Source: Malacoraja senta (lineage: Eukaryota). Taken from it: DNA of 64,000 nt. Made by a program: the position numbers and the translations under genes. Shown one piece after another: positions 1 through 64,000 of the stretch (position 1 is the first letter of the stretch; each line of letters starts with the position of its first letter). The notes under the pieces are model-generated. The model was not told where the DNA came from, made no database searches, and saw nothing but the letters and a program-made list of their open reading frames with translations. The stretch covers positions 5,766,001 through 5,830,000 of the forward strand of contig CM075992.1 in NCBI GenBank assembly GCA_038087875.1, in the 5' to 3' direction.

Positions 1-88
1 CCAGAGATGCTGCCTGTCCCGCTGAGTTACTCCAGCATTTTGTGTCTACCTTCTATTTAAACCAGCATCTGCAGTTCTTTCCTAAACA
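1..88 (+). mobile_element. Penelope-like pseudo-LTR 3' end, cut by window edge
   Basis: Matches the dispersed motif agagatgctgcctgtcccgctgagttactccagcattttgtgtctac...ccagcatctgcagttc. Confidence 0.8.
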
Positions 89-374
89 GTTAAATCCAAT
101 TTGCTGTAGCCTCAAGAACACACCATTCAGTGCAATGGTGCAATTTTGCTCTCATGTATCCATCATTTGTCACATGCAATACTGATTTAGGTTTTTCTCC
201 TGTTGTGAACGGGATAAAAATTTCTGGAAGGAACTTCCAATTTTCCGAATGATATACAAGACCATTTCAGCCAATTGAATTGATGCTGGCTCAGAGTACC
301 CAATTGCTCCTGTACCTACTTTCTCCACATTCTCATCAATTTGACAACCCACCTACCCATTTGGGGCAATCTGT

Positions 375-740
375 AGCAGCCAATTAACCTACCAACTGCG
401 GGAGGGAACTGAAACACCTGGGGAAAACCACGGTCATAGGTGTAATATGCAACCTCCAAACAGACAGTGCTGAAGATCAGGACTAAATCCAGATCAATGG
501 AGTAGAAAGGAACTACAAATGCTGGTATATACTGAAGATAGACACAAAGCGTCAAGTAACTCAGCAGGCCAAGCAGCATTTCTGGAGAAAAAGGATGGAT
601 GATGTTGGGTCTGAAGAAGGGCCCCGACCCAAAGAATCACCCATCCTTTTTCCTCAGAGATACTGTCTGATCCGCTGAGTTGCTCCAGCACTTTGTGTCT
701 ATCACCAGATCAATGGTGCTGTGAGGCAACAGACCTAATC
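375..740 (-). mobile_element. Degenerate tRNA-derived SINE interrupted by a Penelope-like fold-back
   Basis: Similar to the reverse complement of the 9542-9857 SINE on both sides of the insertion. Confidence 0.6.
501..704. mobile_element. Penelope-like fold-back (inverted pseudo-LTRs)
   Basis: Inverted arms; TSD CCAGATCAATGG at 489-500 and 705-716. Confidence 0.8.
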
Positions 741-1469
741 GCAGAGAAGCAGGCTCCAGCAGTTTCCCAAACTATCATTTCGGTTGGTTTCAATATTTAT
801 CTAGGCATGTTGGTACAACTTCAAGAGGGAGGTACAGCAACTGAATAAACGTGACACCATTTGGAGCTTATGTCTCCAAACCATTCATTCAAATTTTAAA
901 GGACAGCACCTCTGTTCAGGAGTGGTATGTTCTTAAGTTTTTTTTAAATACGATAACTAGTAGTTAGATAACACATTTGCCACAGCAAGACCCCATGGAG
1001 TTTAACAGGACTATCATTAACCAAATGTGGTACAGTGACAAATGTCAGTGAAGATGTTCAGATGCTTGGCCAAGGAGTAGTTTGAGTTATATACAACAAA
1101 ATATAGAAGTTTATGGGAGGATTTTTATTATTTAAAAGGCATCAGGGTCTTGAATGCATGCCCGTTGACGGTGAACACGATCAAGAATGGCTCAAGAAAT
1201 CAGAATGCGTGTTTAAATACTTCAAAGCTGTCCAGCTCGTGAATACTTAAGTTGGTAGGCTATTAGTCATGTATGTGTTCAAAAAGAAAAATTCAAAAAG
1301 GTGTCCGTCAACTGGGAGTCAAAGGTAGGTCACCAACAAGAGTAACAGGCAAATGGGAATTCTTGTAAGATGAAATTGATTTTGGGTTGACATCGGTTTA
1401 TAGAAATATGAATGCGCAAGAGCAGTCAGGATTGCATTATTATCTTTCTTACCTCTGGAATTCATATCA

Positions 1470-1600
1470 CGTGTCTGGGTGGAGTTTGCATGTTCTCTGC
1501 GACTATGTGGGTTTCTTCCAGGTGCATCCATTTCCTCCCACAACCCAATGACATGGCAGTTGACAGGATAAATGCAATTTAGTGCCAGTGGGTGAGATGC
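1470..1600 (+). mobile_element. Degenerate SINE core fragment
   Basis: gtctgggtggagtttgcatgttctc...gtgggtttcttccaggtgc resembles the core of the 9542 SINE. Confidence 0.55.
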
Positions 1601-2149
1601 AAGAGTAAAAGGGGAGGAGAGAAATAGTCGATGAACATATGCAGGATGGACAGAGAGAAGGGGGATGGACAGAGAGAGCAAGAAAAGGGAGAGAAAGAAA
1701 GAATAAGCGAGTGAATGACATGGTCTTCATTGGGCAAAAGGGCCGAGCGCCTGTATTGTATAATTTCATGCAGAGTATTCTGTTCCTTGGAAAGTATAAG
1801 CCAATTATATAGAAATGTAACTGTGGTGTCTGCTAATATTGCCATGGGTGTCAATTTCACGAATCTATTTAAGCCAAGTGGCAACCCTTCTGAATGCCTT
1901 TGAACAGTTCTACTTTGTGGTATCTGGAATTAAAATACATAACATGGACTTGTATTGCTACTTCCCATTTTAATGATATATCAGCTCAATTAACTCAACT
2001 GATAAGAACACAATGTGGCCACTTTATTTAAGCTACAGGAACAAGTCTGTCTACAAACAAAGCAACTCAATAACTGACACTTGGGTAACAGGCAATGTAC
2101 GGTGTTCTAAGGTCCAGTTGTTTAACAGCTGTTTTTACCAGAAATACAG

Positions 2150-5100
2150 CTTTCAATCTCATTTTATTAACTGCCAATCGCTACGCAAGCTCTGCTTTTT
2201 TTCTTTCATGCGATCCATATAAAACAGCTATTCCAACCAACCAATCGATCCCTGTGACCCCAAAGTCAAAAGTAAAATACATGTGTTTTAAAAGCAAAAA
2301 TAATGTTCACCATTACAAAACATGCGTCAAAATAAATAAGATATACAATTGCATACAAAACAACAGTTTTGGAACAGTGAATTTTTTTATCACAATAAAT
2401 TGGAATACAATGTCCAGTTTCTTTTTCCAAAAAAAAAAATCACATCTGTTTTGGCTTACAAATTTCTTTTAAAAGCAGTAAAAAAAACAAAGTAGCCAAC
2501 GAGTGCTAAAGTTTTGACTGAGGGGCCAGCAATGCCAGTTCAAAGAGAAGTTAAGGTTTCTGTTCTGCTACTTGGATTCAAAAGGATATTTAACAAAACA
2601 CCATGTTTGATACCTTGATAACAATGTTACTTCTGGTTGAATGCAATGTATGAATCCAGACAAATATTGATTTTAAACATAGGGCTATGATCACTCTGAA
2701 ACCCTGCACCAACAACAAAGAAAGAATTGTAATGAGCCATTCCCAACCATCACCAATCTGGTCGAGAGACTGGCAAGTGTGGCACCATCCTTGATCCCGC
2801 GTCAATTTAGATTTAAAGTGATATATTAAACTGTAGTAGCAAATGCACACTAATCGGGGCCTTTTTCAGAGACCATACAGCACCATTCTCAGAATAATTC
2901 AACCCAATCCTAAAAAAAATTGCAGCATCAATTCCTATCCAAAAGACGAGGATTTTAGTTCCCAAATAGGCAAATTCAATTTGTTACAAAATAAGGCTGC
3001 CACATAATTAACTTTTCTCCAAAAAATGCATTTTAGACTTGCAGCCAAGACTCTTTCAAAGGCAAATGTCCAGCCCCACAGTCAAAAACACCTCCAGCGT
3101 AAGTATACCAACAATAAAACTAACCACACCATCACAGAATTTTCCTGGCAGAAATATCAAGGTTTGAAAACCTGCAGATTAAATATTTTTATTTATACAC
3201 TTTTTTCTAAAAAAAAAAGCAAGTCTCACCAGTGTTTAAAATCATGCATGTCACATGTGTACAAATTTTAATGCACTTTAAAAAAAAATTAAAGTGTAAA
3301 GTTAAAGAATTTCAAAATGTCCTGTCTGAAATATTTATGAGCTGAAACGATGGCTTCAAATTTACCAATAATTCAGAATGGCTCAAATATCACCTGCCTT
3401 TAAAAGCAGAACCAATATTGCCATACTGGACAATTTCTACAGTGATATTGTAACTTCCAATGGTGAAAGCAATCACGATAAATATTCACGGGAACGGGGT
3501 TTGATGCAAGTGCATTAAATCCACCAGACTTGAAATACTGTCACAAATCTCAATAAATTAAAGAAAGATGCAAAGTCACATACAGTGATACTGTAGATTA
3601 CTTCACTTCCATAAGAATTTCACGAAAGGTTATTGACAGGTAAGAGAAGATTTTTACTTGCATGACATGGGTGAAACTATTTATCCTTTTGTGTCAGATC
3701 ACCAAGGATAGCAGTGGTTGGAAGAATTTAATACAAATATAAGTGATGCAATACACACAATGGGTGACAACTCCCCAAATAATTTGAATGTCAATAAAGT
3801 CATTTGTTCTTCTTTCACTCAATGACTTGTGCTCCATTATACATTCTTCTGCCTCGGGAGAATCAAAAGCTGATGGGAGCACCAATAACCTCTGGACAAA
3901 AATGCACAAAGAAATCGTTACTGCAGAAAATTCACACTCAGTGGGGGTTGCCATAAATTTCCAAAAGGTGGGAGCTGATCTGAAGAACAAAAATCAAATG
4001 CTCTCTGCATCATTGCAACTAAACAGTTTAAAACTTAAAATCTTTCTGTGGCATGTAACGCAAAGAAATATTCCAAAGTTCCAAAGCACAATTTGTATCT
4101 CTGCAAACCTTGCTGAAAATTCAACAGTAAAATATACTGTGATGACAATATGAACTGTAATAGTTGCATATGTTGAGTACAAAGCCGGCCATTTAGATTG
4201 AAAATCTGATCACATCTTAATACACCGGCATAATACGATGTGTACATGGATGACTGAGATCAGGCCCCAACAATCTGAAGGTGAAACCAATGCTTGGCAG
4301 AGTAGAAAGGTTCGAGGTTTGAATATTAATCTGTGATGAATCAGTGGATTTGAACCAGAATATAACAGCTGGCATTATATCACAAAATTCTCATTGGAAG
4401 ACCAAAAGTCTCGAGCATTTCTGCAGCACCCGAGTGAAAATTCAAACATCTACATGGGAATAGGGTATTGGAGATGAACTCAATCAATAGTGATTAGTAA
4501 TCAAATCATCTTAACATCCAATATGGATATCTAGGAGTGCAAGCTACAGCAAAGCACTAAATATGAATTTAATTACAATGTTTCATCCAAAAAATTTGTG
4601 ACCCGTCATATCTAAGAATATGAAATATTACTTTCATTGCCAAATTCAATAACGTAGAAATTTGAGGAATCACACAAAATCCACTTGTCTGAACTCGTCT
4701 TCACAGGCATATACCCATTGTTGGCAGACAATTCACAAATTTGTATACCTCTTTGGAAAAAATTGTTCCATATACTTCAACCTTTTTGTTTTGGTTTAAA
4801 TCGAGTTTGCTACATCTCCAAATGTTAGCTCTCTAAAATTAAGCTATCGCCTTCTCACAAAATAAAGACAGATGGTGCAATATTACCGAGCTGTGCTGTA
4901 CATTTAAAAATACTTCTCAATACTTGGAATTATATCTTATTAGATGTATTTACTAAAGCCAATGTGTTAACTTTGAAGGAAGCTTTTGGACTTCCCAACT
5001 CTGTGCAGTTTACATTGCCTCAACATCCAAACACATCTACGACCCAGCCCCAATACAAGATTTTATCTTGTACTTATATGATAATCACAGCAGGAACAAT

Positions 5101-6980
5101 GTAATATGCAGCCGGCTGACCTCTCAGTTCCAAACTCTGCACTCTGTGGCTATTACACAATTCAATCTGTAGAAAGGTACAGCTTACAACTAAAAAAATT
5201 AACTCATCTCAAAGATAGCATTTGTGTAAGAAATCACAGCATCCAAAGACCATACATACCGTAACACGCATGAACATTACAAAAATAAAACTGTTGACAA
5301 TTATCTTGGATATATTAAATACACACAGCAAGAGCACCTTAATCGTTCTGTAACCGAGTCTTGAATGACCAACTAATGTACATAATGAAATTTACCCACT
5401 AAACTGGAGGTGCACATAATGTTAATTAGAAACCTTTTGCTCAATGATTCCTAATCAGAATATCAATTACTGATATTTCAGTGGAAAAAATACTTTGATT
5501 TCATGACATTTGGATGGGTGGGAGGGGGGGGGGGAGATAGAGAGAGGGAAAGGAGAGCAACTAAAGAACTCCAAAGGTCAAAATTGAAAATGATCTCCAA
5601 GACTAGAAAACAAGCTTCCAGAAAACTTGACTGCACTTTTCCACATTTCAAAATTAATTAGGTTACGAGTCAGCACTGTAGACAATTCCTCTGCAGTCAG
5701 TGGAAGCAATCAGGAACAAGGAAGAGGGGGCTTGGGTCAAGGGGTCCTGTCAAATTGCAGCCCTCAAACAATCTGCAGGGCAGAACTCTTGACTGAATGA
5801 AAGCCTGTGTATTAAACATATTTTAATGTTGTGCAACTTAATAGGCAGATGATAGGATTTTAGGATATGATAGGATTTTAGTTCAAATGTCCAGCAATGA
5901 CTCTTTGTTATGGGTAGTGACAATTAACAAGGTCTGACGTGGTCATATATGCACAACTGGTCTTTTCTGAAAATTATAGTTAAGTAGAAACATCTAGGTG
6001 GTAAATTACAAGACCATCATTTTAAACTACGACTGATGCAAGAGAAAATATACAAGTAAAGTTGGAAATAACCGGCTCCAAGATTAAGGGACAGCCTTGC
6101 AACTAACTAACTGGGCATTTTCTACAATAGTAAAAAATAATGGTACATAATTAAATAGCTTACTTGCTTTAAATGCGAAATCTCACTGAGTCGACGGCCA
6201 TGAAGGTGTAGTAGTAGCACGCAGGATGTAGATAATTGTTTGCCAATTGTAACAGTTGAAAAGGATAAAGATCTGTAGCTCACCAGGTTTTTTCTCCTCC
6301 TTTTGCTGTCCTCTCACTGTTTATATAATCAAATTTAGACAATGCACATGTACCTTACTGCGCAAGAGTCCACAGTGCACATGGAGTTGGGGAATATCTT
6401 GAAACCTGCCCCTTTCACAGCAGATCTGTGTTAGCACCAACCATCTGAAATGCTACACGAACTGCACTCAGGTGAACGCCATGTTTTGTAAACAGCATTC
6501 CAAATGCATGTCCTGACCAGAAATCCTTCATACATTTTTTTTTAGACAGGTGAAGCAAATTTCATTTGCTGGTAGTCAAACGTCGATCTTTCAAAAGACG
6601 AGGTAGAAAAAAAAACAATCCTGCTTTTTCCAAGAGCAAAACAATTTTCTCTGTTGAAGCTGCTTTCTAATTTAAGTGCAACTTAAGCTCTTTTTATGGC
6701 TTTCAATGGTCACTGTCAGCATTATTGCACTTTTTCTATGCAGCTTAAACAGACTAGCGCTAGAATTTCTTCCAGACATGTTGTTCTTTTAACACAAGGA
6801 ACTACTGGTAAAAAGCTCCATTAATCTGGCAAACTGTATGTATTGCAGTGATAATTAGAAGTCACTGGTTGTCGGTTGGAAACTACGATGGGTGGTTTAC
6901 AGAAAGTACGTGGGGCAGAGGGGAAACAGACTTTGCCAGCGCCAGGCTAGCAACAGGCTCAATTACTGAAAGAATTGACG
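2150..6980 (-). other. Putative long 3' UTR of the BRD4 short isoform
   Basis: Follows the read-through stop; ~4.8 kb with no repeat I could recognise; U-rich distal end with ARE nonamer at 2331-2339. Confidence 0.55.
2163..2168 (-). terminator. Putative polyadenylation signal AATAAA (second copy at 2023-2028)
   Basis: TTTATT on + strand; followed on the minus strand by a GT/T-rich stretch (TGTATTTCTGGT); repeats resume below ~1700. Confidence 0.5.
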
Positions 6981-7108
6981 CTAACCTGTTTCAGAGTCGT
7001 TGCTCTCAGAGGAGCTGGAGTCACTGCTACTGTCTGACTCAGAAGAACTGCTGCTGCTTCTCATCCTTGAAGGGCCTCCCACATCCATGCTTACGTCATG
7101 CTTCTCAG
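6981..7108 (-). CDS. BRD4: BRD4 SEED exon (human exon 11 equivalent); internal donor after 6986 or read-through stop at 6981-6983
   Basis: (A)[40 protein letters not shown] then G|GT TAG; ctctttgtacag acceptor. Confidence 0.92.
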
Positions 7109-7802
7109 CTGTACAAAGAGAATTATTGTGTAAGTAACAGGACTAAGTAATCTGCTAAACATCAATACTGAAACTAACTGGCTTCTCTACAGTTTTAAGT
7201 TGCAATTTACCTTTGGGTTTTGTTAATTACTATCAATTATGGGCACTACTTAAGACAATGTTGTACATTAATACATTAGGAAGGTGTTACAATTCTTACT
7301 TAATCTATTCTTAAAATGTTTTAAACAAGTTTCATAATTGTCATTTCATCTCAATTTGAAGAATCAGCCAAAATGAAGTTAAACTGGTTAACCTCGAACT
7401 GTTCAAGTTAATTAGGTGTCAACCTCAATTTACTGCAAACCACCATCAGGGCACCTATGAGTAAATTGACTCAATTCATAACACTACTTCTCCCTGTAGA
7501 ATACTACACAAACACTCTTTTCATAACAAGCAAATTAAACATATTCTGTGTAAAAGAATCAAACTCTAAAATATTTAACCGATTGATAATTCAATAGTTT
7601 TCTCCTAATAAGTGGATAGAGAATAATAATTAAAGAAACAACAGATGTATGACAAGGTCTATCACTCAAGGAAATTCACTTTTTGCAAACAAAAATAAAT
7701 GCAGGATACACCACTTCAGGTTACAAATTTGGGGTCAGTAAAAATAAAGGACAGCAAAACAATGAAGCCATTCCAAGTAGAGAAGACCTCCAACGGAATA
7801 AT

Positions 7803-8324
7803 ACTCAGTTCTGCTGCAGTGTGATAATTGCGTTCGAATGAAATCTTGTGTCACAGAAAATCACGTTTTTAAAACAATGTTGACAATGGAGAAAGGAGGG
7901 TCTGTGGCAAGAGCGTTTTAGATTCGCAATAACCAAGTTACAAATCAGGGGCTTTTTAATACTGAAAATATTTTGAATATTGAATATTGAAAATATTAAA
8001 GTATCATAGAATGTCAATGGAATGGATTATTTGTCAATTTCAATGGGTATCTGAGGTGAAACTTGCAGACTGTTCTTAAGAGACAACGGGCGTCTGATTA
8101 TTGCAGGGAAGTTATGTGGAAACACCTGATTGTTTTTATTTTCCCCAAAGGGGCTTTCTTTTTCTGCTTGTCAATTTCCAAAGTAACTTTAAGTGGTTCT
8201 CTAGTTCCCCATACAAATCATATAACAAATTCAGCCTGTATAAAACTAATAATGTTCCCCAACTCATCAATTGTGTTCCAACAACCGAGTGTTATGGAAA
8301 CACGCGTTATAGCAGAACGACCTG
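7803..8324. mobile_element. Old non-autonomous Tigger/pogo-like DNA transposon (MITE), copy 1
   Basis: Ends CGCGTTATAGCAGAACGACCTG; degenerate inverse at left end; internal similarity to 17988-18749 (ctgcttgtcaatttccaaagtaac). Confidence 0.55.
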
Positions 8325-8860
8325 CATTCACATTAAAGTTATTAATTTAAGCACAAGTTCAAATTCCTGGCTTATTGGATTAAATCATTGTAGAGTGCTT
8401 TTGAATCCTCCTCGTGGACGAATGAGGTCAAGGCTAAACACTGAGAATTATATTTAGTGACAGGCCACATTGCAATTTATTTTCATACTTTGAATCAGAA
8501 TGATTTTAGCAACGCACTACCCAAGTCCAAGACAGCAACTTATGAGTCTTGATATTCCAGCAGCTTCATGAGCATTCATTTATGGCAATCAAGTGTGCAT
8601 GAGGAAGCTATGCTGAATCAACCTGAATGTCTTCACTCAATATAAAGCGATGATGAGCTCCTACTTTAATGCAGTCATCATACTTAGATTACTTCGAGCA
8701 TTAAGAAGAATTTATTTTGACATAACTTCCCACTTAATTTAGTTTGCTTTACAATTTTGACAAATTAATTTTTTAATTCATTTCACACACATTCCACAAT
8801 AACTAACAATTGTTACATTAATATGAATAAAGATTAGTCAACTGTTACATTAATATGAAT

Positions 8861-8957
8861 CAGTCGGAAGAAGGGTCTCGACCTGAAACGTCACCCATTC
8901 CTTCTCTGCAGAGATGCTGTCTGACCCGCTGAGTTAACCCAGCATTTTGTCTACCTT
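8861..8957 (+). mobile_element. Penelope-like pseudo-LTR fragment
   Basis: gaagaagggtctcgacctgaaacgtcacccattcc...; preceded by a duplicated tgttacattaatatgaat. Confidence 0.75.
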
Positions 8958-9541
8958 TGAATCAAGATTAAGAGAGCAGGAGAGCTCCCAGTCCTTCCAA
9001 CAAGTTCATATTATTGCTTAAAAGAATTATTTTATTATTTTATTTACACCAGCTCGTAAACCACATCCATGAAAATAATCTGGAAGGGGATTCAAATCGA
9101 ACCTGTGCATTCGATATACAAGGATATCTAAGTCCCTTGGACTGCTTTAAAAAATCAGCATTTCTGATTTTTCTACCAAAGCAGATAATCACACATTTTT
9201 ACACTTTCTATTCCAACTGCCAAATTACTTAGCTTGACTCTTTTACTTCTTCACATCCTCAGCACAACTCACATCCACACTATTTTGTGTCATTAGAAAT
9301 GTTACATTTTGTCCCCTTGGCTAAAGTGTCAATAACAATTGTGGAAATTTGGGACCAAAGCTCCAATTCCTATGGCACTCAATGAAATGGAACAATTTAT
9401 ACCCACTGTGTTTTTTGCTGTCCAACTCTCAATTCAAGCTAGCCTATTACTCCCAATTCCACGTGCTCAAACCTTTTTCGCCAACCCCTTGAGTGGAAAT
9501 CAGAAGCCTTCCAAAAATGCAAATGCCCAAATCACATCAAT

Positions 9542-9857
9542 CACGGTGGCGCAGCGGTAGAGTTGCTGCCTTACAGCACTTGCAGCGACGGAGACTCGGG
9601 TTCGATCCCGACTACGGGTGCTGTCTGTAGGAGTTTGTACGTTCTCCCCGTGACCGCGTGGGTTTTCTCTGAGATCTTTGGTTTCCTGCCACACTCCAAA
9701 GACGTACAGGTCTGTAGGTTAATTAGCTGATATAAGTGTAAATTGTCACTAGTGTGTGTAGGATAGTGTTAATGTGCGGGGATCGCTGGTCGGTGCGGAC
9801 TCGGTGGGCTGAAGGGCCCGTTTCCGCGCTGTATCTCTAAACTAAAACAAAACTAAA
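9542..9857 (+). mobile_element. tRNA-derived SINE (elasmobranch HE1/V-SINE-like), nearly full length
   Basis: Box A TGGCGCAGCGG, box B GGTTCGATCC, central core, LINE-like tail ending in CTAAA-type repeats. Confidence 0.85.
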
Positions 9858-9869
9858 TCTATACTAGAT

Positions 9870-9947
9870 ATTTCAAAACATTGTGGAGTACAGAGGCAAA
9901 TAAATAAATGATGGATCTTTGTCCCAAACATTATGGAGGGCACTGTA
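9870..9947. mobile_element. Isolated Tc1/mariner terminal inverted repeat fragment
   Basis: Ends TTTGTCCCAAACATTATGGAGGGCACTG followed by TA (CAGTG terminus and TA target). Confidence 0.55.
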
Positions 9948-10935
9948 TATATCATCTGTATATATTATTCATTTTCAGGCATATTAACTCCATCTGTAAA
10001 TTTCTATACTAATTTATTTTAGTTCCTCATTTGCATTGGACCCACAATATTTCTGGAAGATTTTTCATGTCCATGACATCAAAATATTTGCTGAATTCGT
10101 TTGCCATTCAGATGAAATAATAGTAAAATGGCTAGAGATTAATGTATGTGTGAAAAACCTGATTAAAAAGTCAGGAGTTCACACAGTTGCTCCACAGTTT
10201 GTGCACATGCTGCGTAGCTCAAAATAATTATTCACCAACAGAAGTTGTCTTTATTTAATCTCTTGTTAATTTTCTTGAGTTATAGATTTCTATACAAAAT
10301 TTAAGTAATATATGGGTCTGAAAACAAGAGGTGAGTAGATAATAGGGCAGGTTAAATGGTGGACATCACTGTAGATAGCCTGGTATTTTGTTCTACAGCT
10401 TCCAAACATAACTTTTCTCAGAGACAGTTCATGTCATCAAAAAGATTGATTTATTACTTGATGTAACAGGATTCAGGACTCGAATCATTCCATTTCTGCA
10501 CCCACTCACATTGAAGTAAGTGAACAGTGGAACATGAAGAACATTGTCTCCATTTATTGTTATCATGTTATAAACGTAAACAGGTCCTTGAATCTACGTG
10601 AGCACAGTATAAGCATAATTGACTGCTCGATACAAGTAAGGCATAGGCAAAATATCAGGTTATAGACAAGGCAATACTCATCAATAACATACTCTGATAA
10701 GATAGTGCTGGCAATTCATGGAATTTACAAATTTGTCCTTCAGCCTAGATTAGCTATGAATTATTTGCTGTCTGAAAAGTAACCTCAGGCAGGGTTCATT
10801 AGCCGGCAGTTCGTTTCTTCTTCACAAGAGACATAGATTTTCGCTGATGAAACATTCATAGATGATAATTTGTGCAGGAGCAAATATTAATGAGCATTTA
10901 CTTTTGTGTACTGACCAGGGTGTATACTTTTCTAT

Positions 10936-11082
10936 GGTATGAGTGTGGGAGGAAACCGAAGATCTCGGCGAAAACCCACGCAGGTCACGGGGAGAACATA
11001 CAAACTCTGTACAGACAAGCGCCCGCAGTCAGGATCGAACCCGGGTCTCTGGCGTTGTAAGGCAGTAGCCACCGTGTCACCC
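10936..11082 (-). mobile_element. tRNA-derived SINE, 5' half
   Basis: Reverse complement of the 9542 family including box B (ggatcgaacccggg). Confidence 0.8.
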
Positions 11083-11476
11083 ATGTTCTTCTACTTTTCC
11101 CAGTGATTATAGGATAATCATACCTGGCCATAATTAGCACCTCAAAAGTAATCTCAAAGCAACAATGACACAAATTCTTGCCCCACATTGATTCATGCGT
11201 TGCGAAAAACACAGCAACTAGACTCCTGCTTTTTATCCATCCATTTCCCATGTCAGACTCTACACATCTGTCACAGATGCAGAACATTGCTAAACAATGA
11301 AAATTAATGGCTTGAAATGTACAACTTGTTGCAACTATTGTCAACTGTAATTTTCAGCAACTACAACATCTGAACTAAATAGCAGTGGCCCAGATGAAGC
11401 AAGGCAAGTTAATGGTTAAATACAGCTACAGTCCAGACTTAAAATGCTTGCGAGCCAGACTTTGAGAGACTTATTG

Positions 11477-12120
11477 TGTAAAAACGAACTCCAGATGCTG
11501 GTTTAAACCGAAGATACTCAAAAAGCTGGAGTAACTCAGCGGGACAGGCAGCATCTCTGGAGAGAAGGAATGGGTGGCATTTCAGGTCGAGACCCTTCTT
11601 CAGACTGGTTAGGTATAAGGGAAACGAGAGATATAGATGGTGATGTGGAGAGATAAAGAACAATGAATGAAAGATGTAAAAAAGTAATGATGATAAAGGA
11701 AACAGGATATTGTACGCTGTTTGTAGGGTGAAAATGAGAAGCTAGTGCGACTTGGTTGGGGGACGGATAGAGTGAGAGGGAATGCAGGGGCAAGTTGAAG
11801 TGAAAGAAATCAATATTCATATTCAGTAAGCTGCCCAGGCGAAATATGAAATGCAGTTCCTCCAATTTACGTTTAGCCTTACTCTGTCCTCTGTCTCTTC
11901 CATTGTCAGAGTGAGGCTAAATGCGGTTACCTTTATTATCTTTACTTTTTTTGCATATCTTTCATTCATTGTTCTTTATCTCTCTACATCACCGTCTATA
12001 TCTCTCGTTTCCCTTATCCCTAACCAGTCTGAAGAAGGGTCTCGACCCAAAATGTCACCCATTCCTTCTCTCCAGAGATGCTGCCTGAACCGCTGAGTTA
12101 CTCCAGATCTTAGTGTCTAC
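11477..12120. mobile_element. Penelope-like fold-back with ~190 bp inverted arms and a GIY-YIG C-terminal remnant
   Basis: TSD GAGACTTATTG at 11466-11476 and 12121-12131; EELHFIFRLGSL remnant; arms ~11510-11700 and ~11930-12120. Confidence 0.85.
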
Positions 12121-13090
12121 GAGACTTATTGACAGGAGAGCAGGGGTCGGGAAGAAAAACGTCCCTCCCAAGGTGAGGATCATGAGTGATTAAGACAGAA
12201 GACGTTAAGATAACGAGAACAGATAGCTGTTCATAATGGCAACATTTCTATTTGCAGGGGTTAGGAGATCAATGGGACAAAATGTTAGTTTATGTGCAGA
12301 TTTGCCATAAACCTTCCAAACAGTGTGTGACTTGTGTTTAGTCATGACAAAGTAGAGTTAAGAAGAATATTCAGTAACATGAACAGTGACTGTGCAGATC
12401 CCTGGATTTGTTTGATCAATTTAAAGATATTAGAGAAGAATGGCATAGTCCCATGTACTTTAAACTATTGCAGTCCTGCTTTCTCTTCCTAGCTATCATT
12501 TTCAAAATCTTTGATGGTGCTTTAAAAAAAATCTTTGATGTTTTATTCTTTGTAGAATTTACCTTCCCTGAGAAATTGCTTGAACAAATTCTCTAGTTAA
12601 ATCTCCAAATATTGAACTGTACACTTTTATCTGACCCTATGCTAGTAACAATGTATCTAAAGCACTTTCAATCAGCTGGCACTGGAGACTCACATTAACT
12701 CGGTCTCTTACCACAATGTTCCTTCATATAACCAGGCAAAGTCACCCGGGGGGACAAGAAATAGGGCAACCAGAAAAACTTCACTTCCACATAAGATACC
12801 TTACAACAGGGTAATCAAGAAAACTTAACCAAAGAACAAGGAGGATTATGCTTTCGTACATTAATGTATTTCTTCAATAACTGACTTTTAAAAATATTTG
12901 CGTCATTCCATTCGATGACATAAAACACTCAAGACCATTTTACTTTCAATTAAATACTTGTTAAGTATAACAATAGCTTAAACGTAGCATCACAGTGTGG
13001 TTCCACCCACAACCTCATTGTTTGAGCATAATCATGATTTAACACATTTATCAACACTGGACAAATTACAGCCAAGCACTATTATAGCTT

Positions 13091-13693
13091 GTTTGAGAAG
13101 GAACTGCAGATGCTGGAAAATCCCAGGTACACAAAAATGCTGGAGAAACTCAGCGGGTGCAGCAGCATCTATGGAGCGAAGGAAATAGGCAACGTTTCGG
13201 GCCGAAACCCTTCTTCAGACTGATGGGGGGTGGGAGGGGGCGGGGAGAAGAAAGGAAAAAGGAGGAGCAGCCCGAGGGCTGAGGGAGAGCTGGGAAGGGG
13301 AGGGGACAGCAAGGGCTAACAGAATTGTGAGAATTCAATGTTCATGCCACCAGGATGCAGACTCCCCAAGCGGAATATGAGGTGCTGTTCCTCCAATTTC
13401 CGGTGGTGCTCACTCTGGCCATGGAGGAGGCCCAGGACAGAGAGGTTGGAAACGGAATGGGAGGGGGAGTTGAAGTGCTGAGCCACCGGGAGGTCAGGTT
13501 GGTTAATGCGGACCGAGCGGAGGTGTTCGCCTAAACGATGGCCAAGCCTACGCTTGGTCTCACCGATGTAGATCAGCTGACATCTAGAGCAGCGTATGCA
13601 ATAGATGAGGTTGGAGGAGATGCAGGTGAACCTCTGTCGCACCTGGAACGATTGCTTGGGTCCTTGAATGGAGATGAGAGGGGAGGCAAAGCG
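13091..13693 (-). mobile_element. 5'-truncated Penelope-like retroelement (Neptune-type): GIY-YIG endonuclease C-terminus plus pseudo-LTR
   Basis: ORF 13316-13642 NLIYCIRCSRCQLIYIGETKR...GEH...PVAQHFN (GIY-YIG with CCHH); TSD ACTATTATAGCTT at 13078-13090 and 13694-13706. Confidence 0.92.
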
Positions 13694-13894
13694 ACTATTA
13701 TAGCTTTCTGGGTTTCAGGAGGAATAACTGTAATGAGATCTAGAGTACAAGACCATTCCAACTTACCCACACCACAAAAAGCACAAGGCCTTAGGGCAGA
13801 AAGGCAATTGCTGCATCCATATCATCATCCATGCTGATACAAAATTGTTCAGCTCAAGCATGGAACGAAACCCAAAGGAAAACCTTTTAATTTT

Positions 13895-14960
13895 TTTGAG
13901 AGGCCAGGATTTATTGTCCATCCCAAAATGCCTTTGAAAATGAGGTGGTGAACAAGTATTTTGAACTGCTTCAGAGATTTTGGTGAAGGAACTCCATTGT
14001 TGATGATGACTACCAGGATTTAGAACCAGCAATGATGAAATAATAGCAATACACCTCCAAATCTGGAAGATGTGCAGTACAAAGGGGAAACTGCACGTGC
14101 TAATGTCCCATATGCCTAACTTCCCTATTCTTCTTGGTGATGAGTTTTTTGGCTTGGTAAGACCTTTCCTCGTGGTCCTGATGAGAAACTGCAGTGCATT
14201 TGTGGATGGCACACGGTGCAGCCACCCATCCAGGAAAGGGAGAGAAGTCCAACACACTCCCGAATTGTGATAAGGCTTCAGGAGATGATTAGTTCACTGA
14301 AAGATAATCGTATCTGAGCTGGTCTCATAACCACATTATTGATGTGGCTGTCTCTTTTGAGCTTCTGGTCAATGGTTTGGAGTGGAGTCCCCAAAGTAAA
14401 ACCAAAACTGGGCAGCAGCCATTTGTCGGCACTGTTAATTAATGATTGAGAGTAGGCAATAATGTGAAATTGTATTTCTTTTTGTGAACGGTATATGTGG
14501 TCATTTTGCTACATGATCAAGCAGATACCAGTGTTGCATCTGGAACAGCTTGGCTGGAGACAGTTCATCAACTGCAGTTCTACAATGAGGATAACTGGAG
14601 CCAGCAGCCTTTATTATAGCCAGTGTTCTCAGTAGTTTTATGTCACATGAAGTGAATCAAATAGATTGAACACTGTCTTCTGTGAAGGTTTGACCATGAA
14701 AAGTATCATTATCAATGGCAAAGGCATTGGCTTCTTCTTCAGCACTAATGTACTAGCTGCCCACCATTGTCAAGTATGGGGATATACTATGAGCTGTTGT
14801 TGCATCCCAACAGCATCTTCCTGTCCACCACCATTCATGACTAAATGTGTTTGGATTGCAAAGATTTGATCTGATGGTTGAGAGACTGCTTACTGTCTAA
14901 CAAATAAGTAGTGTTTTGTTGCAGCTTCAAGTCAGAACCGTATAAACATCAAGAAATCTC
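13895..14960 (-). mobile_element. Old degenerate CR1/L2-like LINE fragment
   Basis: Start atttattgtccatccc recurs near 38880 and related sequence at ~30130-30470; no intact ORF; family call from memory, boundaries approximate. Confidence 0.4.
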
Positions 14961-14976
14961 AAAATTGTAGTCGTAT

Positions 14977-15844
14977 AGGGGGGTTGCACGTAAGGTCACC
15001 GGGTCATAGGGCTTGACGCACGGAGCCGCTCAATCCATCTGGAAGACATCCGTCACTGTTATTAATACAAGAAACGCGTACTTTCCTACCTGTTAAAAAA
15101 CCGCCAAAATGTTGAATGTTTTCGCTGTAAAAAATTGTGGAAGTCGGGGTAAGTGTGAGAGACATGTACCCAACTTCAGAATTCCAAAAGTGAAGCGAAA
15201 TGAAGGTAAAGAGAAGCGAGAGCTGAAGGGACAACAGCAGCTAAAATGCTTGGCGAACATTGGCCGTGCAGATATCAGAATTGAAAATATCGGGATTTAT
15301 CACGTTTGTTCGCTGCATTTCATTAACGGTAAGGCATTATTTGTTTTTTGTTTTATTTCTTTGGTATCTAAAAAGTCTCAGAAGTGGTAAATCTGGTTGT
15401 AAATTTTGCTTCAGAGGCGTTTTATTTTTGTATGTAAAAACCCACGAGAACCAGGGGCGATTATCCCTTCTGACATTTTTTAGATGCCAAAGGAATCAAG
15501 AAAAAACACAAATAATGCCTTAGTTGATGAAATGCAGTGAGAAAACGGCCAATGTTCGCCAAGCACTCTGGCTGTTGTTGTTCCTTTCAGCTCTCGCTTC
15601 AATCTCCCGTCATTTCTCCTCACTTTTTGAATTCTAAAGTTGGCTAAATGTCTCTCACGCTTATCCCGATTTCCATAATTATTTACAGCGCAAAAATTGA
15701 CCATTTCGGCGGGTTTTAACGGGCCCGCTACGCTGGAAACAATGGTAAGTGCCTGCCTGCAGTTCATCGCGTGTAATCCATTTGGCGTAGCGTAGCAACA
15801 GTACGGGTCATGGGGTCGTGACCCGACTGCCGTGAAACCTCCCT
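14977..15844. mobile_element. Non-autonomous DNA transposon with two convergent THAP-domain relics (ISL2EU/Harbinger-like)
   Basis: TIRs AGGGGGGTTGCACG and CGTGAAACCTCCCT flanked by AT; THAP-like peptides on + (15109-15330, FRIP...VCSLHF) and - (from 15704, MVNFCAV...FRIQ). Confidence 0.75.
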
Positions 15845-16079
15845 ATAGGTTTTCATTTAAAACTGATTCTTGTTTTCTTTAAGGAGTAAATTTCTGGCCC
15901 ACAACACTTTCAACCAAGACCAAGAGTGTACAATTCATTTCAGTGTCTTCGTGCTCAGTGGGAAGTGTTGCATCAGTTGCAAAGTGGTCAGGTTTCATCT
16001 CATTATTGCATTCCAGTAAACAGAATGAAAAAGACAAACAAGTGTTGCCAGTGCATTAGATATCCCAAAATCACTTGAT

Positions 16080-17045
16080 ATTGATCACCTGACTGAATGG
16101 TACCAGAAAAACAACCTTGCTCTCAACATCAGCAAAACTACGGAAATGATTGTTTACTTTTGAAGAAGCAGCTGAGGATGCAGGGTGGAAGATTGCAACC
16201 TTCATGTGGTCCGCCCTGTTTCGACTAATGCAGTCAACTCGACGTGCACAAACGGAAGATCAAATAGAACAAGTTGTCCAACAACTTTAGGCTGTGCACG
16301 CCACACGAAAGAAGAAGAAGCTGAGGATGCACGAACCTGCCTTCATCGACGGTCGTTTGTGGAGAGGGTCAATAACTTCAAGTTCCTAGATGTGCATATC
16401 TCTGAATATCTGTCCTGGACACAGCACATTGGTACAATCATAAAGTAAGCCCATCAATGCCTCAACTAGCTTCGAAGATGGAGGAGTTTCAGAACGTTGA
16501 TGAATACTCTCTTGAATTTCTACAGCTGTACGGTAGAGCACATATTGACTGGTTGCATCACAGCCTGGTTTGGCAACTCAAACGCTCGGGAACAAAGGAG
16601 ATAAAAGTGGTGTATACTGACTGCCGAGTCCATCAAAGGTACTGACCTTCCCACCATCAAAGGGATCTACTGGAGGTGCTGCCTGAAAAAGGCAGCCAAC
16701 ATCACCAAGAACCCACACCATCCTGCCCATGCTCTCATTTCACTCCTGCCATCGGAAGGTGGTACAGGATCCTGAAAACTGTAATGTCCCGATCCAAGTG
16801 CAGCTTCTTCCCAACTACCATCAGGTGATTGAATGTTGCGGAACTACGAACTGCTTTGTCTTCGGGCTTCGGCACAAATTGTTTTTAAATAAATATATAT
16901 TCATTTAACTTCTTCTTTTTGTTTGTTTATTATATTATCTATTGAGTACTGTTCTTAGAAACCTATTGTGCTGCTGCTGCAAGCAAGTATTTCACTGTTC
17001 CATTTTGGTGCATATGATAATAAAACACTTGAATTCAGACTTGAA
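16080..17045 (+). mobile_element. Rex1/Babar-like LINE 3' fragment with nested insertion
   Basis: Decayed post-RT peptide EWYQKNNLALNISKTTEMIV...VERVNNFKFLDVHISEYLSW; AATAAA and short-repeat tail. Confidence 0.7.
16183..16318 (+). mobile_element. Short retroposon 3' end with (GAA)n tail, RTE-like
   Basis: TSD AGCTGAGGATGCA at 16170-16182 and 16319-16331. Confidence 0.65.
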
Positions 17046-17987
17046 TATCATTGCAACTGAGTCTCGTTAAAACTTGTAAAAGCATCAATGCCAATGTGTT
17101 GCAAAATAAATCACAGCCTTCGTGCTTGTGAAACTTAAATTATGCAATACTTCATGCACAGGATTTAATTCCAAAATGCCACAAATTACACAGAATTTTG
17201 CAATATTGCAGCTGTCCGTATAAGACAGTTTCGTAAGAAACCAGTGTCTCGATCTCTCAAATACTCTACAAACAAGGATGTGATTCTGTGGCTGTGTGGA
17301 ATGCCCAAATCTGGCATTAACTGTACACTCTTATCTACAGAAGAGATAAACCTCAACCTTCAAAAGTGAGCGTGTCCATACAGCATTGATAACTGGGAAC
17401 AATTAAAACAGTCAGGCCTTTCAGTGGCTTATTACCAGCCATTTGCATTGAAATGCCCAAACATTTGAGAGATTGGAATGAGAGAGGGGGAGGGAGGAAA
17501 AGTGATGTTTCACAATTCAATGCAAGTTTAAATTTATCAACATCAAAAGATGAGGCAAAATCCATCTTGTATCACAAAGACTTCAAACATGACATAAGAT
17601 CATTTGAGTAAGCCACTCAGTTCATAAGCCTATTTCCTCAACAAGATGATCATGGCTAATATTTTCCTCGGTGTCAGCTTCTGGAATTAAACTCATTTCA
17701 TTTACTTTCCTTAATATATTGACTTCAATCGTGAATATTTATAGCAACTGAATCTCATAAGTTCCTTATATAAAGAATTCCAAAGATTCATCATCAATGA
17801 TGAAATGTCTTCTTATTTCAGTCCAGAACAGCCAACACTTGAATTTGAAACTGTAATCTTTGGTTCTAGATTTCTAGCCATGCAAACAATATCCTTGCAT
17901 CAACCTGTCAACCTACATTACGGTTTTCTATGCTTCAATGAGATCACCTTTAATACTATAGATAAGTCTGCTTAATCTCTACAGATG

Positions 17988-18749
17988 CACGTAGTTCTGC
18001 TGTAAGGCGATAGTTGAGTTCCTAAGAAACCTTCGGTTATAGAAAATGGAGTTATTAAAAACTATTGAGTTAATGGGGAGAAAAGTGAGCTAGGGGCTGA
18101 GACCAACAATTAGTTATTTTTCCCATACAGGGTTTTCAAAAATGTTTTTCTAATAGCTGTAAGTTTATTTTTGTTACTGAAAGCTGTATGTAACATTGTT
18201 TAATAGAGTATCATTGCACAAGTGTCAATGGAAACGATTGCTTGTCAATTTCGTAGTCAGGAACTGCAGATGCTGGTTTACACCGAAGATAGACACAAAA
18301 TGCTGGAGTAACTCAGCGGGACAGGGAGCATCTCTGGATAGAAGGAATGGGTGGTGTTTTAGGTCAAGATCGTTCTTCAGTCTGAAGGGTCTCGACCCAA
18401 AACGTCACCCATTCCTTCAATCCAGAGATGCAGCCTGTCCTGCTGAGTTACTCCCAGCATTTTATGTCTAACTTGCTTGTCAATTTCTCAAGCCACTGGC
18501 CTCTGTTCTTACAAGACAATGGTTACAATGGGACAGTTACATAGAAGGTATTTGTCCCTTCGATTTCTCTTCCCCCCCCCCCACGACAGCTTTGTCTCTG
18601 CTTGTCAATTTCCAAAGTAACATTAGTTCCCTCTTTTCTGATCAAAATTGCATTATTACCAATTTGACCCACATAATACAGTAATGTTCCCTAATTCGTC
18701 AATGATGTTATACCCATTTAGAGTTCATGTGTTGTAGCAGAACAACCTG
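17988..18749. mobile_element. Tigger/pogo-like MITE, copy 2, interrupted by a Penelope-like fold-back
   Basis: Ends CACGTAGTTCTGCTGTAAGGCG and TGTTGTAGCAGAACAACCTG; similar to 7803-8324. Confidence 0.55.
18253..18472. mobile_element. Penelope-like fold-back
   Basis: TSD TTGCTTGTCAATTTC at 18238-18252 and 18473-18487. Confidence 0.85.
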
Positions 18750-19651
18750 GAGAACAAACTTCACCCAAACATATACTGGTTTGGTAAAGAGAAATAATGC
18801 GCTGTCCACAATTTTGCTTTCTGGGACAGTAGGGGGAAAGAGGAACTTGTATGTGTTATCAAATTGATGGCTGCCACATGTATTAAATTGGTGCCTTTGA
18901 TATCCATTTTAATATCAACTCCTCAAATTATTAGTTCTTCGGTTCAGTGTACGAAATTAGAGAAAAGACAGGTCTGAAAATGTAAATGAAAGAATCATGC
19001 TCTCACTTTTACCAATGCATCTCTGGCTTCCAGTTTTAATGTTAAACATTTCCATACAAACAATTTTCCATCAACAGAATTTATGATTTTTAAGTAATTG
19101 TTCACGTAATAATTAAGTAATAATTCACGGCAAGAAATAATGATCTGGAAGAACCAGCATTAAAATTGATTTATCATCATAGGCAGAATACAGGACCACA
19201 TAGAACTCGATTTGTAGCAAAGCTTTGAAAAGGAGGAAAAAAAATCACATCTTACCCGCTGCCTACGATTGCAGTGATTACCTGCAGTACACATCCAGAT
19301 TAAACAAATAAGACCGTTTCAATCTATTTAATCACAAATACTGATGAAATCACCACCATACCTCTCAACTGTATGCTTATTTTTTTTTATTACTGTGACA
19401 CAATATAAAGCTGCACACATAGAAATAGCAGCCAAATGAAACCAATCAAAATCAGGCAATTTACAAATGCTACCAAAAGCCGCATTCTTCTGAAAGCATA
19501 AACCAGAATTCTGCCAATCAACGCATTGCAGTTTGAGAGGTATGTGCACCACAAAATTAAGGCTATTACAAATACGTACAAATTTATTTTAACCTTGGCC
19601 CCAACCTAGGATAACCTAAGGATCTACTTCACAAGGTTGCACTACACCAAC

Positions 19652-19771
19652 CTTTTATGCCTGGTTTCTTCCCAGAGCTCAGCTGGCCGCTAACGTCATG
19701 TAACCTGGTATCCAGCTCACTCTTCGAGTCTAGCTGGAGGTCATCGTTCGATTTCCCTGGGACTTTTTTCA
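19652..19771 (-). CDS. BRD4: Extra BRD4 exon encoding a BRD2/BRD3-type ET-adjacent coiled-coil segment
   Basis: 120 nt, phase 1-1, open: (V)[39 protein letters not shown]; tgtttgcag acceptor, AAG|GTTGGT donor; [11 protein letters not shown] matches the BRD2/BRD3 motif RLQDVSGQL. Confidence 0.88.
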
Positions 19772-22700
19772 CTGCAAACAGCATCACACAACAAGATTTG
19801 GACCAAACACTTTGGTACCATTATACAGGTACAACACAGTGAATAAAAATGACTCTAATTTGGCACATGGGATCAGGTGCAAATTGAAGGAAGGAAAAGC
19901 AGCTAAAGGAAAAAAAAGGATCCATTCATTGTTTGCAACTTGAAAGGCCAATAATCTAAAAGAGAATTTAGCAAATGTTTGGAAGCATGTAGCGAGGTCA
20001 TGATAATTTTGTTTTGTGAAACATAAACCACATTTTAAAAATACTGAAGTATATAGAATGCACAATTCAATTTATTGCCAAAAACATTTGAACCAAAGAG
20101 CTGCTCAGATGATCAGACCAGAAGGAAAGGGAGTGAGGGTTAAAAAAGATTCCTGGCCAGATTATAAATAAGTCAACTTCAAAAAAATAACCATAAAAGG
20201 CACATGAATTGTGAGGAATAAAGAAACAATTTTTACTTTAACCAAACTTGGACCAAGTTAAATTTCATTTTAACCACTTTCACTCATAGTAAAAGGCTAA
20301 TGGTTGAAGCCACTGGTCAACAAAGTTTCTCAACTTCCCCAAACCATATACTAGCTGCCATGACAACCAGAGATTTGCTACGGCAACAGTGGAAATATCC
20401 AGTCTTTTCCTTCAGCGTGGTGAGCATTATAATGAGTTATATGACTCAAAGAAATAGTGTTTCAGTGCACCACTTTTTCTCTTTTTTTTTTTGTTATGAG
20501 AAATATTACCTACAATATTCCCCCCCCCCCCCCATAAAGATTTACTTTTATATCATGACGTCACTACTGAAATTCACGGTTTGCCAAATTCAAAATAAAT
20601 TTAACTGGAGAAGCCAAATCTGGTTCAAGATTAAAAAGAAAATAGTGTACCTCTGAAAACCAGCTGTTGCTCTGATCTCTAGGTTAAGCAGCCCAAAAGA
20701 TGTCAATACCCAACCTGTGTGTGCCCATTCACAAGTCCAATGATGCTGTGACAGTGTAGATCATTTCACAATGATCACACATCCAAAGTAAACAGAAGAT
20801 GATTGTTGTCATAAAAACTGAACATTACAAATCTTCCAACAAAAAAAAATGCAGAACAAACCACCCAAATCAGGGCCTGTTCATGGTGCATAATGAAAAC
20901 ATCATACATTACCAATAATTATATCAAAATTCATCCTCACTGGAATCAGTGAATTAATTGGTTATTTATCTCATTTGCAACTACCAAGTTATCAAAATAC
21001 ATTGAAGCAGATTATCTACTCTTTGAAGTTAATACAGCAAGTCCTTTTCCCCCATCACCATATAAAAATCCTATAATTTTGAATATCAATAGCTTCTGCA
21101 ACAAAGAATAAAATTGTGTCGTATATGTACAGGCAGAGAAATGTGTGTTCAATTTTACACGTTTCTGGACTGATTGGGGAGAAAATTAAGTACGGTAAAT
21201 ACCTGGATCTAATCTAGACCTTACATACAAGTTAGATACTAAGAGCATGCAAATTCAGATATTTATCTCATAGTTTCAAGGTTAAATTACCAGCAGAGAA
21301 AACAGTTACAAAGCAACTGGGTCAAAGTTTCTCAACTTTCCTAAAGCATTTTATAAGACAGTATATTTTTATGTACAATGGCATGCTCCTGGCATTTAGA
21401 ATTTAGAAAATGAAACTGTCAAAATCAGAGCAAGTTTTCAAGGAATGGTGATGCAGAATAATTGTCCATAGTTCTTCTAATTTAAGGATAAACTAGTTGT
21501 CACTAATCACTCAAATTGTAGTTTAGTACATTAAATAATGCTAAAGCAGGCACAGGATGTGTGTTTTACAGGGGAGGACAGGTGGCCAAAACAATATGGT
21601 TGATTTTGCTTAAATCCAAGATTGCCAAAAAGTGTATTTACAATCATATCCTAAGAATTTAAAGCTAATGCACCGCCATGATCATATCGAAGGGCCAGAT
21701 GGCCTACTCCTGCACCTATTTTCTATGTTTCTAACATTAAGGATAGTCATGTATTGATTCTACCCAATCCCATACAGCAAGCCTACGATAGGCCCACAAA
21801 GACAAGAGTACCTATTGTATATATGATTAGCACTGTCTGGTAACATGTACATTCCTAATGCTGTAAATGTACATCTGCCATGGCTTACCTGGAGGATCAC
21901 ATTGTGGGTCTGGCTAAGACTTCACTAAAGTCAGTTCAACTGCACCTGAATTGGGCAAGGATTGGTCTTGTGAAATATTTATTCTCAGAATCACAGTATT
22001 TTGATGTATAATGCGAGCCAGCCAGAATACTGGGGCGAAGTCTAAGAGATTTAGGTAATCTCAAATACCTTGATACTCAAATAAAACCAAGTCAATCTAT
22101 GCAATGTGTTTGACCCACATACGAGTTCCTGACAATGTATCATCCCTATCATCGAGATCGGTTATCACCACCAGTTTGAGATTCTCCCATGATGAAACAT
22201 GCCCTTCCATCTGGGTCAAGAACCCTCAGGATTTTACATTGCATTCAAGTCTCACTCTTCTAAACTCCAGCAGATGCAAGCCAAGCCTACCCAACCTCAT
22301 TTTAATATTTGTCTCATAAACCTCTCTAAGCTGCTTAACATTCTTCATTTCATAAGTTTACTAATGCTGTATGTGTGCTCCAGATGTAGTCCAATAGCCA
22401 ATGTAACTGAAGCATGAACTTTCTACTTGCGTATTCAATGACCCTCGCAATAAACATGAAGATTGTTAGCTTTTCTAATCACTGTGTGCTGGCATACTAA
22501 CCTTTTGAAAAATAATGCATGAGCTCACCCCGATGCCTCTGCATCCTTAAGTTTCACAGAATATGATTTCCTATTTTCACTTTACAAAAACATGACCACT
22601 ACAAAATGACTCATACTTTATATGCTATAAACTATTGGAAATCCTGGTCATTAGATCCCTCATTATAAAGTCCTTGACCGTGACAATTCACTCGTCTTCC

Positions 22701-24074
22701 CAAGGGCCCAACAAGGTGTCAGGAACCTCCAATTCTGGACTCTATTTTAAAAACACCTCTACTGACAGCTGTACTTTTAGACATCTTGGCATCATGCTCC
22801 ATAATTCTCCTCCTCGATGAATGTCCCGTAAGTTCCTTAGATTACTGTTTTTGGTCACTACCATTGATATGGCCCGTGACACCATTAAAAGGACACAAAC
22901 ATTACTGTTAAATGTCCTGGTACATTTAGCTACATTGAAGGCACATTTATTTGTGTCTGTCAGCTAATAGTAGTGACAAAATGTGTTGGCAGCATGGGTA
23001 GATTTACAATAGCATCTGTCCCCACAATAGTGAAGGTCAGAATATCATGGCATATAACATCTCAATGACAATCTGCAAATAATAATATCCAAGGACATGT
23101 ATTTGTTAGCAACTTGGACAAAGAGTAAATTATAATCTGGTTTATTTTATTTTGATATGGGTGGGATTGTATCATGAGACAAAATGAATTTGTACTGTGT
23201 CAGCTCCTTAGAATCAAAAGTAAATAAAAAGCACCTAAGTATAGCATTAGTAATCTTAAGAAACATGTGGATAACTCACTGGAGGATGCAAGAAGGCATT
23301 TGGCTCCCCCAGTGAATTATCCATGCATTGACTTATATTGGAGTTAGGGAACATTAACTTGTAATTTGTCTGTATTCATGGGTATGATGTATTTGATTAG
23401 GCAAGGTTAATATTGGTCTGGGTAGCTAACACACCCAAACTTCCATTTGAGAAGCCACCAAATAAGAGAAGTGAATGGTAGTTTAAAATGTTGTAAATCA
23501 TAAATTTACAGCCAAGTGTACCAGGAATATTTCAAAGGGAAATAATGAAAGAAATGTAGCTTAGGGCCAATAATCTTCAAATGTTCCAGAATTTGAGGTT
23601 ACTGCTAATTGACAAATATTGTAATTGTGAACAACTGGACTGATGGTCCATTTGGCTTGTAAATTGTCTTCCTGCAACAGTCACTTTTTGGATCAGAGAG
23701 GGAAGCTTCAAATAATTTTGTGAGCCATAATTTTTTCCTCTGCATGAAACATGGATTCGAAGACAGCGGGAAAATATTGCAACAAAATGCAATAATTCAG
23801 AAGCCAAACACACCACTACATAAAAGTAACTCAAATACAGATCAGGTTGAACCATGAGGTCCGTGGAAATTGGTTGGTGTTTAATTTTACATTTGCTGCC
23901 TTCTGTAAAATTAGCAAATTCCGTCTCCAAACCTGGTGAGTGATGCCAACAGACTGTTAATTCATGAGGTAAATCGTGTTCCAAACTAAATAGATACCAA
24001 AGCACTCCACTATCTAACAAGCAAGCAAACAGGTGAACAGTTAACTGGCCCTGATTGAGTACGTCCTTTGGACT

Positions 24075-24616
24075 CAATCACCTATCCCTGTGAAGGAATG
24101 TAGGTGGAAGGGGAGGGTGCGGGGGAGAAATAAAAAAGGTGCATCCATGTGGGCCACAGGGGAAGGAGAGTGAAGGTTTGGGTAAGAGAGAGGATTTTGT
24201 AGTTGCATAATATCAGAAAATTCAAATGTTCATACCATTGGTATATTCTGCTTGGGTGGCTTATAACACAACAATACGAACAATGAATTCTCCGATTTTA
24301 GGCCAGTACAACCCCCCACCCCCCTCCCCCACCCCCTCTCCAGCTACATTCTTTTCAGCTTCACAATTGCAATGTTTCAATCCTTTTCTCACACCTTCTG
24401 CCTTTTTATCTCTAGCCTTTGTCCACCTGTACTGTATCTGTATCAACCTATTACCTGCCAGGCTTTGTCCTGTCCCTACTCTTCCAGCTTTCTTCCCCCC
24501 CCCCCCCACCCCTTAATCAGCCTGAACGGTCCGATCTAAAACAACACCTCTATGTTCTTCAGAGATGCTGCCTGGCCGGCTGAGTTACTCCAGCATTTTG
24601 TGTCTTTTTTTTTACA
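24075..24616. mobile_element. Degenerate Penelope-like element with inverted segment
   Basis: Endonuclease-tail remnants in both orientations; pseudo-LTR end at ~24515-24616. Confidence 0.6.
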
Positions 24617-25230
24617 ATAAACGTGACTCGACTTGAATTTCCACAAATGAAACCCAACCTGAAGCTTGGCCCTGAAGTAAATCTGGCATTTATTTTCTTC
24701 CCGTCTTATAATGCCCATCAAGATTACTATCACAACTGTCATTTTTGCGTTCTTGACTTTGAGCCCTCAAACCCAACAATTACATTCCCATGCTGCACCT
24801 CTATGATGCCATGTAGTGCAACTATCCAAGAGGACATCCGCCAGATACTCCTCTCCCTCCTTCAAGATGTTTTCTTCTTTGCTCCTGTAACTGACCCTTA
24901 TAAGATGATTTCAGTCAGACTTCGTTAATTAACGATTCAGAGAATATGAGGGGGAAAAAATCACGCCTTAATAATGGGGATCTGGAATTCACTGCCTGAC
25001 CAGGGTGGGGTGGGGAAGCAGCAACCCATATTTATTTTAAAAAGATGAGCACTGATAAGATTTAACCTCCAAGACTACATAAAGAAATAGTGGGATTAAT
25101 CTAATAAACAGTTTTACCTTTAACTTTAATAGATCATCTAATACTTGGTACACATTCTACAGCTCTGACACATGTGCTTTACTGCTGTTCAACATACTTT
25201 AGGGATTTATACGCTACACAGATTTTGATC

Positions 25231-25283
25231 ATTCAAATCAGAAACAATTTAGTTTATTCAAATCAGAAACAATTTAGTTTATT
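25231..25283. repeat. 25-bp tandem duplication
   Basis: ATTCAAATCAGAAACAATTTAGTTT x2. Confidence 0.9.
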
Positions 25284-26324
25284 AATCAAATTAATTGAAA
25301 ATAAAAATAGTACTTTAACCTATTATTTGATTTCAAAAGTAAAAATTTTATGCCCCGACTCAGGATGACCAAAACATTAATTAACCTGATTTTTCCTGTA
25401 ATCTTTGGAAAGACAGTGGATAAATTTGGGTAGCAATACCAAAAAAAAAAATTCAGATGGTAACTTAGTCAATGTTTTTTTAACCTCTATGACACTAAGC
25501 AAATTGAGGGCTACAATTCACCATGTCATGAGGAAATATTTTTGTTAACAAAAATGTTTTTATTTGCACGGAAATGTCAAATTGACACTTGGGTGGGGAA
25601 AATATCAAAGAGCATTTCTGTTTCTGTTTCCTATCAAGCTGGAAAAATGACTGTAAAATAAAAAAATACCTGCAGTTCCTCATCATGGAAGAACAGTCAT
25701 TCTGGCAATACAAGATGGTGAAAGGAAGCTGAACGTTTCATGGTTAAAAACTTACAACGTACACATGGTCCTGTTTCCTACACTTCATATTAAGTCACAA
25801 AAGTGTGATCTCATTGGGAGATGAGTATGATATATTTACAAGAGGAACTGCCAGGACAACGTTTTAATGGGATTCAAATTATCCACCACTAAGTAAAACC
25901 AACAAAAGTAAATTTCATTTGCGGAATTCCGATTGTTAGAGCAAGAGACTGAAGTTGCACAGAAAGCCATTCCAATTGGCATTGCAGCTTTTCTGCTAGC
26001 CTCTAACATGTCACTTAAGCCTTGCTTAATGTGACCCTACAATCTATCAGTGAGGAAAAAAAGATGCTCGTTTCTCTCAGACGCATCTCCAACATGTTTT
26101 AAATGTCAGGCTTTTAATGTACGTTAATTTTTTATCTGAAATAAAAACTGGCTATTGCTTCAACGAATCAGTCCCTGGCAATAATGCAGTGTGTTGACAC
26201 ATTGCAGAATTGCAGCAGTGTGGCCTGGACCCCAGCTGAAGATCTAGGAAAGAAACAATCACCCACGTCACTCTTATAAACCACCGAACAGCTGGCTTTC
26301 AGAGGTAAAATAAGGAAAAGCCTA

Positions 26325-26882
<558 letters not shown>

Positions 26883-28162
26883 TCACAGAGAATTGGGATT
26901 ATTATTACTCGGTTAAGAAGACCAAGTAGCATTTTGCAAGATTTATACTTATAAATGCAGCATAACAGCTCAAAGGTTACGCCCAAGCACTCCATAACCT
27001 TTCTTATTTAAAGCAATAACTACAAGTATATTCACCATAAAGGATTGTAAACATAACACTTAGAAACAATTTCATTCTGTGAATCTTTGTAAGCACATAT
27101 GATATTATCTCCATTTCATGAGGGTCTCTGTTTAGCAATATTCCATCGATCCCTACCATTTATTGCGTATGTCCCTGCCCCTGACTGGCTTCCCAAAATG
27201 CAGCAGCTCACACTTGCTGGCATCAAGTTATATCAGACAATACTCCGCCCAACTTGTTCTTTATCATGTTGTAGCTTCAACTTCCCTCGCTATCCACATC
27301 ACCATAATCCTCAATGCAAGGGGAAACTCAAATACTTTGTCCAATTTAACTACATAACTGATGCATGATCCCTCCACTGCTAAAACCCCCCCACAATAGT
27401 TCTACACAACTAACTGATCACAAATCAGTTTGAAGTCACTCTTTCACCACATGACTAGTTCTTAAATACTACTGTGTCTTTAAATGATTGAGGAACTATT
27501 TGATATAAAGATGGTACACATTAATTTAGTTCCAATGCAAATGTTTCAGTAAAGTGAAGAGCTTCAACATTAAATCACAGGATTAAAAAATAATTTGCCT
27601 TACTGATTATTCACCACAATAGGAATAGGCAAGCATCCAAAAGATACAAAGACAATTAGCCAAAGCAGGCAAGGTATACGTATTAAAACTAGAAGTTTTA
27701 TGAACCTTGTCACAAATCTGGGCAAGGTAGAACAGCAGCTGAAAGTAATGATTCCCATCGGGAAACTTTCCAAAAAATATTGCAGTAACACCAAAAAACG
27801 CCTTCACAACCATGTGTGAATGGGTGCTCTGGATTTCAGGAGACAGAATCAGAAAACAGGAAGACACAATAGAATCAAGCTGGTTGGGTTCGGACTCATC
27901 CTTAAGTTGCATCTAAATTGTGACTTGATCCCAGATGATCAAACTGATCAAACCTGTGATCAAACTCGTTTCTCTGGGTCAATGGTCCAGTGCTTGAACC
28001 ACTCTGCTGTCAACCCCCATATCACCACATATAACTCAAATTATATGAAATTTCTATTTGATAAACTAAGACCAGGCGTTATTCCTGAAATAATGATTTA
28101 ACCATGACTGATATTTAACTAGTATTTGAATAACAGATAAATTAACCTGCAAGCAGATTTAC

Positions 28163-28380
28163 CTGGAATTTGCATTGCTCTTCTTTGATTTTTTTGGCTG
28201 TTGCTCCTTAGCTTTGCTCTTTCTCTTTTCTTCCACATCATCTTTCTTTTTATGCCTTTCTTTTTCTTTGTCCTTTTCCTTCTCTTTCTTTTTCTCCTCT
28301 TTCTTATCTTTCTCTTTCTTCTTTGGTTTTGACAGTTGGGGTTGGGAAAGGGCAGCCAGCTGCTCATGTACCGCTTTCAA
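28163..28380 (-). CDS. BRD4: BRD4 exon 9 (motif B / basic BID region)
   Basis: 218 nt, [27 protein letters not shown]...KKSNANS+AG; GTAAAT donor, phase 2. Confidence 0.95.
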
Positions 28381-29025
28381 CTATATGACACAAAACAATG
28401 CTCAAACTTAATTGCAGTTTACTTCCACAAATTTTGAACACAAGAATATGCATTTGCCTGCAACAGCTGTTGTTATGTCGTCTACTTGATGGATGCACAT
28501 TCACACAAAGTTTAGAGGGAAGAGGTAGGGAAATACTTCTGACAATATAAATAATTTGTAGTAATTTTATCAGAAGGCAGGTACAACATAGATTAGTATC
28601 TGCCATCTAGTAAATACTGAATTAGATAATATAATGCTCACAATTACACAGTATCACAAGATGGTTACAGCTTAGGAGGCAGCTGTTTGGTCCATCAATT
28701 CTATGTTGGTTCCATGCAAAATAAATCCAGCTGGTCCCATGCTCATCCTCTCCCATTGCTGTGAAAATTCCTGAGATATTCTCCAGATACTATTCAATTC
28801 TATATTCAATTTGCCTCCATTCCAACCCCAGACGAATAGTTTCCCTGTATAAAAACACTTTACCTGATTATTTACTTGCATGTATTTACGTGACACCAAA
28901 AAGGAAGGAAAATGCTGGAATCTATCATTAACAAGGCACTCAGAAAATAACAAATTTATGAGAGAAATCGCGTTTAACAAACCTGTTGTGTTTGAGGATA
29001 TAAGATATGTATACTTTCAGAAAGT

Positions 29026-29249
29026 AGACAAAAGTGCTGGTGAAACTCAGCGGGTGCAGCAGCATCTATGGAGCGAAGGAAGTAGGCAACGTTTCGGGCC
29101 GAAACCCTTCTTCAGACCCTGAAAGGGTTTCGGCCCGAAACGTTGCCTATTTCCTTCGCTCCATAGATGCTGCTGCACCCGCTGAGTTTCTCTAGCACTT
29201 TTGTCTACCTTCGATTTTCCAGCATCTGCAGTTCCTTCTTAAACTCTTA
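29026..29249. mobile_element. Young Penelope-like fold-back (same subfamily as 13091), near-perfect ~90 bp stem
   Basis: TSD TATACTTTCAGAAAGT at 29010-29025 and 29250-29265. Confidence 0.9.
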
Positions 29250-29289
29250 TATACTTTCAGAAAGTCTTCAATATGGTCCCGAATAAGAG

Positions 29290-30130
29290 ATTTAAAAAAA
29301 CAGAACGCACGAGGGTTAATATACAGGCATGGATGGAGGATTAGTTTATAGAAATCAGTAGGAGGCTAAACAAGTGGGATGCCACAGGGTTGGTGCTAAT
29401 ATCTCAGCTGTAATTAATCAATCTATATTTGGACACCGGATCATGTAATATGTCCAAGTTTGCTGATGATACCATAAGCTAAGCAGCATTATGTGCTATG
29501 AAAATGACGGAGAGCTGCCTTAAAGGGACATGGACATGCAAAGTGAATAGCAAGGACTTAATGGATGACGTATAACATTAAAAAGGTAATCCACTTTCGT
29601 AAAACAAAATTGAAAGGGAATTTAAACAAAAATGTCAGAGGAAGTGTTCTAAAGTACACAAATGCTCTCTAGAACGCAAATCATAGATAATTCACAATTG
29701 GCAGTGGGAAGGCAAACAACGTACTAGTTTTGACTGGAAAACTAGAGGTGGTGCTTCAGGAATATTGTCAATCATTGTGATCTCCCCACCAAAAGCGCAT
29801 ACTTGTAATAGAGAGAATTCAGCAAAATCAGAAGATCAATTCCTCAGACAGAGGATTTATCCTGAGGAAAGATTAAACAGACTGGGTGCATGCTCCAGTT
29901 TAAGACAACGAGAGAATCTCAATAAATATACAAAATTCTTATAAGGGCTTTACAGAGTAGTTGCCGAGTTGGTTGTCCCTAACTATCGAGAACTAGGGAT
30001 CTTAGCCTTGAACAAGGCCAAGATGAGAAAATAAATTCTTCAAACATGAATAGTGAAAGTTGTGGGGGCTCAATTCACTCAGTACACCGAGGTATCAATA
30101 TTATTTAGGTGTTAAGGGAATTAAGGGATA
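29290..30130 (+). mobile_element. Highly decayed CR1-like LINE RT/3' fragment
   Basis: SKFADDT-like motif (tccaagtttgctgatgatacc) at ~29453. Confidence 0.55.
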
Positions 30131-30486
30131 TGTTTAACAATGCTGTGGGAGAGAGGGGTTCCAGGAATTTGACCGAGCGATACTTTTGTTGCCGTTGTCC
30201 TTCTTGGATTTGGAAGGTTCTGTTAAACAACCTTTGGTGAGTTATTGTAATGCATCATGTAGACAATACAAACTGCTGCTACTGTGCATCAATGGTGGAA
30301 TGAGTGAATGGCTGTGGATGGGGTGCCTATGGTACAGATGCAAAGCTTCTTTATTGTTGTGAAATCTGTACACATCCAGGCAAGTGAGGAGTATTCCATT
30401 ATACTCCTGACATGAGCCTTGTAGATGTGGTTCTTCAGAGTTTTTCCAGGATTTTCTGCTTTTCTTTCAGTCAAGTAATTCCATAG

Positions 30487-30586
30487 ATACAAAAAGCTGG
30501 AGTAACTCAGCGGGACAGGCAGTATCTCTGGAGAGAAGGAATGGGTGACGTTTCGGGTCGAGACCCTTCTTCAGAGGCCCTTCTTC
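30487..30586 (-). mobile_element. Penelope-like pseudo-LTR with intact hammerhead-like core
   Basis: TSD AGTAATTCCATAG at 30474-30486 and 30587-30599. Confidence 0.8.
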
Positions 30587-32119
30587 AGTAATTCCATAGT
30601 TTAAGTAGATTCAAGTATATCTTTGATGGGTCTAATTGTTTTCTGAACTGTCATTCAGCAAATTTTCAATTAATAAAAATGATAACATACAAATCAACCT
30701 GTTGCCAACTGTTGTCATATCTTATCTCTCCAGCTATGAAAAGAATTCCGAACATGATAAACAGTGTATTCTTTAGTTCTTATTACTTATCCTCTTCCTG
30801 AGAAGGGTCAGTTAAAATTTATGTTGGGGTTGTCAATTAAGCTGGATATAAATGAAAGGATGACTGCAGTACACCATATTCTAAACTAATTGTACTAAAT
30901 CACTGTACCACGAGGTAACAATGAAATGCCAGGAGTAGTAGGAAGGTGGCAAAACAGTAACACCCACGTAGCAAAATTCCAATGCTTTGAGACTGATTTC
31001 TGCATAAAAAGTTGCACACAGTGCAAAGCAAGTGATCCAGTTTTATCCATTAACATTTATCTTGAGTCTCAAATTCCACAAGTATTAATTTGTTATTGCT
31101 CATTGAAAGAACTTTGTGGAAATTTAAAAATACAGGACAGTTTGGAAGATGATTCTAATATTTCCACCATGTACCTGAATTATACATTCCATATAAATGT
31201 CATGTATAATTTGCTCTCCACTTGGGTAGACGATATCCAATTTTTCTGCATTCTGTCTTCAAGCACTAAAAAGTATGTCACAAGAGGAAAAAAAGCTGCC
31301 CCACATCAGTTACTTATGGCAGACATCGCCACGAGCCGCAGCACAATATGCAATTAAACAAAACTCATTTCCACCCTACACGATTTAATCAAGGTTAACT
31401 CCAAATTTTCAGTGGTACAATCATATTCAGTGAGCCGTGAATTTAAACATGCTTTACATTTCAATTCCACCAGTTTCAAAGCTGTTATCATGAATCAATT
31501 CTGAAGCAGTATGTTTACACAAGAACCGAAAGTGTTTTGCAAAGTTTGCCCTCTACTAATCAATGGAAAGAAAATTGATTTTCAGTTTTCAAATTATGAG
31601 ACTACAATCTGATTGAATTGCAACATTCAGAATAGCAAAGTGAAAGAAAGAGTTGACTGGTATCAAACCAAGGTCATCTTCAAAAGATGCTGTGTACTTT
31701 ATGGTGCGGCTGGGAACGTCACATAATGTTCCGGAACAATTCCACAAACACTGATATAATTCATTCTTTTGACATTGATAAAATTGTGATCTTACTTGCT
31801 TAGTTGCTCAGAGATGATTTCTCCAAGTAAAGTTTGAGAACATTACTCAGATCAGCTCCAAATTATTTGATAAAACTGATTCTTTTAAAATTTGTTCAAA
31901 AGCTCTGTCTCTTTCATAAATTACTGAGTGTTTTTTACTGGAATATCCCAGGCTCGAGAAATAAATGTGACATTGGTTTTCCAGCTTGTAATTTAATCAG
32001 TTTATGTTTGATCAAAAATACAACATGTTCGCAGTGGAAATGGGAATTGGGTAGATGGAAAACAACATTAATTGCTGTAAGTAAACACATACTATCATTA
32101 TGTTTCCAATCCACTGCTT

Positions 32120-32387
32120 CAGAAAGATTTAATAGGAATCTGAGGGGCAACGTTTTCACACAAAGGGTGGTGGGTGTATGGAACGAGCTGCCAGAGGAGG
32201 TAGTTGAGGCAGGGACTACCCCAATGTTTAAGAAACAGTTAGACAGGTACTTGGATAGGGCAGGTTTGGAGGGATATGGGCCAAACGCAGACTGGTGGAA
32301 CTAGTGTAGCTGGGACATGTTGGCCGGTGTGGGCAAGTTGGGCCTAAGGGCCTGTTTCCACACTGTATCACTCTATGACTATGACTA
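32120..32387 (+). mobile_element. CR1-like (HER1-like) LINE 3' end
   Basis: FNRNLRGNVFTQRVVGVWNELP...FKKQLDRYL; tail (CTATGA)n; same tail at ~62925-63030. Confidence 0.85.
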
Positions 32388-32626
32388 TCCAGAATTTTTA
32401 TTGCCTTAGAGGTATGGAAGTTCAGAGTTAATTGGTTATTTGCCATTTGATGGCCCCATGAAAAAATGCTAAGCAAGCCATTGCAGTATAGGCACCAACC
32501 TATGGTTGGGATTATATAAAAACTGAAGAAATGGTTAAAGTTTTGAAAATTAATATTCATACAGAAAAACTAGTCGATGCCTACAGGTTTGAAAGACAGG
32601 AAAGCACTAATTGGTCAAATTCATGG

Positions 32627-32680
32627 GCAAATTAAGCAATATTTTTTCAGCAAATTAAGCAATATTTATTCAGCAAATTA
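32627..32680. repeat. 23-bp tandem repeat, ~2.3 copies
   Basis: GCAAATTAAGCAATATTT(T/A)TTCA units. Confidence 0.8.
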
Positions 32681-33304
32681 AAGGAGAATAACTCAAGAGA
32701 ACATGGTAGCTCCATCAAACACAGCAGAAAAAATACGGATAAGAACAGACACAAACGCATAAAGTGTCGAGTCTGACCAAGAATGTCCCAATGTAGAACC
32801 AAAGGGCATTACAGTAGGGCGTGTGTAAGTTATATAAAAAGAACCCGTAAATCTCTGATAAACACGAACCCTGATAAATGGAGCTGCACAGCCGATAATT
32901 GCGTTGAACTTCTTAATGCTATGTAATCCATGTAGACATACAAGTATATAGAAACAGAAAACTATGTGAAAATGGGGATACACAAATAATGAACACTTTA
33001 TTTAAAAATAATCCAACCCACAATGTGCGTCAGAAAAGAAAACCGCTCAACCAAGAACTGACCTTTCCAAATTACCAAATGGAAAACTGCAAAAATGCAA
33101 CCCTCATAAATGGATATTAGAGTTCCATTCATAATAATTTCTGACAGTCTGTCAAATGATTTTAAAATATCAACTCATTGTAAAGTGGTGGCAATCATTC
33201 AGTTTAAAATAACTTAAAATAATATCCTGTCTACTACAGAAATGTGGAGCTAAGATACTAAAATCATGGCTAACCTATTTGTATGGAGGCCTGAAAGGCA
33301 GTAC

Positions 33305-33511
33305 CTGTTCTTGAAGTTCAGCCAGCCGCTGTGCCCGCTCCTCCTCAGAATCGTCTGTGCTGCTGTCGCTGTCAGAGGAGCTATCACTGCTACTGTCGCT
33401 CGAGGATGAGGATGACACCTGGTTGGTTGGAGGTGGTACAGGCGGAGGAGATGGAACAACTGGTTCAACGGGCTCGTCTGGCATTTTTGCAAAACGCATC
33501 TCAAACACATC
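33305..33511 (-). CDS. BRD4: BRD4 exon 8 (end of BD2, NPS acidic/Ser cluster, start of motif B)
   Basis: 207 nt, [14 protein letters not shown]...[30 protein letters not shown]; ttctag acceptor, GTACTG donor. Confidence 0.96.
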
Positions 33512-34084
33512 CTAGAAAGAACAAAGCAAGGATATGAAATCCAACTACCAGCTAAATTGAACAATGCATTAAATCACTTGCATTATCATTCACTTGCATA
33601 AAAAGAGGGAGACTAATGTCAAAACAAGGAGCAATTTCCAGTTGAGGAGCAAGTTCTCAACTAATGACTCATCTTCAGTGTGGAAGGACATATAAGAAAT
33701 CACCAGCTACAAGAGGGAACCCCCCCCCCACTCCTTGGACAATTGGCAGCTGACCAATGACCTGAATGAGTTCTACTGCAGGTTTAAAAGGCAGAAACAT
33801 AACCCAGATATGCCCAAAGGCCGGACAATTTTTCCCTCTACCCTTAAGGTCTGTGCCGAGCAACTGGCAGCAGTCTACACAAACATTTTCAATCAGTCCC
33901 TGCAAACCTGCACTGTCCCTGCCTGCTTCAGAGCCTCCACCATTGTTCCGGTACCCAAAAAACCAAGGATTACTGGTCTTAATGACAACAAGCCTGTCGC
34001 ACTGACCTCTGCAATCATGAAAACCCCTGAAAGACTTGTGCTGGCCCACCTGAAAAGTATCACAAACCCCCTGCTAGATAAATA

Positions 34085-34600
34085 GATCATAGAAACATAC
34101 AAAAATAGATGCGGGAATGGCCATTCAGCCCTTCGAGCCAGCCATTCAATATGATCATGGCTTATCATCTAAAATCAGTACCCAGTTCCTGCTTTTCCCC
34201 CCACATTTAAGTTGATTTAAACGTGCTATATAAATAAAATGTACTTACTTACTTACATCCCTTGATTCCTTTAGCCCTAAGAGCTAAACCTAACTCTCTC
34301 TCGAAAACATCCAGTGAATTGGCCTCCACTGCCTTCTGTGACAGAGAATTCCACAGGTTCACAACTCTCTGGGTGAAGAAATGTTTCCTCATCTCAGTCC
34401 TAAATGGCCCACCCCTTATTCTTAAAGTGCTACCCCTGGTTCTGGACTCCCCCAACATCGGGAACATTTTACCTGCATCTTGCCTGTCCAATCCTTAAAG
34501 AATTTTGTGTCTCTATAAGATCCCCTCTCATCCTTCCAAATTCCAGTGGCTACAAGCCCAGTGGACCCATTCTTTCATTATATGTCAGTCCCACCATCCC
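34085..34600 (-). mobile_element. CR1-like LINE 3' end nested in the Rex1-like LINE
   Basis: GESRTRG...FFTQRVVNLWNSL (ORF 34249-34491). Confidence 0.8.
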
Positions 34601-35284
34601 ATGGAGTCAGTGGATGACGCAGTCAACCTAGGCCTGCACTTCATCCTCCAGCACCTAGACCACCAGAGGACCTATGCAAGGATTCTGTTTGTGGATTTTA
34701 GCTCTTCATTCAACACCATTGTGCCAGAGCTACTACACTCCAAACTCTCCCAGCTGACTGTGCCTCAACCACTCTGTCAGTGGATCACCAACTTCCTGAC
34801 AGGAGCAGCATTTAAGGCTGGGAAAGTACATCTCAGACCCGCTGACCCTCAGCATAGGAGAACTGCAAGGCTGCATACTATCTCCTCTCCTTTACTCTCT
34901 CTACACCAACAACTGCACCTCCACAGACTCCTCTGTCAAGCTTCTCGAGTTTGCGGATGACATAACCCTGATTGGGCTGATCCAGGATGGGGAGGAATCT
35001 ACCTACAGACAGGAAATGACACAGCTGGTGTCCTGGTGCCATCGCAACAACTTGGAACTCAATGTTCTTAAGACATTGGAATTGATTGTGGTCTTTAGGA
35101 GAGCTCCCCCTCCCCTCCCTCCACTCACCATCAACAACACTACAGTCACAACTGTAGAGTCATTTAAGTTCCTCGGAACCATCATCTCCAAGAACCACCA
35201 TCGACTACATAGTCAAAAAAGACCCACAGAGGAAGTACTTCCCGCGGCAGTTAAGGAAACACAACCTGCCACAGGCAATGATGG

Positions 35285-35508
35285 TGTAGGAAAGAACGGC
35301 AGATACTGGTTTAAATCGAAAGTAGATACAAAATGCTGGAGTAACTCAGTGGGACAGGCAGCATCTCTGGAGAGAAGGAATGGGTGACGTTTAGGGTCGA
35401 GACCCTTCTCCACAGTCTGAAGAAGGGTCTCGACCCGAAACTTCACCCATTCCTTCTCTCCAGAGATGCTGCCTGTCCCACTGAATTACTCCCGCATTTT
35501 GTGTCTAC
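35285..35508. mobile_element. Penelope-like fold-back nested in the Rex1-like LINE
   Basis: TSD CAGGCAATGATGG at 35272-35284 and 35509-35521. Confidence 0.88.
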
Positions 35509-36771
35509 CAGGCAATGATGGCCCAGTTTTACACTACCATCATAGTCTGTCCTCACCTCCTCTATCATGGTCTGGTTTGGCTCAACCACCAAGCATGACA
35601 TCCGGAGGCTGCAGCGCATCGTTCGATCAGCTGAGAAAGTTGTTGGCTGTAACCTTCCCCCCCCCCCCCCCCATTGACGAATTGTACACTGCAAGGACCA
35701 GGAAGTGAGCGGGTAAGATCATCTCTGACCCCTCTCACCCTGGCCACGAACTCTTTGAAGTAATTCCCTCTGGGAGGCGACTCCAGACCATCAAAGCCGC
35801 CACAGCCAGACAAAAAAAATGCTTTTTTCCATGAGCAGTAGCTCTCCTCAACAGCCAAAAGTAACCTCTTTTTACTCTGGTACTTTATTTTCACGTGTTT
35901 AAATTATATTTTATTTTTAATTGTCTACTATATACTGTGTTTTTATCCTTGCGTGTAAAGCACCAAGGCAAATTCCTTCTATGTATACATACTTGGCTAA
36001 TACGTTTTTATTCATTCATATGACAAAAACTCAGGTAAAATATGCCAAATTGAAATTGAATAGTTTCCTTAATAAAAAGTTACATATCTGAAAATGAAAA
36101 ACAAAATTCCCAACTAAAAATTGATGATCAAATATAATTATGGCCCTCAAAATCACTGCAGGGATCAAGTAAACGGTCTCTTACTTCAATGCCTTCCAAT
36201 TCAGCATTTTAATACTGTTGCAGTTATCAATGCGAGAACGATATTTTAAACTCTGTAAAATTGATCAACCAGTTAATGATCTGCTCAGGTATAAAGTTAA
36301 CAAAACCAACCCAAATCCAGGGTTATGTATCCTGAGCTGACCACGAGCAATTTGAACCCAACACAAGCCTGGGCTCTAATAAATCCCAGATATATAACCT
36401 TTATTACCAATTGTCCAGCTAGTGGAAAGAATAGCTCACTATTTACCCTCTCAAAAACAATAAAAACCATTGTCATTTTTCTATTTTAATGGTCTCGATT
36501 TTGAAACCCTCACAATTAAAACACTGCTTGGTTTTGTGGAGCATGTAATGTACCCTCTCCACTACTTAAATTATGGGGCACGATATTTTAATTGTACAAA
36601 AACCAAAGGCATGGAATAATTCAAAATCGTTAAATTTGCTCTGATTTTTAATAGCTCAATATGTCAAGAAAAAATAAGTTGCTATATGGCAGCTTTCACA
36701 TACTCATGGCAATTCACTACCAAGTGAAGTTAGAAATGAAAAAAGGACATAAAACTGTCACTACCTAATAA

Positions 36772-36977
36772 CAACGAACTGCAGATGCTGGTTTATATCA
36801 AAGAGACACAAAATGCTGAAGTAACTCAGCGGTTCACGCAGCATCTCTGGGGAAAATGGATAGGTGACATTTCGGGTGGGGACCCTTCTTCAGGCACCTT
36901 CTTCAGTCTGAAGAAGGGTGCTGACCTGACATGTCACCTATCCATTTTCCTATGTTACTCCGGCATTGGGTGTCTAC
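36772..36977. mobile_element. Degenerate Penelope-like fold-back
   Basis: Inverted pseudo-LTR arms around cttcttcagtctgaagaag. Confidence 0.7.
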
Positions 36978-37616
36978 AAGAAAGCAGCTCTTTTGAACAA
37001 ACTCATCAACAGCAATGTGATAGGTGAACAAACACCTGTTAACATTAAGAAATACATGATAATGTGCCATAAGAGCATTTGTGTACAATTGACTAGATAG
37101 ATATTCAATGGATAGACATTCAATTGAATATTTGAGAGTTGCCACTTCGAATAGTACTTGGTCAGTAATATAATCATGTCAACTTGCATTAGCTGCTTAA
37201 TGTTTTGAACACTGTTTGAATCTGAGATCTCTTGATTCACAGACAAAAGTGTTATCACTGCGCCGTCCCACGATCTGATACATTTAGTTTGACTTTATTG
37301 ACTTGCATTCATAACTTTAACGTATGTTTTCTACATTTCCGACCAATGGTCTTACACCTTTATTGATCTCAATGACAGATTGGGGACAACGAATGAGAGA
37401 TGAATTTACAACAGATATAAATTTTCATTTGCAGGAACTACTTTATGGCTACTTTAATTTGTTCCTTCCATTAAAAACATACAACCGTATAGCTTAAATC
37501 AAATTTAGTTAAACGTCTTAGCCTTCCCACCATACTCATCTAAACTATGGAAACCTGTATTAGAATATATGTTTCTAGTCCAGTAGAAGGATCCAATGAA
37601 ATAAGTATTCCTTTCT

Positions 37617-38038
<422 letters not shown>

Positions 38039-39035
38039 CTAAAAGCAAACAAAAGATCAAGACATTGGCTACAACTCACAGGCAACCTTCCAGTCACTCT
38101 GAAATTAAGTACCTTAAAATTCCTTATGTATTAATACTACTGGAATTAATTCAAGTTAACAAAACTAAGACCTCGGTGTTTGCTACTGGCTTGTATAAAA
38201 TCAATGTTATAATCAGGAATACTGTACAAAGATTCAAACCTCCAGATTTCTAAATTAATCTTTTTGGATTAAAAATAACCCAGGTTCAAGCTTTGAAAGG
38301 ATTTTTCTTTTCCAAAACAAGTACATTCTTCATCTAACATTGCTGTCTCAATTTAAAACACAAATGGCTAGCGAATGTTAACCTACATCAAATGCGATGA
38401 AGTTTTTCAGTAATATACCAATATTAATCTTTGTACAACTTCAAAACAGTCGAAGTTTCCAAAAACAAAACCCATATTCTCCTCAAAAGTTCACAAAGTA
38501 CACACACGCATCTTACATACAGCTCTCACTTCAACGAACATGAACTTATTTTACTGCTCCAGTGTTCTCCATATTCCAACAGCATATTGAAGGGGACTGA
38601 TCAAATAAATTGGGTCATGTGTTTTTCATTTCACCTATTAATCAAAAAAAACAAGACTGCCTAACGTCTGACAAATGAAACATGTCCTATGTTCAACACT
38701 AATATGAAACAACTCGAGTTACCATGGTCTTTGAAACTCTGCCTCTTGCAGAAATCATTTACTAAATCATTTACTAAATGCAGCAGTGTGTGTGGGAATC
38801 TAATTTAATCACAGTTTAGATCCAGAACAGTAAATATCCAGCCCATTGATAAATGCTTAACAAAATTGCTGGTAATGGCAACATTTATTACCCATCCCCA
38901 ACTGCCCATGATGTTGTCAACTTGAAAACTGAGTTCTTCAGATTAAGGTAATCTCGCTGTGCTACATTGAACAGTAGAGCACAAGCACATGCCCTTTGGT
39001 CCGCACATTCTGGACCAAACACGATGCCAAGATGC

Positions 39036-40580
39036 CTTATTCTAAAATTGTTTTGTTTTTTCTTCAAATCATCAATCTACGCACAACACCCCATAATAAA
39101 AATGCGAAAACAGGTGTTTAGACATTTTACAAAGTAATTAAAATGAAATAACTGAAATATCACATTTACATAAGTATTCAGACCCTTTACTGAGTACTTT
39201 GTTGAGGCACCTTTGGCAGCGATTACAGCATCAAGTCTCCTTGGGTATGACGCTACAAGCTTGGCACACCTGTATTTGGGTAATTTCTCCCATTCTTCTC
39301 TGTAGATCCTCTCAAGCTCTGTCAGGTTGGATGGGGAGCGTCAATGCACAGCTATTTTCAGGTCCCTCCAGAGATGTTCGATCGGGTTCAAGTCCAGGCT
39401 CTGGCTGGGCCACTCAAGGACATTCAGAGTCTTGTCACGAAGCTACTCCTGCGTTGTCTTGGTTGTGTGCTTAGGGTCGTTTTCCTGTTGGAAGGTGAAC
39501 CTCCGCCACAGTCTGAGATCCAGAACGCTCTGGAGCAGGTTTTCATCAAAGATCTCTCTGTACTTTACTTCGTTCATCATTCCCTCGATCCTGACTAGTC
39601 TCCCAGTTCCTGCCGCTGAAAAACATCCCCACAGCATGATGCTGCCACCACCATGCTTCACTGTAGGTATGGTATTGGCCAGGTGATGAGCGGTGCCTGG
39701 TTTCCTCCAGATGTGACGCTTGGCATCCAGGCCAAAGAGTTCAATCTTGGTTTCATCAGACCAGAGAAACTTGTTTCTCATGCCTTTTGGCAAACGCCAA
39801 GCGGGCTGTTATGTGCCTTTGACTGAGGAGTGGCTTCCGTCTGGCCACTCTACCATAAAGGCCTGATTGGTGGAGTGCTGCAGATATAGTTGTCCTTCTG
39901 GAAGGTTCTCATCTCCACAGAGGAACTCTAGAGCTCTATCAGAGTGACCATTGGGTTCTTGGTCACCTCCCTGACCAAAGCCCTTTCCCCCCGATTGCTC
40001 AGATTGGCCGGGCGGCCAGCTCTATGAAGAGTCCTGGTGGTTCCAATGTTCTTCCATTTAAGAATGGCGGAGGTCACTGTGCTCTTCGGGACCTGCAATG
40101 CTGCAGAAATTGTTTTATATCCTACCCCAGATCTGTGTCTCCACACAATCCTGTCTCGGATGTCTACGGACAATTCCTTCATCTTCATGGCTTGGTTTTT
40201 GCTCTGACATGCACTGTCAACTGTGGGATCTTACATAGACAGGTGTGTGCCTTTCCAAATCATATCCAATCAATTTAATTTATCACTGGTGGACTCCAAT
40301 CAAGTTGTAGAAACATCTCAAGGATAATCAATGGAAACAGGATGAATCTAAGCTCAATTTTGAGTGTCGTAGCAAAGCTTATGTAAATACTTATGTAAAT
40401 GTGATATTTCAGTTATTTCTTTAATTTGCAAAAATTTCTAAACACCTGTTTTCGCTTCTTCATTCTGGGGTATTGTGTGCAGATTGATGATTTAAAAAAT
40501 GAATTTAATTTTGAAATCCATGTTAAAATAAGGCTGTAACGTAACAAAATGTGAAAAAGTGAAGGGGTCTGAATACTCTC
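39036..40580 (-). mobile_element. Tc1-like DNA transposon with long inverted repeats and pseudogenised DD34E transposase
   Basis: Paired-like HTH (39928-40188), [43 protein letters not shown]; inverted repeats ~39040-39190 and ~40370-40580; stops and frameshifts. Confidence 0.93.
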
Positions 40581-42792
40581 TATGTAGGAAGGAATAACTA
40601 GTTACAAGTTAGAATGCCTCATCCACAAACAGCCTTGTCCAGTTTGGTGATATGCTCCTTAAGGTTGTTGGAACTGCACCCATCTAAGCAGGGAGAAAGT
40701 AGTCTTCTGGCTTGTGTTTTGTGGATGGTGAAAAGATTTGGGAACTCAAACGTGAACAAGCCATTCCTGGGCGATTTCCCATATTGTTAGGGTCGGCACC
40801 AGTATAAAGACTGCATTGGAGCCGAGAGCTGTGCTTAACTCGAGTACCATAGTGCAGTGGACTGTGACACATGATATAGTCTATGCAGGTAGACACAAAA
40901 TGCTGGAGTAACTCAGCGGGACAGGCAGCATCTCAGGAGAAAATTGAATTGGTTAAATATTGTTTTCTATGGTGCTGAGAATCACAGGAATTGGGGACGG
41001 CCAATTGATTTGGCACTTCTGACTGAATGCAGTTGCGATACTTCCATCTCAAGTTTAACACCAAATCCCTAGTCTATGAAGGATCGGGGCGTACTTGGAG
41101 TCATCTCCTCCATTCAGATATTTAATTGCCCGCCACTATTTACAACTAGATGAGACAAGAGTATAATTGTTGTTGTTTTGCAACTTCATTAGATTGGAAT
41201 CTCATCTACCATATTCTGGTGTCTCTCTTACACTGCTCATTGAACCATATGCCATCATTATATGCACTGGTCCCAGCTGGCAAATACTGAAGCACGGGCC
41301 TTTGATATACCCATTCCCCATCCATTATGGTGCTTTATCCTACACTGGCCTCAATATTGGTTTGCCCATTCCATGCACTAAACTGAAATATAAATCACCA
41401 ACAAGTGCTGCAATGTTACATCAGGAATTATTTTTGTTGCATCATTGTAATGTAGGAAACAAGGCAGACAAATTCCAATTGCTTTATTGCAAAAACAGCA
41501 CCACTCAAACTGTATATGGAAAAAATTCTCTGCTCATTACAAATGTTTTTTCTAAGTTCACCTTCCTCATTATGAACCTTTGTCTAAAAAATGACTACTT
41601 TTGATTAAGGGCAGTTGGACTCATAATTATCATATATAAACTAAACACTTAAACGTGTGCAGCACTAGAAGATCAACTAGATTCCTTAAAGAGTCAAACT
41701 GTTGCTGTTAAAATAAATTGAGAGAATGGGATAGCATTTGGTTTTGGTTTGTAGATATTAGCCAATAAAATAATTCAAACTAACAGTTATTCTACGAAGG
41801 TTTAAGATGTCCAAATGTCCAAAAAATGAAATGCTCAACAAATGGACAATTTGGCCAGCAAATAATTAAACAGAAATACCTACCAACATATTTATTTTGT
41901 GTTTGAAGAATTGCTACTTAAGTTTCATTTATTTTTTTACTCACTCTGTTAATACAAGTTGAAAGTAACATGTGACATTTTGGAATCTATAACCTCCAAC
42001 TGGTGGTGAAGGGGGAACTCCAAAATATGGCATGGTGCCCCATACAGACTACCCTCCCTAAACGAAGAGCTAAAATTTCAAGTTACTGAAAAAAAGGCAG
42101 CATTCATTGTTACATCAACAGTCCATCGCAATTTTTTTTCCTGTGTTCGCTTTATCCTTTAAATACCAACGATGTCCCCGCATTCTTTGTATTTCAGAAT
42201 TTATGGGGATTATGCCGATTTTTAAAACTGTTTATTTCACACATAACTTATCCAAAGTTTAACTAGCTGGAAGTATATTAAACACTTCAAAATATGAAAA
42301 TCGTTATCTTCCACAATTAAACTGGAGGTTATGGGAGTTGAAAGGGGGGTGCAACATGCAAGAAATTCTATTAATCCAGTTTAAAACTGACACCTATTTC
42401 ACTGCCTCGATTCTTCTCTCTTGGTTACCCAAGTTTTAGAATGACACAACACAATTAATCGTGCTGGCGGGAAAAATAACATGGCCAAGGCACTAAGAAG
42501 AAAATATTGGCAAAAGCATCCCAAGACAACGATCAGAAATAAAAGCACTCAACTTACCCTAGTGCACATTTGCTTCCAACACCATGTATAAAAGGCTCAT
42601 CCTTGTTATTGAAACAACCTTCAAAACCTACTCTGCAAATGTCCTAACAACTTTAATGCAGGTGTATAATCCAGTTCTCTCACACTCACCAAGAAAATCA
42701 TTCCGCATGAGATGAGACTGAGAAAGGAGACTGCATGTGGAAACAAAAAATCTACACTGTGATAAAATATACATCGTCACTTCGCAGCAAAA

Positions 42793-42992
42793 NNNNNNNN
42801 NNNNNNNNNNNNNNNNNNNNNNNNNNNNNNNNNNNNNNNNNNNNNNNNNNNNNNNNNNNNNNNNNNNNNNNNNNNNNNNNNNNNNNNNNNNNNNNNNNNN
42901 NNNNNNNNNNNNNNNNNNNNNNNNNNNNNNNNNNNNNNNNNNNNNNNNNNNNNNNNNNNNNNNNNNNNNNNNNNNNNNNNNNNNNNNNNNNN
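42793..42992. other. Assembly gap (200 N)
   Basis: Run of N; a SINE head abuts it at 42993-43028. Confidence 1.
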
Positions 42993-44470
42993 GGCAGCAG
43001 CTCTACCAGCTGCGCCACTATGCCACCCCATATGTTAATATGGAAGAGTTTCATTCTGAAAAGTCAAGTTCACTTCACAAACCATATGATAAACTGCTAC
43101 AAATCTACACAAGCCTGAATTGACAGGACAAATCTAGTGGCTGCACAAAAATATTAGAAATAGGAACAGGAATAGGCCATATAGTTCCCTATTCATCGAT
43201 ACAATGGCTGATGTCCCATCTCAGCACACTATCCCTATATTCCTTGATGCTCAAATTCTGCTCTATTTCACATGAACATAACCAAGCTGGTACAGTTCTC
43301 CAGGGTAGAAATACCCAAGATTCAACACTCTCCAAAGGATTACACGACTGTTTATATTTACACGGTAGTTTATATTTGTTTAGTTTAAAGATACAGCAAG
43401 AAAACAGGCCCTTCGGCACACCACGTCCATGCTGACCAGCGATCCAAAACATCCTAACCCGTTGCCTATCTATCCCCTTGACAGATGCTGAATTACCCCA
43501 GCACCTTGCGTTTTGCAAGTTTGTAACTTGGCACGCTGCTTGACATTTTCTTCTGTATTTACCAATTTGAATGACATATGACGTTGAACAAAGGAAAAAA
43601 TTGACATGTGCTATTCCATAACCAATCTAATTTTGCAGCAGGGCACACAATCAGTTTGGATTATTATTCTGAATTGTATTTATGAACATAACAACACTGC
43701 CAGATAGAGCTGATTATTAAATGCAGAATTATAATGCCACAATTAATACTTTCTCTTCACGAAAAAAACTGGCTGCAAGGAAATCAGTCACATTAAGCTC
43801 AAGTTTAAAAAAAACTGACAACAATCATATAATCGGTATGTATGTCATAGCATACATGCATATCAATCAAGCAGAAGCGAGCAAATGGGTCCATGCTTGC
43901 TCCACTATTTAATAAGGGCCCGGTTGATTTGACCATAAACCTCAACTCTGCGTTCCCATTTATGCAGCTTCATTTATTATTTCATCCATGTGCCAATAGA
44001 CATAGAAACATAGAAAAATAGGTGCAGGAGTAGGCCATTCGGCCCTTCGAGCTACATACCTAAAAAAATATTCAAAGACCACTTGAACTGCCCTTTGGAA
44101 AGGAATTCCAAAAACCTACAATCCCCTGAGAAAATACATTTGCTTCATCTCGCCAACACGCAGGAGTTCAACCATTTTCTAGGTCCCATTTGGTCTCCGT
44201 AGTGACCACATTAGAATTCAAAAAGACCAGAATACCGTAAAGTGCACCAAGGTCTCAGCCCATGCAACTTCTAATATTTTCAACTTTGGGATTCTGATAT
44301 AACATTGTCTTAAGACAGACAATGAAATAAAGCACAGGTTATTTTAAGCATTGATAAAAGATTCAATACAAGACGACGGACACCTCAAAGTAATCAGAGC
44401 TGCTTCAATGGTGTTTCATAATACAAGATCTAAAATTACAGCTGAAAGACACTATAAAGTATAGGCTTAC

Positions 44471-44901
44471 TTTAATAGTACAGAGATCCATTGGGTGTTT
44501 TATAATGTCATGATAATCATGCAGTCCCAAGGCGTCTACGTCCACAGGTTTGTAGAAGGGCCAGGCATAGGCTGCGTGCTTCTTGGCGAACATATCCTTT
44601 AAAATCCCAGTGCAGCACTTCAACTGTTCTGAAACGTTTCCACTGCCGACCACAAGCTCCCCGCCACCACCATCACCACCACTTCCGACAATCCCAACAC
44701 CTCCACCCGCACTCTTCTCAGATGAAGTTGCTGCTGTGAGTCTGGAATCTCTTTCTTTGCAGGTTTGGGAGGTCTGCCACTTCTGGAAGGGATCTTTGCA
44801 GGTTTGGGTTCAGTCATTAACGGAGAAGACTCTCGACTCTTCACTGCAACGTTGGTTGTTGGAGTTGTTGTATCAGCTTTCCTTTTCACACCCTTTTTAT
44901 G
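44471..44901 (-). CDS. BRD4: BRD4 exon 6 (motif A and first half of BD2), with an apparent 1-nt frameshift
   Basis: [16 protein letters not shown]...KKEIPDSQQ then, in another frame, SEKS...[32 protein letters not shown]...HPMDLCTIK; GTAAGC donor; 431 nt where 432 keeps frame. Confidence 0.93.
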
Positions 44902-45496
44902 CTTAAAAATAAAAGAGAACATTTTAGAGTCAAATATCCCAATTGAGGAAATATTAAATAACCAGCAAATGACAAATGAGAAGGGAATTAATTTAATATC
45001 TGCATTGGTGGTCAATGATCTGTTCAAAAAAGATTTGTAAAATGGACCCCACTACTACAAAACACAATTTTCCCCCCTGTACATTGGAGAATGCCTGAAT
45101 TCTGACTATTTCGCGAGAACAGACAGAGCCAATAACTGATATCAGAATGAAAGGCATGAAAATTCCAACCCATATCTCATTCTTGTTGTTCTCTCCCAGT
45201 TCTTATTTCTCAAACTCTTCCCCAAAATTCAGCCATAAAGTCATAAATATTTTCCAATATGTGAAAAAAAGAATACAATAAACACATTCAATTTGGAAAC
45301 TCAGTCATTAACGATCAATTTTCCTGTCAATGTGTTCGTGTCCACAAATACTAACTTATTGATATCTTCCTGAGGACATAGATATGAGGCAATTAAATCC
45401 TGCATACTTGGAACTACTCCCCAGCTTGGGCAAAGTTAGCCAAGAGTAAATACGAACCAAACACTCTGGAGGGAATGGTACTGTAGAGGTAATTAC

Positions 45497-45800
45497 CTTT
45501 AAAGGCTGTGGTGCTGTTGTCATCACAGTTGTTGGCGTGAGTGTCGGCATTGGGGTGCTGAAGTATGCGGAGACACTGTTGTGGTTGGAGGCTGGACTAT
45601 CAAGTCAGGAGTTGCAGGAGGAAATGACTGTGGCGTGGGTGCCGGCACAGATACCAATGGAAGCTGCGGCTGTGATGGTGCAGGCTGAGATGCCTGAGGT
45701 GCCCGCTGAGGTGGTGGCTGCTGTGGTTGTGCTGGTGCGGATACTGGCATTGTCGTCTGTGTGACAGTCTGTACAGTTGACACGTTGGTTTTAGAATGAA
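45497..45800 (-). CDS. BRD4: BRD4 exon 5 (Pro/Gln/Thr-rich linker), with an apparent 1-nt frameshift
   Basis: VHSKTNVSTVQ...FPPATPDLIVQPP...TTAPQPLK; ttttttttag acceptor, GTAATT donor; 304 nt where 305 keeps frame. Confidence 0.9.
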
Positions 45801-46302
45801 CTAAAAAAAACAAAGAGAGTCATTTACATTAAATATTCAAAGCGAAGGTTACAAAATAAAGTAAATTTCAAAAAGCTTTCCAGTCACCACAAGTTTAAAA
45901 TGTACATAAAAAATGTAACAATGTTAGGATTCAGTGAACAATATCATAATCAAGTCTGAAGAAGGGTTTAGACCCGAAACGTAGCCCATTCCTTTCTCTT
46001 CAGATTATTCATTCATGGCCAACACACTAAAAAAAAAACACATATTAATGGAAACTATAGGTTTGTGGAAAAGCTGGTTAAATCTCCGTCATAAAAGTAT
46101 ATGTGGATCATCTATCAAACATTTCTGAAAAATTATTTTTGAGGGAAAGTTAGGAACCAGACCCTTGGAATACCAAGTGCTTGACAGTTTGCTGTATCAT
46201 TGATGGTCGAAGTGGAATGACACGATTCATAGTCAAATAGTCTCAAATTGCGAACAGTCTAATGATATTAAATTTAGCACTAAAAAAAAAGATACACCCT
46301 AC

Positions 46303-46441
46303 CTGCTTCTTTTCTGCTTCGTCCCCGTGATCCTTTGGTAGGCTGGATGGGTACTTCAATCTCTTCTTGTGGCATCTCTGAAATTTTCTGAAGAAATATC
46401 TTTTCCAAAGCTTCTGCCATTAAGACTATATCATCCCCTTG
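46303..46441 (-). CDS. BRD4: BRD4 exon 4 (end of BD1)
   Basis: 139 nt, [46 protein letters not shown]+G; aacag acceptor, GTAGGG donor, phase 1. Confidence 0.95.
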
Positions 46442-47134
46442 CTGTTCAAGAAAAGAAAAATCTATTTGTACAGTTACTTTGAATATAGCTCAAACATCAA
46501 GACATTTTGGCGACCATAAGTCTAGTTTCATTTAGGATGTCATGCAAGTCTGTTGAAGCACAGCCACATTCTCTCAAAGCTGCAACTTTAAATAGGATAC
46601 TAGACCTGCACACCATATTCTAGGTTGAATCTCAACAGGGTCTTATGCAATTCTGGCAAGATAGCTTCAGGTTTTGTTCTGCACAATGACTTATAATAGT
46701 AGGAAATGAGACCAAGTTTCTTCTGAATATCAAAACTTCAATTTCCACCATTTAAAATAAAAACTGATTTTCTACCAAAGTGGATGACCTCAGTTTTCCA
46801 CCTTTTATTTAGCAAGTCTTCTTCCATTCACTCACTGTCTCTATCCCCTTTAAGCTCATCACTATTTTCCACATAACCAGCTTGCCACCCTGTTCTGAAA
46901 TGGCAACAAATTATTTAGCTATTACATCCGATCCTCTCACCTCCTTTGATGAAACAGACCGTGAATAGCTGGACTGCAACAATGACCCTTGTGTCACTCG
47001 ATAGATTACAGCTCTCCAAACCAATAGTGACTAAAAAAAGGAATATTCCGAATAAAGAGTACATTAGAACTGTATGTTTATTTCTCCCCTTTTCTGTTCA
47101 TTAACTATTCCTCATCCACATCAAGTACCTCAAT

Positions 47135-47287
47135 AGACACAAAAAGCTGGAATAGCTCAGCGGGAATGGGTGACGTTAAGACCCTTGAAGGATCTCTCTA
47201 GAGATGCTGCCTGTTCCGCTGAGTTACTTCAGCTTTTTGTGCCTATCTTCGGTTTAAACCAGCATCTGCAGTTCCTTCCTACACATT
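47135..47287 (+). mobile_element. Penelope-like fold-back with internal deletions
   Basis: TSD TCAAnTACCTCAAT at 47121-47134 and 47288-47301 (one mismatch). Confidence 0.75.
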
Positions 47288-49111
47288 TCAACTACCTCAA
47301 TCCCCGGTGCTCCGATTGCTTAATAATCTGGTTTCTAGTATATTTTCAAAGACCTTCCAGGTCTTAATACACCACACCTACTGGTTCACATCAATTTTGC
47401 TTGTTTCAAGTTTAAAAATCTTAAAGACTTTTCAAACAGCTCTCCCTTTCATAAATCCGTATCGACTCTTCCCTATTTAACTGCCCTATTATCAAGTCCT
47501 CAACATTAGATTCTGGCAGTTTTCCTGTGATAACATAGTTTGAAGCTGGCCACCTGATTTTATTAATTAAGATCATATCTGTTCTGCCTCCACATTATTT
47601 TCGTGCACTATCCAAAAATCTGTTACTATTTTGAGTAAACTCTATGCTGGGTGTCCACAGCCTTCTTTGTAGAGAATTCCAAACCTTTGGTCTTGCATTG
47701 TATTATTGTGTTTGTGCACATTACTGAAATTACACACCACTCTGTAAGCACCATGATGGATTGATGTCAGTTAAATCTGATCCCTCAAAGAGGAAACAGG
47801 ATCTCAAATTGCAGTTTATATATAATCCCAGATACAGAACAAGTGAAACACACACAGTCCATTTTACGAAGATCACGTTTGTTACATTCTTTAAGCAAAA
47901 TCACTTTAAATCATAACATTGAAGTACAGAAGAGCATGATGCTTCCTGGACATCAGCTACAACTTTTCCATCAGTCATGTTGAAAAAAAATTCTGCTGTA
48001 ATAACCATCCAAATCAACAGCAGTTTTCCATCTAATACACTGCCTCTGCCATGCCCCCCACCCACCCCAATCAATCAATAAAAGGTCATAATTGGTGCAT
48101 CAGAATATTCATTTTCAATATTAGGGAGCCTTGGAATATGTCCCTGGATATTCCAATCCTCTCAGTTAGACACTTGATGCAAAATGCCAGTTGTCAGAAT
48201 ACACAAGTAATGCTAGAATTTCTCCACACAAAAAACTTTAAATTACAGGTTATTACAGTCATATTTACCCAATAAAGCTAATGTAATGAACAAAACACCA
48301 TTCTTTGTATAAATCCTTCCTTGTTATTTTAGTTCATTATGCTACAATCTAGCAGCAGTCCAGGAAGAACAAAAGTGATTTTAGTAATTAAGTCTATTTG
48401 TACTTCACGTTTAAGTCCATGTTATCTATTGACTTATTATCTTCAACTTTGCATACTTAAGGTTGGCAATGCATTGACGGGAATATTGACAAATATAAAA
48501 ACATGCTTCCAGAGCCTGTTCCTGTCATGTCTGATGATTCCTATTGATCATGAGATGGACTGCATTTGATAGCTTAAGCTGGCAAGTATTATTATCAACA
48601 GTTGGTGTGCAGCTGGAAACTGGGTTGGGGTCAGCTTGTTTTCACAGGCTTAAACAGGCCTGAAACCTATACAAGTTGTTTTATCCGGGGAACGGTCAAC
48701 TACAATGTGTCATTGCCAGCAGTATATGTAGCATCTCCATTTTTTTGTTTGAAGACTCTTAAAAATATCAAGGACTTGGTGTATTCACAGAATGTAAAAT
48801 GTTGAAATACATAAACAAGTGCATATATCTTTGAGCAGATATTCTTGTACGATTGAATTTCCATCATGAAGCAAACACCATGAAGGTTTCTATGAAAATC
48901 ACAGCTGGAGTTAGGTACCGAACAACTGCTTAGGTGCCAGAATCATACATCAAAGTGTTCACCGTTGTAGCAGAGGGCTTGGCTGTGACAAGGAGAGCAA
49001 CAGTCTGGAAGTAAACCACATTTGTTTCCTTACATGATTGATCCCAACATTTTCTCTTAAGAATTATGTCAGAAAAACTGGTTATTTTTCCCTCTCATTG
49101 CACATGTATCA

Positions 49112-49297
<186 letters not shown>

Positions 49298-49449
49298 TCA
49301 AAACAAAGATTTTTTTACAGTACAATTCATTTTGTCGGTGGTTTAAGAGCATCGCTAAGGTTTGGAGACAGGTTGAGCTGAAGTGGTCCTTCCTCAGCAC
49401 CACTGCTAGCAACATTGTTGTATTTCTACGCTAAAGCCAATTTCAATAG

Positions 49450-49757
49450 ATGTGGAGAGGATGTTTCTACTAGTGGGAGAGTCTAGGACCAGGGTAAAAG
49501 GACATACCTTTAGAAAGGAGATGAAAATAAATTTATTTAGACAGAGGCGGGTGAATCTGTGGAATTGCCACATTGCCAGTAGACGGCTGTGGAGTACAAG
49601 TCATTGGGTATTTTTAAGGTGCAGATTGACAGATTCTTGATTAGTAAGGGTAACAGATGTTATGGAGAGAAGGCAGAAGAATTGGGTTGAAACAGACCAG
49701 CCATGATTGAATGGCAGAGTATACTTGATATTCTGCTCCTATAACTTATGAACATGA
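49450..49757 (+). mobile_element. CR1-like LINE 3' end
   Basis: VERMFLLVGESRTR...RVNLWN; tail ctgctcctataacttatgaacatga. Confidence 0.75.
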
Positions 49758-49854
49758 GTAAGTCCGCCTGCTTTCCATTCCTGAAGTCAATCAGTTCTCC
49801 CATATCGCAACCTTAATGATCCCACAAGTCACGTCCAACAGTCTAGTCAACAGC

Positions 49855-49947
49855 TCAGTCTGAAGAAGGGTCTCAACCTGAAACATTACCTCTTCCTTTT
49901 CTCCAGAGATGCTGACCCGCTGAGTTACCCCAGCATTGTGTCTACCT
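49855..49947 (+). mobile_element. Penelope-like pseudo-LTR fragment
   Basis: cagtctgaagaagggtctcaacctgaaac...gtgtctacc. Confidence 0.75.
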
Positions 49948-50709
49948 TTAGTCCAGTCAAACATGATCCATTTCACAAATCTACATCGACTTTGCTGACC
50001 TATTACTACTTAAGGTATTGCGTACAATAACAGGTTCCTGGCATACAAACATCTTTTAATTGCTCACCATTAAAAAAAGCCTTGTTTTCCTCCACCAAAG
50101 GTTTCTTCCCTTCCCACATAATATTCCACATTCTCACTCGTTCACTTAATCTATTTAAATCTCCCCAACAACACTCTACAGACATTTTAGAGTCCACAAT
50201 GCCACCAGGCTTTCCATTCTGCAGTATTTTGCTTCTGACGTCAATTCCTCCATCTAGCTTCATTCTGAAACTGAATCAGACCATTTAGAAATCAAAAATA
50301 CTACAGATTTTGAGAAATCTGAAACTAACAGAAAATCTCTAATTGTTCACATTAATTTCAATCAAATGGTTCTATTAGTAACCATATGACAGCGACAATA
50401 AAGCTCCTTGGACACCATATAGTTGACCAATAGTAATCTCCATGGGCCAATCAGGTCACACATAAAGCCATCAATGGCCTGAACCATCCGAAGGTTAAAA
50501 ATAAGAAGGCAAGGTTTCACCAGAATCTGCCACAACCTGCCCCATTAAAAACAAATTACTGAGTTTTTTTCCTGTTTTCTGCAGATAACTTCAAATTTTA
50601 CTATTTTTGCACAAAATCCAGTGTGTTAAGCATCATCTTTGCCCATTGCTGCTGAGACAATATAAGCTCTTACAGATAAGCTAATTTCGCAATACCCATT
50701 CCACATTTC

Positions 50710-51066
50710 CTTGATCATCGTCTGCTTTGATCTGTCGTTTTCACACCCTGCCCTTCCACATATCTCGTCTCTCTCTCTCCCCGACTTTCAGTCTGAAGAA
50801 GGGTCACGACCCAAAACGTCACCCATTCCGTCCCTCTAGAGATGCTGCCTGCCCCACTGAGTTCAAGAGGGAGCTAGATAGGGCTCTTAAAGATAGCGGA
50901 GTCCGGGGATATGGGGAGAAGGCAGGAACGGGGTACTGATTAGGGATGATCAGCCATGGCGGTGCTGGCTCGAAGGGCCGAATGGCCTACTCCTGCACCT
51001 ATTGTCTATTTCTCCAGCATTTTGTGTCTACAGTGTAAACCATCATCTGCAGTTCCTTCCTCCACA
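50710..51066 (+). mobile_element. Penelope-like 3' end interrupted by a CR1-like tail (~50860-51010)
   Basis: Pseudo-LTR split at ctgagtt / tctccagc by FKRELDRALKDSGVRGYG and a ctattgt tail. Confidence 0.75.
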
Positions 51067-53122
51067 ATATGTTTTGCGATGTACTCCAACGTGTTGAGTG
51101 AGGTCAATTAACTATTTGTTAGGCTATGGGAAGAGTGTATGGAATGGAACCAGTAGGAATGTTCTATCATCAGGAGCTGGTGACTTGATCAGCCAAATAG
51201 CCTTTCATGTTGTAATCATGCTGAAATTATTTTAAATATGTTGTCGACAATATTGCACTCCCAGAGACAAACACCTAAAGCAGATCCACTCTGATGCACA
51301 CTGAGACTTAGGCTTAGGATGTTAAAACCAAGCCCACTCAGATGGACATAGAAGCTCATGGCAGAATTCAAAGGGGTGTAGTACTCTCATGGAACTCATT
51401 CATCCACAAACCGACATAAAAAGGACAGACTAACCAGTCTTTACACCATTTACGAGGCTCTGCGCTGATTGGCTGCTGCGTACAAAAACATAAATCAACT
51501 CCAAAATTGACGACCTGTGAAGGCTTTCAATTTTGTATCCAAGGACCTGCATGAATTAACATTCATTGCTCAAATAATTGGATACTCAATTTTTATTAGA
51601 TATTTGGGGGACTGATTGACAAGGAAATAATTGAGATATTAAATTTTAATTAGTCTCAACTTATAAATGTTCGTCAAAGATTGGGTACTGAAACGAAGCA
51701 TCGTTCATCTATATTATTAACAACCTTTACAAAGATCAGTTAATTGCTAGGCAAGTCAAAATTATACAAGAAATCTATATATTCAAAATAATTTAAAATG
51801 TCAGGACTGAGCTGTTCACTATTTGGCTTTTCTTCCAAAATTGCTGGTTTGTCAAGTCAGCCAACATGTTTTCTAAGACTTGGCAAATGTATCAGTTTAC
51901 TTGATTTATGTCAGTGATCCAAACAGGCTATTACTCGAGTGTTTACTTTTGCCTGGCCCAAGTTGGAAAGGATCCAATTGGCACATTAGTATCAGGTACC
52001 ACAACTGACAAGTGGATCGGTTAATGAAATCTAATAACTATTTTGGTGGAAGCCTGAATCGCATAATATAACATGGTAATTATCATCTGAATTATCAGCA
52101 TGAATTCTACCACCGTTAAACTCTGCCCTCTCACAAATGCCCATTTCTTATTTCTTACACATGTCTATTTTTCTGTCTTTATTGGAAGGAAATTAACCAG
52201 GATTTGGCTTGCCAATTTGTCCTTCTCGCCTTGTGTAATTCAAGAACAATTTGCACGAGAAAATTAAATATGAAAATAATTCTCTTTTAAACTTAAAGCA
52301 CATCAGTACATCGCTGAAGCTGCTTTTTGACGTCTGAGCTAAATATTTGCTTTGTGAATACTTGAAAATGAGTCAAAGAAAACCTAATGCCATTGCAGGA
52401 AACCTTCATTCAACTGCTTCCAATGCAATAACATCACTTTAATTGGAGACCAATATTACCCACAGTACTCCATGTAGGGTTACACCAGTGCCCTCCAGAA
52501 TTGAAGCATAAACCCTCCTACATTTGCTAACTTTCCTAATGATTTGTTCATCCTATATTATATCCTTTTAGAAATTTTCCATTAGGTTTTCCAGATTACA
52601 TTGCATCTCAGACCTCTGCAATATCTCATCATTTGGATAACATGCTCCATCCTTTTCCCTTCCAAAGTGGACAATTTCATATTTTTCATTTATCTCATTC
52701 AGACAATTATCAATTTAGAAAATCCCCAGAGACTTATTTGCCACCTGTACAAAAATTGTGCATTACTCTTTCATTTGCCAGATCTTTGCTCACTTGTTCA
52801 ATCCATCATTAATGATGGATTCTTCCCTTTATGCGTACTTTCAATACCTACTTTTCAGCAAATTACCTTTTATGTCTTCAGGTCATTTATGTAAACTGTG
52901 AAGCCCCACTACCACTCTGTGGCACACCACTCATGTCAGCTTGCCAACCAGAAAAAAACCCCCGAAATAAACAAAAATTGCATTACATTCCCTGATGCCA
53001 TTTTATATTATACACAACTGTCGCTCAAGCAAAAGCTATAGTTTTAATATCGGAATTATGCCAGAAGCAGATACACGTATGAATGTTAAACATAGCTTTA
53101 ATTATAACAATTAATATTTTAG

Positions 53123-53727
53123 TGTGTAGGAAGGAACAGCAGACGCTAGTTTAAATCGAAGATAGACATAAAATGCTGTAGTAACTCAGTGGGACAGGCA
53201 GCATCGCTGGAGAGAAGGAATGGGTGATGTTTTGGGTCGAGACCCTTCTTCAGAGGAGTGGAAGGTACATAGATAAGGAAGTGTATAGATGGGGAAGTGC
53301 AAGTTGTGAAAACAGGACAAAGGGAATAGAGATCAAGGAAAATCAAGGAAATTGTTCGTTGGGAGAAAGTAACAACAAAGCAAACATATAAAATGTAGTT
53401 GAACAACTGGGAAGGAGGAGGGGATGGAGAGAGTGAAAGCAAGGGTTACTTGAAGTTAGATAAGTCAATATTCATGGGGTGTAAGCTGCCCAAGCGAAAC
53501 ACGAGGTGCTGTTCCTGCAATTTGCACAGGGCCTCACCCGGACAATGGAGGAGGCCCAGGACAAAAAGGTCAGTGCGGGAATGAGAGGGGGAGTTAAAGT
53601 GTTCAGCAACCGGTTAGTAAAGCAAGTGGTGGCCTGGAAAACGGAAGACATTGAAGAGACGAAGGGCGTGCAAGGTGTATTGGACTGGACCAGGGGGGAT
53701 AATAGTAAAGATGGGGTAGTGAGATAA
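53123..53727 (-). mobile_element. 5'-truncated Penelope-like element (decayed GIY-YIG tail plus pseudo-LTR)
   Basis: EQHLVFRLGSLHP-type remnant ~53470-53580; TSD AATTAATATTTTAG at 53109-53122 and 53728-53741. Confidence 0.82.
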
Positions 53728-56712
53728 AATTAATATTTTAGCTCAGTTGATTGCAGCAAAATTAGGAGGTCATGATCAGGCACAATTTCAATATTTTTAT
53801 ATTCTCTTACAACCTAGAAGGAATCCATTCAACCCAGAAACTATATAAGTTCTCAGAATTCTCATCAATCAAAATCCCCATTTCCACCAAACCATACAAC
53901 CCTCTCATACACACCCATTTACACCAATGCCCCTCTCAGAACCCAGATTTACCCACCATCAACAATTGCAATTTATAGTCACTGATTAGTAAAATATCCA
54001 GCATGTCTTTGAAATAGGCGAGGAAATGGAAGTGCCCAAGGACACTCACATGGTCACAGAGAGAATGCACAAACTCCACACAGGCAGCAATGGTCAGAAT
54101 TGAACCTTTGTTGAAGCTGTGAGACAGATACACTTCTTGCTGCACCATTGTGCTAGATTGGCCATTTAATTCATCTTGCTTTATGAAAATAGCCCAATTT
54201 ACCACCAACAATACTGGTATGATATGAAGAAATTCAGAATGTCTCAAGGACTTAAAAAGGTCACGTGAAGATTAAAAATTCTCAAATTCCTCTCTTCTCT
54301 TAAAATTCAATTTGATTTAAAATGACAAACCTGGATTGTATGATGTGTAAGCAAAGAGCAGATAAAGGTACCACTTATACAAATAGCCCCAATATAAAAA
54401 AGACAATTTTACCAATTTAAAAAACCCCCAAAATGACTTCTGTGCCACATGTACACAAATCAATCAAAAAAAAAATCAATGATTTTTCCACGTCTCCCTA
54501 ATCATTACACCAAGTTATTCCTCTCTCTTTCAGCATAATAAAGCAACTATTTCCAAAGGGTTTACTCATTTCTGAATGTACACTCTCATTCCAATGTACC
54601 CACTGGAAATACAACAACCATTTCTACCTCCTCTCTCCCACCAACCAAGGTCTCCAACACACTTTCACAAGTTAAGAGAATAATTAACCGATACATAAAA
54701 ACAAAGTGCAGGAGTAACTCAGCAGGTCAGGCAGCATCTCTGGATAACATGAATAGGTGACGTATCGGGTTGGTAGCTCATGGGAAGTATTTAAAGTGGA
54801 GCTGGATAAATATTGGAAAAATCAAGGAATGGAGGGGTATGGAAAATGGCAAACAGGAGGGGCCGATGTCAGCATAGATTAGCCATGATGATATTAAGTG
54901 ATGGTACAAGCGTGGAGGCCTATTTTCTTGCATGTTAACATCCTCGAGCCCTAACCACCAAATACTCTGCTCTTGGCCTCATATGAAACGCTTTCCAAGT
55001 ACAAGGAGTGGCCCATTTTTCCAAATCAGAGCCTTCCAGATTCATTACTCGAGTTCAATTATTTCAGATCATAAACAATTTTGATAAGGGTGTTAGGGGT
55101 TATGGGGAGATAGCAGGAGAATGGGGTTGAGAGGGAAAGGTAGATCAGCCCTGATTGAATGGCATAGTATTGATGCGCCGAATGGCCTAATTCTGTTCCT
55201 ATAACTTATGCTTATGAATTTCAGCAACTGTGTTATGCTCTTTTGCCATTTCAAATATTGTGCTTCCTTTACATACCTATTCACACAACCTTTTTCTTTT
55301 GAATTTACACTAACTCATTTGTATCCTTGTCTTTTAATCTCTTATAAATCCATCCCAACAGAGCTTCCTTATGTTCTCTCCTCCCCTTGTAATGAAGTAT
55401 TCAACTTTTTTCAGTTCTGAAAGGTTTATCAATGATCTAAAATGTTAACCATTTCTCTCCTCCTTCCCGACTGGGTACTTGTTGAATTTTTTCTCCTGAA
55501 TTCATAGCAAAGAATTAACAAAGCTAGACCTTTCACACCCATAAACTATGTTTCAGGCACAAGAAAAATAACTTCTCATTAGTCAGCAATTAAAAATAAA
55601 TTTAAAAAAAACAGCTGCTGAAAGGTTTAAAAAAATAGATATTCTGAAGAAATGTCATCAACATGAAACATCCCCTTTCCATAAATGCTGTCTGACCACA
55701 GAATATTTCCAGCATTTTCTAATCTCATTTTTGAAAAACCCTCATGATTTGAAGTCCAAATATTTGATGCCAAATTACTTTAAGCGAGCTCATCCAATTT
55801 GTTTTAAGATCTTTCAGTGAATAGCAGCACTTGAGCAAAGGGATAGTCGAAGGAACAGCCATCCTCTGTTCGGCTGGCACAGCGTCCACTGAAACCAAAC
55901 TGGAACAAGCATCTTTGCACAACTGGCAACTAAGGTTCAAATAAGATCAATGAGAGAAAACACACAGGAAATAAAATAACGTGGGCACTAAAAGACTGCA
56001 AGAGGTATAGAATAACCTCAAAGTGCATCTGTTAACATGAGGGGAAAATCATTTAAATCATGCTCAAAATGAATGCATGCAGCCATCAACAAAATGGATA
56101 AATGAACAGCGATATGTAGAGGTGAGTGGATTTGATACAATGGTCATTAGAAACATAACCAAAATTGTGACTGAAATGGAGAACAAAATATTACAGGGTA
56201 TTTAGCTTGAATAAAATAGAAAAGGATGCAGGACAGTCCTAATAACAAAGTATAAAAAGGCAGTTTCCAATCACCTTATTTATTATGATAAATGGAGGAC
56301 CAAAAGTTGAATCGTGTGCCCTATCGACAAATTGAAAATTATGGGCCAATGACCTCTTTTTAACACAGCACCTAACATTATCTAGTTGCTGTTTTCTGAC
56401 AATTGCAATATAGAAAATGGCAGAAGCCAGTCCGCATTTTTGGCTGCTCTGCCCCATGGAAAGGCACTTCCCTACAAACCAGGAACTGGGAAGACGAGGA
56501 AATTAAAGGCAAACAGGGCAGGAATACCCCAAAGTGATCGTGATAAAGCTATGAGGAAGAATACAAAGGGAATATGACCCAAAACAAAATTAGCTTGAAT
56601 TTAGTAACTTCCTCAACTTATATTACAATATTAGTGACCCGGTCAGTTTACATTTCATCCACTGCTTGAAATATAAACTGACTGGGTCACTAGAAAGGAA
56701 AGTACAACTTAC

Positions 56713-56991
56713 AGGTAGGTTTAATTTCGAAGCATCCACAGGCTGTTGGAAAGGCCAAGCAAACTGGTGTTTCCATATTGTCTTCAGGAGCGCTTTTGAC
56801 AGAAACTGGAGCTGGTTTGTCAGCCGTTTGGATCGGTTGGGATTGGATGTTTCAGGAGGGGAAGGATTACCAGCAATGCTTTGTTGGGGTTGAGCTTGTG
56901 ACTGTGTTGAAGACATCTGTGTGCTTTCTAGGCCATCCCCCATCGCTGGTAGTTTTCTTAGTCTCTTCCCTGGGCCACTCTCACTCGACAT
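56713..56991 (-). CDS. BRD4: BRD4 exon 2 coding part (start codon, N-terminus, start of BD1 with WPF shelf); exon begins at 57025 with 34 nt of 5' UTR
   Basis: [10 protein letters not shown]...[21 protein letters not shown], 93 codons, then GTAAGT; acceptor ttcttgttacag ending at 57026. Confidence 0.97.
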
Positions 56992-57005
56992 ACCATTGAT
57001 CCCAT
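56958..57005 (-). promoter_or_regulatory. Out-of-frame uORF overlapping the BRD4 start codon ([15 protein letters not shown])
   Basis: ACAATGG at -14 and TCAATGG at -5, in frame with each other; TAA falls within BRD4 codons 11-12. Confidence 0.7.
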
Positions 57006-57199
57006 TGTAGACCTCACCTGGTAGCCTGTAACAAGAACAATGGAGTTAGCAACGTGAAACTCCACATCGCATCTTGTATATTTAATTTCCAATGCAATAT
57101 TTTAAAGTACCCCATGCAATTTTGTTGTTTTATTACTGTTAATCCCAGAAAGGAACAGCAGGACTGTTTAAAAAGTGTGCATCAGGTGAGGAGCTGTTC

Positions 57200-59280
57200 A
57201 TCTTGTAGCAAGGCCCAGCAGCAAATGAAAGGAAATAAAGATGCAGTGGAGTGACCATTTTGCAAAGGGGCCGTGTTGAGGGTCGAAGTGCTGCTGAAGA
57301 GGGAAAAGACCAGGTTTTTGGTGCAATCAACACAAGTGAGCAACAACAAGTCAAGGAAGAATTTTTCCTTTTCCTCGAGTTAATTAAAAGGGCAGTTATG
57401 CCAATCAGTAAAGTGGTATACATCTCCTGTGAGATATAGGAGATCGGGGGAAGTGTAGTATCCATGATGACTACGTCTCCAGAGAGTGTGTCCAACTGCA
57501 GCTCCTCTCCGAATACATGGGCATGTTGAAAAACATGTAGAAAACAGAGGGTGTAATAGAAAGGAACTTCAGGGAGGTGGTCACACAAATGTTCAGTCAG
57601 ACAGTGGTGACCACCAGGTACAGGAATTTAGTGTGGCTGTTCCCCTTTCAAACAAGTATACCGCTCGGATGCTGTTGGGAGAGAGGCCCCTAGGCAGAGA
57701 ACAATAGTGGCAGCGAGATGGGTGGCACATCTTGGTCTGATGCACAGCAAGGGAGGGCTGAGACTAGGAGTGATAGGAGACTAGTTAGGTGAACAGACTA
57801 GTGGCCTCAAACAAGACTCCTGGATACCAGAGTCAAGGATGTCTCCATGGTTACATAGGGAGGGAGGGTAAGTAACCAGGTTATAACACAGGTAGAAAAA
57901 AAAAGAATGATGTCCTGTGGAGAAAATTTAGGAAATAAGGAAGAAGGTTTAAAGCAGAACCTCAAAGGTTGAGTGCCTCCTCGGTGTGTGAAAGTTATTG
58001 GTGGGAATTTTGAGAGACAGAAGTCTATCTCAAATGTAAAGGAAAGAACTGATCAGCAATAGTCAGCATGGCTTTGTATTTGGGAAATGATCTCTCATGA
58101 ATTTGAGGGTTTATTTTTTTTTAAAGAGGTGACTAACGGGATTGACGAGAGTAGGGTGATATTCATAGTCTAGACTTTAGTAAAGCCTAACAACGTTACA
58201 CATTTTAGGCTGGTCTGGAAATTCAATCACAGGTCAAGAGCGAGCTAGCCAATTGTATACAATGTAGAAACAAATATTGGTTTACTGGAAACAATTTTGG
58301 TTTGAAGGTGGAAGATAGAATGGCCATTGAGGGATGTTTTTCATTCTGGGGGCCTGCAACAAGTGGTGTGCGAGGGGTTGGTGTTAGGTCTGCTGGAATT
58401 CATTATAAGCAATTTGGATGAGAATGTAATTGACCTGTTTAATAAGTTTGTGGTTTGAACTATGTACCCCAAGATCTTTGCCCACATTAATGAAGGCAAG
58501 GGTGCCAAATGCCCATTTCACCCTGACTACCTGTGTCACAACGTTCAGGGAACGATGTACTTGTACCGCAAGGTCTCTCTCACTTGTCAGAGTTAAATTC
58601 CATTTGCTAATCCTTGGCCCACTTTCCCAGTTATTCTACATCATGTTTCAATCTTTGACAACATGTATATAGTTCCCTGAAGGTAGCAACACAGAAAGAG
58701 TGAAGGGGGCATTTGGCACCCTGTCTTCAGCGTGGGCATCGAGTACAGGAATTCACAAATCACGCTACAACTGTACAGGATGTTGATGAGACTGCACTTC
58801 AAATATTATGTGCAGTTTTGGTCACTTAGCTACTGGAAGGATGTCATAAAGCTTGAAAGAGTTCAGAAAAAAAAGTCAAAGATGTTACTGGACTGGATGG
58901 CTTGCATTCTCAGGAGAGAACAAATTGACCAGGGCTTTTTTCCCTGGAGCATAAGTGACTGAGAGTTGACCATTCACGAGGGGGGAGGCTAGATAAGGTG
59001 AATGCTATTTCCTTCCCTAGGTAGAGTAATCTACAACTGGAGGGCACAGATTTAAGGCGAGAGATTTAAAGGTGACCTGAGGGGCAACCTTATCCGTACA
59101 TGGAATGAGATGCCAGAGGAAGCAGTAGAAGCAGGGATAATTACAATGATTAAAAGACATGTACATAAATAGAAGTTTAGAGGGATAAGAGGCTAAATGC
59201 AAGCAAATGGAACAAGCTTACTTAGGCAACTTGGTTGGCAGGGGCGAGTTGGGCTGAAGGGTCTTTTTCCACTGTATAAC
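57200..59280 (+). mobile_element. Old CR1-like LINE with ORF1 and ORF2 remnants and an inverted internal segment (~58455-58670)
   Basis: VAVPLSNKY and VIGD-like ORF1 motifs; LDFSKA; LQLYRMLMRLHFKYYVQFWS...LERVQK; CR1-type tail. Confidence 0.7.
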
Positions 59281-60239
59281 TGACATTTTAAAATTGATGA
59301 TTTTTATGTCAACTTCCTTACAAGAGAAACCTTTATTTTGGAACTACATTCCTGTAGGTATTTTGAAATTTCATAATCCAAATATGTATAATGGTAGAGA
59401 GCGACTCATGTCCTTCTCCCATTTGTTTTCACTTAGTCAGCCCCTGCAGACACGATGCAAACAAACTCAGTATTTCACTAAAATGCTGCTTATATTATAG
59501 CTAAGTGTACATCATTATATACCAGCACACCACCAAGATAAGCCAAAAGTTTCTTTACGTAACCAATTCATCCAGTTGTCCAGATTGTCACATTGGATTC
59601 GGACTTTTTCTACGCCAAATGCTGAGAAAGACCCAAAATAAAAAGGTCTTCAACTCCATAAAACTTGCTTTTATTTGATTATATTTAAGGATAAAAATAT
59701 CTAAATTTAAGATGGTTCTTTATGAAGCTATGCACACAAATCAATTGATAAACTTGAAGACCACAATGATTTATCTGAAGAAATTAGAAATTTCCCAATG
59801 ATCATCCAAATGCCATAAAGTACTGTAAACCATATTCAATTCTGCACTACTAAATAAGTTGTATAATAAACCAAAAAAGTCATACTGGAGTGTATTCAAA
59901 ATAATTAGACTGATCATGCTGTGGTTCTTCACAATAATAATGCAAACAATTCATAAATTATTACTATTATGGCGTGGATTCCCAATATCACTGACTATAT
60001 TTTGGACTTGCACTGGTCCTTTTACAAATTCATACTGATGCAACACATTAGTAGGCAAATTAGAGAATTAGCTCTCTAACACAACATTAGGCACAATTCT
60101 GACACTCCTTAGGCTGTCAGGTAATATGGGGGATGTGGAGAAGCGATGTGGGCAATAATTCAATTTAACTGTACAATTATTACAATTGGCATTTGCATTT
60201 ACAAAGCACCTTTAAAATAGTTCCAGCTTTAACAAGAAA

Positions 60240-60632
60240 TCACGAGATCACATTCCCATTTTCATTGGTGGATAGGTAGAGAAGGGAGTTAGCAACTTCA
60301 AATTCCTGGGCTTAAAACTTCAGATTACTTTTGTCCTGGGCCCAGCATAAGATGTAATCAATAAAGAAGGAACATTATCTCAGAAGTAAAAAAGGATGCA
60401 GTATGTCAATGAAAAGTCCAAGAAACTTCTGCAGATCCTGACTGATTGCATCATAGCCCCGGGACAGCAATTTCAAAGCAGGAGGAACGCAAGAGCCTAC
60501 AGAGAGTGGTGAACTCAGCCTGGTCCATCGGGGGAAGCGCCCTTTTGACCATCAAAAACATCTATATGGGACACTACCTCAAGGCAGCAAAATCTATCCA
60601 GGATTCCCACCATTCAGGCCATGCCCTCTTTT
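60240..60632 (+). mobile_element. Decayed Rex1/Babar-like LINE fragment
   Basis: ERKSLQRVVNSAWSIGG...DSHHSGHALF, similar to 16550-16760 and 35600-35760. Confidence 0.6.
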
Positions 60633-61904
60633 TTCATTGGACCTGTACCTCACCATACTTAAGCACTTGGCAATAAATGTTATTTAGCTTAAAGAGAAAC
60701 TTTCAGCAATGAACACAGCACTGTAGTAGTTCAGGGCATCAGTACAGCATTACCTTCTTCTGATCAATTACAGATGAGTAAAAGTACTAGCTCGCACAAA
60801 TCAAAATAAATCGTGGGGGACTGCAACTTTCATACAAAAAGGTAAAAATTAAAATCAGTAGAAATAGTTTGGAAAAATGACCATGCTGAATGGGGCATCT
60901 ACTCATGCATTCAAACATGGTTAATTTTATAATTTCCTACGGGGAAATAAGTAATCACATTATGATAATTTTGCAACGGTTGACAAATGTTAAAATTAAA
61001 GCTGTAGTAACTGTGATGCCAGGTTGGCCAAGGCACCAGCAAAATTTGATTAAGATCATTACTTATAGGTAATACATAAAGAAAGATTCAATAATTCTTA
61101 CATTCCACTAGAAAATGCAAGATCCACATGAAGAGTGATTCTCTGAAGGACTGGGCTATAACAGCACAGTGATGTTCAAATCTGTTACTGCTTGAGCTGC
61201 TCACGAGGGGGAAGGTACCAAGTACATAAATTCATAGGGAAGCTGCCCATGAAGCTGAACTGAACATTTCAGAGTATTTATTGATTGGGAAGTGGTCCAT
61301 CTGGTCAGTGGTTTTAAGGTAAGAAACCATGGATTCTCTGATTCATAAGACATCTCTGATGATATCCAAGGTCTTAACAGCAAGTAGTATTGACAGTTAC
61401 TAAGGTAATAAGAGGTAGAGATCAAAAAGTAAGACAGTGAAATACCCAAGTGAAGATGTTTGCTCTGGGGGTGGGTCTATTCACGAACTGTTTGGAGCAA
61501 TGAACTCCACACTCGACTTTATCTAATTGGTTCAGTGCCAATAAATAGGAAGCTAAGGAATTGAAGTGGAAAGTGAAGGTGATATTGTAGCAAACAACTG
61601 TCCAACTGCAACAGGATGAAGATGGATGAGATGGGCCGAACCAACATAGTATCACCTTAAAGGAGATGGATAGAAGAATTGGACCAAGTGAGACTTAGGA
61701 ACATGATTTAACTCCATCCAAAACCCCCAATCAATAGCACAACAGCCAAGATCACAGAGAAAATCTAGGACAAGTAAATTACAAGACCCTAAGTGAACAA
61801 CAGGAAGCTGAGAATCTGACCAAGGTTGATCACCTCATCATTATACAGCTGCAAGTATTTGTTGGTGTTTTTAAAAAAAAAATTAAGAGATTTAATAAAA
61901 CCAA

Positions 61905-62144
61905 AGGTAAATGCAAAAAGCTGGAGTAACTCAGCGTGTCAGACAGCATCTCTGGAGAAAAGGAATAGGTGACATTTCGGGTCGAGGCCCTTCTTCAGAT
62001 TTAATAAAACCAATTACAAGAAGGGCTTCGACCCGAAACGTCACCCATTCCTTCTCTCTAGAGATGTTGTCTGTCCCACTGAGTTACTCTAGCATTTTGT
62101 GTCTCCCTTCGATTTAAACCGGCATATGCAGTTCATTCCTACAC
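61905..62144. mobile_element. Penelope-like inverted pseudo-LTR pair
   Basis: Two arms separated by a copy of flanking DNA (agatttaataaaacca at ~61888 and ~61997). Confidence 0.8.
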
Positions 62145-64000
62145 AAGTAAATTTTTCACTAGTTTGTAGCACAACTTTCATACAAATGCAAAGTCAGAAT
62201 AAAAGTTAAATCAAGTTTTGATAAGTGGGCGAAAAGTTACTGTTGAAAGTCGTCAATGTGGACTTGAGGTTACAATTAAATCGATCATAATTAAATGGAA
62301 GAGCAGGCTGAGGAATCTTTTCCTGTTCCTAATTTATATGTTGGACTGATTACACTGAAATTAGTTTCTACCATACAAAAGTGACTCAAACATTGTACAT
62401 AATTTTCATAGAGGATTGAGCAAATGTTACAAAAAACACAGGAATAAGTAGCAACTTGATGGCAGTCGCTATTGAATGCCGTGCTGAGCCTACCATCTAA
62501 TGATTTAGATGAAGGGTGGAATTTTAACAATGTTACAAAAGAGATGATAATTAAGTGGATGGTTCAAATTGTTTGCAATTGGAAAAACATTTGTTTCTCA
62601 GCTTAGAAAGACGATGTACAAGTATTGATGAAGATCATTTAACGTCTTATTTTTTTTTAAGGAAGGGATATCATCATATTGGGGTAAATAGAGAAAAGGT
62701 TGACTGGGTAGATTCCTGGATGAAGAGGTTCCGTCCGCAAACCTAGTTTGCTAGCACTGTGTGGTAGCAGCACCATCTGCCACGACATTGTGCCATTCCT
62801 TGTATTTGTCAAATGTAATTTATCACTTTAACTTCACACTTTTGAACTACTATAAAACGCACAGCATAGCTTTGGCTGTAATTTCAAATACTCTGTCCCA
62901 ATTGTTACTCAATGATGCATAAAATCTAAAGGAACGTGGGCAGGTGGGACTAGTGTAGCTGGGACATGTTGGCCGGTATGGGCAGGTTGGGCCAAATGGC
63001 CTGTTTCCACACTGTATCACTCTATGACTGAGATGCTTTCAAGAACTCGAAAGGAACGCCAACATTTGGAGACAACAATTTCACTATATACATTTGTATG
63101 ATAACTGATGAAAATAAATGTTTTTCATCAGATACCAGGTTCAACAGCTATGAGTTGTAAGATTAAGCAGCTTATAACAAATTACTAGGCAGAGATCCAG
63201 TTTAAACTCAAGTTTAAATCTGGGGAAAGTAAATGTAAAATCGGAGGTGTAATTTCATTGACCAGATTGCAAAAATAATCTTTCATACTTCAATTCTGAA
63301 ACAGCGTAGGCACAATAGTACATCAAAAAGGCATAGATTTTAACAATGGGCTATAAAATGTTTAAAAATATAAGAACCCAAGAAAAAACACAGATTGCAG
63401 CAGGCCACATTTATTGTTTCCTTATTTAAAATATGTATTTGCCAGAGAGAAAGTTTAATGAAGATTTACTGGAGTGGATGAATGGGCGGCATATGAGGAT
63501 ACATTGGATAGTTTTGAGTTTACGAGTTTAGAAAAATGAAAGAAGTTCAAAATCACACAAAATTCCTGTTGGGTTTGACAAGCCAGATGCACGGAGAATG
63601 TTTCCCTGGATGGAGGGCATCTGTTGCACGACTCTGCTGCACCCATTTTAATCAAATCAAATTTATACATTCCTGCAGATTATTGAATCAAGGATTACAC
63701 GGATGGTGTTAAAAATGGTGACGAGGTAAATAACAGCCATAATCTTGATGAATAGCGGGGCAAAAGGACATGTGGCCTAATCCTGCTCCCATTTTTATAT
63801 TAAGCTCTTTTAAAGACGAACAAAAAATAATTAAAATACATTGGTACTCCACAGGACTCCCTTGGTCTTGAAGTTCAAGAGTTTATGAACACATACTCTT
63901 CTGAAGATGTCCCTTCATGTTGCACCAGTAACCCGGCACTCCCTGTTTTATTGTGCACTGTCAGTAATCACTGGCAGTTAAGCTTTCTAGCATAGAAATC

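What the first reader, a model, noticed from the sequence alone, without database searches (positions are those of the whole stretch)
19652..19771. BRD4 retains a BRD2/BRD3-type ET-adjacent coiled-coil exon that mammalian BRD4 lacks
Seen: a 120-nt open exon in the 19 kb interval between the ET and SEED exons, with a good acceptor (tgtttgcag), a GTTGGT donor and phase 1-1, so it can be included or skipped without shifting frame. It encodes [40 protein letters not shown] and is invisible to the ORF track. Established (from memory): BRD2 ([37 protein letters not shown]) and BRD3 ([31 protein letters not shown]) have this segment right after ET, where it has been described as a functional coiled-coil module, while human BRD4 goes directly from RKPQ to AEKV. 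Inference: the exon is ancestral to the BET paralogues, survives here in diverged form (E to D changes, lost lysines, weaker helix propensity) and may be a cassette that switches BRD4 between BRD2/3-like and mammalian-like ET modules.
Basis: partly seen in the sequence, partly recalled or inferred. Interest (0 to 1): 0.85.

Follow-up and report, generated by a model that had tools for sequence, protein, structure and literature searches.

The report
Optional BRD2-like helix exon in skate BRD4
The BRD4 gene of this cartilaginous fish keeps a small, optionally spliced exon for the helical segment that sits after the ET domain in BRD2 and BRD3. I did not find it in any mammal, bird or bony-fish BRD4 I could check, so this animal makes BRD4 both with and without that segment.

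Summary
Window 19652-19771 (minus strand) is a 120-nt open exon in phase 1-1, with acceptor tgtttgcag and donor GTTGGT. It lies between the ET exon (ends 26525) and the SEED exon (starts 7108) of a BRD4 orthologue.

It is therefore a real cassette exon. In one polyA library inclusion is roughly one third to three quarters. It is the form assembled in another organism's run.

A profile of the post-ET coiled-coil (CC) segment, built from BRD2-type, BRD3-type and invertebrate BET sequences without this one, hits the exon at E=4e-13. The next best hit in the 64 kb is E≈1. Exon phase and neighbouring exons match those of a BRD2-type and an invertebrate BET locus, so the exon is ancestral.

Four bony-vertebrate BRD4 loci and six or more spliced BRD4 products lack it. 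The hydrophobic seam is kept, but charged positions that are near-invariant elsewhere have changed.

Any function, such as BRD2-like TFIID contact, is inferred only. I could not reach annotated shark or skate BRD4 proteins, so the exon may already sit in automatic annotations. I found no paper describing it. Earlier notes of this scan did not report it.

The parts
19652..19771 (-). 120-nt cassette exon, phase 1-1. It encodes (V)[39 protein letters not shown], the BRD4 copy of the BET post-ET coiled-coil (CC) segment.
   Evidence: Sequence. CC profile E=4e-13. polyA RNA-seq depth is about 20 on the exon and 0 in the flanking bins. AlphaFold2 models a helix over residues 7-31.
19772..19796 (-). 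Pyrimidine/GT-rich tract and AG acceptor (tcttgttgtgtgatgctgtttgcag).
   Evidence: In run X24, 18 reads carry the end of the ET exon joined exactly here. Contigs of X1, X4 and X7 show the same joint.
19646..19651 (-). Weak donor gttggt, with T at +3.
   Evidence: In X24, 15 reads continue from 19652 into the start of the SEED exon, as does the 2664-nt X1 contig.
26525..26811 (-). ET-domain exon. It ends ...RKKARKPQ + G (phase 1) with donor gtgagt, and is the upstream partner of both splice choices.
   Evidence: Related ORFs carry the Pfam BET domain. It sits in the BRD4 clade 99/96.
6986..7108 (-). SEED exon (A)[40 protein letters not shown], phase 1-1. It is the downstream partner of both splice choices.
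   Evidence: It is 57.5% identical to the deer BRD4 SEED exon, E=3e-8. At its acceptor, X24 reads carry mostly the ET-exon end (skipping form), while the X1 contig carries the cassette-exon end.

Best explanation
This is a real, alternatively spliced coding exon of BRD4 in a cartilaginous fish; earlier notes of this scan call the genome a skate. It is the BRD4 descendant of the ancestral BET exon that encodes the short helical 'coiled-coil' segment immediately after the ET domain. That exon is kept in BRD2-type, BRD3-type and invertebrate BET sequences seen here (in BRDT too, from memory) and is missing from every bony-vertebrate BRD4 I could sample.

The exon is 120 nt in phase 1-1 and has a weak GTTGGT donor. 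The spliceosome either includes it, giving ET-CC-SEED as in BRD2/3, or skips it, giving ET-SEED as in mammals, without changing frame. These points are shown: the exon anatomy, both splice forms in RNA, homology to the CC segment, near-identity of the exon in RNA runs under at least 15 coded organism labels, and absence from four bony-vertebrate BRD4 loci.

What follows is inferred. The 25-residue amphipathic helix keeps the hydrophobic seam (L12, L14, L19, L23, V26, L30) and probably still acts as a protein-contact module next to ET. In mammalian BRD2 the CC together with ET confers BRD2-type activity, and the C-terminal fragment containing it binds TFIID. The included isoform may therefore give skate BRD4 a BRD2/3-like contact that the skipped isoform lacks. 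The changed charged positions (E14D, K15S, E20D, R/K21T, Q24H) suggest that partner or affinity has shifted.
For: Anatomy.

RNA, inclusion: polyA RNA-seq run X24 gives depth about 20 on the exon and 0 beside it. 18 reads join ET to the exon and 15 join the exon to SEED. Contigs of X1, X4 and X7, from three other coded organisms, show the same joints.

RNA, skipping: at the SEED acceptor, the 18 X24 reads have the ET-exon end as consensus with agreement 0.71, which indicates a mixture of about 2:1 ET-type to CC-type. The X1 contig (2664 nt, depth 104) is ET-CC-SEED. X4 and X7 contigs break exactly at the exon borders, as expected at a splice bubble.

Conservation: the exon's sampled words are fully held by RNA runs under at least 15 coded organism labels. 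In X4 and X7 the exon shows 0-1 differences over 112-122 nt, against 3 in the adjoining 75 nt of intron and 4 in the next 30.

Homology: E=4e-13 with a profile that excludes this sequence; 37-59% identity to 11 CC segments; invariant E18, L19, L23, G28, L30, K35.

Same exon design: a BRD2-type locus reads ...CCC TAT G|gt, ag|TG AAG AAA ... AAG G|gt, ag|CG GAG AAG. An invertebrate-type BET locus is laid out the same way.

BRD4 orthology.

Absence elsewhere.

Structure: helix over residues 7-31, pLDDT 74-86 in the core.

Function of the CC in BRD2: PMC8446420 summarising Werner et al. 2020, and bioRxiv 10.1101/2025.09.20.676678.
Against: The inclusion level is poorly constrained. Depth suggests about 0.8, junction counts about 0.5, and the SEED-acceptor consensus about 0.35. 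The tool may also silently drop reads that resemble human DNA.

Only one raw-read library was available, and its tissue is unknown.

The skate segment alone changes five charged positions that are near-invariant in all other CC segments. That could mean relaxed constraint rather than a new specificity.

The only amino-acid difference I could read between species is one non-synonymous change (S to T in X1). No dN/dS could be computed.

A monomer AlphaFold helix says nothing about coiled-coil pairing.

No BRDT sequence was in the tree.

Sampling of bony vertebrates was limited to one mammal, one unnamed tetrapod-type contig and two ray-finned-fish-type loci, plus predicted proteins. Amphibians, lungfish, coelacanth, gar, bichir, lamprey and holocephalans were not examined.
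Confidence: 0.8

Rival explanations
1. The exon is a decaying relic that is still recognised by the spliceosome. Inclusion is tolerated noise, and the extra 40 residues have no function of their own.
For: Five charged positions that are near-invariant in every other CC segment are changed only here. The donor is weak. The skipped, mammal-like form is abundant.
Against: Inclusion is high rather than marginal: depth is close to that of the neighbouring constitutive exon, and it is the assembled form in X1. The reading frame is open and the hydrophobic seam is intact. The exon is near-identical in RNA runs under at least 15 coded organism labels, and it is better conserved than the adjoining intron.
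Confidence: 0.12
2. The exon was acquired recently in the skate lineage, by gene conversion or exon transfer from BRD2 or BRD3, rather than retained from the ancestral BRD4.
For: None of the four bony-vertebrate BRD4 loci shows even a relic. Retention therefore requires at least one loss, with no trace found so far.
Against: The exon is only 37-59% identical to every BRD2-type, BRD3-type or invertebrate CC segment. Those segments are much closer to each other, sharing a consensus that is near-invariant at 18 of about 40 positions. A recent transfer should look like its donor. The exon also sits at the ancestral position with the ancestral phases.
Confidence: 0.04
3. The gene is not the BRD4 orthologue but a BRDT- or BRD3-like paralogue, for which a CC exon would be unremarkable.
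For: No BRDT sequence could be put in the tree. The C-terminal CTM exons lie outside the window, since the next exon is not in it.
Against: The ET exon is 87-93% identical to its best matches, which include the BRD4-named bird and deer proteins. It sits in a 99/96 clade with them and with fish genes carrying BRD4_CDT, apart from BRD2- and BRD3-type rows. The skipped junction RKPQ|AEK.DV and the SEED exon match deer BRD4. The exon after SEED begins E-V-P-P-K-T-K-H-G, like mammalian BRD4-long E-M-A-P-K-S-K.
Confidence: 0.03

Closest known systems
Post-ET coiled-coil (CC) domain of BRD2 and BRD3 (Werner et al. 2020, J Biol Chem 295:1898, as summarised in PMC8446420 and PMC11335234; TFIID-binding C-terminal fragment of BRD2 in bioRxiv 10.1101/2025.09.20.676678)
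   Same: It sits directly after ET and before the Ser/Asp/Glu-rich SEED stretch. It is a separate phase 1-1 exon. It shares the motif GKS..(D/E)L.L....EL..RL.DVSGQL.S.KKP and a predicted helix of about 25 residues.
   Different: It lies in BRD4, not BRD2 or BRD3. It is optional rather than, as far as is known, constitutive. The conserved EKK.ELE(K/R)RLQ charge pattern is replaced by [11 protein letters not shown]. No functional data exist for it.
Mammalian BRD4 long and short isoforms
   Same: Orthologous gene. The skipped skate isoform has the same ET-RKPQ|AEK-SEED junction. A contig reads through the SEED donor, as in the mammalian short isoform.
   Different: In the deer locus and in the mammal-type transcripts seen here, mammalian BRD4 has only a 1.07-kb ET-SEED intron with no recognisable CC exon. 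The skate intron is 19.4 kb and holds the exon.
BRDT (from memory: human BRDT has ET, a CC-like segment ...[24 protein letters not shown]..., SEED and a C-terminal P-TEFb-binding motif)
   Same: One BET protein combines a post-ET CC segment with a BRD4-type C-terminal motif, as the included long skate isoform would.
   Different: It is a different paralogue, testis-restricted in mammals. Its CC is not known to me as a cassette. This comparison could not be tested with the tools.

Membership tests
BET post-ET coiled-coil (CC) segment | Lies immediately C-terminal to the ET domain and N-terminal to the SEED stretch | tested here: met
   RNA joints ET(26525)->19771 and 19652->SEED(7108).
BET post-ET coiled-coil (CC) segment | Sequence homology to the CC segments of BRD2, BRD3 and invertebrate BET | tested here: met
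   A profile built without this sequence scores E=4e-13, 46.7 bits. tblastn with BRD3-type P0002 gives E=5e-6. Six columns are invariant.
BET post-ET coiled-coil (CC) segment | Encoded by its own exon in phase 1-1, between an ET exon ending ...KP(Q/Y)+G and an exon starting with AEK | tested here: met
   The window compared with BRD2-type L002 and invertebrate-type L001.
BET post-ET coiled-coil (CC) segment | Amphipathic helix with a heptad-like hydrophobic seam | tested here: met
   AlphaFold2 models a helix over residues 7-31. L12, L14, L19, L23, V26 and L30 align with the hydrophobic columns of all other CC segments.
BET post-ET coiled-coil (CC) segment | Conserved charge pattern EKK.ELE(K/R)RLQ | tested here: not met
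   The skate has [11 protein letters not shown]. E14D, K15S, E20D, R/K21T and Q24H fall at columns that are at least 90% conserved in the other 11 rows.
BET post-ET coiled-coil (CC) segment | Self-association or partner binding (TFIID; BRD2-type activity together with ET) | not testable with these tools
   Known only for mammalian BRD2.
BRD4 orthologue | ET region groups with BRD4 rather than BRD2 or BRD3 | tested here: met
   Clade of 11 rows with support 99/96. The skate rows lie outside a 97/84 clade of bony-vertebrate BRD4. No BRDT row was available.
BRD4 orthologue | BRD4-type SEED exon and continuation into the long isoform | tested here: met
   The SEED exon is 57.5% identical to deer BRD4, E=3e-8. 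The loose end after SEED reads E-VPPKTKHGS, against EMAPKSK in P0131.
BRD4 orthologue | C-terminal P-TEFb-binding motif (Pfam BRD4_CDT) | not testable with these tools
   The exon after SEED is not in the window.
Cassette (skipped/included) exon | Both inclusion junctions and the skipping junction are present in RNA | tested here: met
   In X24, 18 and 15 inclusion-junction reads. At the SEED acceptor, 18 reads have the ET end as consensus, agreement 0.71.
Cassette (skipped/included) exon | Length divisible by three, with no stop in frame | tested here: met
   120 nt, open in the used frame.
Cassette (skipped/included) exon | Regulated (tissue- or stage-dependent) inclusion | tested here: inconclusive
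   X1 assembles only the included form, while X24 shows both. Tissues and species are coded, and contigs drop minor forms.

The most novel reading that the evidence does not exclude
Skate BRD4 is a living intermediate in the split of BET functions. By splicing one 120-nt exon it toggles between a form that carries the ancestral ET-adjacent CC module, able like BRD2/3 to contact TFIID and support initiation, and a mammal-like form without it. The loss of this exon in bony vertebrates would then be the step that made BRD4 an elongation-only factor.
Probability: 0.15. Interest if true: 0.75.

Novelty: new variant of a known kind. Interest (0 to 1): 0.5.

Why it matters
In mammals the CC segment is one of the few features that separate BRD2/BRD3 from BRD4. 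Added with ET, it gives BRD4-short BRD2-like activity (Werner 2020, via PMC8446420). The BRD2 C-terminal fragment containing it binds TFIID (bioRxiv 10.1101/2025.09.20.676678). The authors of that preprint propose that BRD4 lost an ancestral initiation function after gaining its P-TEFb-binding tail.

A natural BRD4 that still carries the segment, and carries it as an optional exon, supplies a natural pair of isoforms to test that idea. It also places the loss, provisionally, after cartilaginous fishes split from bony vertebrates. It is also a caution for annotation: a 120-nt exon in a 19-kb intron is easily missed.

Tried and rejected
(1) phmmer of the 39-aa peptide against 1.84 billion cluster representatives gave only 7 hits, all BRD2-type, BRD3-type or invertebrate CC exons. 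There was no second BRD4-type CC. The short query puts even true relatives near the threshold, so this is weak evidence of absence.

(2) The search for homologous proteins with the 52-aa ORF found no candidate.

(3) I tried to reach full-length shark or skate BRD4 proteins by aligning window exons to a BRD3-type scaffold. MAFFT scattered the short rows, so those alignments were not searched. The tool's length filter (0.55-1.75 times the query) kept annotated BRD4 (about 1400 aa) out of reach. I therefore could not see whether the exon is in existing annotations.

(4) Searches with the ET exon and with an ET+SEED profile returned mostly genomic read-through ORFs. They did yield the spliced bird, deer, mammal-type and salmonid BRD4 fragments and the loci used as controls.

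(5) Two apparent relics in tetrapod introns were rejected. DLSGRLPSG in the deer intron scores at chance level, E about 1. KKPPKK in L009 comes from an A/C homopolymer run.

(6) I first took L001 for BRD2. Its ET (RELESYVASCL) and CC ([23 protein letters not shown]) match mite and beetle sequences, so I now treat it as invertebrate-type BET.

(7) Pfam has no family for the CC segment.

(8) Werner et al. 2020 (PMC7029111) is not held in the library, so it is cited through reviews.

(9) The organisms of the sequencing runs are coded. 'At least 15 organism labels' cannot be turned into a taxonomic range.

Full report
**What is there.** The minus strand of the window carries a BET-family gene. Its first coding exon is at 56623-56991. 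Bromodomain-2 exons lie at 44405-44653 and 37880-38032. An ET-domain exon ends at 26525, and a Ser/Asp/Glu-rich SEED exon lies at 6986-7108. It is 120 nt long. It is preceded by a pyrimidine/GT-rich tract ending tgtttgcag and followed by gttggt. It is open in the frame set by a phase-1 G at the end of the ET exon. Inclusion gives [50 protein letters not shown]. Skipping gives RKPQ-A-EKHDV. Both are in frame, because the ET exon and the cassette both end with a phase-1 G.

**It is transcribed and spliced, and it is optional.** RNA runs that hold about 120 nt of an 801-nt query were found for several coded organisms. With the exon alone as query, runs under at least 15 coded organism labels hold all its sampled words.

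I laid one polyA RNA-seq run kept as raw reads (X24) and three runs kept as contigs on 19000-20500.
- X24 depth is about 20 on the exon and zero in the adjoining bins.
- 18 X24 reads run off the acceptor into the reverse complement of ...TGTTTACGAAAGAAAGCGAGGAAACCTCA, the end of the ET exon.
- 15 X24 reads run off the donor into CTGAGAAGCATGACGTAAGCATGGATGTGG, the start of the SEED exon.
- Contigs of X1, X4 and X7 show the same joints.

Laying the same runs on the SEED exon showed the other form.
- At the SEED acceptor, the 18 X24 reads have the ET-exon end as consensus with agreement 0.71. The two possible upstream sequences share 5 of 30 letters, so this corresponds to about two thirds ET->SEED and one third cassette->SEED.
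- In X1 the 2664-nt contig (depth 104) is ET-cassette-SEED.
- In X4 and X7 the contigs stop exactly at the exon borders, as assembly graphs do at a splice bubble.

Estimates of inclusion in X24 disagree: about 0.8 from depth, about 0.5 from all junction counts, and about 0.35 from the SEED acceptor alone. Numbers are small, and the tool may drop reads that resemble human DNA. I claim only that both forms are substantial there and that inclusion predominates in X1.

**It is the BET coiled-coil exon.** A BRD3-type protein from the protein search (P0002) finds the exon by tblastn at E=5e-6 with 50% identity. The closest sequences among 1.84 billion cluster representatives are CC exons of BRD2-type, BRD3-type and invertebrate BET genes.

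In an alignment of twelve CC segments, the skate peptide is 37-59% identical to the others. It shares the invariant E18, L19, L23, G28, L30 and K35. A profile built from the other eleven scores the exon 46.7 bits, E=4e-13, among 3410 six-frame pieces of the window, with the next best at E about 1.

The exon design is also shared.
- In a BRD2-type locus the ET exon ends CCC TAT G|gt. The CC exon runs ag|TG AAG AAA ... AAG G|gt. The next exon starts ag|CG GAG AAG, which reads AEK.
- An invertebrate-type BET locus has the same phase 1-1 exon.
- The skate reads CAA G|gt, ag|TG AAA AAA ... AAA G|gt, ag|CT GAG AAG.

Position, phases and neighbours all match, so the exon predates the vertebrate BET paralogues.

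**The gene is BRD4.** The ET exon is 87-93% identical to its best matches, which include the bird and deer proteins named BRD4. In a maximum-likelihood tree it sits in a clade supported 99/96 with those proteins and with two fish genes whose loci also encode Pfam BRD4_CDT. BRD2-type, BRD3-type and invertebrate rows fall elsewhere. The skate rows branch outside a 97/84 clade of bony-vertebrate BRD4. The SEED exon matches deer BRD4 (E=3e-8). The transcript continues after SEED with E-VPPKTKHGS, like mammalian BRD4-long EMAPKSK. No BRDT sequence was available for the tree, and the C-terminal exons lie outside the window.

**BRD4 of bony vertebrates lacks the exon, as far as sampled.** Spliced products go straight from ET to SEED in two birds (Acanthisitta, Turdus), in deer, in several mammal-type transcripts and in a salmonid. 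I fetched four BRD4 loci and searched their ET-SEED introns with the CC profile and with tblastn.
- Deer: intron of 1065 nt.
- An unnamed tetrapod-type contig: about 1.56 kb.
- A compact fish-type gene with BRD4_CDT: about 150 nt.
- A second fish-type gene with BRD4_CDT: about 1.5 kb.

Nothing scored better than E=0.19. Two short look-alikes were chance or low-complexity matches. Amphibians, lobe-finned fishes, early ray-finned fishes, jawless fishes, sharks and chimaeras were not examined by name. Run organisms are coded, and the protein tool's length filter kept annotated full-length BRD4 out of reach.

**Is it constrained?**

For constraint:
- The frame is open.
- All hydrophobic seam positions (L12, L14, L19, L23, V26, L30) are kept.
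- AlphaFold2 models one helix over residues 7-31, with pLDDT 74-86 in the core.
- In two other organisms the exon differs at 0-1 of 112-122 nt. The adjoining intron differs at 3 of 75 nt and then at 4 of the next 30.

Against, or pointing to a changed role:
- Five charged positions that are at least 90% conserved in all other CC segments are changed only here: EKK.ELE(K/R)RLQ has become [11 protein letters not shown].
- The one amino-acid difference I could read between species is a conservative S to T.

**How it most likely works.** What is shown is a splice choice at a weak donor that adds or omits a 40-residue segment. The segment contains a 25-residue amphipathic helix and lies between ET and SEED.

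What follows is inferred from the literature on mammalian BRD2. [quoted passage not shown] 2020 as summarised in PMC8446420; the CC upstream of SEED is also noted in PMC11335234). The BRD2 C-terminal fragment containing the CC is needed for TFIID binding (bioRxiv 10.1101/2025.09.20.676678). The included skate isoform may therefore keep a BRD2/3-like contact that the skipped isoform lacks, possibly with altered specificity. That preprint proposes that BRD4 lost an ancestral initiation function after gaining its P-TEFb-binding tail. A BRD4 with an optional CC would be the kind of intermediate this idea predicts. None of this was tested here.

**Novelty.** The CC segment and its absence from mammalian BRD4 are known. 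From memory, BRDT already combines a CC-like segment with a BRD4-type tail, so the combination is not unprecedented. I found no paper describing a CC exon in any BRD4 or its use as a cassette. Automatic annotations of skate or shark genomes may well contain it, and I could not check. I rate it a new variant of a known kind, of moderate interest.

**Earlier scan notes.** Notes on other pieces of this genome call it a skate. I did not verify that. A note on this window proposes a short BRD4 isoform made by read-through of the SEED donor. An X1 contig does run from the SEED exon through the donor to at least 6500, which agrees with it, while the X24 polyA reads show none.

Noticed in passing
window 6500-6985 (-): An X1 contig (2158 nt, depth 14) continues from the SEED exon through its donor (G|gttagc) into the intron. 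The X24 polyA library shows zero depth there.
   Followed up: partly
P0146, P0101, P0151 (proteins): These are BRD3-type ORFs (KSCLQKKQRK...) in which ET is followed directly by the Ser-rich tail with no CC segment. CC-less or CC-skipped forms may therefore also exist for BRD3-type genes in some species. The symmetric phase 1-1 exon would allow that in every paralogue.
   Followed up: no
window 19102-19458: Low-depth X24 reads (up to 3.5x, several mismatches) lie in the intron downstream of the cassette exon, separate from it. They are probably a transcribed repeat or a related copy elsewhere.
   Followed up: no
window 13316-13642 (-), 39443-40188 (-), 33675-35400: The BRD4 introns hold transposon-derived ORFs: a GIY-YIG-like ORF (...LIYIGETKRRLGHRLGEH...), Tc1/mariner-like transposase pieces, and reverse-transcriptase-like ORFs. 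Recurrent fragments such as 'KKGLDPKRHPFLLSRDAACP' occur many times across the window.
   Followed up: no
window about 42790-43040: A run of N (assembly gap or masked stretch) lies inside a BRD4 intron. I left it untouched.
   Followed up: no
P0002 and P0143: Two database ORFs are assembly artefacts. P0002 repeats its ET-CC block twice. P0143 joins a BRD4-type N-terminal part to a BRD3-type end, and it misplaces itself in the BRD4 clade of the tree.
   Followed up: partly
L011 17552-18484: A Tc1-type transposase ORF (HTH_Tnp_Tc3_2, DDE_3) sits inside the fish BRD4 gene, between the SEED region and the BRD4_CDT exon.
   Followed up: no
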